A DNA stretch of 64,000 nucleotides from Raillietiella orientalis (Eukaryota). The stretch lies in assembly GCA_036172245.1 (NCBI GenBank), contig JAYWIR010000001.1, positions 11,408,001 through 11,472,000 on the forward strand, given 5' to 3'. Under the pieces are notes generated by a model. That model saw nothing but the letters and a program-made list of their open reading frames with translations, was not told where the DNA came from and did no database searches. Positions 1 to 64,000 of this stretch are shown here, in pieces. Made by a program: the position numbers and the translations under genes. How positions within the stretch are numbered: the first letter of the stretch is position 1; each line of letters starts with the position of its first letter.

Positions 1-249
1 CCAAAGGAGCTGGGGGGTAAGGAGGCAATCCTCTTCCCCTTCATCTTCCTCACCCTCTGCGGTTTTCCTCTTTCCGCGAACCCTGCGCTTCCGTCTGAGC
101 CTGCTTTGGTCTGAGGTGGAAGAAGAAAAAGGGGGAAAATGGCGCCGGCGTTTCCTAACAGAAAAAAAAAAAAAAACTTCGCTTTCTTTTTTTTCTTCTG
201 CCCTTCTGAGCACGTGTGTGTGCGTGCGTGTGTTGGATTGAAATCTAAC

Positions 250-1850
250 GTAGTACCAACCGAATGGTTGTGGCCCAAATATGGCCGTCCCACTTACAGG
301 AACACCGGCGAGAAGGCGAAGACGACGGTGGGGAGGAAAAGGACGCTTCTATCTCGACAGCTGCTGTAGCCCGCGCGTACGGCACACGCGTCCAGATGAT
401 TGCCCTATGCAGAGGAGGCAGCTCGCTGTGCTCCCCGGAAGACACTTCGTAGGTCGCCGCCGAGCAGCTGCAGCGCCCCCCGCAACGGGCGCAGCTTCGG
501 GAGCATTACGCGGGGCATGCACAAGAGCTGGGAGGAACCGCCGGAAGCTCCCGAAGCTCCATGGAGTCCACATCGCTCTTCAAGCTCCCGGGAGATACTC
601 CTGGGGGATGGTGAGCAACGATGAGGTCCCGCGTAAAGAACGTTCGGGTCCGCGGCTTGCGAGGGGAACTCGAAACTATACCGCCGATTAAAGGAAAACC
701 CTTGCCCAAGTCCCAACGACGGCCCGGAGAACGAAGACCCAGCAGCTACCTACGTCTTTTTTCGTCTTCCCAAGAATGCTGGTCAGGAATGTCTGCTGTT
801 CCATGAACGCCACGCGCTCCGCCTGTAGGATAGCAGGGCAGCCTGGAAGTTCCAAAGGCGCAGAAGACCCCACGAACCGGCGAAATCTTCCCGAATGCTG
901 CCATCGGCAGAAAGTCTCCCCCCCCCCTCCTCTGCATAGGGCAATCCTCCGCCCAGTTGTATGACCGCCTACGCTGTCGCCAGAGACCAGGGTTGGGTGC
1001 TCGGTGGAGAGCAGCCGCCGAGCCTCCGGTGAAGCTCAGGCAGACGTCGTCGCTCTTCGCCGCAGCCGGCGGCCGCCCGGCTACGTGCGTAGCGAGGCAG
1101 GGCGTGCGCTTTTTTTTTGCACGAGCTCGCTGATGCACCCAACAGCCCGGGAGGAGGAAGAGGGGAAAGCAAACGCGCATGCCTCTACCGGCATCCTGAC
1201 CGTCGCATTCATTTAAGCGCGCTTGTCAGCATCGATCTGCGCGTGGCGCGAGCTGCTGCTCATCTCACGCAAAAGTGCACAGGATATGAAGGGGGCAGAA
1301 GGGTTCGCAATTGAGCTTCCCAGACAGCGCTCCCGGTTGCATCGCCTGTGGCCCACGAGGTGCCTTCCGGATGTGCATGGCCGCTCCAAAGTCCGAGCAA
1401 CGCAAGTCACCGCCTGTGAAGCGCGTTCCCTTCCTAATGGGCAGAATTTGTCGAAATCCACTCGAGATGGTGGCAGTTGAGACGGATCATGCATCAAGCG
1501 GGGGCGGGCCCCCGATACGGCTGCGGTGGTTTCTTGCGTCCAATGGGGGAGGGTACTTGTACCGTACCAAAGAGTGCCGTCCATCTCGCCACGCTCCCTT
1601 CGCGGTCCATAGTCGAAGAAGGTTCTCTTCCCTTCGGGACGGGGAGGCCGACCAAGAGACCATCGTGGGCTGCTGCGCGCGACGTCTGCGATTCTCGGCG
1701 CCTCCACCACTAAAGGTGAGGCCGAGCGCTTCAGAGCGTGTGGGTTCAGCAACTGCCTCCGCAGCCGCTCAAGAGGCAACCAGCGCTTCTTCGCTGTTCG
1801 TTTCCTCTTTCCCAGCTGCTCCTTTTCCAAGCGATTTTACCCCGTCCTAG
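250..1850. mobile_element. Heavily decayed LINE ORF1 (gag-like) fragments in both orientations
   Basis: GC-rich. Inverted homologous segments at ~396-419 and ~926-949 read ..DCPMQRR (zinc-knuckle tail-like). Minus-strand LRCSDFGAAMHIRKA near 1360-1405 resembles an eroded CX2CX4HX4C. Confidence 0.35.
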
Positions 1851-2449
1851 CTGGCGCTCAGGCATTTTTGCTGCATCAGAGTTGCATTTCCGCTGACGAG
1901 CCGTCCAGCGTGTTCGCACGCGCAGTCCCTCCTCCTACACGGTCGCCATTTTGGTGACCCTGACAGAAACAACCCAGGTACGCGCGGCGACTCTGACACC
2001 TAGCGGCAAAAAAACAAACGATTTGCGCCCCCCTCCCCCTCCCTGCTGCCTCTACTCGCCAAGCCACTCCCTCCCGGGCAGGGCCAAGTGAGACCAGCAA
2101 GCGGATCGGGGAGCTTCCTTTGCACGCGCGCGGGCACGTCTCGCATTCTTCGGCGGTTTGCTCGAGCGGCGGAAGAGCACCGGACAGCGACTGAGAAAGT
2201 AAGAAAGCTGATGTCAGAGCGCGCACACATGCATCACACATCGCATTCTTGTTCTGTGTCCAACGAGACGTGTTCTTCCCCCGCGAGCGTGCGATCGAAG
2301 CGGAGCGCATGTGGAACGACCCCAACACCAAACGCACCCTTCCTAGACAAACCGAACGGGGGGGGGGATGGAGGATTCCCACGGGTGCGTTCGACGGCAT
2401 CCGCCCGCGCGCGTCTTTGAGTCCGTCCTCAAGGGGCGCTCGGCGACCC

Positions 2450-4400
2450 AGCCCTTCTCGCGGAGATCGTTACGTCACGAAGGGCAACTCCGCCCCTGAA
2501 GGGGGGACGCTGCTACGCTATCCGGCGCATCCTCGCGCGGGAAAGGACGAACCCTTGGAGGAAGGCTGCCGCTCAGAGCTCCCGGGAATGGGAAGCTGCT
2601 GCGGAAGGAAAGATGCGAAGAGCGAGCAAGGGTAGGGACAATCTCCTGAGCATGTCCTGCGAGGGATCCGAACAGCTCGAGGAGCGTTGGTCGGTGGCAG
2701 CTCGGCAGGTTCTCCACAGAGGTCTCGGCTCCGGGAACACGTCAATACGCAGGCAAGACGGAAACAGGACGGACAGCACCTGCGCGTCACGCCCATCCCC
2801 GCTCGGTGGCGTCTTTCTCCGCCCTTTTCCTGCCTGCCGGAGGCTGCAAGATTGCGGCTCGAAAGAGGGGACTTTCGGCCCAGCTGTAGACATGACTGGG
2901 CACCGGAGCCCGTTCACCCTAGAAAGAGGCGCGTGGTTGTCCTTCGCCTGCTTCCTTGAAGTGCGAACTACGCATCCCGCAGATCGATCCGTTGCTAGAG
3001 TCCCCATCCTCATCAGGGAGACAGGAAGATCGGACGCCTCCAGAAGAGGGCTGCTGGGGCTGGCTGAGTGTGGTCCGGCAGGAGATGAAGAAAAGAAACT
3101 CGGTCTCCCACCCCACCAACGGCTGGTTTCCCAAACCTCCGCTTCCCAGTCTGCCTCATTCCTGTTCCCCAGCTTCCCTGCTGCTAGTTTACGCGTGATA
3201 AACGTCCCGGAAAAATGGATGTGTTCCCAGTCATTCCTGACGAGGAGGACATCGCCCATCTAATAATGCGCATGCCTCTTCCTCCTTTCTTTCTCTTCCA
3301 CCTCCCTTGTTCCTCCTCCTCCCAACCAAGGACGCAGCCACCCAAGTGCTGAGAACTGCCCCTCTGGAGGATGGGCAAGACTGGCTCCAGGAAAAAGTCT
3401 GTTAAGGAACTCTGAGGTTGCAGCGAAGGTCGCATTCGTTCCCCGCCTCCCTCACAGGGAAGGAACCTCAGGGCCTCCCTCCTTGGTCAGGGGGGGCGAG
3501 CTCTCTCTGCCGACTTTGGGCCTTCAGATATTCCCCGGCCATTAATCCGGGAGGAAATCAGGGTGCGCCCAAGGAAGCATGATAGCAACCTGGAAGACGG
3601 CCATTCCCGCCGAAAAGAGAGCACCTCCTCCTCCCCCATCCGCCTCCATGGAGTGCTCCTCAGGAAGCAGGGAAAGGAAGGACAAGTGACTTCCGGTTGT
3701 CCATGTTGATCCCGCTTTCATTCTTCCCTCTCCCTTCGTCCTTTGGGACGATGACTTCCTCTCCTCCTCGACGCAGTTTCGTCGCATGGAGTCTGCAGCC
3801 ATTCTGGGCGGTCCAACGGAAGGATGCCGGCTCATCTCCGCCCGAGAACGCGCACCCGCTGTCACTTGATGTTCTAAGCTTCCCCTGGGCTCTCCCCCGC
3901 GAGCAACTTCCTCGCATCCTTTCCGGCTATCGGAGCGCGCGGTTGCTCTCGACTACGTGTGCGAGCGGGAAGTGCTAAGCAACGCACCTGGTTCTCTTGA
4001 TCCTTGATTCCTCTTGATCCCCTCCCTCTTGATCCCTCTTGCCGGGATTTGCGTCTCCTTCCTGCCTCTTCCTTCCCTTGTTCGGAGCTCACCTTCGCAG
4101 AGCGCTGCTCCATTAGGAGCTTGTGGATCCTGCCCGGCCTCCTCAAGTTGTTCCATCAATTGGTCCCGCTGCTATCCTGACCTGCTTTTTCTTCGTCGTT
4201 TCGCGTTCCGTGGTTTGCGGCTGAGCGCATGCTTCTTTCCTGCGTCTCCTTTGTTTGCGGACAAACCCAAACTTCACAGAAGCTGCCCAGGCCATCTCCA
4301 GTCGTTGCGCTCCTGCCTTCTTGCACGTCGATTTCTTTCTTTCTTTTTTCTTTTTTTATCTTCCTTGATGCTTCCAGAGCTGCCATAGCCAAGGTTTCGT
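2450..4400 (-). mobile_element. Decayed non-LTR retrotransposon relic (ORF1 end plus APE endonuclease)
   Basis: Minus strand, across frameshifts: DVLLV/QE (~3235-3255, LQET-like), VN..P, MG.D and LRIDVF in APE order; knuckle-like Cys residues at ~3850-3990. Confidence 0.45.
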
Positions 4401-5439
4401 TCCTGTTCGTTAATCAGACTGCGAAATGTGACGACCTCTCAGCGGAAGAAGTGCATCTGACCGGCAGTTCACACAGGGAACCAAACGCAAGGGGGGAGGG
4501 AGGAGAGGGGAGGGGGAGGAGCGGAGAGAAAAGAAAAGAAAAGAAAACGGGTGGGTGCCCCAAATCTGCTGAGGCTTTCTTTTCGAGGATGTGCATAATT
4601 CAATGACGAAGTGGGAGATACTCGCGTAGCGCTGGCGAACGGGCAGCCGTACGATCTTGAAGGAAATGCAGGACGCGTAGCTCGCAGACCACGGCGCATC
4701 AGAATAATCCGCGCTGGGAAAAGGACGTCATTCGCGACCGTGGAAGAGGTGAAACTCGATGACGCCGCCGATGCTGGATTTCTCAGTAGGCCAGAGACTG
4801 CAAACCGAACTCGAAACCCTGTTCTTTCTGCGCCAAGTGTGCAGAAAGAGCAGGGGTTTTTTTTTTTAAAACCGGGGTTCATTTTTGCAAGAGGGATGGT
4901 TGCACCACTGCACACTCTACCTGTGTTTCGATGCACGTTGCCCTTGAGAATCCGCTGCTTCCCTTTCCAGAAAATTTTTTTTCCGAGTCGCTCCCTGGGC
5001 AACACACCACCAGCACGTTGCCGACGGGCCAGCCTAACGAGCGCTCGCTAAGCAACGCTTGCCGCGAATCCGTTTCGTCGGAGCCATTGTTGAGATCACG
5101 TGGTCTCTCTTGAGGACCCTCAATGCAGGAGGTCCAGATCTTGTGAGAACGCTCCCCTCCCGGGTCCTAGCATCAAAGTGGCACCAAAGCTGCTCCGCTT
5201 TCCTGGCTGTCCGTGAACCTCCGCGGCCATCCTGGGTGTCTCCCGAGTCCGTTGAGCCCTGCCGGTGCTACGGGGCGGGCGAGAAGACCCTAGATGAGGA
5301 CCCCGTTGGTAACCCTTGGCTGCGTTCTTGCAACTCTGCGGAGCGGTCCTCGAAGGCAAAGCTTCTGGTCGAACCACAACGCAGCGTCGTCAGTGCTATT
5401 CTTTCTCTCAAGTGTACACAAATTCAGAGGGTTTCCGCG

Positions 5440-5567
5440 TTTAGTGTATGGATGCTCGGCGTCCACTCATGTGTTCCCCCCTGTCTTTCTGAAAACAGCA
5501 AGCCCATGACGGCAGCATTGCAACTTCGGATTTCGACGTGCAAGGGTAGCCTAGTCACGGTAACCAG
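5440..5567 (+). repeat. Direct repeat copy 1 (~125 bp)
   Basis: Aligns with 6412-6531: tttagtgt..gatgctc.gc.tccact.atg...ctgaaaacag.aagcccatg...gcattgcaacttcggatttcgacg.gcaa.ggtagcc.agt.acggtaaccag. Confidence 0.9.
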
Positions 5568-6411
5568 AAACGATCATTGGCGCAGCATCCAATTAATCAA
5601 TGTTGAGACGCTCCGAAAAGCATCATGAAAATTCAAACCGAAGTATCATGGAATTCAGCACTGAAACACAACACGAGGTTCCTACATAATTTTAGGAAAG
5701 GTGTGAAACCTGGAAGAAAAAAACAAGACGCAAAAAAGGCAGCAACGCTATAAAAGAAAAGTCTAGAACGAAATTAATAAAAGCAGGAGGAGTTGAAAAC
5801 AAAAAGCAACGTTTAAGTGGATACGCCAAATACAGTACAGCTCAAAACATAAAAATTCATCTCAGAGATGAAAACATTCCCAAGTTGATTTCTCTTGAAA
5901 ACATTTTTTTTTTTTAAAAAAAAAAAAAAAAGAAGAAAAACACAGAAAGCAAAAAAAAAAAAAAAGCAGCAGAACCTTCCTGAGTTTTCCCAAGTATCGG
6001 AATGACCATATGAGTGAAGCACTAATTACTGGATTCATCCTAATTATTTAGCGTGATATTGCTACTCGATCACAACCTGTAGAATATTTGGTGCGATCGC
6101 TACAACTGAGCATCACAAAGTTCAAAGGATTTGCTTCTGTCGGACGAAATGAGAAAAAGAAAAAAAAAAACACGATGTTGAGAAAAAATTGCATAAATTC
6201 GACCGGGGGTGAGCGAATGATCCTCTGCACAGTTTGGAATGGATACAGCCAGATCCGAAGTGATCCATAAAAATTCATGAGGCTCCGGCTTGCATCACAG
6301 CCACCACCACCACCTTTTATGCCGTGGCGCTTTCCCCGAGGAGTAAAATGCAAAGTTGCCGGTGACCGTGATGTCTTTCATTGGAACAGAAATCAGCTAA
6401 TTATCCTCTAA

Positions 6412-6531
6412 TTTAGTGTCTCGATGCTCAGCATCCACTTATGCGGCCACCTGTCTCTCTGAAAACAGTAAGCCCATGGCATTGCAACTTCGGATTTCGA
6501 CGAGCAACGGTAGCCGAGTTACGGTAACCAG
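6412..6531 (+). repeat. Direct repeat copy 2 (~120 bp)
   Basis: See 5440-5567. Confidence 0.9.
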
Positions 6532-9308
6532 GCATTAGCAAAGGAGGCAAAAGCTGCATTTAGATCCCGATCGCCTGGTTGTCCCTATAGGTATTCTTCG
6601 AGATCACGTGGCCCGACCTTTCCCGATGTGCCCTGAAAGTTTACCAAGGAAACTGGATTGTCCTTTTCTGCCAACATATGAAATAGGGCTGCTTGAAGCA
6701 AACAGACCGTTTGTGTTCACCGTTGTCACTTTATTCGTGTTCGAGGAGAAAGTTGCGCGAAGAGGACGGATGGGTTTTGCCCGTATTAGAGGTAAAAATT
6801 TTCCAAGTATGATCCAAGTCCAAAGCATTGCTCGTTACTTTGAGATTTGGAGGAGGTCGACCGATGAGGAGGCTCCAGATGAACTATCGAAATCTTCTAA
6901 TGGAAATGACGGAATTATTCCGAATTTTCAACTAAGCTCCCTAAAAATTGAAACATGAAACATAAAAACGGACTGCTGAGAAGCATCATTAGAAGTTTTT
7001 TTCCTCCCCCTCCCTCCTCCTCCTTTCCCTTTCTTCCTGAAACATGCATGTATCCCACTATCGTTTGGCAGCTGATTAGCATTTCCTTTTAAACAACAAA
7101 GGACAGATCAAACTTACAAAAAGTGTGTACTTTTAAGCGTCAGCTATGGATGTGTGTGCCTCTGTGTGGAGTGCTCCACTGCAACGGTCCACAGCATCCA
7201 GCATTTGGGTTCGGATAGTGACGAAGTGCCTTTTTCGGCACGAGAAGCATCATTGGCATTCACTCGACTGTATAGTGACACTGAGAAAAGGAACTAGTTG
7301 TTCCTGTTGTTTCCTTCGAGGTTCATATTTCCACATTTCTTCTTGCTCCTGTGTATTCGTATCTACTCTGTTTCAACAAATGCTCCCTTTCTTCCGTTCC
7401 TTTTTTTTTGTTTTTCCGTCTTGTGATACTTTCTTGTGCATCTAATGGTTTTGACAGATTATTTTCACAGATCAAGTGATTCGCATTATTAGACACACTC
7501 AGGTGTTTTCCTCAAGTTTCCAGTAATTCAGAACACAAAGCGGTATTGCCGATTCGCTACTCTTTCAAGAAACAAGGTGGTAGCAACTGGAGAAACGAAG
7601 GTTGTTGAGATGACCACTGCAATAAAGAATGCGCTTACGAGCTGTCACGAAAACAGCTTTCTAGATCTGGGCGAAGAAAAGGGAATCTATAGTTTATCCG
7701 CTTTTGTATCATTGGATGTCACTTTTCGTAACAGGGAAAAAAGAAAGAAAGAAGTGAAAAATACCAATAACTTGCAGACTGATTCCAATATTCAAGAGCA
7801 CATGGCAATCTGAGTGTAGCTATGCTGAAGTGGCACAAGAAACTTAGAGAAGATTCAGGAAGAGGACGCAGAAAAGTCCTTCAATGAATTTTCAGGACAT
7901 CCAGCTTACCGTTCATCAAGCGACTCAAATTCCGGCATGCTTTTGATGCTTCGAAATAATCTGAAGACAGCGACTCGACTCTGACCGGAAAAAGCAACCC
8001 CCGTACTGTCTGCTCCATGTGCAGTTATTGTACATCGTCTCGTTAGCAATCGGCAGGAGAAAGGAAAGACACCTTCGCATCTCCAAAATTTCCAAACAGT
8101 TCACTGCCATTAACGGCTCATATTGCCATGAAATGTGTCACGTTAGGAAACTATCTAATGAAAAACTGCTCAACGAATGTCGTCAAAAAAAAAAAGCACG
8201 AAATCGGACATATATTTAGAACACCTTCAAACAAACTCTGAAGACGAATTCATTTGCAGCACGTAGCTAGGGAAAGATACACTTTCCGATAGGTGTACTT
8301 TCCATGTACGTGCCCTTGAACGTTAAGAATAAATTCGCATAGTGAAATCTATTAAAAAAAAAAAAAATCGAGATAATCATCACAATCAGATAGCATTTCT
8401 TGTGATCTAAGAATTAGGAAGGAAGTTTTCCAAGAACCAGAGAACGACGCAGCTATGTTATTCCGACTCTCATTATGACACCCTGAGAATTCGGGATCCT
8501 TGCTATCATATATGATAAAGATTACACAAATACGCTGTGATCACATAGTGGTTTTGGACATATTCTTTCTTGAAGAATGGTTCACTCTACGAGAGATGAA
8601 GATTTCATAGCTTTGAAATTTGCTTGTCACAGTGGTTCCAAAGAGAACACAATAACGAAAAAGCCCGTTCGGATAACTATTAGCAAAAATGGTTGCAACG
8701 ATTAAGCTTTTTTCTTTTTCTTTTTCCCAAGGGTACTTCCTCTGATGATTTCTGCTTCTGCAGTAGTCCACATCGGAACAAATGTCATCTAAAGAATACA
8801 ATAACTACTCATCAGAATGCATTTTTTCTTCAACAATAATGTACAAAAAAAAAAAAAAAATTAACGCATGCATTTCCGATGCAGATATATTCCTGAAACC
8901 TTATCCGCTGTACAAGAAGATCCTTTCCAAAGTAGGAGAATAATCGGAATTTAATATTACTGCCAGCACCTTCTCTAAGTCATGCGAAAAAATGACAGAT
9001 TAACACGACTTAAGATGCTTACCAAACGTACAATTGAAACTGTACCATTAAACTTAAAATTAGGCTTTCAAAAACTTTTGTGTTTTGAACTCCAGTCGTA
9101 TCTACGTGTCATCCTGAGTGCCTGCAGATAAAGTATTAAAAGTAGTCCTCATTTTAATAATTTCATCTTCTTTTTCTAGAAAAGATGCATCCTAATATTG
9201 AAAATGACAGTAGAAACTGTATTTCTTTTTCGCCTATGTTAAATTTTGATAATTGCATCACTGACCAATGAACTTTTTTATTGTAGTGAATCAGGTTCTT
9301 TGCTCCAA

Positions 9309-9407
9309 CTTTAAAACTGGATCTTTCAACTAGCAATAATCACGGCTCAGTCGCCCTCCTCGCCTATGATACTGCCCGTGCGCAAGGCTTTAAAACTGGA
9401 TCTTTCA
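9309..9407. repeat. 20-bp exact direct repeats flanking a 59-bp GC-richer insert (TSD-like)
   Basis: CTTTAAAACTGGATCTTTCA at 9309-9328 and 9388-9407. Confidence 0.85.
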
Positions 9408-12400
9408 GCATACTACAACATGCAGATGAGAACAAACGTTTCTTTTTATTTCTTGTATGAAACGGGACTTTAGCTCATTGGTTTTCGATGATTATTCAAA
9501 CTTTTATAATAAGTACATGACTAAATTCTTAGAGGCAAACTCCAAACTGCTACCTGATTTTGCAACATATCCGAAAATTAATTATGTACGGTAAAATGGT
9601 ATCAGCTATTATCTGATGACCTCAAATTGCATTAAAGAGTATATTCATTAATGCCAAAAATGAAACACATTTATGGTCACTCTGCTTTTTGGCGATTAAG
9701 TCTGAAATCAGGAAATTTCATTCATCGTATAGTAAGCTACACTTAAACTAAAGACAAAATTTTAAGATGTTTCTGTGTGATATTTTGATATTGAATTTTT
9801 CTTTCTTAAAAAAAAAAAAAACGATGGAAATATCGATGAAATCATGCGCTGGTCCTGAAAACTGATACCATCATTAAATGCATATAAACTTTAAAAGAAA
9901 ATTTTCATTTTTGCAATGAGGAAAACTTCAGCTCATCCCATGATCTGAATAGCAGAAAAGAAGGATACACGTTATATCGTGACTGAAGTATATTTTACCA
10001 TTTCTGACTTTAGATTCTTGTTAATTGGAATTTCTATTTATCAGCATTCGTAGTTCACAAAATTAATTAGTCCCTGTATAAAATAAGTGTTATTTGCAGT
10101 TACCATTATTTTTTTGAAGAAGAGACGAAGATCTTAAACAAATATCAAGAAAACTTCGAAAAGGTTTTTTTCAATAGATGAGTACATTGAGAAAAACTTA
10201 CTTAAAAGACTTGGTAAACCTGTTTAAGCATTCAAGATGGCAATCGGTGTGTTTGGTTAGTTTTTAAATGTAAATTTCAAGAAATTATCGTGGACATGTA
10301 ATTGCATAATGTATGTATGTATATACATTTGTGGGAGCATTTCTGTAAACTGTTTGGTGTTCCGTTAATTTCTACACAATTTGATGTATTCCACTCAGCA
10401 TTCATGAAAACATTCAGGTAAGGTGATTCGTTCGTGTGTCGTGATGGAATTCTTTTCTTTGATTTTCAACTCGTACTTTTTTTTTATATACTTGTTATGC
10501 AAGTACCTTCTCTGTATATAAAGATTCTTTGCATGAATCTCCATGAAGTTCCTTGATATTAGATCTCCGCAGTTTTTAGCAAGGGAAGTAAACACCTAGC
10601 AAAGCGAGTTTTCAGAAATTGCTCGTGTTTTTACAGTCCTCAGAAGTTCCACTCCCGAATAAAGACATTTTGCACGCAATTCTTGCAATTTGTTGGATTA
10701 TAATGGAATGCATGGTTTTCATCGTGGTGTTATTGTATTAATAAAAATATGTTTTCCCGCATTAAATGCCTTGTAACGTTGAGATTTGGTTGGTTTATTG
10801 TTTTCCTTGTTAGGGATTTTACTCATTTAAAATTTTTTCCATATGTATTTGTGTACGTGCCTTGTTCTGTTTGTACCATAAATTCAAAATTTCGTTGTTA
10901 TGATAATGTCAGTAGCTTTAATTTTCCTTGGTAGATACATGCAAGTTAAATAGTGAAACTGCATGGGAAAAGCCTGAAAAATACTATCAGGCGATAGTTC
11001 TTGTAAATTCATGGGAACTGCAATGCGAATTAAAAATATAATTACACTTGATAATCTAATTTCAAATTTTTTTTGGCATGAATGTGAGTGGTGTAGTGAT
11101 AAATAATGCTTAACACATCTCAATATTTGCAATCCTATTTGCATCTCTACTGAGATCTTATGTAACCTCCTGTCAGTATACAACAATAAATTCAAGGAAG
11201 GGCATAAGTAAAACCAAAAGAAACAAGCATTTTGCTTGTGTTCTTTTCACTCTTTACCATTAATTTCATTCATTGTTTTACCATTCGTGTTTTCCTACAT
11301 GCATGTGTAAACTAGATGAAAGTGGCCGTTGTGGAAACTCGGATGCCTTTTATGCATGTACAAATGATATCACTTAAACTGTTTAGGTTGTGACAGTGCT
11401 TTTCTGGTCCTCTGATTGTTTTACAAGTGGAATGCTTACTGCTGTTTAGAGGAAGAAAAGGCATTTGAAAATGAAAATCAATCACTGCTGCACAAAAAAT
11501 TAAAATTCTCCCTACAGTATGTTAAAATCACTTGTTTGTTTTTCATTGTACAGAGCTGTTGCTGCATGGAGTATTTATTTTGCAAAGTGCCTGTAGGATC
11601 TGTGCTCTGTACATAAAATTTTCAAAAAATGTGAATTGTGCTTACAAATGCCTGAAACAAGTGTCTCAAGGTGCTTTTTGTGACTCCATACAGCGTACTT
11701 ACTTGCTTAATACAATTGAGAAAAAAAAAAAAAAAAAAAACTGAAAAAAAGTGAATTAAATGATTTTCAGTTACAATTTCGTGTTTTTCTTTTATTTTCG
11801 AACAGGAAATCAAGATACCAAACGCAGTAGGTTTGATTTCAAGTGTTTGAAGATCATCCATCATTGATGGGTTCTTGAAAAAGAGTAAGGTGGTTCGCCG
11901 TTTAAGCGTTGTTGCTGGAGGCCGAATTCACCGGGAGCAATGTATTTTAAATGTATTCATCCTTTTTCTCCCCGTTTTCCATGTCCATGCCTTCTCCCGT
12001 GTTCAAAGGATGTCGGAACACCCAGTGGAAATTTTTCCTGTGCCGAGTTTTCCCTTCTCCCTTGTTTTTTCGTAAATGAAGAAACAGTTAGGATTGTCGT
12101 AATATTTCGTGTGCTTGGATTTTTCCTTTTCCACTCGCCGACCGATGAGTGCATGTTTTCTATTTTTGCAGGCCTGCATGTTACGGTGTGCAGATTGAAA
12201 AAATAATCCCCACCGTATATCGTTTCAGGTGTTGATGTTTGAACCATTCGAAAAGTAAATATACAAAAATTTTTGCCTTGGATTTCACCTTTAAGTTTGT
12301 ACCCCACGAGAGTGTTCCCTTTTATGTGTTTGGGAGGTTTCGTGTCGAGCTGTTCCAGCATAGGAAACGAACTGTTCCAGGAAGTTCACCTCGGAATCTC

Positions 12401-14094
12401 CTTAAATGTTGACGTTTGGTGTACGGGTGCGCCGGCAAGTTCATTCGGTGTACGCGTATATGTGTCGAGCTTCGTATTTACGAGTTCTAAGTACACGCAT
12501 GAGTTTCAGTGCTCCCAATCTTTTTTTTCTTCTCATTTCTTTCTTCCGCTGTGCGTATTTTCGGAAGCTCCCTGTTGAGTTTGTAAAGTTTTCGTGCAAA
12601 CTCGACTTCCCTAAATTCTCGGAACACCACGGTGATCGACTTCATCCTATATGGCTGTCGTATTTACCAATTTCCTGTTATGTAGAAGGCCGATGTTTGA
12701 AACGGTTCGCAGCATTTTTTCCCCCTTCCTCTTTGCTTGCGATCGCTTCAACTGGGTGCTTGAAAAAAAAAAGAAAAAAAAAAAAAAACCATGCACAAAG
12801 ACATTGCATGCTTTTTTATGTGGACTGAACACAACACAATTACCGTATGTTTCATGTGACATCTCCCAACATACGAGAAACCTTCAAGGTCATGCAAAGT
12901 GCACCCCAAATGTTCTTCTTCACTTGCGCGTACATCTCGGTTGACCCAAAACGTGCCGCAGCACGTTGGTGGGTTTGTGCTTTTACTTGGAAAGGCGAAC
13001 CAATAAGCAAATATTCGTTTTATTTCTCAGGTGCGATTTCGCAAGGCACACGTCGCATCCGTGCACCTCAGCCTCCCGAACGTAACGGTGATTTCGTGGA
13101 TGCGGATTTCGTCTCACCTATTTAATTCTCGCCCGGTTCCATTTCTGAGCAAGATAGCCTAGAGGCCGGTTCGCCACGTCTTTGTCAGTCGGTTCTTCCC
13201 TTCGCAAAGCGTTGTCCTCACGCCTCCGAAGGAATTTTCATCTCTCTTTCGCCTCTCTTTCAGTTTTCGAAGTTTCGCGCTGCCTCTTGGCAAAGCGTCG
13301 CCAGGTGAACTTTTCGCAGTCCCAACGAAAAGTTATGGATCAATTCGACCCTGAGTTAGTCGGATCTTCTAAGGCATTCCCTGCCTTTTCGGACTTCCGA
13401 AATTATTCTTTCCTAATATATTCAATGCCATTTTTTATTTAGGAGTATTTTGGAATTCGATGCTTTGGATTCGTGGATATCAAGTTTTATTAGAGAGCAC
13501 GTTTCGGCAGCGCGATCCTCTCGGTTCCCTTGCAGAGTCCTGTATTTAAGCCTATTTATTAGTGTATCTGTGGAATCATTACGCATTTTGGGAATGAATC
13601 ATTTAAAACTCCGGTTCATATTGTTCGATAAACTTTGAAAAGCTTCGATTCACCCTTATGAGAGAAAATGCTTTTTGGTAGCACTGCAGTGAGAAAGTCT
13701 CCATTCAGTGTTTTATTGTGGCTGCCCTGTTTGGAAAGTTGGTGTGCAGACGTGTGTGAATGGCAAAAAATATAAAAAAAAAAAATAAAGTAAAATAAAA
13801 AGAGAGAGAGAGAGAGAGAAAGGGGGAAAAAAATGGCCCGAAATGGTATCGGAGGGGGGGGGGGGGGAATTTGTTCGCAATTCCCGACGGCTTTTCCGTG
13901 TGGAACTTCAAATTTTCTAATTCATTTCGATTTACGTTTCGTTTCGGGCATCTCATTTTATTCGTACACTGTAATTCCCTTTTGCAGGAAGGCACCACCG
14001 CGAACGGAGTGTCGGTAAACATCTGTCTGGGGATCTCTCTCAAAGACCGGCTGCGCCCAAAATTTTTATTCTGCTTTCAATCGGCAGCAAATTC

Positions 14095-14205
14095 TTGCTG
14101 TTGTTGTTGTTGTTGTTGCTTTCGGGATCGGCAATTACGTTACGGCCAGCGTGCGTGCGTGGTGCTCGGAAGGTGCTCAAGTGGTGGTGGTGGTGGTGGT
14201 GGTGG
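14095..14205. repeat. (TTG)n and (GTG)n microsatellites
   Basis: tgttgttgttg... at ~14095-14119; gtggtggtgg... at ~14181-14205. Confidence 0.9.
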
Positions 14206-16597
14206 GCCGTGCCCCGTGTGCTCGGGGAGTTTTATTTTATCGCCAGCCTCGGAAGAATTCTCTCGGGGAGGGAGGCCCGTCCGTTCCTCCACTTTGTTTA
14301 GGTAAATTCTATTTAATTTGCACGCGCTCCTTCGTCGTGTTGTCGACATCCTTCCTATTAATAGAAGTGACTTTTCCTCGCCGTTGTACTTTCCCGCTGG
14401 CGATGTGCACTGTACATTTGCCTCCCGTGCTTCTGCTTTCAGTCAAATCGTATTTTAATTCATTTGCGACTGGAAAACCGAAAACGCAGCGGGTGAGAAC
14501 CGAAAGGAATGCATTATGTCCTCGGGCAGGGATTCCTCCCACTTGGTCTGCATTTATTTCGCGATCGACTGGAAGACCATCATCTCAGAGCAATGCACTG
14601 AATCGTGGATAAGGTTTTGCGCCGCACAACCGCTTCAGTTTAGAACAAATTTGGAGTCGGATTTGTTTTCAGTTTGTCTTGGTTTTTTTTTCTTCTTCTT
14701 CTCTCTTTTTCTCCTTCTTTCCCTCCTCCCCTCCCCCTCTCCCCCCGGGTTGCTCCAAGATGTAATGCGTTTCGTTTCACATAAGTTCAGTTTTACAGGA
14801 GGCGTTTTGGTGGCAGTTTGTGTGTAGACACTTGAGGTACATCGGAACAAATTGTGTGGCTTATTGTCCTTTTGTTTGTTTTCGAAGGAAAAGCAACCCA
14901 TCGTTGCTTTGGTCCTCCTCTCTCTGCCTCCCACTATTTCGTTGATTGCTTGCGCTTGCAATCCATGCCATTCGTGCTTTGTTTTTGATCGCCTTTTGAT
15001 CTCACAATAAGATTTTCATTAATGATCACGTAGCAGCCAGCATGGATTCTTCGTTTCCATACGTTGGAAAACACTTGGCAGGACAAATTCCAAAAACCAC
15101 AGTACGGTACTGCGGTGCTTTCCTCTTAGCCAGGTCATTACACTCACGCACAAAAAAATGCTTTTATTTGGACCTTCGGTTTATTCATCGAACTATCATT
15201 CAGAAACGTGAATTTTCGATTAGTGCAGAAGCATACGGAAGAGAACGTAATTTCCACGTTTACGTGTGTGTGTGTGGAATGGACGGTTGATTTCTAGCAG
15301 TGGGTTTCTTGGCTTCCGATACAAGGAATCTTTCAAATTGTGGCACGAACCACCGCCAAGTTTTATTTGCCCCTGATTCTCCCGGAATTGCGCCTGTGGC
15401 GGTGGTTGGTGGGGATTCTCTTTTCCTTTTTTCACCTTTTTGTGATTACGGACACCACAACCACGTCTAATTCGAAACCAGGGTATGAAAATGGGAATCT
15501 CCAATTGGTAATAACAACGCTACTGGCAAGCTTACATTATAAGCATCTCCCTACCATCCCAATTAACGGTTGCTGTAAAGTCGAATCTTTAGTAGTAATT
15601 TCGTGGCGAATGCAGCCCATGCATTCGGGTAGTTGGGTGTTCATAATATCGAAGATTGCGTAGATGCCGAGCATTGCCAGTTCAAGTCTCTGTATGAATT
15701 CTATTTTAAAGTTGGTTTTTGGCAGAAAATGCGGATGCCTTCAGCTCTCCCCAATATGAATCGGGAAGATTGCTGTTTCGGTAAAAAGCATTCGTGTATT
15801 CCATTTCAGCTGTGCACCTACGACTATATGGTGACACTTATTCTTACTTAATTATAAAAATAGCAACCATGAGACCTAGTCGATTCGTAAAGCACGATTT
15901 TTCCTTTTCTTTTTTTTCTTTTTTTTGATACTCCCACATATCCACACAACACATTTGCTCTTTCGTTGTTTGCCGTACGCTTTTCGAATTTCACTTCAAA
16001 TGTTTCGGCCACCGATGTGAAAGTATTTGTTCGGGAAGCTTTTATTGCATTACACGCTTGTAGAGAATTCTGTTTCTGGAATCAGCGAACAAGATGTGCT
16101 TTTATTGCTGCTTGGGCGCCCATTTTCCGTTCCAGAAGTGCAGGGACGCTTCCACCGTTGGGTAATTTCTTTGAAGCGTATGCAAAATACGCTGCAATCT
16201 TGGATTTGTTAGTGCTAAGAAGTTTATGAAGCGCTAATGTTTCAGGCTGCGTTTTACTATTTATCGTATTATAGAGAATTTCATTTGAAACTGTGTTTTT
16301 TCTGACACCAGATACCGTTTTCATGTGTGTGTGGCCTTTTTCGAGTTGTATTGATGACATTAGCAGCGTACGCTGAAATAGGTTGTTGTATTGGCTCTTT
16401 AAGAAGTGGTACGAGGAAACGTTTACTTATCCGTAAAAACGCGATCATTTCTGGTGCTTTTATCCTTCCAGGATCGCGTCTAAGTTGTTCGTTTTGCAAA
16501 ACACTGCTGTGCAGTCTTGCAGCACCCACCACGCCTCCCTCGGCTTTCCTGATCCACTTAAATTTTACTTTACCAGATTCCAGGTCGGGTGAATCCG

Positions 16598-16639
<42 letters not shown>

Positions 16640-19600
16640 GTGTTTGTTTCGTGACTCGATGTGTTTGGAGATGAGGCGAGCGGAGATCGAAAATTGTCGA
16701 TTCCGTTCAGCAACATTCCGGGTAAAAAAAAAAAGAAAAAAAAAAAAAAAAAAAAAAAGAAAGGAAAAAAAGGATGGACTCCTTGTTCCCGTGACGATGC
16801 AGTACTTTATGAAGTAGGTCTCGAATATGATATAGTCCCCAAGCACTCGGGATCTGTGGTATTCAGCATTTGTTTTCCGTTTTCAAGTTCAAAGCGGTTT
16901 CGGCCAAGTTCATGTGTGGCACTTCAAACTATTTCAGTCTTGCCACCTCCATTCATCTGCGTACTTATCGTGCATCCATTTGTATTACAGTAAATATTGG
17001 GAGTGCACTTCCCCGATCATGTTTCATCCCTCACTAAATATCCCATTTCCATACAGCCGTATACAACGAGTGATTTGGCTTCAGTGAACTGGTTCGATGG
17101 CATGACGAATGTATATCAGGCTGACGGTTCGACTCCGAGGTCTCTTCCCCACCGCATTTCGAGTTCCGTGTGTGTGTGTGTGTGTGTGTTTCCTCACTGG
17201 CTTCATCTTTTCACTCAGATGGTTTTTAGAATCCACTGCTCTCTCTTTATCAGCTACTTTCTTTCTTGAATGTTGTCCCAGCTAATTTGTTGGGCAAATC
17301 GGATGCTGGATTACAGGAGCGATTCCGAATGGTAAACTCGAATCTGGTTTCGTTTTCGCTCAGGTTTTCGGAAGTTCCCTCTCCCTGCTCGCGTTGTTTC
17401 GCCCGGAGACTGCGTCTCCCTGTACCATCAGCAGGGTTCAAGCAGCACATTGAGTTATTATTTTTGACTTGGGTTACATATCGTTCGTTTATTTTCGTAG
17501 CCGTGATAGCTGGCTCCATTGAATCCAATGTAATAAATCGAGATCAGAGTCATGGGAAAAACGCCCTACCACATGCCTACTTTTTGAATACTGAATAATT
17601 ACTCGATAATTGAATAATTGTTTGCATTGGTGAAAGCAGTCCTCGTTGTCATGATCATGCCATTAAATTCCAGGTATTTTTCTCATGCCGAGGTGTAAAT
17701 TTATGGAAGTGTTTATTTATCTGTTGAACCCGAACTTCCAAGTTTGGAACGAGTTTCTTCTCCTCCTCCTTCGAAAGGCCCATTTTTTTTTTTTTTTTTT
17801 TTCTTCTACGCAAACAGTTGTAGAATTTTGGGGAATATGAATTCTTAGTAAATTAAGGCAGTCCCACAGTTAACACGCAGTTAATTTCTTCCAGATTTCA
17901 TATTTACTCGTTGGTCGTTTCTTTTTTATACAAGCGAAAATCGTTTCCCCAGCAGAGATGCGCTTTTCTTATATAAAAAATCATACCGTTGATCAAAGTT
18001 ATCAGTGTTCAGGTGAGCCATGGACCGAGACGAAACGTTTGTGACAGTTGCATTTCCTTTGTTTCAATTATGAAACTTCATCCTCCTTATTTAGGAAACT
18101 GTTGGAAATCTCCAGATTTGTGGTTTGTCGATCTTTCATATTTTCTTCATCGGTGCTGTTGCTACGATACGTTACTTTTCCCCTCTCTCTGTTTTCATTA
18201 TCACAATTTCTTGCCATCTTAGCGCCGGTTTTTTTTTTTTTTTTTATTTTAAGGCTGCCCAGATTACGGAAGTCGTTTAGAATTCAAGCTGCCCTTCAGA
18301 GTTTTTTTTTTTTTCCTCCCCCCTCCCATTAGAATTTTCGTTTCTCGCAATGGAATTTTTCAGGTATACGTTGTGAAGATGTACATTTTGATTGCAGCTT
18401 TTTCCCTACGCGTATGTAATTCGGATTCATCTAGTTTTTATGTGCCAGGATTTAGTCGTTTGTTTCTTCTGGATTGGTTCAGTAGGTTTTACCACAACCC
18501 AGTGTGTATATATATATATATATATATATATTTCTTCTTCGACTTCATGGTGTCGTAGAGATTGCATATTGACCACGTTTCCTGCTCTTGGTTCGGGTCG
18601 GTTTTGGATTTGAATGAAGGCCTTTCATTCAAAATCCAAAATCATTTCTATAGAATGCAGGATTTTTGCTTTTTCGTTTTCAAGTTTTTTTTCTTCTCCT
18701 CGGGAGGAGGAGGAAGAGGGTATATGTTAATGATTGATTTGAGGATGTTCAGATATTTCAATAGTGATTACGTAAGCACGAATAATATTCATTAATATGC
18801 TTCACGTCATATCTTTTTGTTTTCATAAAATAGCGCTTTTTTTGTTTTTTGTTTACATGAATAGGAAGGCTAGAATTCGTTATGTGTCTGCTTAACTGAT
18901 TTTTGAAAGTTCATTCTTCTTTCGATATGTTCGTTGGTACGAATACGAGTCGTTGGCTATGTGTATATGGTGGAGACTTTAATCGTTCCATTGCATTGAT
19001 CTTCTGAAGCATAGGATTGTGGGAGTAATTTTAGCTGTTTCGTTTATCTGGATTTCAAGAAAAGCATGGTAGCTCGCATACTGTACCAAGGAAACCATTT
19101 GCTTAACGTATGTTAGGCAAATTATTAAGCTTATGCGTTATCTGCCCTATCAGGAGAGCGTTCTTTGGATGCGGAACCATTCTGATCCCAGAGATTCTTC
19201 TTCCCTTCAATGAGGAGTTCATTCTGATCTCGAGAATTCCATGGTAAAACATGGATTTCGAAGATCTCGAGGAATCGTTCCATCCAAATTTACGTATCCA
19301 GATGTGCGCGTGGGTTCTGTATACGTTTCCGTATTTTAAAGCTGTTGAATGCGTATGTGGAAGTACTTTAATAATATCGTGGACGTTTTGGTTGCGTAGA
19401 TAACCGATGTCGTTGGCTGGTGTTCCATGTGTGTTCGCATCAGACGTTTCCCTGTGGTGCGCGCTCGCCTTACCACGTACTCACCTTGTATTGACCATGC
19501 ATTTACCCTCGGTCGGTCAGGTGTTTTTCACGTCACCACATTTCTATTCACCCGAAACAGGCAAGTTTGCGTCCGTTGATCTGCGTACTTCTTGTGATCT

Positions 19601-22600
19601 TGCAAGCATGTTTTCCTGGTCCTACTTATTTTTCCTAATGAGCTTAAGTGTCCGAAGGAACAGCCTTAAGTGTCGCCACTTCGATCTCGTCCCGTGGGTG
19701 GGTGCTTTTCAGTTCTGCCTTTCTTAGGTAAGGGTTCCCATCCTCCTTCCACAGCGAGATCAAATACTTTATCATCTTCACGTCGCGCCTACATTAAAAG
19801 GTAATGCGAAGTCTTGCGGGCTTTTCCCCTGTCTGCACTTTCCCCTCGGAGTAGCAGACGCTTTGTCATTCCTCCCAGGTTTCCAAAATTTTGTTCAATA
19901 ATTTCCGTTTTTAAAACTTGAAATTCTCTCCCGAAATGTCATTCCGTCCAGGCGTCTCTCTGCAGCATATCCTATAACCATATGAATAATGTAGAGGAAC
20001 AAACCATACGTGTTCTTTGGAGAAACTGAATGCACATTAAAAAACCCTAGTCGATTAGATTTTGAGCAAACTAACATCGAGATGTAGAATGAATTTTTTT
20101 TTTTTAAAAAAAAAAAAAAAAAATGTTGCATTTTTAGTTCGTTCTGCTTCATCTTATGGTTTGCCCACTCATTCGAACTTAATAGTGCTTACTGTTTCGT
20201 GAACTGCTTGTGGACATTATGACCAGTGCCAGTAGCTTCAGTCAATGGGTTCGTTGAAATGGACAGTCAGCCAAGTTTTAAAATTTGCGTTTGGTAGCCG
20301 TTTCGAATGAAAAGCCCTCGCCTGCTGCCAAATGCATAGTAGAATTTTGGTGGTTTTCCTCATAATTAAGCATTGTATTCTCGTATGGAACGTACGTAGG
20401 CGCAATCGTTCCTCGATGTGCGTGCATAAGTGTAGTAAGCTCATTGTGCAGAAGTCTTAAACCAATGCTTGTTCCTCAGGAGTGAAGACAAAGAGTATTT
20501 GCAAATTCATATGGGTCACCTTTGTCAGTTCGTTGCATCAGTGTATCCTCCTTTCGATGTACCTCGTTGATTTGTTTTTATCTAAATGACTCGGTTGCGA
20601 CTCGTTATGACTCGGCGTGTGCTTCCCCTTTTTTCCCTTCTTCTTCTTGCTTAATAAAAAGAGTGCATTTGCGTTGTGATCGTGCATACCCGGAACGCTG
20701 GCTTGAATTTTGTTTTGGATACTGGCTTGCCTCAGATGGTACGCACAGTGAACTTACTACGCCTCTTCAGCAGGTACTCAGAAACATTCAGGTTGGCTTT
20801 CGTTTCCTCCCCAGTACGACTTCACTATTAAAACCAGAGTTGTAATAAAAATTCTCCGCCACAGGTTCTCGGGAGGCTGTCGGATTTGCATGTGGTGCTG
20901 TCACAGAATGCGTTGCTGACGATGGGTAGATCGCACATGCATGAGAAGCAGGGAGGGATGCATGAGCTTTGGCATGCTCATTCTTGTTGGTGCATTTTAT
21001 GTACGGGATAGTCGACGGGATCAATTTTTAAACGCACATGAGACCTGTTCTGTCCGCTCTCGTTTTCCTCTGTAAGTGTTTGTTCGAATGGGCAATTTTC
21101 AAGTTTGGCTCCGGCGTGTGAAAAACTTTAGCAAACCAAAAAAAAAAACAAAAAAACAAAAGTTGCAGCATGGAACGCACCTTTCTCCATTCTTCTCTTC
21201 TCCACTCGTACTTTCGTACTTGTGATATTTTTCTTCTTTTCACGTATCCATACGATTACACTTTTGTATGTCTATATATATATATCCGCGTGGGGAAAGC
21301 ACGTGGAGCATTTGTGCACTGAAATGCAAAATTGGTCAGTAAGTGTTCATGAAAAAAGAGGAATAGGTTTTCACGGAAGATGGGTTTCTACGGTTCTAAT
21401 AAAATCAGCCCAATAGTTTCAGTTAGTTGAGATTAGAAAAGAGAAGTCCAGCGTCTTCCGCCTATTTTCAATTGCTTATTGCTTCTTGTAATCGGAATTT
21501 GTGTATCACTGCCAGGCGTCTGTGGCTGTCTGCACCTTTTCCCCCTCTCTCGCTACCACATATGTCATTATTTGTACATATCATCTTTTAGACTACCAGG
21601 AGGAAATCAGCCCCGAAATTTAATTCGTACCTTTGATCTCGACATCCTTGCCCTTGCAGTACATTCTAATCGAGATAAGGACATTTTTGCATTTTGTGGC
21701 GTCCTAGTTGAGAGGAATCCGAAATTCAAATGACATTTAAGGTGATGGTGCACCTTTAAAATCAGGCCATCCAGTATATGTTATGAATTAAAAAAAAAAA
21801 AAAAAAAAATTGTGATTTATGACGTCTGCCTTTCGTTCGGAATGGCTGTTTTCGATGTTTCACGGTGGTTTGGTGGAGAGCTGGAAGCTTAAGAGCATGC
21901 CAAAGACTGGACTTCCGTGGATAGACAGTGCTTTAATTAAACGTCCCACCGTGGCGTTACTGATTTTTCATGCACACCGTTTTCCAGAATCGTTGCATGG
22001 AAATAACCTTTCGGAGCTCCCGCCGCATTCTCTGTGGTTTGTGCAAAGGGTTCTTCGGACTCTTCGCGAAAGCACCTTCTCATGTGCAGGTTAAGGAAAG
22101 GGAACGGTTTCCGTCCACCACACCATCAGTGGATCGCCTTGCGTTCGCCACTGCTTGTTGTTTTTTGTTTTTTCCTGTCGAGCTGCTTTTGCAGGAGGCC
22201 GTCCTAGTTGCGTGTTGTTGTGACGCCTCCAGCAAGCCTTCTCGCAGGGAGCGTCCCGACAGTCCCTTCGGAAGGCACACCCGATGGGCAGGATGCACGT
22301 CCTCTCCGGTCGAGGGGTGCATCGCAGCTGATGCTGGGTGTCTCGAGCAGCGCGAAATGTCTGCGCCGGGACGGTATCTCCTTTTGATTAAAATCCTTGG
22401 CCCTGGATAAAACATTATCAGCCATTCCAAATGGTCCTCGTACGAACGTTTTTTTTTTCTTCTTCTTCTTCTTTTATCAGATGATGGGAGTGAGAAATTT
22501 CAGAAAATTCGGGCTTTTGCTGTGAGTGAAAAATGTACTCGTGTACATTCTCCTCCCTCCCCCCGAGTGGATGTGTGTAAGCTAGTTTTTGACAATCTTG

Positions 22601-22826
22601 TCCCGGGTGCATTTTCAAAATGCATTCATTTATTCAGTTTTCTTCCGACTCAGGGTTTCAGCCCAACGTTCTTATTATTTCTTTTCCTTGCGTCTGTTCG
22701 AACAGTTTCCGTGTTAAGCGTTGAGAGATGGGAATGCTTGTGAAAATTTGTTGTTCAGATGCTTTCTGTTATTTCAGGTGACACTGATTGTGACTTTTTT
22801 TCTTGTAGCGTGAGGGTGGACATATA

Positions 22827-22862
22827 ATGAGTGCGTATTCATCGATGGATAAACAAGAATGA
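22827..22862 (+). promoter_or_regulatory. Upstream ORF (MSAYSSMDKQE*) whose stop overlaps the BCL9 start codon (ATGA)
   Basis: ATG at 22827 and in-frame ATG at 22845; TGA at 22860-22862 overlaps the main ATG at 22859-22861. Confidence 0.5.
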
Positions 22863-23318
22863 AAGCTATAAACAAGGAGAAAAATGGTAAAACCTTTGGC
22901 AACAAAAGTGCTGGCAATGGTACTTCAGCTAAGGATACTGGAGATAGTCGTTGTGAACCCGACGTAAAACAAGAATCTTTGTCACTGTGTTTATTAAATG
23001 GTGATAATTCCCTTGAATTAAAATTGCCTTCTGGAGATACCATTAACAATTCTTCCTCTGGTTTTTCGAATAGTGGTCCTTCGAAATTGCATACTTCTCT
23101 TAACATCAATGCTGTCCCTAAATCGTTTGTTTCAACTAGCGGCTCTAATTTAAATAAAACCAGTTGTGTAAATATTACTGCCATTGCATCATTTAAAAAT
23201 GGTACTGATGTTCTGAATCAATCTCACGATGAAATATCAGTTAATCAGAATGGTGTTATTCCTGCCAAAGGATTGTCATCGAATGAGAGAAGTCTTTCGT
23301 TCGATAGCTCTTCGGATG
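22859..23318 (+). CDS. BCL9: BCL9/Legless coding exon 1 (Ser/Asn-rich N-terminus)
   Basis: Acceptor tttttttcttgtag ends at 22808; ATG at 22859; open frame to donor G|GTGAGT at 23319. Phase 1 matches the next acceptor (G|AT=Asp). Extra small exons in the 3.9-kb intron cannot be excluded. Confidence 0.7.
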
Positions 23319-26300
23319 GTGAGTCCACTCAAAATTATTTATAAATTGGCGAGGGCAAACGTTGGGTTTGGCGGCACGCGCAACTGCAGGCAAAAGTGTA
23401 CACTGACTTTTGTATTGAACGAAAGCCTGTATGTTGCTACAGGGAGAACGAAATCCATTTCGCCCATGTTTTTTGTATCAATGAAATCCCCATGATTTTG
23501 TGGTTGAGGGAGGAGGGCAGATGTGGAAGTGTCTGAAATTGAAGCGGGTAAAGCACAGATTCAAGTTGGGACACCCCCACCCTTTGATCGGCTTTCTAGG
23601 TTGGAAGCGAGTGCTTCATTTCAGTATATGGGTGCTTTAAGTTGCTTTGCGGAGTTCAGAAATGGTCCTTTTTATCTTGTGGAAAGAACTTCAAGACTGC
23701 TCATTTCGTGGCTATGCATAAGTGTGTGGTGTTTTCGTGATGGCATCGTTTCAGTGTCAGACCATCTTGCTACCATGGTGTTTGAATTTTCGCAGTTTCT
23801 TTGCATTGAACTTCAGGACTGGGGGAAATGCTTGTTAGCCAAGGGCAACGTGGGGTGTCTGCGAGGTTTGCCCAGAAGCTGTCTCCTCCGTTTGGTTCTT
23901 CCTTGCTGCATCTTTGCAACCTTCACATCGTGGCCAGGTTTTGCGCGTTTGGTGTGGCGTGGCTCAACACGGTATCAGACGAGGCTGCAGATTTCGGATT
24001 CTTTCAAGTGTTTCGAATTCTCGTGTTTTCCACATGCCAATTTCTGAGTATGTTTTTCATCCCGGAATCGTGGTGGCTCCCGGAAAAGTTTTGGAAATGC
24101 TCGAACAGCAACATAAGTGTGTTTAAATTCCAAAACCAGGGCGATAGTGTGAACCCGATTGCCTGAATCCCACATCACACATCAAGTGCATTTCCCAGAG
24201 CTTCAAAGTTTCTGGAGCTTGCGGAGCTGGAATTTTTTTTTTCTGTCTCGTGGTCCGTTATTTGAAGTACGTGTTTTACGATATAGGAAATTAGTTTTCA
24301 ATTTCTCCCACTTCTGTTTGAGGCGACGCAGGCAGCAGCGTGTTACCAGAATGCATTATTATTATTATTATTATATTATTATTATAACCATTCAAAAGTT
24401 TTTCGTTTGTTAGCTGCTTGGCTTGTCAGTTAGGTTTGCATCGGAGGATTTTTTCTTCTTGAAGCAAGGGTCCTCTTCCAGTAGCGTTTCCTTCTATTTA
24501 GTTTGTAATGGAAGTTCTTTGTCTTGATGTCGGGAGAGCAGCAGTAAAATTGCCAGAACGAAACATGAAATTTCATCATTTTCATTTTAAAACAGCAGAC
24601 CCCCCCCCCTTCCTTCTTTCGAGAATGACTTTGTAAATGTGCGCCACTTTTTCATGCCTTTTCATTTAGTAAGATCATCGGGAAGTGTCGTAAAAAAAAA
24701 AAAAAAAATCAAGAATGATTTTTGCCGTCCAGTTCGATAAAAAAAAAAAAAATTTTTTTTTTATAGCATTCCTTTTTTCTTACTCTGTTGGCTGGCATGC
24801 TCTGAATTCTTATGATGGGAAAGATTTTGAAAATGATTAATCATGTAATTATTGACCTTTTTTTTTTTTTTGTTGCTGCTGCTGCTTTAAGTGCTGCTGC
24901 CTTCCCTTGGAATATTTTCCAAGGGAAAAAGTGAAGTTTACATTCGGGCGAAAAGAGAAGACATGGATGCGCGCATGAATTCATCTTCTAAGAAACCATG
25001 TAACCAAAACGTTTTATTTCCGTCTGCCAAACCTCTTATCTCGTTGCAGTCTTTTCTGTTTTTGGCCCCGTTGATGTGATTTGAAAACCCAATAGACTGC
25101 AGAAACATTCTGTGGCTCCATTTCTGCTCTCTGCCTTGGGATCTTTGCCGGGTCAACGTTTGTCTTGTTCTATGGCAACTCTTCCTTGCCGCTGGATGTA
25201 CGCCTGAGGAATTGTTTCGTTTGGCAAAACTGGAATGCTGAAATGATTTTCCCTTTACGTTGTGTATAAATTAGCGTCTAATTGCTATATCATTGGAAGG
25301 GTAGCCTTTTCAAGTTCATCTCCATGCTGCAGCGAAAAAAAATGAAAAATAAACTTGGCAGAACGTTAGACGTTATTTCAGCCTGGCATCTTATGGCAAC
25401 TCTTTATGTTGCAAAGAATTCGCCCTGCTGTGGATAAAGCACGAATCGATTACCATGAAGCTACAGCCCTTTTTTTTTCACGCGCGCTCTCTTCTCTCTT
25501 TCGTAGCCTCCTTTCTATCTTCTAGTCTCTCTTCTTATATGCATGCTTGTCCTGATGTTTGTAGCTCTCCCACTTAAATAAGGACACGTGATGAGGGGAA
25601 GAGGTAGGAAAAAGAGGAAAAAGCGAACCGTTCTTAAAATCGGGTTCTGACCTAACCTCATCCCACAGCAGCAGCAGCATCGAAATTTTCCATTTGGATT
25701 CCCATTTTAAATTTTACTCGGTTCCTGTGCTAGGTGACACCCCCCTCCGTAATATTGCTGCATCCGAGCCATTTTCGCGTTAGTTTGTTTATTTATTGCT
25801 TATCATCTCAATGACTGAATCGTTCGTGTAGTACACATTTTACCCTCGTTATTGAAAAGACAAAAAATTTGGTCCAGACAAGAGGCGCATCGAGGCGGGT
25901 ACCGTAGCACCGTTCCCCCTAATAAAGTGCCGTTCATTTCAGTCTGTGCTTCAGTCACTCCTAAGTGTAGCACACAAATCAGGTGGTGCATTGCTGCCGT
26001 GCGATCGTATATTCTGTTTAGTGCATGTATGATGTGTAATTATCTTATCTTAGACAAGTTTAATTTACGATCGATGAACTTTGACCTTTTGTTGTTTTTA
26101 ATTTCAAATATGTGCTTTGTGACTCTGTGGATGAACGGTAATGCAGTGGGAACGGTAGCAATGTGCCCGTGATGTTTCTCTTGGACATGTGAATGTGCGT
26201 CAGAATAATATTTGAACATCTGGTGTTCTTTGGTGTTACCATGAGCACCAACAGTAGCAGCATCCATGTCTTCAGACAAACTCGCGGATTTTAAGAAAGG

Positions 26301-29300
26301 TTCGTGTGTTTCGAAAGCTTTCCCATTAATTTGGTGTGAGAACGAATCCGCACTTCCAGACGTATGTAGTGGTCCGGATTTTTTCTAATCAACAAAGGGT
26401 ACAGTTGCATAGTTTTCAAGATCTTTGTTCCGTGGTTTGTATGCATTGGCTTTAATGATGGTGTGTCATGTAAGTCTTCAAACACGGCGCGTTGGGAAGT
26501 GAAACCAGTCCTTGTGTGTATTTGAAATCATCAGTCAGCGTAATCAAATAGTTCTTTCCACATTAAAGTATGGTCAATTTTAGGCAGCCTGAATTCGAGG
26601 GAGAATGCGGACAATGTGACATCGTGCTCAGTTAAAGATGAAGTTTCCATACCCTCCTCTTTGCCAAGTGATTTTGACGGTATGTGTGAAGTTGACTTTT
26701 ATTGAAGTTGTATTGATGGTAAAATTAGTGCACTGCGTTTCTAATCCGTGCTTTGATCTGTTTAGCCAAAGCTTCGTTTTCCAAAAAAACAAAAAAATAT
26801 TAATAAAAAGTAATGTGGTTCTCGTTAGCTTTATCTGGTAACATATATAGTAAAGCCTTTTTCCCTATTGGACAACTGAGTTTTGTGGAGCACTATTAAA
26901 TACTAAATAAGGAACGCATGAGTTTGATAATATTTTGTAGAATACAGTTATATTGTATCTTGGACATCATTACAGTAAGACGGATAACTTAACCGTGATT
27001 AGAATTTTTTCAAATATTCTATGCGTATGAAACGGATCCATAGTTACTGTTTCTTTTTTCTATTTTGTTTTCATACTATTTTGACTTTTATTTGTTCAGT
27101 TATTTGTTCACCTTTGGTTAAGATGCACCTATGTTTTGGTCCCTAATGGAATAACAGTGTATCTGATGAAAATCTTTGCAACCAGTGGTGATTTCATATG
27201 CCAAAAAAACATCTTTCAGATCCCTCTGTACCACTGTCAGCCCTTTCTTCCCTCGCAGGAAGCTGTTCCTTGCCTTCCCAAGAAACTATGCCAATCATGC
27301 CTGGCGTTTGTCATATTAACAAGCAACCTTCAACACTTGAAGCTCAATACATGCAACAGCAAAGCCAGATCTTTGTATTCACAACAAGTTTAGCTAATAA
27401 AGCTGCAGAGTTTGTTCTTCGAGGACAGTTTCCATCAATCATAGCATTTCATTGTTCTACACCGCAAACTAAAAAATTTTTAGAGGTATGTTACTGCACT
27501 TCGTAAAAATCATAGCATTTTATTGTTTTGTAGAAATATCCTCTGAAAGCAAATCAGTTTAATAGACAGTGTCATGCCCATTGGTTTAATGCATATAACC
27601 ATTTAAAGAATCAAAAAGGTGGAACTATGAAAAATATGCCAAGTCCCTCTGTTGGGATGAGTGCACCATGTCTTTCATCTCCAATAATACCTGAATATGG
27701 TCCAGCTTCTTTGCCAGGATCTCAATGGAACCAGGTAATATTGAAACTGTCCTGTACACCATTACTACATTCTGTTAGGCATGTGATAATATGGGTAATT
27801 TGAATCCCATGATGAATAGTTCTGGTGCCTTAAGACCCATGACTTCTGGTAATATTGCTTCAACTACCAATATCTTAGGAAACGTGGCAACTCCTGGTAA
27901 TAGTCCGATTATGCCCAACTGCTCGGGTGGTAGCCCTCTCGTTGGAGCACCTGGTATTATATTTCATAAAGAATGTAAACACTGTAACAGTTGAATAGCT
28001 TTGGGCAGGTCAGGTATGGGAGGTTCAGCTGCAGCCACTCCTGGTAGTCCAATGATGGTTTCATCGCCCATGATGCCTTGTAATTCAGCTGGTATGCTAG
28101 TCTGAATATCCGAGACTCATTAATACTTGTTACACAGGTACACCAACATCACAGATGATCAGTTCAGTTGGTTCTCCACTCATGGGCAATCCCATGATGA
28201 ATAACTCCAATCAGCTGAGTGGATCTCCAGCTTTGAGTGGTGAGTATGGGTGTGAAATGCTAGTATTGTCTGTATGGTATTCCTTGTTTTGCTCTGTCCT
28301 ATTTTGGTGGCTGAGGTAAGGCAGCTGCTGCTGCTGCTGTCCAGCTGGCCACATGCTGTCTTATTTGCTGCAGATGCCATAAAGATCATAGGTGACTCAA
28401 TTTCAGGTGGCACAAAAGCGGCATACAAATGTGAACACTGCAATGCTGTCTACCGGACCAAGTCCTGGCTTGAAAAACACAGCAAAAAGCACGCAATTGA
28501 GGCAGGTGAGGACAGCAGACACTGCAGCAGTGCCTCCCGCCTTCATTTCCCTGACGTCTGTGTGGTGGCGTGGGTGTGCTCACACAGTACCAAAGACCAT
28601 CCACCATTCAGCTCACCTTGCTTTTAGGGTCAAAGGTTCCTGATGACAATCTGACACCTCAACAACGACAGCATCGAGAAGAGCAACTTGCCACCTTACG
28701 CAAGATGCAGCAAATGCTATTTCCCGAACAGCAGAGTCCTGGCGGCATGATTAGTTCCAATGGCCAGACCATAGTCTCACCAACATCATCCGGAAGTGTC
28801 ATGATGGGGCAGAGTAATATGTTAGTTGGTCCCAACATGGCTGACGGCCAGAAGGTCATCATGCAGTCCAGTATGTTGATGGGTCCGTCTTCCAACAACA
28901 TGAATTCATCTCCTGTAGCAGCACAAGTCGAATGGCATAAATTGCAGCACGAGTTTTATGAAGAACGGCGCAGGAAAACGCCATGTGGTGGACCAATGGG
29001 TAAGACTTTGAAGGGGCGGAGGGAATGATCGATACTTGTAATGCTTTTCATACCTAGGTGACACCATGCCCACCAATGGAATGTTTGGTCGAACCCTACA
29101 GTCATATGCCCAACAAAAGCAACAGCAGATACCTGGTGGCATGCCAATGGGCAACAAGGAACCTAATTTAATGCCTGTCCCATCACCGCAACAAATCCAA
29201 TACCTCAATGCATTTGAAGGACAGGAGCTGACTATTCAAAAACAACCCAACACAAGTCTGCGGGATGCTGATCTCCTCTCACCGACGTGAGTTAAAATTG

Positions 29301-31305
29301 ATTCATTATAATTTCATAACACGCTGTGTGTTGCAGAATTTCTACTGAGAGTAATGCGGGTGGTGAACCCCTAGCATCAACAGGCTTGACAGCACCTCCT
29401 ATTCCTCTAACATCTGCAGAATCAGCTCCTCCAAGATACCCAGGCACCACGCTGCATTCTTCCATTAAATTCCCTAGTCCATCACCCCAAATGCAGCAGC
29501 AAACTGCAACCCTAATGGGAGAGTCCTTGCAGAGACTAGCTAGGGCAGGTACACCTCACCCTCCTGGAATCACAGAAGGAAAATCTTTCCACGGTCCCAG
29601 TCCACAAGCACAGGGCCCGCGAGCTCCAATTATTGACCCTCATATTTCCCGGATCCATGCTCCCAGTCCTCAAGCTGCTCTCATGAATGATATGGGAAAT
29701 CAGCGCTTCCCTGTAAACAGCCCATCTGGTCTAGTAATGGACCCATTGGGACGGTATGCTAACAATGCAAACGTTTTAGTCAGTACAACCCTTCCCATGC
29801 AAAAAATGTCATCTTACTCTGAGTTGTCTCCGTCCAAAATGCCTTTGCTCGAGTGCTCTAATATCCCCATTGGTGTACCCCCGAAGAGCAATGCCAATTG
29901 CGTAAAACTCAATCATTTTGATCCCATTTCATCAATGGCTGATATGACGCAGCAACTGACTACCAATACTCCCATACAGCCGATGGCTTCCAGCTTGCCT
30001 TCATGTGGTGGTGGTGGTGGTGGTGGTGGTGGAGGTGGTGGCGGTGGTAGTGGCGGAAGCAGTGGGAGCAGTGGAGGTGGAGGCAGTAGCAGTGGCTCTG
30101 TGAGCAACTTGCAGATGGTCAATTTCAATAGCAGCATGAATTCCATGCAGAACATGCAACAACAGCAAATGGGTGTGACCACTGGTAGTTCAGCCATGAT
30201 GGGTCAATCAATGGGGAGTATGCATGGTCCTCAGACTGTTAATAACACATATGTGAATGCTACAATGACAATCCAACAAATGAATATCCAGGGAATGCCT
30301 GGTCATGGTCAAGCATATCCTCCCAATATGCTGCCAGGATCTCAGAACATGATTCCTCTTCCTCCATGTTCAAATACTGATCCAAGTGGAAGTTCTGTGA
30401 TTTCAGTGTCTCCAAAGCCTTCTATGGTTCAGTTGATGGGAGGAGGACCGCGAGGAGCCTCACCCAACTTGAATTACGCTCCCAATATGCACTCACAAAG
30501 GATGTTGAGGCCCAATTTTGCCCCTTTCAATAGTGCCAATGTTCAAGTTAAAGCCAGTGCTCCCAACACAATACAGTATTTGCCTGCCCGTGCCCAAAAC
30601 CAAAGTGGGAACCACCGAGATCCCTCCAGTCTAGAGTTTTTACAGCGGTACGCCAACCCCCTCACTAATTTGGATAGCAAAGTACCTACCCATAATCTCC
30701 AATACTTTCCGAATTCCAATCCGTCTACGATTGTTCCTCCTATGGGGAATTCGCAGACCGGAATGTTAGGTGTTGCGGGACATTCTCTCCCGATAAATAA
30801 TTCCATGAGCAACATGAACGGGCCAATGCTAGGGCACGTAAGACCTATGAGTATTGGAATAGGAGCGGCCGTGGGTCCCCGTTGCCAGGGTCCTCCGTCC
30901 GCTTCCATGATACGGGGCGCAAGCCATCCCATGGTGGGTATGTATCCCGGACTCACGAATCCCAACCAGCAGTGTGGTCCGATGAGTGAGACCATGTTCA
31001 TGGCAGGTCCTGGACCCAATCAGATCGTGCCTACCGGTGGTGGCCCAGGCTCGCAGATGTTCATGGCAGGTGCGAAGCCATCCCACATAGGGATCCCAGC
31101 GAATCACGAGTCTCAGCAAATCCTCCCTCCCTTGTGCACAAGCAACTTCAAAGGTTCGACGTTTGTGGGACCTACGACGGCAGATCCAAACTATGCACAG
31201 CAGTTCCACAACTTCCAGCAGCAACTTTATTCTACCAATACTCGCGCGAACCAAATGAACCCTCAATCTTTAGGCGCACCGCAGACATTCTTTGGACCCA
31301 AATAG
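22859..31305 (+). CDS. BCL9: BCL9/Legless homolog (Wnt/beta-catenin transcriptional co-activator), spliced; join(22859..23318,27220..27485,27534..27734,27779..27953,27999..28091,28138..28239,28628..28999,29058..29286,29337..31305), 3867 nt, ~1288 aa
   Basis: HD1 Pygopus-binding motif IFVFTTSLANKAAEFVLRGQFPSIIAFH (27369-27452). HD2 beta-catenin-binding motif DNLTPQQRQHREEQLATLRKMQQMLFPE (28645-28728). HD3 AQVEWHKLQHEFYEERRRK (28921-28977). Arthropod-type blocks KEPNLMPVPSPQQIQYLNAFEGQELTIQKQPNTSL, VQVKASAPNTIQYLP and DPNYAQQFHNFQQQLY. All eight introns are GT-AG with matching phases (1,0,0,1,1,1,1,2). The exon 1 link is the least certain. Confidence 0.93.
27220..27485 (+). CDS. BCL9: BCL9/Legless coding exon 2 (HD1)
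   Basis: Acceptor catctttcag at 27219; LEAQYMQQQSQIFVFTTSLANKAAE...KKFLE; donor GTATGT at 27486. Confidence 0.9.
27534..27734 (+). CDS. BCL9: BCL9/Legless coding exon 3
   Basis: Follows a 48-nt intron; 67 open codons KYPLKANQFNRQ...GSQWNQ; donor GTAATA at 27735. Confidence 0.88.
27779..27953 (+). CDS. BCL9: BCL9/Legless coding exon 4
   Basis: Follows a 44-nt intron ending tctgttag; ACDNMGNLNPMM...GSPLVGAP; phase-1 donor GTATTA at 27954. Confidence 0.82.
27999..28091 (+). CDS. BCL9: BCL9/Legless coding exon 5
   Basis: Follows a 45-nt intron; ALGRSGMGGSAAATPGSPMMVSSPMMPCNSA; 93 nt, phase 1-1; donor GTATGC. Confidence 0.75.
28138..28239 (+). CDS. BCL9: BCL9/Legless coding exon 6
   Basis: Follows a 46-nt intron ending tacacag; GTPTSQMISSVGSPLMGNPMM...SPALS; 102 nt, phase 1-1; donor GTGAGT at 28240. 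Confidence 0.82.
28374..28505 (+). CDS. Candidate alternative (cassette) exon of BCL9/Legless encoding one C2H2 zinc finger
   Basis: Acceptor ttatttgctgcag at 28373 (alternative tttcag at 28406) and donor CAG|GTGAGG at 28506. 132 (or 99) nt, phase 1-1, no stop. Encodes YKCEHCNAVYRTKSWLEKHSKKH (28424-28492). Confidence 0.5.
28628..28999 (+). CDS. BCL9: BCL9/Legless coding exon 7 (HD2 and HD3)
   Basis: Acceptor ttgcttttag at 28627; GSKVPDDNLTPQQRQHREEQLATLRKMQQMLFPE ... EWHKLQHEFYEE; donor GTAAGA at 29000. Confidence 0.93.
29058..29286 (+). CDS. BCL9: BCL9/Legless coding exon 8
   Basis: Follows a 58-nt intron; KEPNLMPVPSPQQIQYLNAFEGQELTIQKQPNTSL; phase-2 donor GTGAGT at 29287. Confidence 0.9.
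29337..31305 (+). CDS. BCL9: BCL9/Legless terminal coding exon 9 (Pro/Gly/Met/Gln-rich, 14-Gly run)
   Basis: Follows a 50-nt intron ending ttgcag; corresponds to ORF 29326..31305; ends QQFHNFQQQLY...FFGPK* (TAG). Confidence 0.93.
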
Positions 31306-31481
31306 TGCAATTGTTACGTTACATTTCGTTCGTCTTCGTGTTAGGTTCTCTCAATTCCGGCTTATGCTCAATCTGATTCTTGTGCCATCGGACCGCCGAA
31401 CGGAGGCGTCGGGGGCTTCACCTCGGACACTTCGTTCCTCTCCTCGTCAGAGCAGTAGTACTTCCCGTGGTCCCAACACAA

Positions 31482-31536
31482 AGTAGTAGCAGTAGCAGCA
31501 GCAGCAGCAGCAGCAGTAGGAGTAGTAGTAGTAGTA
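31482..31536. repeat. (AGT/AGC)n trinucleotide repeat in the presumed BCL9 3' UTR
   Basis: agtagtagcagtagcagcagcagc...agtagtagta. Confidence 0.9.
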
Positions 31537-34500
31537 ACCGAGTTTCTCTTCATCGGACCTCCCCCATTTTTATGTTGTGGTTTTTGCTTCTCTCACAGCT
31601 GGAATCATTCAGTATTTTGCTCAAAGCCAAGCAATAGTTTTTCAGAGCTTATTTTAGATGTGTGACTTTGCTTCTATATATTTGTGTTACTGATATCGAA
31701 CAATATTTATACCAAGATGTTTCCCATATTGAAAAGTTATTTTTGATGGGATTTAAAAGTATTTTAAACCACGAATGGTTTTGTGATAGACAGTATTTAA
31801 GTATGTTAATACGACTAATGATGTAAAGTTTTATTATTTACAGATTTTACATAAATTTTTTAAATAATATACAGCATTTTTTTTTCTTTTTCATTTGCCT
31901 GCTGCTTGTCCCGGAGCAATCATTTGCACACTTGGGTGTATGATAAGATATTGACTCATCGCAAGTTGCGATCCAAAGTGTATAAGTTTCTGTGTATCAA
32001 GTGCTGCGTGCGGTTCCCCGCTGTCTTCTGCGCCAGCTACCGGGGGGGGGGGGAGAGAAGCGTAAGGTGATTATCCTTTCATAAAATGAAACTGGTCGAG
32101 CAAGTAGTTTTTCCGTGTCTATTGATCTGAAGCCCATGCAAAATACCGAAGACGCTCTTGTTTATAAAACGTATCCGATGCGTACACTCGCATGCGTGTA
32201 CATTTGTCTAACCAGCAGTCATCAATAAACCGCTGGTTTATGGTTGTTAATTCTTTTCAGCCTTCTTGCTCCTTTTCCTCTCCCTCTCTCCCTGGAATTA
32301 AAAACAAGAGAGAGGGGGAACACTCCCGTCTGGGGACCCGAGTGTGGCGGAATCAATAGGACATGTATCGGAAGCAGAAGTGTTTGTATTTTCCGCCATC
32401 AGGCTGCTGCGAGTGCAGTCTGCGAAGGCTCTTAGGAGGTTTTCCTCTTCGCTGTGCCTTCTGCGGAGCAGCATTTCGGTCTTATGCCGATGTGCTGCCT
32501 TTCGTCATTCGCCTTGCGGCCGGTTTCGTAAATCCAGTGAAACTTTCGTGCAACATGCAGCAGTTGGCACTCTTGTGACCACCCTCCGCGCATTTCGAAG
32601 AAGAGAACTACCATCTGTGATCACGGAAGCTCCTTTGCCCTCGGCGGTTTTCGCGGGCCAGTTTGGCGCCGTCTTGTTCCTAGCTAACTGATCCTGACCC
32701 TTTTAGTCATGTAGTAGTTGTTGGCTAAGAATCCCTGCGCAGGAGGAGATCAGGACGGTAGTGAGGTGGTCGCAGGGGTATTTCCTTTGGTCCATGCATA
32801 CCGAAAGTGTTTAAAGAGTCGTCTTATGTGTTGGTTCCTGCCAAGTCTCGTGGGAACGGGGGAAGGGATCGTATCGAGGGAACGGGGTTTTCTTGGCGCA
32901 GTCTTAGTCTGAAGGTGAGGAATCGGATACCTGAAGGCACGCTTGTAGAGTCTGTTATTTCGGAGAAGCATAGAGTGTAGCAGTTATTTCCGACGTGCGG
33001 AGGACTCTCTAAAACGTATGTAGGAACGTGAAAAAGTTCCCTCTGAAACGTTAGTGACGTTTGACTATTAAAGTAAGCAAGTGGTTGAGATCTTGCAAAC
33101 TGATGTCTGTTCCCTCCAGCGCAGCAGTTCATCCATCATCTACTCCGTAACTACACCGCCGAGCATGCGTAGACAAAAATTTTGGAAGTGGGGATAAAAG
33201 GTATCGGAAGTGGCGGAAGGGAGCCACCTTCAATTAGGTGTTTGAAATTTTAAAGAAGTTTTCCTTCGAGAGGAAGGTATTTGACATGTGAAAGGAAAAA
33301 AGCAAAGCGTTAGCCACTGCGGGCATGTGAAATGGCTGTGGCAGCCATGCGTTCGTCGGCTGGGCGCTCATTTCCAAGGGAACGAACTACGAGTACTCTG
33401 CTCACCGTTGACAAGTGTTCTTGCGTGTCGAGTGTGTTGGCCAACAAGACGTGTGCGCGGCCGTCGACAGCGCCAAGGCAGGGGGGGGGGGAAATGAAAA
33501 AGAGGAGATACGGCACACAGGTACTTGAAAGTACTCTACAATGCCACCTCGATGGTGACATTTGGAACTTCCCGAATGATAGGTTCGATTCTCCAGGGCA
33601 TTTGTGCATCCGTTGCTATGCAACCCTTCGTCAGATTATGTTGAATTTCGGGTGGTTAATGAGTGAAGAACTTATCTGGTGCACAAGTCTTTCGTCAGGT
33701 TTGTAGACTTTTAAAATAGGCTACGCACCTTTAGGAAGCTTCGTGCCCTACCGATTGTTTGCACATCACCTAAAGAAGGGGTGCGCACAGCGCAATGATA
33801 TTTCTAGAACGCCGGAGTCATCCGAACCAAGCTGTGCGAGAAATTACAAAAATGCCCATTCTTTTTCTGATTCTCTGTAATTTTCACTGTTTGTAAATAT
33901 CTGAGGGGACGCCCTCGACGCAGTCCAAGCGGGCATCCCGGGCAAACACTCTCCGTAGCCAAAATCTTACGCTGACAGGCTACAGCGAACAGCTTCTCAC
34001 GAGACGAGCGCAATGATGGGCCACTGAGTGCAGGGGAGAAAAGAAAACGTGATCCTGCCTCCCGCCCTGAGTGAGTTCGGGCTGATTTCTTCTTTGCTTT
34101 GTCTTTTGCAGGAGATCGATAGGATTGCATCCTTCAAAAACAATGACGCTCGATCTTTCATTCAGGATGGATCGAGAGCCGGATGAAATCTCACCTCCCA
34201 TCTCTTCATTCTGAATCCCAAGTGGATGCGCAAGCCCCGCACGCAAAGACGACACCTGAAACGACGCTGTTACTCGAGTGCGCCTTCATCCGTTCCACTC
34301 AGTGGATCGGTAGCGTTCCGTATAAGTGGATTAGTGGAATTAGCAATCGAAGTTAACTGGATGCACTTCGAAGGAAGTGACAGACAACTTCGATTCCTTT
34401 TGTTACAGCGCATTCGTGGCCTTCGGTGCAAAGAGGCGACCATAAGACGTCTTTCCTCAGGACATCCTCGGGAGCGTTCGCTCCCACGACGAAACCTTTC

Positions 34501-35340
34501 TCCCGAAAACAAAGCCGCCATCTAACGCAGGCGAATCACCTGCACGACCTTCAAGAACACTTTAAGCACTAGCTGGAAATTCATGCAGTTCAGATGGTAA
34601 GCGGACTTGCAGGAGTTGGGAGTTTGACCCGTGTCTACCAGTCCGTGCCCATCGCCGGAAACCGCTCGACGACATCCCGCTGGACGCCCAAAACATCAAG
34701 GAAAACGCGGAAATGAGAACTCGGACCACGTGGCCTGGAGTAGTTTGACTTAGAAAGCAAACGTTCTTGGATATCCGTATCACCTGCGCTCACCCACTTG
34801 TATCTCTGTTCGCGGCGGGCTCGCCCGAAAGAAGTCCCAGCTTCCGAAAGTAAGCAAAGGGATCGCTGCCAAGTGCAGCGGTCTCTTCGCAGCAAAATCA
34901 AGTCCTCATCCACGGAATCTTCAAGGGCGCCGTCGGAAACGAGGAAAACGGAAACCGACCTTGTGAAAGTGGTGGGGTCCCTGGGCAACGCTTAGTGACC
35001 ACTACTTGAGAGGCTTTGCAGATGCTTTGCATTCTTTCCATGCGAGCGAGCGCATCCGCGCGAATGCACCAAGCGCTTCATGCCCCTGCAGCTCGCTTCC
35101 TCCTGTGACCCGGTCTGAACCGAACTGCCGAGAGCAAGGGGTCCACATCATCAAGCGCTGGGATCGTCTGTTCTACTTTTACTGGTGCCTTGGTGGGCTC
35201 AGTCTCCTTCTCGCTGCTTGCTCGGAGCGAACAGTGACACGTGAACATGTAATTTCCTTCCCCACAACCTCGCAGAAAGCCCGAACACTTGTGTCGATGC
35301 CAGCAGATAAAAGAAACCAGATACCACCAGCATAAAATCC

Positions 35341-35535
35341 GCGACAAGAATTCCGTGGCAGGCAGCGACCGTTGTGATGATCCACGAAGGATCCACTCCT
35401 CTGAATCGCCAAGAGGTACAGGAACCGCAGCAGCAACGTGCAAGCAGGGTGGAGTAGGCGACCAGAACTCCGCCCCAAGCAGCAGCTGCTGCGAGGATCC
35501 ACTAAGGATCCACTCCTCTGCTTCGTCAAGCGCTA
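35341..35535 (+). repeat. Diverged tandem repeat, ~117-nt unit
   Basis: gcgac.agaa.tccg...gatccac.aaggatccactcctctg..tcg.caag at ~35341 and ~35458. Confidence 0.8.
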
Positions 35536-35558
35536 AAGGAGCGATGGGGTGTCCGTAT

Positions 35559-35596
35559 CACTGCAAGCAAGGATTATATAATCCTTGCTTGCAGTG
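35559..35596. repeat. Perfect 38-bp palindrome
   Basis: CACTGCAAGCAAGGATTAT|ATAATCCTTGCTTGCAGTG. Confidence 0.95.
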
Positions 35597-35699
35597 CAGC
35601 GTAGAGTTTTCAGGACGGAACGGAGCGAGCTGCAAAGAACCCTTGGGTGGGCTTCCTTCAGGTCGCGCTCGGGGAGCGCCGAGCGTACGTGGAGGTTGA

Positions 35700-38345
35700 T
35701 GTGGAAGGCCATTCTGCTGCTGGAGACGGAAGCAGCGGCGCCTACGGTTTGAAGGAAGCAACGTGAAGCATTGGGAGGGGCAAAACGCCTCTCGGCTGAG
35801 ACGTGGCCGACTTGCCGCATGGCCTGGTGGCATTCGAACCGTCTGACTTGGGCGGATCCCGTGCATCCTCGTCAGCGAAATCTCGCACAGACCTATCCTT
35901 TGGGCAGCGAGGGAGCTCGGTCTTGGCCCATTAACCTTGCCGGCTGCGTCGAGGAAAAGGAAATCTTCAGCTCTTCTTGTGCGTGGATCGTGCGCTGCTT
36001 GTGCGGCCACAGAAACTCCTTGGTTGGGTTGGAACTTCCCGATTCTTGCGAGAGGAAAGTCTTTACCGGGCAGGGCATCTTCTTGTCCCGTCCATCCTCT
36101 TCGTTTCCAGCGGGAGGTTCCTTCCTCCACAGGCTGTGTGACGTATCCCGCGCCCACAATGTGCCTGGGCGTGGGGTTGTCGTTGAGGAGCTTCTCCGCT
36201 CCTTCGTTCAGGAAGCGGAGAGCTTTCTCAGATCACTGACCTTAGCCGGGCGGGTCAGCACCGCCCATCACTGCGGGAGTGCGGTCAGGTGCATTTCGGC
36301 GGCATGTGTTTGATGGGCATTTCGCCCTATGTGGTGCGGACCCACGGGGTGCCTCTCGAACGAAGACTCCAGGAAGGGTGGTCCGGACGGCATTGTGAAA
36401 CCGAACCGTGCGCCGGGAGCCACGCAAGTGACCATCGGCTAGAGGTGGCGGGACTCACTGCTCAAGAAGCGACTCCAGCCGACGCGGAACTGCGGGCGTG
36501 CACAGCGAACAGGCACCAACTCCCATGCTCCGCTGTCGGGTCGGTCGCAGTGGATTCGCGCGGGAAGGCGAAGGCGCCCACGCGTGGGGGTGGGACGAGA
36601 AGCTCTTCCCTGCCTCGTGCCTGCGAGCGGGAGCGACGCATGCGCGCTCTCTTGCGACGCCGCTTCCCTTCCTCCCCTCCCCACCCTCACGCAGCCCCTG
36701 CTACAAGATCCTCTGTCGGCGGTGGACCACTCGTGCGGGTCCCTGCTCATCCCCCTTCGGGTTATATGGGCACATAAATCGCGGCTCTTCAGGAGGACAT
36801 GGAGCGCCGGCGGTCTCCAAGAACTGCGGTGAAGGCTGCCTTCAGCGCTCCTGCACCTCGAGGACGCCACCAAAGACTCGGCTAGCAGCCACTTCCTCCT
36901 GGAAGTGCCTGCACCGTCGTCCTGCCATCGTCGAGAGGAAGACCCAGGACCTCCTGAGGGAAGTTGTGATTCCGACTCGAAGACTTCTCTGCTCTGCCTG
37001 GGAAGGTGGACTGGGCCTCCTTACGCTGGAGAGCATGACGCGTCTGCTCCAGCTCAAAAGACTCTCCCTTTGAGTCCAAGCTGCGGGCCACACCTTGGTG
37101 CACTCTGGCACCAATCGTTGCCTAGCGAGCGACCGGTTGCGAGGGACTGACTACGGTCGTTGTGGCCACCGAGCGAAGTCGGATACATCTTGGCTCCCAG
37201 CTCCGACAAATGGTTGTCCTGGTCCGATGGAAACCCTGGATCTTCTGCCTTCCCGAGAACGAGACTGCCTGCCTGCGGGAGTCCGTTTCGGCGTGGCGCA
37301 AAAATCAACGGCACGAGCGAGGGAGCAGAGTTCATCTGCCTGCACACCAGCAGATGCGCTCGTATGCTGTTGAGGGAGATCCTGGACAACAGGAATCTGC
37401 TTGGGGCGTCGTTCATCCCCTTGCCTTAGTGCTGCTCTCCCTGAGAGGAACAAGGGACAGCGAGCGACCATCGATAAGATAGGAGGTGACGTGCACTATC
37501 GAAAATAGAAGAAAACATCTAAATATGCGGGAGCTAGCGGACGCTGCTACCACGAGTGTCCCTTTAAAAGGGCTGCTATGCTGGGGAGGGCTGCTAAGAA
37601 CTCCTCCGGAGGTGGTGAAGTGGCCCCCAGTGTGTCGAAACAGTGCAACCCACTCCCTTAAGTGGCAGTTGTCGGCGATCCTTCTATTGCATTGGGACCT
37701 CCCGTGCAATGCCCGCTGACATCATTGGACCCGGGGGAAGAGGTGATAGCAACTGCGGCAGGTGCGGCGAAAGAGAGAGTCTCTCCTAAACCTGCTCGTG
37801 GATTGTGTGTCCTCCGCTCCCTATGGTAACGCTTTGACGCGTTCCTGAGGATTCCCGAAGGCAACTCAAGAGCTCTTCTGAAGCGCCTCTTCCAGCGCGA
37901 TGCCATTACGACGGCCGCATCCCCAGCAGCACTTTGCTGCCTGCGCGGCGGGACCATGGCTGCATGGAGCAAAGCTAGAGGAGGAGGCCAGGACGACAAG
38001 GACGACATCCATTTTGCTGTCGTCTTCATGAGGATGGCGTCGGCCTCATTTGGGTATCGTAAAACAGGAACTTGCCGACATCCTTACAAGGATGCAGAGG
38101 ACGCCCTCCAGCATCCGGTGATCGCTTCCCGAATCCTCCCAACTTTTTTTTGTATATATTTTTTTGTTTCATTTTTCTGTTTTGTTTGTCCCTCTTCCCT
38201 CTGCTGCCCAAGCCGAACCTCTCTGGCCTACGTGCCGGTACTCGGCAGGTTGCCTTGATTACATTTGTAACTTGACAGAACCAAGCGTCCTGCCACTGAC
38301 CGGTGTTTATTTTTTATATAAATAAACGCCCCGGTGCAACCGGCT
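35700..38345 (+). mobile_element. Decayed L1/Tx1-like LINE, copy A (internally deleted)
   Basis: IAALQED (APE LQET-like, 36778-36798); RT region KINGTSEGAEF (~37300); zf-RVT-like ESLLNLLVDC (~37777); C-terminus LADILTRMQ...*; family 3' end at 38200-38343. The 5' boundary is uncertain. Confidence 0.6.
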
Positions 38346-38399
38346 CTCAAACCAAGGGCCTGCTGCGGCGATTCTTCGCGCGAGAACTCTTTGCTGGCG

Positions 38400-41360
38400 C
38401 GGCGATGACGACGGTAAACGGTTGCATCCCGCCATGCGCTGGAGTCTCGGGAGGCGAAGGGAGATCAGAAGCCTCCTGCAGGAGGACCATCCTCGCCTGG
38501 AGGAGGAATTCGGGCGCCGGTGCTGAGCAAGAAGGAGCAGTTCCTTCCAAGGAACCCCTGTTACCAGGCTCCCTTCATTTCTTTCTTCTCCTCTTCCCCT
38601 TCCCCTCCCGCTCGGCAACCGACCCGCGTGTCATTGAAGCTCCCTCGTGGACATCTCTTCGCTGCTTTTGTCTCGGAAGTTGCGTTCCCGGCGACCTCGT
38701 GTGGCTTTTTTTTTTTTTTTTTGCCTGCCAGAACGCCCGGGGTGACCCTGTGAAGACGGGGGGATGCCGGGCTGACGTTGGAGAGGACGGAGCTGCAGCT
38801 CCGCTCCGGCGGATTCGCCCTGATGGCGACGGCCTGGAACCGGAAGTGACGTCTCCCCACTCGCCCTCATCCTTCGGTGGTCGATCGGTCGCGAGGGTTT
38901 CGCGTCGCCGTATCCTGGCAACTGGAGATGGGTGGGGATGCTCTTGGGCTTTTCCCTCGGAGCAGGTTCTCCCCGCCGGAAGGCAACGAGAGGAGCTCAT
39001 CCTGCCATACTCTGAAATCCCACCCTCGGCGGCGGGAGTACGCGGGCGGCTTCGTGGCGCGCCCGGCCAGCGTCAGTCCGGAAGACCTCGTCCCAGTTCG
39101 GCAGGACATCAGTGCGAGGGTAGACCCCGCCACTCCTTCGGCTGCAGCTCTGCCTTCTCCACGGGAAGACGGTTGCGACCGCCCACCTACGAGGTGTTCC
39201 TGCGCGATCGCACGAATGGAGAGGCTCCCGGGCGGATACTGGTCTTCGTGTCTCCACCCAGAACCGGGCAGCCCCTCCCCTGTGCCTGGACATTTCCGTG
39301 CTCCCCCTCGGGAGGCAGCGCGACACGGCGCTCCTCCTGGGGTCTCCCTGGAATGGGCGCCGCCGGTACCCACATCGCGACGGCGGATCGTCTTCCCGGA
39401 GTTGATGGGCTCTGGGGCCACCGTCAGCGGCTGCGGGAGCGGCTGGATCCTGTTCTCCTGCTGCATCTGGCGGAGCACCAGCTAACTGCTGCGCGTAATC
39501 GCTTCCTCGCTCGCGAGGGGTCCCTCGCCCGCCTCCGCTGTGGCGACCTTGGCTCAGGGTCCGCATTCTCGCTGCTCGCCCAGAGCTGCGTCAGTGGCGG
39601 CGTCAAGAAGCCATCTGCACCGCCGCAACCTTCCCAACGAGAGAGGCTTGCCGGCGACCCTATCGGAGGACCAGCTCGAGAGAGGAGGAGCCACCCAACG
39701 CGGTCCTCGCTGGAAACCGCGTGACTCCGGTCTCCGCGCGTGTGGGTTCTAATCCCTCCTGGGGAATAATCGACGCCAAGAAAGGGTACAGGACGTCATG
39801 GGTTTCGAATCCCCACCCCGCAAGATGACGCTGGTCGGCCTACAGGCTTCGGGATGCCCGTTGACATGGTAGGAATTGGAGGTTGATCTTTCGGGTTCTT
39901 CCAGGACACAAAGGAGCCCTTCAGGATTCCCCCCTTCTTGAATTGAAAAGTGACACGCACCCTCTGATGGTGTGGACAGTCTTTAAAGACCTTAGTGCCC
40001 CTGAAAGAATGCAAGCGGTTCTTCAGCACTTGGCGAACCAAAAAGAAGAAGAAAAAGGCTGGAAGGAAAGCAGCGGAGAAATCCCAAAGGATTTCCGTCA
40101 TCTCAGGTAGCGAGAGTCCTGGATTCTGCTCTCACCAGGGAGGGAAGGGTCACCAAGGATCAGACGCTCCTGGAGCCCTTGCGATCACAGTCCATCTGCG
40201 CAAAGCTTTCGACTGCGTCAATCCGGAATTCCTTCTGGAACTCCTGGAACGCATGGGATTCCCGGCCGTCTTCCTGGCCTATCTGCGCTCCTGCTGGCAC
40301 AACGCGCTCATCAATATTTGTTTCAGAGGTTGGCACGCGTATGACGTGCCTGTTCGCCACGGTGTAAGGCAGGGTGCACCCCCTGTCGTGCTGAGAGCAC
40401 ACAGGGAGACTCTAGCAACCCTACCGAGCTCTCACCTGGGTACACCCGCCGTGTACAGACGATCTTCTGCTGCTCCTCCTCGGGTCCACCCGGCTTCTGC
40501 ACTCGAGCGCTTCTTCGAGCTGCTACGCCACGGGACGGGACCTTGAGGTGAACAGGACGAAGTCGGCTATAGTGCCTGTCGATGCGACGTGAAACTCGGA
40601 AAGTGACGGCCGCTGAGACCCCGAGTGTCCCATCCCACGGAATTGTGCGCTGAAGAGAGCTGCTCGGCATTCCTACGAAGGGCTCCCTGAATTCTGGAAC
40701 AATGCAAACCTCCCCCTCGAGTAACGGGAGTCACGTTGCTGGCATCGCATGGGGGAATCCCCTGCAAAGCGCGTCTTCACCACTGAACACGATGGAGGGA
40801 GAGTCCTGAGTGGGACAGGTGCGGGAAGAAGGGGACCCTCCTGCACCTGCTGTTGGACCGTACTACCCTTCTACGCCTTTGGGATCGCCTCGCACGATCC
40901 TAGGAATTCGCCGGGCGGCCCCAGGGGCATTTTCGGACGCCTTTTTGCGCGCGGTACCACATTGCTGCTAGCCACTTCCCTCGTAGTGCTCTTGCTGCTG
41001 TCTCTGCGGAATCACCACGGCCTGGAACGCGGGAAGAAGAGGCCGAGATGTCAGAGACGCCATTCACTGGTCAGGAATCTTCCTGAGGACAGCCTCGATC
41101 CTGAACAGGATGCCGGAGATGTCTGGCAGTGCACCGTGATCCCTTCTTTGAATCCCGCTCTCCCCGGGTATGAATCCCCCTCCCCCGTTTTGTTTGTTTA
41201 ATTTTTGTTTTTGTTTCCCCTTCCCCCACGCTGACGAAGCACTTGCCCGTTGGTCTGCGTACCGGTCCTCGGCAGGTTCATTGCGCGTGGTAGAACCGTT
41301 GGTTCTACCACAACATATTTTTTTTAATACCCAAGTAATAAATGCCTCGCCATAACCGGT
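38400..41360 (+). mobile_element. Decayed L1/Tx1-like LINE ORF2 (APE-RT-zinc finger), copy B
   Basis: APE: MTTVNG (38405), LLQEDH (~38475), MGGD (~38928), SARVD (~39112). RT: LRKAFDCV (KAFD 40202-40213) and HGVRQGAP (40358-40381). zf: TLLHLLLD..LW (~40835). Family 3' end at 41230-41359. Many frameshifts. Confidence 0.82.
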
Positions 41361-41369
41361 TGATAATAA

Positions 41370-41900
41370 TCATCCAGGTCGCATAGCAACGATTTTCCTG
41401 TGAAGTCGCTTCCGCGAGGACTACAGCGCTGGGGCAAGCTGCTCGGGATTCCTCGTGGAGATCTGGAGTGGCTCCAGGTGTTTGTGGACAGTGACACCCT
41501 CCTCCTGAAGTGGCAGCGTCGGCACTTCTGCTGCTGCCGCACTAAGGTCTTCCCTGCATCGCACCCCGGCACCACTGGACGCTGAGGAGGGCGATCCCGG
41601 ACTGTCGCAGGTGCGAGGCGGAACGGGAATCTCCCCCGAGCCTGTTCGTGGACTGTGTCGTCCTCCGGCCCCATGGGAACCTTTGCAACGACCTTCCGCT
41701 TCCTAGTTGGCACCCCCAGGGACGTCTTACGGCTCCCCTTCGTGCGGGACGTCCCGCAGCCAGTCGCAGCCCCAGCAGCGCTATGCTGCATCCGCGAGAT
41801 TGCAGTGGCCTGGAGCGAAGCTGACAGAGGAGGAAACGAGAGGGATGCCACCCAGCTCGCTAAGTCCCCCAAGAGTCGTCTCGTGCCTCGGCGCACACGT
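41370..41900 (+). mobile_element. LINE ORF2 C-terminal fragment, same family
   Basis: ggaatctcccccgagcctgttcgtggactgtgtcgtcctccggccc (ESPPSLFVDCVVLRP), homologous to ~45888 and ~37777. Confidence 0.55.
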
Positions 41901-42450
41901 GGCTCTTAAACACTGCTCGACGCCACCCGCGAAGGGTGCGCAGTAGTTCTTCAAGATAGGGGGTACTCCGGGAGGGGTCCTCCCTATGAATTCAGGAAGG
42001 GCTCAGAGTTCGTTCCTCTCACGCCTGGGAAGGGATCCTCCCTGAAAAGGGGAGGGATCACATCTCTGCCCTGGTTGTCTCCGAAGGGAATCTTTTTCGT
42101 TATTCTCTCCGGAGGGATCCCCTCAGGGCTCCGCTCCATTTTTTCTTCTCCGGAAGGAACCTGCAAGGGAACCTCTCCTGTTCACTCCTCTGAAGGCAAC
42201 CTCCAAAGGATGCTTCCGAAATCCAGAAGGAGAGCTGCTTCCCCGAAAGGATCGCTCTCACTTCTTTGCACTCTCTGGAGAAGTGGAGACACACCTGCTC
42301 CACATCACTACGACTCGGAGGATTCCCCCCCGGAGTCGGAGGGCACGCTCCTTCAACACCTGGAGGTCGCATTGTGCCGCGGTCGGACTCAAACGTGTAT
42401 TGATAGCGCTCCCGACTCCCGACTTTACTTGGTGTTGTCGCGTTGCTTCA
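41900..42450 (-). mobile_element. LINE EN-RT linker module fragment
   Basis: Aligns with 54225-54500 and 50370-50470 (e.g. gaagg.aacc.gcaaggg..cc.ctcctgtt.actcctctgaagg). Confidence 0.6.
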
Positions 42451-42629
42451 GTGGTGGAGGGAAGGCAGAAATGCCTGAATCCACCACGAAAAAGTGTCAG
42501 AAAAAAGTGTCAGGGGGGCATCGGAAGGTCGTCCTCCATACCCATGGAGGTGTGGACATCCGCTTCCGAAGCTTCATCCTTCGCGCCGGCGATAAAATAT
42601 AGCGCCGTGGTCGCCACGCCCTCTGCAGC

Positions 42630-45250
42630 GGCCATGGCCTAGACCGAGACCTATAAGGATACAACCCTAGCCTACTCTACAATGTAGGCAGGATTTTCGA
42701 TGATCTCACTGCGCGTTCCTTCGAGGAGGAGGTGTGCAGGTTGAACGTGAGGAAGAAAGACCTGACGGGACTCACGAGCACAAGCGGGGGTCAGCACGTA
42801 GAGCTGACAATCCTGCAAGGAGGAGGGTCTAGCACAAAGACTGCTGCGAACCCCCGTGAAGATCGAGGGCCACCAGGACTTTCCCGTTCAAGTGGACGAA
42901 TCCATCGTGGTCCACCTAAGGGGCATTACCGCACGGATGCTACCGAGAGCCGTACGGGAAGAACTCAGAAAATTCGACACCGTCCACGCGTCATGGGCAA
43001 AGCCCAACAGATTTCGCGTATTTGACAGGATCCTTAGCGGCTCGGCGCGGTGCGCATCACGGTGGGAAAGGACGTAGGGCTTCCCCATAAACTGGTGGTC
43101 GGTGGAGAAATCGCTCGGTGAACCATCGACCTCTGGTACTTGGGAAGCCCGAGTACTGCAACAGTTGCGAGGCCATAGGGCACCTCAGAAAAAGATGCCT
43201 CAACATCGCATGCCGCCAGTGCGATACGAAGGGGCACACGGAAGAAGTGTGCCCCAAAAAGGTTCCGCGTGGTCCGGCTGCTACGAGCAGCAAAACAAGC
43301 GCGGATGCGGAAAAAACTGGCAAAGCCAGGTCAAACAACAATAGAAAGGCTGACCTGAAGCCAGCCGAAAAGGCCAAGGCGATCACTTCGCCTGTGGAAA
43401 CGCAGGCAGCCGAGGTGGAAGGAGTGGGACCTGGCTGGCAAATGGTCAACCACAAAAGAAAAATAAGAAAAAAAATAAATCAATTTCGAAAGAAACCGCC
43501 AAAAGCGCGATTTCGGAATGTAAAACATGCACGCTTAACCTGCAACACATTCCCTTCGCCGCGGAGCCGTGAAAAATGGACGTTGCAGTGTGCAACAACG
43601 CCGACAGCACTGCAGCAGTGAAAAGCCAGCGAGGGTTGCGGCGAGAAGGAGAGCAGCGAGGACGAGGTCTTCGCCAAAGAAGCGGAGGAGTTGGTTGCCA
43701 TGCTACGGCAGTCCGCCAAGGCAGCCAAGAAGGCCGACAGATGTCCAATTCCCAAGAAGGGGTCCAAAACCTCGGACTCCAACCCAGTAGTGGGAAGCTC
43801 ACCATCCGAGTCTGCATCCATGCAGAAGCCTGGACGGAAGTTCAGGAATCCCGGGAGGATCTTTCGAGGGAGAAAATCCTCCGGAAATGAGGGTGCAGAG
43901 AAAGTGGGAGCACACGACTCGTCTCCTGATACTCTCCCACGCTCAGATGCAGAAGAGCCTATGGAGGCGGATGGCGTCGACGAGGTGCCCTCAGCCGCAG
44001 AGGACCCAAACAGCACCCCTACCGAACCGGAGGCAGGAGCCGCAGCATCACTTTCCCAGTAGTAATACCGGGACTCGCCACCTGCCGTCGACTACGCGTT
44101 GCTAGCAGGAACGTGAACGGGCTACGCAACGACGGCAGGAGACGAGTCAGCCGAAGGGTTGCAGGGCAGCAGCTCTGCAACCCTTCGGCCTCGTGCTACT
44201 GCAGAAGATCCGTCAGATCTCGGCAGAATACGCGCGTGAGATCGGGAGGATAGCGGGTGGTCAGCTCCTGTGTCGTTGCAAATCACGCCGGTCGTGAGGA
44301 GTCGCCTTCCTGCTCAAGCCTGCCCTTCAGCGCGCGGTGCAAAGCGTACGCTCGACGAGGCAGATCGGGTGGTTCAAATCATCTTCAGGTGGAGCGACTC
44401 GATCGACCTCGTTGTTACGATCACCGAGCGGTGGCTGCGTGCGCAAGGCACATCTGATAGCCAGCGATTTCAACATTCGTCTGCTGTCAGGTGTGGCGAA
44501 GATAAAGACCACCCTGGTTAACGAGATGTGTGCTGTGACGCAAGCGTTCAACTTGTCAGCTGGGGAGCCCGGGATGGAGGGTAGCGTGTTCCACGTCTTC
44601 CTCGACAAGCGTCTGCGCTCCCACTGGGGAGGAGAGGAAAGATGCCTTCCACGCTCTCTGAACACTTCCGGATGGAACTTGAAATTCGTCCGCGTGACAG
44701 GGAAGCTCTTCTCGCAGGTATGACGACTTTCAAGGGAATGACTCAACATGCCAGGTGCAGCGGAACACCTCTGCGCGTTCCTGCAAGGTTGCAGTGGGCC
44801 GACGCTCGACAGCTGCGATGATTTGAAAGTCTCAGTCCGAGAGAGTTCTGCGAGCATTTCCCCCTGGACCTCACCCCAAGAGGATTCTGCGTCGCCACCC
44901 GGTCACGCTGGGGCGTTTATTAAAGAAAACAGTCAGTGGCCAGATGGCCCCACCAGGGCAGACCTAGCTGGCATCCTGGAAAGGATGCAGACTCCCTTCA
45001 GCGGACTATGATCCCCTCCCGGCCCTCCATAGTGTTTTTATTTATTTTTTTATTTTATTTTTCTTTCTTGTGCCCTCCCCCCCCATCCTCCTTGGCTGCC
45101 GAGGTGAGTCCGGCCGGTCTGCCTAGCGGCTACCCGGCAGGTCGATTGCAGAATCGGTTGTGTGTGAGTATGTGGGAGGATGGGGACTACGTGCCCCACC
45201 ACGAAAGTTGTAGGTTCATTGTTCTTTCAATAAACTCCCCCGCGTGACCG
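42630..45250 (+). mobile_element. Decayed L1/Tx1-like LINE, copy C: ORF1 with two CCHC knuckles, start of APE, deleted ORF2, 3' end
   Basis: CNSCEAIGHLRKRC and CRQCDTKGHTEEVC (43157-43252); APE start LRVASRNVNGLRN (~44092-44130) then LVLLQK; C-terminus DLAGILERMQTPFSGL*; family 3' end at 45095-45250. Confidence 0.82.
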
Positions 45251-46590
45251 TGTGGCAGCTCCGACGTGCGACGGCGCGAGGCAGAGGGCAGCTGGACGCT
45301 CGCTGCATGGACGGACCCCGATCGGGATCGTTGCGTCCGCGACCTGGGAGCGGTCTCCTGGAGGGTGCGCCGCTGGTCCGGAGGAAGATGAGCTCCGCCT
45401 CTCCCCACCTCCCAAATCGGAAAACTCGCCCTTGAGGCGAAGTTCTGGATAACGCCGTGGTGCGAACCCGCACGCCTTCTCGTCAGCAGAGCGACCGGCT
45501 GAGAAGGATTGACTTCGATCCTCGTGGCCTACGACCGCAGCCTGAGGCACTGTGGCCATCAGCTGCGCCAGATGGTTGCCCTGGGGAAGGAGAACACGTG
45601 GATCTCCTGCCTCCCCGCGAACTGCACTGCCTGGCTTGAGGAGTCAGTTTCCACGTGGAAGATCAACGGCTCGAGCGAGGCAGAATACTGCTGCCTCCGG
45701 AGAGGAAGATGCGCTGGACAGCCCCTGCAGGAGATCGTCATCAACCCATGCAAACTGGAAAAAAAAAAAAACATGCAAACTGATGTGGGCTTCGTTTACT
45801 CCTCTTGCCCCAGTGCTGACCTCCCTGGTGAACGCTTGGGACGGCAACGAACCGACAATGTGAGAAGTCTCCTGGGGCGGGGAAAGGGAATCCCTCCCCA
45901 CCTGTTAGTGGACTGAGTTGCCCTCCGGCCCTTTAGAAACGTTTCTCAATGACCCTCCGGATCCCGGTTGGCAGCTCCTCCCAGGGATGTTCTACGGCTT
46001 CTCTTTGTGCGGGACACCCTGCAACCAGCTTCAACCCTGGCAGCACTTTGAGGGATTGTGGCTGCGTGGAGCGACGGCAACGGAAGAAGCAACCAAAGGG
46101 ACGCCATCGAACTTACAGTCCGCTTCCTGCGGATTGTTACCAGGTGGCCCCACCTGGGAAGCATACTGATGGACCTCGACGGCATCCTGCAAAGAATGGA
46201 CCCCCCTCCCAGCGGACAGTGATCCCTTTCCCTCCCTCCAAAGTGGTTCTTTATTTTCTTTTTCATTTTGTTTTCTCCCCATCCCCCTCCGCTGCCGAGG
46301 AAAGTCGGGTTGGTCTGCGCACCGGGGACCCGGCAGGTCCCATGATGTGTTGGCCGTAGTGGGACCTTGTACCACGAACGTATAGAAGAGTTTTAAATCA
46401 ACGCCCCTGGGTTACCGGGTGGCAGCGCCGCCTCTGGAGCGGAACTCACCGGTCTGCGTACCCGTTTAGGGCAAGTCCACCGAGCGTGGTAGAACCACGT
46501 GTTCTACCAAGTAACGTACATTAGTGACGACTTTATTGTGAAATTTTTGTATAAAAACTTTAATAGCAAATACCCCGGCGAATCCGGGTG
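45250..46590 (+). mobile_element. Two further head-to-tail 5'-truncated copies (D 45250-46420; E 46420-46590)
   Basis: RT-like STWKINGSSE...RRG...GQPL (~45650-45725); ESLPHLLVD (~45888); DLDGILQRMDPPPSGQ*; 3' motifs at 46291-46419 and again at 46451-46588. Confidence 0.72.
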
Positions 46591-46699
46591 ACAAATATCC
46601 CGGGAATGGACTTCGCCACTTCCTGAAAAACGCACGTCCATGGAGTGTTGGAAACGGCGGGAAATCGAAATGCCAAATTTCTGTTTTCATTCGTTCCTT

Positions 46700-47150
46700 T
46701 CTCTTTTCACACCATTTTTACTCCTCTCCATTCGTTTTCATCCATCATTATTTCATATTTATGCACTCATTTCACAGTTATTTATTATATGTATGAATAT
46801 GCGGTAACGCGCATAATAGACGTGTATATTTATTATCCTGTTCGCCACATACATTAGTAACACGCATTAATACGTATTATTAATAGACATTAATATATAC
46901 ACGTGCATATTTATTCATAATATATTCATACTATATATATTATTGCTCCACTATATCATTATCAACAAGCATGTATCTTAAGATGTGCATGTAAATAGAA
47001 AAATATAATAAACATATGCATTGATTTTTAATAATCTTTATAATACACAATCTTGATGCTCAAATACATGATAAGCATCTATATTTATTTTTTATCATCT
47101 TTATAATATACACATCAATTTATATATCAATATATATAATAAGCATATGT
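46700..47150. repeat. Extremely AT-rich low-complexity island inside the GC-rich TE cluster
   Basis: TA/ATT-rich sequence with abrupt borders; it separates convergent + and - strand LINE 3' ends. Confidence 0.8.
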
Positions 47151-50100
47151 TTTTATTTTCAAGATCGTTCGGGATTTTGTACCAGACTTGGAATGGTCGG
47201 GTTGCTCGCACGCGGCCAGGTGACCGCGGTGGTGGGAGTGGCTGCAAGGGAACTCTCAGAGAGCAGCAGAAGTTTCCCTTGGCTGGACTATCTGGGAGGT
47301 CTTCGCGCCGCCCTCACACAACAGGTGGGGTCACTGCGCTTTCTGGCGCGATTTCCAGATGGGCGTCCTTCATAGTACTTGTCGAGAGTGACCTCTCAAA
47401 GTCGCTGAACCTCTCGTGCGTAGGAGGCTTGCCAGTTTCTGCCACTTCGGCATGGTTTTCGGAAGTCACCCTGCCCCCTGTTTCACCTCCCTCGCCGTGA
47501 CCTTTTCCGGAGCAGACCCCGATGGGCAACCTGCTGGCCGGAGAGGGCGTGCCTGCTGGGCGGGAACCTACGGGACGCATCGGGAACCACGGTGGGCGGA
47601 TGGGTGGCTCCTTCTCTCCTGCTTGGCTGGCTGCTTGCGGCGGGCGGACCGATGTCGCCAGCCGCAGGCCCAAAGGGTGAAATCGCACCCCCCGCAAGAG
47701 CCAGCGGGAAGCCGCGGCCCGCAAGGAAACTGTGCGGGCCTTACGAGGCCGATCGCCAATCTCGGTCGGGTGCGCGCTAGGGTGCGGCCATGGAGGAGCC
47801 GGGATACGTTGCTGCCGATCCCGACTGTGTTCCTCGGGAGTCGGCGGGAGGACCCTTCCGTGCAATTCCATCTTCCACCGGGGATGGTAGGAGCGCACCT
47901 TCATCGGTCTTTGGCAGCAGCCGAGGAAGACGCGGCCAGCGGCTTCTCCCCTCCCGTTTTGTCTCGGCGACCGGCCGCAAAGGAGAGCGAGCTTTCTCCT
48001 TTCCGTTTCCATGCGTCCGGCCTGCACCTGAGCATCGACAACGTTGCCTCGCAATCTATCCCATGAGTCCAGTTCTCGGCCATCATCCTGGACCAGAGCT
48101 GAGAGACCATCTTCTTCAGCACAAAGATGCCGAAAAGAAAGGGAAGGAAATGCGCCTCCCAGCTGCTCCGGGGTCGGCCGGTCAGGCTCCCGAATCACCT
48201 CCAGGGCCTCCTCGGCCGGCGGCGGTGCCGCGACGCATCCGGGCCATCGCCACACGCGGGAGTGCCGGCGGCGTGAGAGGGCACCGTTTTGCTCTCCTCG
48301 TCCCATCTACGACGCAGAAGGTGGCGGTCAAAGGTGGTCCCCTCTGCATCCCAAAATCATGGAGGACGGTACCGCCCTGGATTTCGGAAAGCCTGCGGCA
48401 AGGGCGTGGTGCAGAACCCCCCCTGTCGATCCTCCCTGCCCTTCCCGTTTCCCGGAGTCGAAGGGCGTTCGCTCTCACCGTCTCAACGTCCCGCTGTCCC
48501 CCGCGGTCGTTCCGTGCCGGCGCGTTCCCCTTGGAGACCACAGACCCTCCATGTCGGCGAGGGTCCCCGAGTCGTGCCTCCGAGGCATGTGACCACTCAG
48601 TCGGAACGGACGGTCCCAGAGTGACCTTCCCATCCCTGATGGTCGGGCCGTTTGTTTCGGATCAGTCAGAGACGGATGCGCGCCGACCCGGAGTCCAAGA
48701 GACTTCCCCAGCAGGGGACAGCACCAGGGAGGGAGCCAACAAATGAATCGATAAATGGGGAGCCAAGTGAAATGGCCTCGAGGCATCCCGCTTGATTCTC
48801 GAGGGCCCTTGTCGGCGGAAAGGGTGCTCACCCCGTTCCAGACCAGCCTGCCTGCTCACCCCACTTCCCAGAATGGGCCGTTTCTCCCCCCTTCCCTTTG
48901 CATGAAGGTACGCTGACGCTTGCAAGTGGCTCTACAGGATGTCTGCCGTGCCCTTTCGCCATCTTGGGCAAGCGCCCTGCTGCCCGCACATGGAGGAGAG
49001 TGGTCAGGGACGAGGTGGCCGACAAGCCCTGCGACGTGACCATCCCTATGAGGGGGTCTTCCAGGGAGGCAGCGCGGAACCGAAGCGTCCCCGTTGAGGT
49101 GCGCTCCCATCCCTGACCCCAACCCGGCCTCCCGCGCTCCGACACTACAAGAGGGAGAATCCGCACTGTCCTCCAGGTGGAGGAGGAGAGGGATATCCCT
49201 TGGTCACTCTCCGCGCTGAGGCTGGTGCTAGCGCTCCTCGTTTCGGGGGGGGGGGGGCGCCCAGAGCGCCAGACAAACCGCCGAAGAAGGAGAGCGGAGG
49301 CTTTCACCAGGAAGTCTTCCCGGAGAGTCTCCAGGGATTCTGTCTACCACCTGGGACCCTGAGCTGGCACTTTCGGAGCCTCCTCCTTCGGCCGGAGAGT
49401 GGCAGTCCACTAACCAATGGGCTTGGTGACCCACGGCAGGGATGGCCTTTTCCTCCCGGTCCCAACGAGGCGAAGCGATGGCTGCACGACCTAGGAGGCA
49501 GGCTGATATCCCTGCCAGACTGAGGGGAGAGGAGTCTCTCCAACGGCCGCTGGCGCTGCTGTTCGGGAAGACTGGACTTTCCACCTGAGTCCTCGTTTCC
49601 AGAGATTCCTGCCTCCAGGCGTCTCTATCCAGCTAACCACCCGGACCTCGACCTCGCCTGTGGCCGCTCGAGAAGACGGATGCCTCGAGCCTTTCCGAAT
49701 TTTCCAGGAGGGCGCGCGCGCGCAGTGGGAGTCCCCGGCGCCACCGCGTTCCGAAGGGCGGGCGGATCTCCGGAGTGCCGGATGTTTGCCCGCGCAACTT
49801 CTTCCCCTCCGGTGCTCCTGCCGCTCCCCGGGGATGTTTCGATCCCCCTTCCCCTCCCGGGTTCAGCTCCGCCCGTTTGGTGCATTCCGGAACTGCCGCC
49901 ACTAGCGAGCGTCCCTCGCGGCAGACGGGCGCTTCGAACGCACCCCCGCCCTCGGAACCTTCCGGCGCCGCTGCGCCCGCGAGGACGAGCGATGTCGTCA
50001 CATCTGGCTTCCTGTCCACCCTCCGGGGAGGCTCGAGCTGGAAGCTACCAGTGCCCCCCCGGCGTTTCGACGCCGCCGTCCCTCGCGAGCCTTCGCGCCA

Positions 50101-51200
50101 TCCTCGTCCGGCTGCGTCCTTGGCGACTCCTCCCGCCCGCCGCTCGCGGCCGGTCTGCAGGGGTGCTGGTGAGAGATGCCCGCGCTCCGGCAGGTCCCCC
50201 GAGCTCCGGAGAGTCCACGGAGATGCAACCTCATTGAGCAGAAAAAACGACCCAGATCCCCAGAGGTATCCCAAAACGCAGGAACGCGTCCCTCACCTGA
50301 TCCGGATGTTCCTTTTTTTTTTTTGGTCCGTCAAGTGCCGAAGAATTGTCCGCCACCTTCCGGGGAGCTCATGAAGCTCTTCGACACTGTCCACGCCACC
50401 AGAGAGCGCGTGTTAATTCTTCGAGTTATAGGGGATACTCAGGGAGGGAACCACCCTATGAATCTGGGAAGGAGAAACCTCGCTATGGTTGCCTTCTAAG
50501 GGAGCCACCTCTTCCCTATTCTCTCTGGAGAGGGGCGCTCCTCATTCCTTCTCCGTCCGTTTCCTCCGTTCCCCGAAAAGATCCGTTCCCTGTTTCCTCC
50601 TCCGAAGAGAACTCCCTGAAGAGCGCTTCCCGAAGGGAGCGCCGGAATTCATGCACTCCGAAGAGACCCACACCCCAGGGAGGCATCGACCAACCCACTG
50701 TCACCACCGGAGGAAGACCCCGAAGGGAAGCGGCGTTCCCTCACTGGTCCCTGGAAGGACTCCGGAGGGTCCACCTACAATCCCAGCCTGTCGACGGGGC
50801 ATCCTGAAGCCCTCAGTTGCTAACCACCGTCATCTCGCGGGCAGGATTCGAACCCATGACGGTCGGGGCCGAGCGCGGAGGCCGCAGCCGCGCACCCGGA
50901 AACGCGGGCGACGTTTTCGCCCTCTCAGACGGGTCTCGCAAGGGGAGCCCAGCTCTCGGGAGCAGGCGGCGACGGTAGTGAGCCGCGGAGGCTGCCGGAG
51001 GTCTGCTGCGGTTGTTCAGGAGCATCCGCTCGGCGGCTTCGAAGATTCCCAGGTGCTGACAGGCGCACAAGGATGGGAAAGGGAAGGAGGTTGCCATGGC
51101 GTCCAACTTCCGTCACAAGGGTTGAGAGGAGGGGAGGAGGAATGAAACGAACCACTTGGTTTGCACGCCTTTGATAGAGTCCGAGATTTGATAGTCAACT
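47150..51200 (-). mobile_element. Decayed LINE ORF2 (linker-RT-C-terminus), same family, minus strand
   Basis: Minus-strand order: linker module (50960-50300), PG.D.IPGD (~49345, SPGxDG-like), G.RQ/HPVEPL (~48940), LSADK (~48815, eroded YADD), IWKSRQ (~47350). Confidence 0.62.
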
Positions 51201-51499
51201 GCTCTGACCCTGAAGGCGGTTCCTTTAAGTCCTCCCCCTGCCCCTGCCCCCCTTCTTTTCAACCAGATGCAACAAGGCACACAGTAGTCCATCCGACCAC
51301 TGGCAGCTGACCCAAGAAAATTCTCCTTCCGCTAACGGAATTCCACCCTCAGCAGATGGTTCCATTAGTGACGCTGGAAGCTGCATCTTCGACGCCCGCC
51401 TATCCTCACGCAGCGGAGACACTTGCTGGACCCTCCCTGTCAGGTCCTGGTGAGAACAAAACCCCCCTAGGCGAAGAAGTGGAGCCCATGAAATTGCTC

Positions 51500-53080
51500 C
51501 TATTCTAAAGCTCTTTAACGCTGTCCACGCCACCACCACGCTTGACCCTTCGAGTTATGAGGATACCTCGGGAGAGGACCATTCAGTGAATCCAGGGAGG
51601 TCCAGGAAAACGAGTCCACTCCTCTCGAGCTTGATAGAGGAAACGCTGGCACTGGTTATCTCCTGAAGGAACCCCGAAGGGACGCTCTCCGAAGGGAGCG
51701 GAGCTCTTCTTGACACTCTGGAGAGGCAACCGCCTCCCGAGTGGGGTATCAACCAGCTCCATGGTTACGGTTCCTTCTTCACCACAGGAGGGGAACGCCA
51801 GAAGAGTTCCTTGATGGTCCTGGAAGGACCCCGGAGGGTCGACTTCCGATCCTGGCCGGTCAACGGGCGCACCCGGGGGTTTCCGGCTTCCTGCCAGCGC
51901 CGCCGCATACGAAGCCCGTGGGCCAACCAGAATCACCCTGCGGGAGGTGGACGGAGGGGGGACTCGAAACCCACGACGTCCCCCATTTCTTGGCATCGAC
52001 CCTTCCCCGGGCGGGAGATTCGAACGCGCGACTGCGGGCACCTCTAGCGAAGAGGGCCGCCACTTGGCCTCCAGAGTCGGGAGCCATCTGTCAGTCAAGG
52101 ACGCAGCTGTCCCTCTACGATGGTGTTAGAAACATCACGGATCGTGCCGGAAGTAGCTCGGACACTCCAAGAGGGAGTGATTGATCCACCCAGTGTATTC
52201 ACTTTACATGATGGATGCTGCTTCCGACGGAACGAGATGGAACGTTGACATGGTTACGTGCGAATCCGCGCTGGATGTTGCGAAGCGGCAAAAATCGGTC
52301 GTCAGCTCCATCCCGCGTTTCGCCTGCGAAACGCGGAAGTCCTGCGCGTCCCCTCCCCCCGCGCGGCGATCTCCTCGGCCCGGGGGCCCGTCGGGATCCC
52401 GGAGGACCCGGCAGACCGCCCGCGCGCTTCTTCCTCCCGGCGGGGAGAGAGAGGGGGGGGGGGGGGGCAGACGCTCCGTGCCGAGGGAGCGCGGGCCGCC
52501 GCGTTCTACTGTGCATGAATTTCCCGCTGTGGGCGCTCGGATGCAGCATCCCAGGCGGACGTGCCCGAGTGTTCCCGAGTGAGAGGGGCGCAGTCCGCAC
52601 GAACCCAGACGGTTTTCAAGGCGGCGCTGACGTCACACCTTCCGCCGGGGAAGGAGGAGATCGAACGGGGGGGGGGGGGGGAGGGGGACGCATTGTTAGG
52701 GGAATGACGTCTTTCGCCCGGATGGCGCCTCGGCAGATGTGAGGATAAAAAAATTGCATTTTTTTTTCTGTGGTAGAAGTCTCGGTCCTTCCACGTCCTA
52801 AAAATAAAAATAAAAATGAATAAATGATAAAATAAATAAAAATAAAAAAAAAGCCCGGGAACCTGTGGAGGTCCGCTTCGGCAGCCGGGGGTGGGGAGGG
52901 AGAGGATAAATCCAAACAAAAGGAAAAAAAGGCAAACAAACAAGCAAAAGGATGAGCGAGTTTTTTTTTTTTTTTTTTATTCGAGGGGAGGAAGAGGGGA
53001 GGGGAGGAGGGAAGATTGGGAAAGGGATCACTGTCCTCAGCATCCGGTCCAGGATGTCTTGCACCCGGTCACGCCGGGAC
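51500..53080 (-). mobile_element. LINE fragments: linker module (51500-52050) and ORF2 C-terminus/3' end (52740-53080)
   Basis: 51800-52040 is homologous to the reverse complement of 39730-39920; VQDILDRM..gtgatccc followed by a T-rich tract and gctgccgaag on the minus strand. Confidence 0.65.
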
Positions 53081-53239
53081 TCTCATTTAAAGAACAAACA
53101 GACAAGCCAGAGGAAAAAAACAGGGAGAGGAAGTTCACTGGAAACTGCACGGAGGGCGGCTTCCAAGGGAGTCGGGGGCGGGAAGGAGGGGACAGTTGAT
53201 AGAGTGGAAATGGGGGGTGGGCAAGGAAAAAAGGCGTGT

Positions 53240-54070
53240 TTGGTTTTCAGCCGCTTTTTCTTTCCTACCAGCTGGTGCTGAACGCTGGCGATCTCCTTGG
53301 AGACTTCTCCTTCTTCTGGCGGGTGAGGCGCCACCTCGAGGCCGTCCTCATCAAGGAGGCTGCCATGTCGGTGTGCTCTCCTTTAGCTGTGCCCCCACAA
53401 CTCGTCACGGAGCGGGCCGCGACCACGGCCGTGGTTGCAGCATCCCGTCACGATCTACTGCCAAGGTACATCGTGTACCACGGAGATGACTGACACCCAC
53501 CCTCGGTGGTGGGTCTCTTCGGAATGCAAGGAGAGCCCTTCGGAGAAATTGGGAAGCGTCCCTTCGGGGTTCCCTTCCGAGGGGGAGGAAACAAGGCGCG
53601 GGTCCCTTCCAGGGGGTCCCTCCGAAGAGATGGAGAGCGACTCCCTCCGAGGGACCCCACCGAAGAGAACAAGAGGTTCCCTTTGGAATTCGCACCCAAG
53701 AGTAAGGGAGAGACGGACTCCTTCCCGCGGAGCCTTCCCCGATTCATGGGGTATCTCTTGAATAGAGGAGTTTATGCGCACCCTCTGGCGGCTTCGACGG
53801 CGTTCAAAGAGCTTCTCGAGTTTCCCGCAAGGAGGCGGACGATTCCTCAGCACGTGGAGGACCTACGAAAGAGGGAGGGAGAGCTGAGAGGGAAGCAATG
53901 GAAGCAGAAGAACGCGGAAGGATTCTCACCATCCGCAACATGCCACTGCAGGAAGAAGGAAGAGCTGCTTCTTCCGCTCCGTGGGACAGAGGACGAGGAG
54001 GTCGGGCGGGAGGACGAGGAGAGCGCCGTGAAACGGCTCGAGCCGGAGAGTAGAGGCGGAGCCACAGCTT
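53240..54070 (+). mobile_element. LINE fragment: partial APE plus linker module
   Basis: GG..VGVL, RDHGR and VTIYC APE-like motifs (53355-53465), then CCCTTC/GAAGGG-rich linker and the AHPL...FKEL block (53775-53815). Confidence 0.5.
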
Positions 54071-54179
54071 GATCCTGGCAACTTCGTCCGCTGGCCGGCT
54101 GCCCTCTCCACCAGCTCGACGATGGAATCCTTTTCTGTCTTCGCTGTTATTCCTTTCAGCTTTTTTTTTTTGGGAGGGG

Positions 54180-55330
54180 GGAGGGGGGGGTTCGCTGATT
54201 ACTTCAAGAACCAGCGGCCCACGCAGCTCTTTGAGACTGTTCCCCACCCCACCCGAGAGTACGTGTTAATTCTGCAAGATGTCGGGAGGGGACCACCTCT
54301 CACGCCTGAGGAGGGATCCCCGAAGGGAATCTCCCAGCCCTGGTTGTCTCCGAAGGGAACCCGGAAGAGAATCCTCCTTTTTTACTCTCTCCGGGAGCCC
54401 CGAAGGGGTCTGCACCATGTTTTCTTCTCCGAAGGGAACCCGCAAGGGTGCCGCTCCTGTTTACTCCTCTGAAGGGGGCCCCGAAGGGACGCTTCCGAAA
54501 TTCTAAAGGGCGCTCCCCAAAGAAAGCGGCACGCTTCTCTGGAACTCTAGAGAGACGGCGGCGACACACCTACTCCACCTACTCCGCTCCTTTGCACAAC
54601 CGGAGGGGAACTCCCATCCTTGGATTCCTGGAAGGACCCGGAGGTCGACTCCCATTGTTTGGGACCTCGTCGGGGGCATACAGTTTGAACCACTACCGGG
54701 CGCCGCCCCCGGAAGTAGGCCGAACAGCGTTAACTCGCGGTCCCCGACTCGCACCCACGACGCGCACAAACTCTTTGCGGCGATTCTTGCCGAGTATTCG
54801 GAACCGCAATGCCAGGTGCCATACGCGGAGACCGTAACCACATGGCCACCAACGCGGGCCACCTGCTGCTCTCTCGCGCGCGTGGGAAGGGGGGAAGGAA
54901 GGGGGGGGAGAGAGAGAGAAGAGTTCTGTGCGAGACGCGTGCTCACTCAGCTCCGGGACTCGGGGGGGGGGGGGGTCCCGAGCTGCAGCAGGTGCAGAGG
55001 GAAGCGAAACGTCCTCGCACCTGCTTGCAGACTGGGTTGCCTCCACCAACCCGCCCGCGCGGACCCTTTCTGGAACGCGGCTCTACGGATCCCGGTGGCG
55101 ACGACTTCGGGGACGTGTCGAAACAGCTCTTCGCGTGAAATGCACTGCCCCCCCTCCCAGCCGCGTTCTTATCTGCCCGCGCGGGGCAGTGGGACATCCT
55201 GGGGAGCCTCGGGAAGAGGGCAGAATGACATGGACGCCACTCCCTGGACAAAACTCTTCTTGAGGCACGAGGCTTCGCTACGAGATAGCCCAGCCCGGAG
55301 GGCAGTCGGATGGAACTCACCAGCATTCCC
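54180..55330 (-). mobile_element. LINE fragment: partial APE plus linker module
   Basis: Minus-strand LVPQEE and GGGAVHF (APE-like); 54225-54290 aligns with 50375-50455; ggaaggacccggaggtcgac (54630) matches 50753 and 51822. Confidence 0.55.
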
Positions 55331-55389
55331 GAAAGCTTTCAGGGACTTTCAGTGGAGCTTTCAGTTCTTTCAGGGACGCAGAGGGCGTC

Positions 55390-58300
55390 CCGTACCTGAA
55401 TGCGATCCTTAAACAGGTTCTGCGTATTTATTTATGTATTTTTCAAGATCCCTATTACATTTTCATTTCTTTTTGCTTATCCTCTCGCCCCCACCCTCCC
55501 CCTCTCGCCGAAAGGAATGTCTCTGGTCTCGACTTTTTAGTCAGCGCCTTGTAGCAACCTGATGACGCACCGGACTTCCGCAAGGCTTCGCGCAAACGTG
55601 GCAACCCTGTCGGGTTGGCGGTCGCGCACATCGCCTGCCGCCTCTGTTTTTTTTTTTTTTTCTCGCCCACTTGCTTTATTCGGAACTTCCTGATTGCTTG
55701 TTCTTTTCCGAGTGTGCCGCCACCTGCCTTTTCTTATCCGAACCTCACAGTTCTTGTTCCGCCTCTGGTTTCGTGGTGGCCCCACTCCACTCCCTCCCTA
55801 CGAGGCGAAGCTCCGGGCTCGACATCTGCTGAGGAACGCCCTCCGGAGACCAGCGAGGTCCGGAATTCGCCTCAGAGACTTGGCGGCTGCGCGTTGGGCT
55901 GCCGGCCGATGCGTAGCGATCCCTCGTTACGAAGGACCGCTTTCGTTGCCGCCGAGCACCTGACATAGGATGCGGGGATTTATCCTCCCTGCTGTAGGTC
56001 CAGCTGTGGATCTCCTGCCGCCCAACGAACTTCGACGCCTGGCGGCGGGAAGCCGCCGAGTTCTGGGCTGCATTCCATGGAACGCGCTGCCAAGTTCCCT
56101 CCACCCCTCGCGACACTTCCTGCCGCGACCCCTCCAAGTGGAGGCGTAGGGCTCGGTAAAGTGGTGGCCGACATCCTCGCCGCATCGCTGTCTGCCCTCA
56201 AGGCAAGAGAAGGGCAGCTTCGAGCCGGCAGGGTCAGGGGTTTTCGCCCTGCGCCATCGCAGGGAGGATGGAACGCTGAAAGGCGGCTGGAAGACGCGCG
56301 GGTTGGCGGATCTGCCGCTCTGCGTGCTCTGGCGACGGGACTACTCCGGAGGAGTGACTTCCGGGTGTTGCTTCCGAGGAACTTGTGTTCCTTGCCCGAT
56401 GCCCGGAAGTTCCCGCTCTTCTGGGAACGGGACGTGTTGCTCTTCTTGTACTGCGGATTCCAGCGCGATGAGCGCCGGCAGCGTCGTTGCTTGAGGAGGG
56501 AGGGGGCTGCATTCCCGAACTGGTTGCTACGGGTCCGGTCTGCGCAAAGTCGATTTCGCAGCGGCGACCTCCGGGAAGTGCGGAGGAGGCTGGTGTCGGC
56601 GCTCCTGCACCAGGAGGACGCCGCCCCTGCGACCTGGTGCGGCGGTTCTTCGCGCCGGGAGGACTCTCGACGACAGGCGCGGCGACCGCAACGGTGGGTT
56701 GCCATCGTCACGGTCTGCCATCTGCCGGCGGGGACGACGCAGCGATGGGGAGGCCTCCGGGATGGCGGTGCCCACACGAAGGTGGCTGCCAGGTGGCCTC
56801 ACCTGGAAGGAGAAGCGGAAGAGGAGATCGCCGGCATCCCGCGCCGCCGGTCCCAATCTCGGTGACCCTTGACCCCAGCTTTCCTTTTCATATTTTTTTT
56901 TTTTTGCTTTTTCCCTTCTCGTTCCCCACTCCTTTTCGCTCCGTACTTTTCCCGGCTTCGGTGCTATGGTCCTAGTGTGTACGGAGCGAACCCAAGCACC
57001 CCTGCCTCTACCTCCCGGATTCCGTCATTTCTTTAGCATGCGTTGCCTTCCTCCCCTCTTCCGTTCCACACTTTTCGACATCCCGGCCTGCATGTCGGCG
57101 GACGCTCACCTGAACTTTCTCTTTTGCCTTCGCTGGGAACCGGCGCGCGCTCCAGACTGGTTCACTTTTTAGGAAACGAACGTTCTCGGGCGTGACCAGG
57201 TGGAAAGCTTTCGATTTCGTTGCCTGCGAGGACTCCATCTGCGAGGGGAGCCAACGGCGCGGTCGGCAGGAGCGATTCCACTGCTCCGCACCTTCTGCAG
57301 TTCCGGGACGCAACTTCCCCGGAAACGAGGTTCGCGCGCTGGTTGCAATGGAAATCCCCATGAGACCGCAGCAGCACGTCCTGCTACCAACGAAAGAGGG
57401 AATACAGAGGTGTTCAAGCAAGAGGGAGGGACCGCAGGTTCTTCGAGGGGCACGCTCAACAGTTAGCTCCACCGAAGGAGTAGGCACAGTTACGAGGAGT
57501 GGCGGCGTCTGCCAGCTCGCTCGTCTTCCCGCCGCCACCCAGGACTGTGGTTTCTCCAGCAAGCGAGCAGGAGACCTTCCAGCCCTCTGGTAGGTAACTG
57601 TCATTGCTTGTCTTTGGGGAAGACAGAGCTGCGGCAAGGGACGTGGCGGCCAGGCGAGTCCACTGGTCCTGGTCCTACAACGCATCTTCCAAAGGACGGC
57701 TCAGAGGAAGTCGCAGGTCCCCAAGTGCCACGTGTCTGATGTGTAGCCCAGGACGATGACGCCTCCTGCCGCCACGAGTTAAGGTTCTCTAGGCAGAGGA
57801 GATCCACGGATGAGCTTCCGGGAGCAGAGCCACTTGCCGGGAATGCGGGAGCAACGAAAGCAGTCCTTCGCTGCCGGTGCAGCCCCAAAGCAGGAGGCGT
57901 GTGGGAGCACAACACGGAATCGTCCGTGGCTTGGCATAGAGCATTCGGTACTGCATATATATATATATATATATATTAATGTACATTGCTGTTGAAGGCT
58001 GAAGATTTTCATCTAACAATTTGTGTATTTATGTACACACACAGATATAGATGTAGAGAAGATATATAGAGAAATATAAATATAAATAAATATATATATT
58101 TGTGTGTGTGTACATACATACATCTAACCGTATCCAAAGACACGTTGTATATTGCTCATGTAGTGAGTCCGCACGTACAGTGCTGTGCCTCATGGACTGC
58201 ACAGTTCTCACATGGCGAGTGGCGGAGACGAAACAAAACGAAAACGCATATGAATACACGCATGTAGTGTTCACGTAGGTGGCATGTGAATGGAATGCGC

Positions 58301-59420
58301 TATCGGGACGAATAGTCAGGAGTGCAGCAGCGCCCGAACGAGTCCGACACGGCGTTTACGCAAGTGTTGACCTTCCTTCGACCGCGTTGATGCTCTGAGG
58401 CACGAATGAGCTTCTCGATGAATAGAGCGAACCCTTGCGTGCATGCCAGCAGACACGCCACCCGTACGTTTTGGATTCTTCAAGGTGCTCTGAAGAGCAC
58501 GAGACCTTTACCACGTTGAGGAAGCACTCTATTCGACGAACACGCTACCTTGGGTTTGTAGAGGGAATCTCATTAGCTGATCCGTTCTAGCATGCCATCG
58601 TGGCAGCTCCGACGGCACAGGTGACTTGAATGCCACCGCCCGCTGCTTTCACAGTGGCCTCCAGACCGGAGAGCGTTAAGAGCGTTCGGACGCCTTACAC
58701 TCACTCTTCGCGACCGGCAGCCTGCAGGCGAACTAGAGAGGCCTGGTTGCCTGGAAGCACCACCAATCCCGGTGGTGCTTCCAGGCGTGCCTCAGGCACT
58801 CGCGAGAGTGCCTGAGGCTTCCCATGCTATCCTTCTTGTCTTCAGAAAGAAGAAAGATCATTTGCTTCTCTGCTTGCTTTCCCGCCCTATCCCTCATGAT
58901 CTTCCCTTGGAATTTGTACCTTTGGGAAGTTGCTGCTTTTTGTAGAGCTGATTCATTCGAGCTCAGTCCCCTGCTTGCGTGGTTACCTATCTCCGGTCTG
59001 GAGGGGTTTCCAAGTGGTTGCCTCTCCAAGATGTCAGAAGCGCGCTGCTCCCTTCGAGGTTCTATTCAGAAGAAAGGAGGAGAGGTTCCCTTGCGAATTC
59101 CCTCCAGAGAAAAAAATTCGGAGCGGATGCTTTCCGGGTTTCCTTCGAAGAATAAATAAGGAACGACCTCCTCCAGACTGTCCCTTCGGAAAGAATAAGG
59201 AAGAGATTCCCTTCAGAGACAACCTGGGCGAGGGTTCCTTCTTCCAAGCGTAAGACGGAAGGATTCCTTCCTACAGAGGCTTCCTGGATTCATAGAATGG
59301 TTCCTCCGGGATGGCGCCCTAAATTCAAGAGTTATACGTCTGCTCGGGAGCCGTGGGCACTGTTGAAGAGCTTTGTGAGCTCCTCTGAGGAGGTTCTTGA
59401 GTACTTAGCAAACCAAACCT
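55390..59420 (+). mobile_element. Cluster of + strand LINE ORF2 relics
   Basis: 3'-end-like segment at 55390-55535; GGVGLG (GGLGL-like, ~56140) with terminus EEIAGIPRR...* and a T-rich tail (56865-56940); WKAFDFV (57201-57221); RYLGF (~58543); linker module at 59040-59420. Confidence 0.6.
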
Positions 59421-61487
59421 CCCTTCCCCCATCAAAAAGAAAACTATAAAAAGCTTGAAGGAAAACAGGGAAAACAAAAAAACCCGAAAGAATTTTCATC
59501 ATCAGAAGCTGTGAAACCAATGACAAAGCAGTCCTTGGGGTGTCACCAGCTTCTCCATATTTTCGCCAGCATGCTTCCCTCTTCCTCCCCTCTTCAAGTC
59601 CATGATAAGATGGGGTTCCTGGGACCCTGTCTCCCTTCATCCAGAGCATGCGATGGTGAAGTCAGCAGTTTCTCTTGAGGACCCCGCTTTCGGGTCTCAG
59701 GATACCTGATACTCCAAGAACCGAAGCATCCAGACTTTTTCAATCCCAAGATGGTTTCCACGTACGCAAGTCTCAATGGACGTTGCACCGGAATCCTTCA
59801 GCGTAATGCCGTACCTGCGTAATTGTCTTCTGTGAGCCGCCCATGGATCCACCTTGAGGTCCACACCTGTGTAGGCACACAGAGTATGCGCCTTTGACCT
59901 ACGGAGATCTTCAAGGTGTGCATGTGTATCCTAAGAAAATCTCGTTGTTACATTTACCACGTGCTTACATGCACCGTTTGTGTGAGCCACATCGAAGACT
60001 CTCTTCCCCCTTCAGACAAGTTCGCTAAGATTCGCAGAATTTCGGAACATTCGATCTATCCTTCAGAAAGGATGCTGAAAGCATTCGAGAAACTTTTGGA
60101 AGAAGCAGGTCAGAATGTCGGTCTGCCAACCATTTTCTTTTTCCCATTTCTCGTCCACCTAGAACATGATGCGGATGGATTCGGAGTGGGCAAGAGCGCT
60201 GAAAATCATCTCGCTGGATGTAAACAAGAGAGAATCCTCAACTTGCATCTCAGTCCAATAATCCGAATTTGAAGATTGGAGTGCCGGGAATGATTTCCGA
60301 AAAGGGAAACCTCACATGAACCGTTAGATCCCTGCTATCATTTCGACCCCCAGATGATCAAATGTGAAAAAGCGGCATTGAAAGAATCGCTATGGAAGGA
60401 ACTTGAACTTCCCTTTCCTTAAAAAAAGAGATGAAAACCTCGGCTGCCTCGGAGTTCAGTTACAAAGAATTGTTCAATTTAGTCTACTTACGCTCATGTA
60501 AATGGCTCAGGGAATTTATCATGGAACACATTCACGACATATTCAGTTTTAGGCAAGTTCTCCCGACCTTGAATGAGCAGAGTCTACTTTTTGAACATCT
60601 CATGCTAGCATGTTTGAAGCCTAGATTCAGCCCATCAGTACCCACAGGCAGATGAGAAGGGATCTTCCCAGTATGATTTCAGTGATTCTGATACAGATTT
60701 ATGTTAGCAGCTCTGTTAACATTTCTCATTTGAATCTGTCCAGGCATCAGGTTAGTAGGGTAATTTTTCATCTGTAAGAAGAAATGAAAAAAACTGGCAA
60801 CTTTTTTTTGGAAAAGTTGAATTCAGATTTTCAGACATTTTTGAATTGCCGATAGTCTAAACAAGTAAATAAGTACGAATACCGGAAATGTATGATTTCC
60901 ATTTCGTTATAAAGCATGAAGAGAAGTTCGGACATTTAGTTAGCAGACAGAGTTGTGGCATATGTATGAAAATATGGCATTTCTTACTTACATTATCTTC
61001 CAAAGCTGCCGTGAACAGTTGAAAGAGTGGGAACTCCCTAAACATTCCGTTTACAAGAGAACATTCCGTTTGACCTGAATGACATGTAGCATCTCTGGAA
61101 GTGAAACCAAGAGGTTATGTGAACTTGGTAGCACAAATATAGGTGAAGCTTTATGTGTAGCTTCAGCTTGCAATCCATTATGTCTTTTGCCTTTTCCTGA
61201 TTGTCTGGAGCTCATTGCTCCAACAGAAATGAACTAGATGTAAGCATATAAGTACTCTCACGTCATTGTAATTTCTTGTTTACAGTGTTTCCTGGCGTCA
61301 TGCCGGTTTTTGGAATTCGTGCGTCTGGCGCGCACATGGCAACCCGGCTGGGAGCGGGGAATTGCGTCATCCGTGGTATGTGGTCCAAGAAAGTGGATTC
61401 TGTGGTTCCTGTCCATGTGGAATGATTATCGGCGGATGGATCAAAGATCACAGCTTTCCCGGATTGTAACTGGAGTGGTGATTATGA

Positions 61488-61554
61488 ATGCATTATCATG
61501 ATGTATTATCATGATAATGCATTATCATGATAATACATCAGATGCATTATCATG
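61488..61554. repeat. ATGCATTATCATG-unit repeat containing a perfect 42-bp palindrome (61499-61540)
   Basis: TGATGTATTATCATGATAATG|CATTATCATGATAATACATCA. Confidence 0.92.
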
Positions 61555-64000
61555 TAGTATGCCCATGTCGCCGAGATTTTACAGCACCGTTATTTCAAAC
61601 CTTTCAGTCGAACAAACCGATTGTGTAGTAAGATTGGATTATTAGTACCGTGCATTATAATAATAGTTGATTGATTTTGATATTGTCTGAAATTTGGAAT
61701 ATTCCAGTGGTTTCACAGAATGGCCTTCACATCCTTACAGAGGTTTTTTTCTCCTTTTTTTAAAAAAGAAATTGGTATGTTTAGAAATTTAAAAACAAAC
61801 AAACAAACAAACACAATTGCAGAATATCAATAATCTTCAACTGCAATGCATTGCATTTTGAAAGTTGGCATTCATTTTTAGAATACTATCCCCAAAAGAT
61901 TTCTAAACCTTTATTGTTGAATCCTTGTCTGCGGGTTGGACCTCTTTATGAAATGCTGGAAATACCTAAATTGAAAATTGACCATGAATAAAATGAAATC
62001 AAGTCAAAGTCATGTCACATTTGCTGTTGAGTGTGCAATAATTATGAACGTCCAGAACTACTGAGCAATTCTCATGGGTAAAATTATGTAGCAACATATA
62101 TATGTGGGAAATGTATTTTTTTGTTATTGTTTGCAAAACTGCTGTTACAGAGAAAATAATCTTTGTAATTACATAGATTCCCCTTTTTTTTCTTCTGGTG
62201 TATAGGGTGCATTGTATCCTGCAGCATTGTAAAATGGAAGGTGATTTTAATTACCTTAATGCAGCCCATCGTTCTTTCTCGTTTTATATTTGTGGAAAAT
62301 GTTATGGAAAATGCTATCATAACTGGCCATAATGTCTAATGGGTAAAACTGTTTTATTCAATATGTTTTTTCGTGAAATAATCAAGGGATGTACGAACTC
62401 AAGCAATAAACTGCTGGTTGATGTCAGGATTGAAACACTTTTTTGTGTGTTCACTTGTCTTGTCAGTTCATCAGTTTTGTTATATAGTGAGGGTATTATT
62501 AAAGCTACAAACTAAAGTTTCAGATGTTACTGTGTTTTCCTTTGGATAGATTCCATGAATTGAAAACTCGTAATCAAAAATATCAGGTATGTTTGAGAGG
62601 TGTGTCAATTCAAGAAAAAGAATAGTTTTGCACAAGCACTTTCTTTCAAAGCACTATCACACAGTTCCATTTCATGTTGGTTGATTGGTTAGTTATTGAC
62701 TGGAACTGTTAAGTAAGCACAGAGGCATTTCATTGTTTTCCACAGAATTTTGGAATGAATTATTCAGTAAGAAACATGTAGCATGGCAAAAACTTTTTGG
62801 CTGTAATCTTTATGGATTAAGAAACCCAAATTTGTCCGGTAGTTAGAGGGGTTTCTTGGGGAAACGTGCTTTCAAACATGCATTTCACTGAATGCTCTCC
62901 CATTTCCATCCAGATGTTGATGCTGTTTGGCAATTGAGAACAAAGTGGGAAATAAGACTGCAAAATTTTCGTATTTGTGTGGTGGTTTCTGCAGTAGTTT
63001 TCTGTAGGAGTTGTGTTTCTTACGAGTATGTCCTTAAGTTGCATCTCATTGAAGGTTGAAGCACTCACCTTTCTCTTCACAACAGTTAATTTGCAAATGA
63101 CGAAGATTTCTGCACAGTCGCAACCATGGTGAGCCTGTGAAAGTGGCCTGCTAGAGCAAAACCATTCCTAATTGCTAACCACACATAACAGCAGTTTCTC
63201 CATGTTGCCAGAGAGTTTTTCAGTGTCCAGCTCGTCAGTCCACATTAAGTGTCCACATAAAGGCGACATAGTTAGTGCAAGCTCTGTACTGTGCACTACC
63301 CTCTGGAAAACTTTTGATGATTCCTAGTAGCACTTAAATGAGGGTCTGCCACAAGGTGCAGCGTGCATCGATTTTCCAGTTACAAATTCAACAGAGAAAT
63401 GCAATAAAACAGTTTAGGACATGACAGTAAACTGTCAGTTTAACATGTGCTAAACGACTTGGTTAGCATTGAATGCTATGGAAATACCAGAGTGAACATA
63501 TGCTGGAAGATAAACAAATATTGCAGATCTTTTTGGTTTCGAGTTTACGTTTTAAAAATTACAGAAATTGGCTGTAGTTTCTGATATTCTTTGTTAATGG
63601 GTTATTTAAAATATTAACGCATTAATTGTGAAATTAAGTGTTGATGCTTGTACTCCCGCCACATCAAGGAAAAGCACTTATTTGGTTCCCACTGGAATCA
63701 TTTTTTAAACCGTTCGTTATGTTTTTCGCTTAGTTTGCACTGTCTGTTATTTTTCGACATTTGATATTCATTATAAGAAGCTCATGAGAGCTGCATTCTT
63801 TCCATGCCCCTTGTGTACATCAAAATCATGATATTTTGGTGTACATAGGGATTGAAAACATCTTACATCTGTGAAGCAGGAATTGAGGATTGATTTTTCT
63901 GTGGGATAATGCTCCGTTTCTCTGCTAAACACGTCAAGGAGCCAGAAAGCTTCACCAGGAAAATAGTTGTAGGGGCCAGTTTTTAAGACCCATCTGCTGT

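Follow-up and report, generated by a model that had tools for sequence, protein, structure and literature searches.

A candidate phase 1-1 zinc-finger exon in an old intron of a BCL9/Legless homologue

BCL9/Legless proteins are described in PMC5352222 as disordered adaptors whose short homology domains connect Pygopus, beta-catenin, ChiLS and TLE with one another. A second point of reference is exon shuffling, whose classical pattern, according to PMC6335736, is the insertion of symmetrical exons into introns of the same phase, such exons being readily skipped or included without a change of frame. The sequence analysed here, referred to below as the window, is a 64-kb stretch of genomic DNA in which a preliminary description had proposed a frame-preserving C2H2 zinc-finger exon immediately upstream of HD2, the beta-catenin-binding domain of a BCL9/Legless gene. 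Among the titles and abstract openings listed by a literature search on BCL9/Legless, HD2 and evolution, none describes a finger in the protein.

Host gene and the intron preceding HD2

Between ~27.2 and 31.3 kb, the + strand of the window covers an arthropod homologue of BCL9/Legless over its 3' two-thirds. HD2 is recognized by the Pfam BCL9 model PF11502 with a score of 72.4 bits (E 2.6e-20, cut-off 25), the match covering positions 1-37 of the 39 in the profile and residues 7-43 of the exon translation. Searches by tblastn, in which BCL9 homologues from insects and spiders belonging to a set of 93 homologues were used as queries, placed HD1 at 27315-27485, HD2 at 28621-28989, HD3 at 29069-29287 and the conserved C-terminus at 30280-31302. 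All four blocks are thus found in canonical order by Pfam and tblastn, and on sequence criteria the host gene is a BCL9/Legless homologue, as the preliminary description had recognized. The exon model listed in Table 1 was obtained by reading the splice sites from the sequence and was then checked by joined translation; it is the only frame-consistent model. The name HD3 and the roles ascribed to these blocks are taken from PMC5352222.

Table 1. Features of the BCL9/Legless homologue and of the candidate exon, in window positions
Feature	Position	Strand	Remarks
Exon with HD1 (Pygopus-binding homology domain)	27220-27485	+	tblastn 57-81% identity at 27315-27485; splice sites; frame check
BCL9/Legless exon	27534-27734	+	splice sites read, joined translation
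BCL9/Legless exon	27779-27953	+	splice sites read, joined translation
BCL9/Legless exon	28014-28091	+	splice sites read, joined translation
Exon 5' of the large intron	28138-28239	+	ends in phase 1 (...ALS + g)
Phase-1 intron before HD2	28240-28627	+	388 nt, GC 0.50
Candidate phase 1-1 zinc-finger exon	28374-28505	+	132 nt; the other in-phase acceptor gives 28407-28505, 99 nt
C2H2 finger core of the candidate exon, YKCEHCNAVYRTKSWLEKHSKKH	28424-28492	+	Pfam PF00096, AlphaFold2, PDB matches
Donor CAG/GTGAGG of the candidate exon	28503-28511	+	8/9 consensus positions; best donor of the gene's 3' half
Exon with HD2 (beta-catenin-binding)	28628-28999	+	starts in phase 1; Pfam BCL9 72.4 bits; 93 homologues
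Exon with HD3	29058-29286	+	tblastn 58-92% identity
Last exon, conserved C-terminus	29337-31305	+	stop 31303-31305

The search with the HD2 exon returned the 93 homologues with a best identity of 54%, and all of them bear PF11502 only in the precomputed Pfam column. In a FastTree phylogeny of 30 full-length proteins, which allows a rough placement only, winged insects (support 97) and arachnids (support 100) form clades that both exclude the BCL9 protein of the window; in the alignment used for this tree, this protein reaches at most 50% identity over 769 columns. Other genes were looked for in the window by applying Pfam to 120 of the 276 reading frames of at least 90 aa (14 + 106), the other ~150 lying in the GC-rich blocks, and no match was obtained. 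Comparison of the window with itself revealed only 5 small repeats.

The introns of the 3' half of the gene measure, in order, 48, 44, 60, 46, 388, 58 and 50 nt. The preliminary description had given 44-58 nt for the six short ones; their shortness stands and the range is corrected to 44-60 nt. The intron preceding HD2 is therefore 6-9 times as long as its six neighbours, and its GC content of 50% contrasts with the 29-43% observed among them. The parts flanking the candidate exon have a GC content of 49% and 56%. Inclusion of this exon would split the 388 nt into a first sub-intron of 134 nt (167 nt for the 99-nt version) and a second of 122 nt; with 134 and 122 nt and 49-56% GC, they differ from the other introns of the gene. 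Short introns are a trait local to the gene's 3' half, and the premise of a tiny-intron genome is too strong.

The intron itself is older than its unusual content. Fifteen BCL9 loci recovered from a metagenome scan were compared at this point, and in 8 of them (L001-L005, L009-L011) an acceptor lies at the identical phase-1 position before the motif G-V-K-[VI]-P-D-E-N-L, the other 7 reading straight through (cDNA-like or devoid of an intron there). Three of the eight, from species that also have short introns, contain the full intron, which is short and free of any insert (59 nt in L009, 76 nt in L010 and 75 nt in L011). The shared position and the short, empty introns together indicate that the intron is old and that the finger-bearing insert is derived. 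The finger was sought throughout the family: the CCHH pattern is present in 0 of the 93 homologous proteins, and no finger is found in the 15 metagenome loci (best tblastn E 0.69), where the pattern is matched solely in L012 and L013, on the opposite strand and by strings that are not fingers. A finger in already annotated Legless proteins, which would have removed the novelty seen by the preliminary description, was thus looked for and not encountered among these 93 sequences. These comparisons support the claim that the insert is specific to this lineage within an older intron; as all the relatives compared are distant, the absence of the finger from them bears on lineage specificity and not on lack of function.

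Anatomy and splice context of the candidate exon

Direct reading of the intron places acceptor AGs at 28372-73 and 28405-06 and the GT of the donor at 28506-07, in agreement with the exon and host intron coordinates of the preliminary description. The translation of the candidate exon is DAIKIIGDSISGGTKAAYKCEHCNAVYRTKSWLEKHSKKHAIEAG. Joined translation yields a single, terminal stop for the form that skips the exon (1130 codons including the stop) as well as for those that contain its 132-nt (1174) or 99-nt (1163) version; both inclusion versions are phase 1-1, preserve the frame and are stop-free, as previously proposed.

The peptide CEHCNAVYRTKSWLEKHSKKH displays the zf-C2H2 ligand spacing C-x2-4-C-x12-H-x3-5-H and has the conserved aromatic and leucine residues of the core in place, a Y standing two residues before the first Cys, another Y four past the second Cys and an L three ahead of the first His. 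The pattern Y-x-C-x2-C-x3-Y-x5-L-x2-H-x3-H is complete, as announced by the preliminary description. The 45-aa exon peptide matches Pfam zf-C2H2 (PF00096) from end to end, but the score is marginal: 25.5 bits (E 1.6e-5), where the gathering score is 25.2, and 22.5 bits, below this threshold, for the whole 123-aa frame of the intron. The last His of the finger lies 11 residues before the Pfam start of HD2, where a distance of about 10 had been announced. A beta-beta-alpha fold, that is a hairpin followed by a helix, is predicted by the single-sequence AlphaFold2 model of the exon, which comprises a strand at residues 17-20, a bridge at 26-27 and a helix at 30-44 with a mean pLDDT of 77.8 (~84-85 over residues 21-40). 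In the PDB, the finger is matched best by C2H2 fingers, in sequence as well as in fold; Kaiso and ZNF fingers head the Foldseek list with a TMq of 0.69, no row reaching E <= 0.001 for a domain of this very small size.

The donor of the candidate exon occurs in phase, 13 nt past the last His of the finger. The other donors of the gene match the consensus at 5-7 of 9 positions when scored by hand, and the + strand of the window contains only 15 sites of equal quality (at least 8/9) over its 64 kb. Both acceptors of the exon are pyrimidine-rich. Codon-usage log-odds per codon, which range from +0.2 to +0.95 in the real exons, amount to -0.30 in the finger exon and at face value count slightly against it; since they were trained on BCL9 exons, they reflect a composition rich in Pro, Met, Ser, Gly and Gln and not general coding potential. 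Were the downstream part of the intron (28506-28627) to be retained, the finger frame would be closed by the TAG contained in the 3' splice site, and the predicted protein would possess HD1 and the finger and lack HD2.

The association of finger and splice sites was evaluated by shuffling the flanks. An in-phase donor of at least 8/9 following the finger with no intervening stop arises in 0.5% of 20,000 shuffles and a usable in-phase acceptor in 24% of them, the two together in only 0.1%. Such a low frequency marks the unit as a present or recent exon and speaks against a piece cut at random from a contiguous finger array, from a cDNA or from a TE reading frame. A captured exon keeps its native splice sites whether they are used or not, so that these statistics do not separate an expressed exon from a passive one.

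Origin of the insert and competing explanations

Relatives of the finger were searched for in several collections. When 1.84 billion representatives were searched exhaustively by phmmer with the 123-aa frame of the intron, 64 matches were obtained at E <= 0.001, all of them multi-finger proteins of ~29-45% identity whose scores add up several fingers. Word-index searches with the finger gave 7 candidates among the longer proteins, 0 of them significant, and no candidate among proteins of 24-79 aa. The ESM Atlas returned generic single-finger clusters only, recognition being below the usual level. No close homologue of the finger emerged from these searches. The closest relatives of the finger are arthropod multi-finger proteins, with best identities of 36-50%; they include a ZAD-type protein of Drosophila miranda (XP_033245729.1, 46% identity over the finger) and a protein of the mantis shrimp Oratosquilla oratoria (XP_076061278.1), whose 53-residue spaced-finger repeat units agree with the exon at 16 of 32 residues, the SISGG lead-in among them. 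Nearest relatives of this kind point to a zinc-finger gene of the host as the donor.

Bare CCHH spacing is expected ~0.57 times per shuffled 64-kb window over six frames, the three other matches in the window being overlapping His-rich antisense readings of a poly-Gly stretch, and the ligand spacing alone is weak evidence for a finger. The full HMM match and the aromatic and leucine core go well beyond this spacing and are not at chance level. Other causes of a long intron fare no better: Rfam finds nothing in 26000-32000, the fold of the intron is no better than that of shuffled sequences (z 0.26), which speaks against an intronic RNA gene or a structured RNA, and an assembly error is countered by a sequence that is devoid of N and reads through cleanly. 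Fortuitous resemblance and these other causes are hence largely refuted, and we regard them as hardly credible. A finger encoded by coincidence in a piece of a transposable element, as suggested by the preliminary description, or in a piece of a retro-copied cDNA would account for the abnormal length of the intron and for the weak inverted repeat that brackets the exon (19 nt, 79% complementary, 28324-28342 / 28510-28528). One arm of this best pair is merely a (GCT)n microsatellite, and no convincing terminal repeats surround the exon. The insert contains no TE protein domain, only zf-C2H2 models being matched by Pfam, and has no second copy within the 64-kb window; the intron frame has no confirmed relative among the pattern matches obtained in metagenome contigs (308), viral contigs (14) or prokaryote genomes (205). 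The open frame of 123 codons that spans the whole intron is not significant either, as 6.3% of 50,000 shuffles likewise leave the two flanks free of stops, and a tight in-phase acceptor and a near-consensus donor around a single finger would be unexpected in such a fragment (p ~0.001). The splice-site statistics fit a captured genomic exon better than a fragment of a TE or a cDNA, the transposon origin is left unsupported, and we consider a fragment of either kind improbable.

A captured exon may be used by its host or merely carried along, and the analysis gives about even chances to a lineage-specific gain of the exon-shuffling type in which the phase 1-1 finger exon is included in some transcripts. 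A genomic piece with one finger exon and its own acceptor and donor would have landed in the old phase-1 intron in this lineage as ~330 nt of GC-richer DNA. From its sense orientation, the strongest donor of the region, the pyrimidine-rich acceptors and the conversion of one long intron into two shorter ones, we infer that the exon, which also matches the phase of the intron, would be recognized by the spliceosome in at least part of the transcripts; its presence in mRNA, any selection on it and any function would all be conditional in this way. Legless would thereby acquire a folded beta-beta-alpha zinc module, located in the disordered and poorly conserved linker between HD1 and HD2. Equally derived from a capture, a passive exon that is practically always skipped and is intact only because it is recent is a plausible though less likely alternative. 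It is consistent with the absence of the finger from all the proteins and loci examined and with the GC-rich flanks, which differ from the local introns as expected of recently arrived foreign DNA; native splice sites would travel with the fragment and explain the shuffle results equally well. The remainder of the window is moreover gene-poor in the scanned frames and does not suggest a streamlined genome in which insertions need selection. Passive capture requires neither the sense orientation nor the phase 1-1 fit, a coincidence which by our own estimate would affect ~5-10% of random captures. Splicing by intron definition implies that a strong donor in a short intron is expected to be recognized, and one stronger than all the constitutive donors of the gene would be hard for the splicing machinery to ignore. 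Passive capture is disfavoured only by this coincidence and by the strength of the splice sites, and, as the candidate was picked for its frame compatibility, some passive fragments will resemble it among many windows.

The gain of an included exon could extend to true domestication, with a zinc finger beside the beta-catenin-binding helix of Legless, constitutive or regulated inclusion, purifying selection and a docking module of its own; on the sequence evidence we hold this stronger version to be rather unlikely. If true, it would constitute a rare and datable gain of an intracellular domain by classical phase 1-1 exon shuffling, whereby a disordered scaffolding protein acquires a module for docking nucleic acids or proteins. 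As a lone finger lacking the usual linker, it would more likely be a protein- or RNA/DNA-contact module than a sequence-specific DNA reader; its contact positions -1, 2, 3 and 6, in the usual numbering of the helix, are T, S, W and K. An effect of the finger on the assembly of the Wnt enhanceosome is purely conjectural.

Comparison with known systems

The homologue of the window shares with BCL9, BCL9L and Drosophila Legless the order of HD1, HD2, HD3 and C-terminus, and differs from all the family members examined by its zinc-finger candidate. With a folded zinc module at a distance of 11 residues from HD2, the BCL9 family would gain a new architecture, which would also provide a natural experiment on the tolerance of the linker between HD1 and HD2. 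If real, this protein belongs to the BCL9 family and has one domain more than its relatives, obtained by a known evolutionary route.

With classical C2H2 fingers of the Kruppel/TFIIIA type (PF00096), the finger has in common the pattern of ligands and core residues and the predicted hairpin and helix. It is solitary and not arrayed, it resides in a disordered adaptor and not in a transcription factor, and direct reading shows that it is devoid of a linker of the TGEKP type, the usual linker motif of C2H2 proteins. Its identity with known sequences is only 36-50%. The resemblance to the mantis-shrimp units extends over the lead-in and core SISGG-x-C-E-x-C-N-A...KS-L-x-HS.

The parallel with exon shuffling (Patthy) lies in a domain-sized, self-contained phase 1-1 candidate exon within a pre-existing phase-1 intron; the classical cases mostly concern extracellular modules. 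Should the exon be unused, it would indicate that intact, frame-compatible pseudo-exons exist, a matter of importance for gene annotation. Function aside, an old and normally tiny phase-1 intron that holds a domain exon would represent a clean candidate for recent exon shuffling.

Reading frame and splice-like motifs of the large intron

The phase-1 intron directly preceding the HD2 exon of the BCL9/Legless homologue harbours the candidate C2H2 zinc-finger exon. The reading frame of the finger remains open across the downstream sub-intron (28506-28627) and ends at a TAG overlapping the 3' splice site. Upon retention of this sub-intron, the predicted Legless form would therefore comprise HD1 and the finger and lose HD2, HD3 and the C-terminus.

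In the 5' part of the same intron (28290-28321), an acceptor-like site directly abuts a donor-like one: a pyrimidine tract is followed by GAG/GTAAGG. The donor-like site, located at 28316, agrees with the consensus at 7 of 9 positions and is out of phase with the finger. This arrangement resembles a recursive-splice-site motif. Alternatively, the segment may represent the 5' edge of inserted DNA, since the GC content climbs from about 40% to 65% directly 3' of it.

Base composition and additional features of the window

GC-rich blocks (55-65%) are located at 1-4000 and 34000-58000, on either side of the gene region (33-48% GC). They display only slight internal repetition and yield many long open frames, one of which, at 38300-39724, spans 474 aa; none of the 14 longest open frames produced a match in Pfam. 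The remaining features are collected in the table below. The U4 match, for which the Rfam gathering score is 46, is only 72 nt long despite a stated model range of 1-138, and might reflect a U4 copy that has been truncated or has degenerated.

Coordinates of the RNA match, low-complexity run and microsatellites
Feature	Position	Strand	Remarks
U4 spliceosomal RNA match	9318-9389	-	Rfam, 49.9 bits, E 3.4e-8
Extended Gly/Ser run (12 G followed by SGGSSGSSGGGGSSSGS)	29990-30080	+	In last BCL9/Legless exon
(GCT)n/(CAG)n microsatellite	28321-28338		In large intron
(GCT)n/(CAG)n microsatellite	31488-31519		Just 3' of stop codon

Related sequences from other arthropods

Four of the metagenome contigs compared (L007, L008, L012 and L013) can be read without interruption across the conserved intron position preceding HD2, and two of them (L008 and L013) each unite the HD2, HD3 and C-terminal BCL9 matches on a single contig. 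These four seem to be BCL9 sequences of aquatic arthropods, either derived from transcripts or poor in introns.

The multi-finger protein XP_076061278.1 of the mantis shrimp Oratosquilla oratoria exhibits an unusual spaced-finger architecture: residues ~1320-1790 consist of 53-residue units arranged in tandem, and every unit combines a single C2H2 finger with the conserved lead-in N-Q-S-I-S-G-G-S-F. This lead-in is the nearest look-alike of that of the zinc-finger exon.
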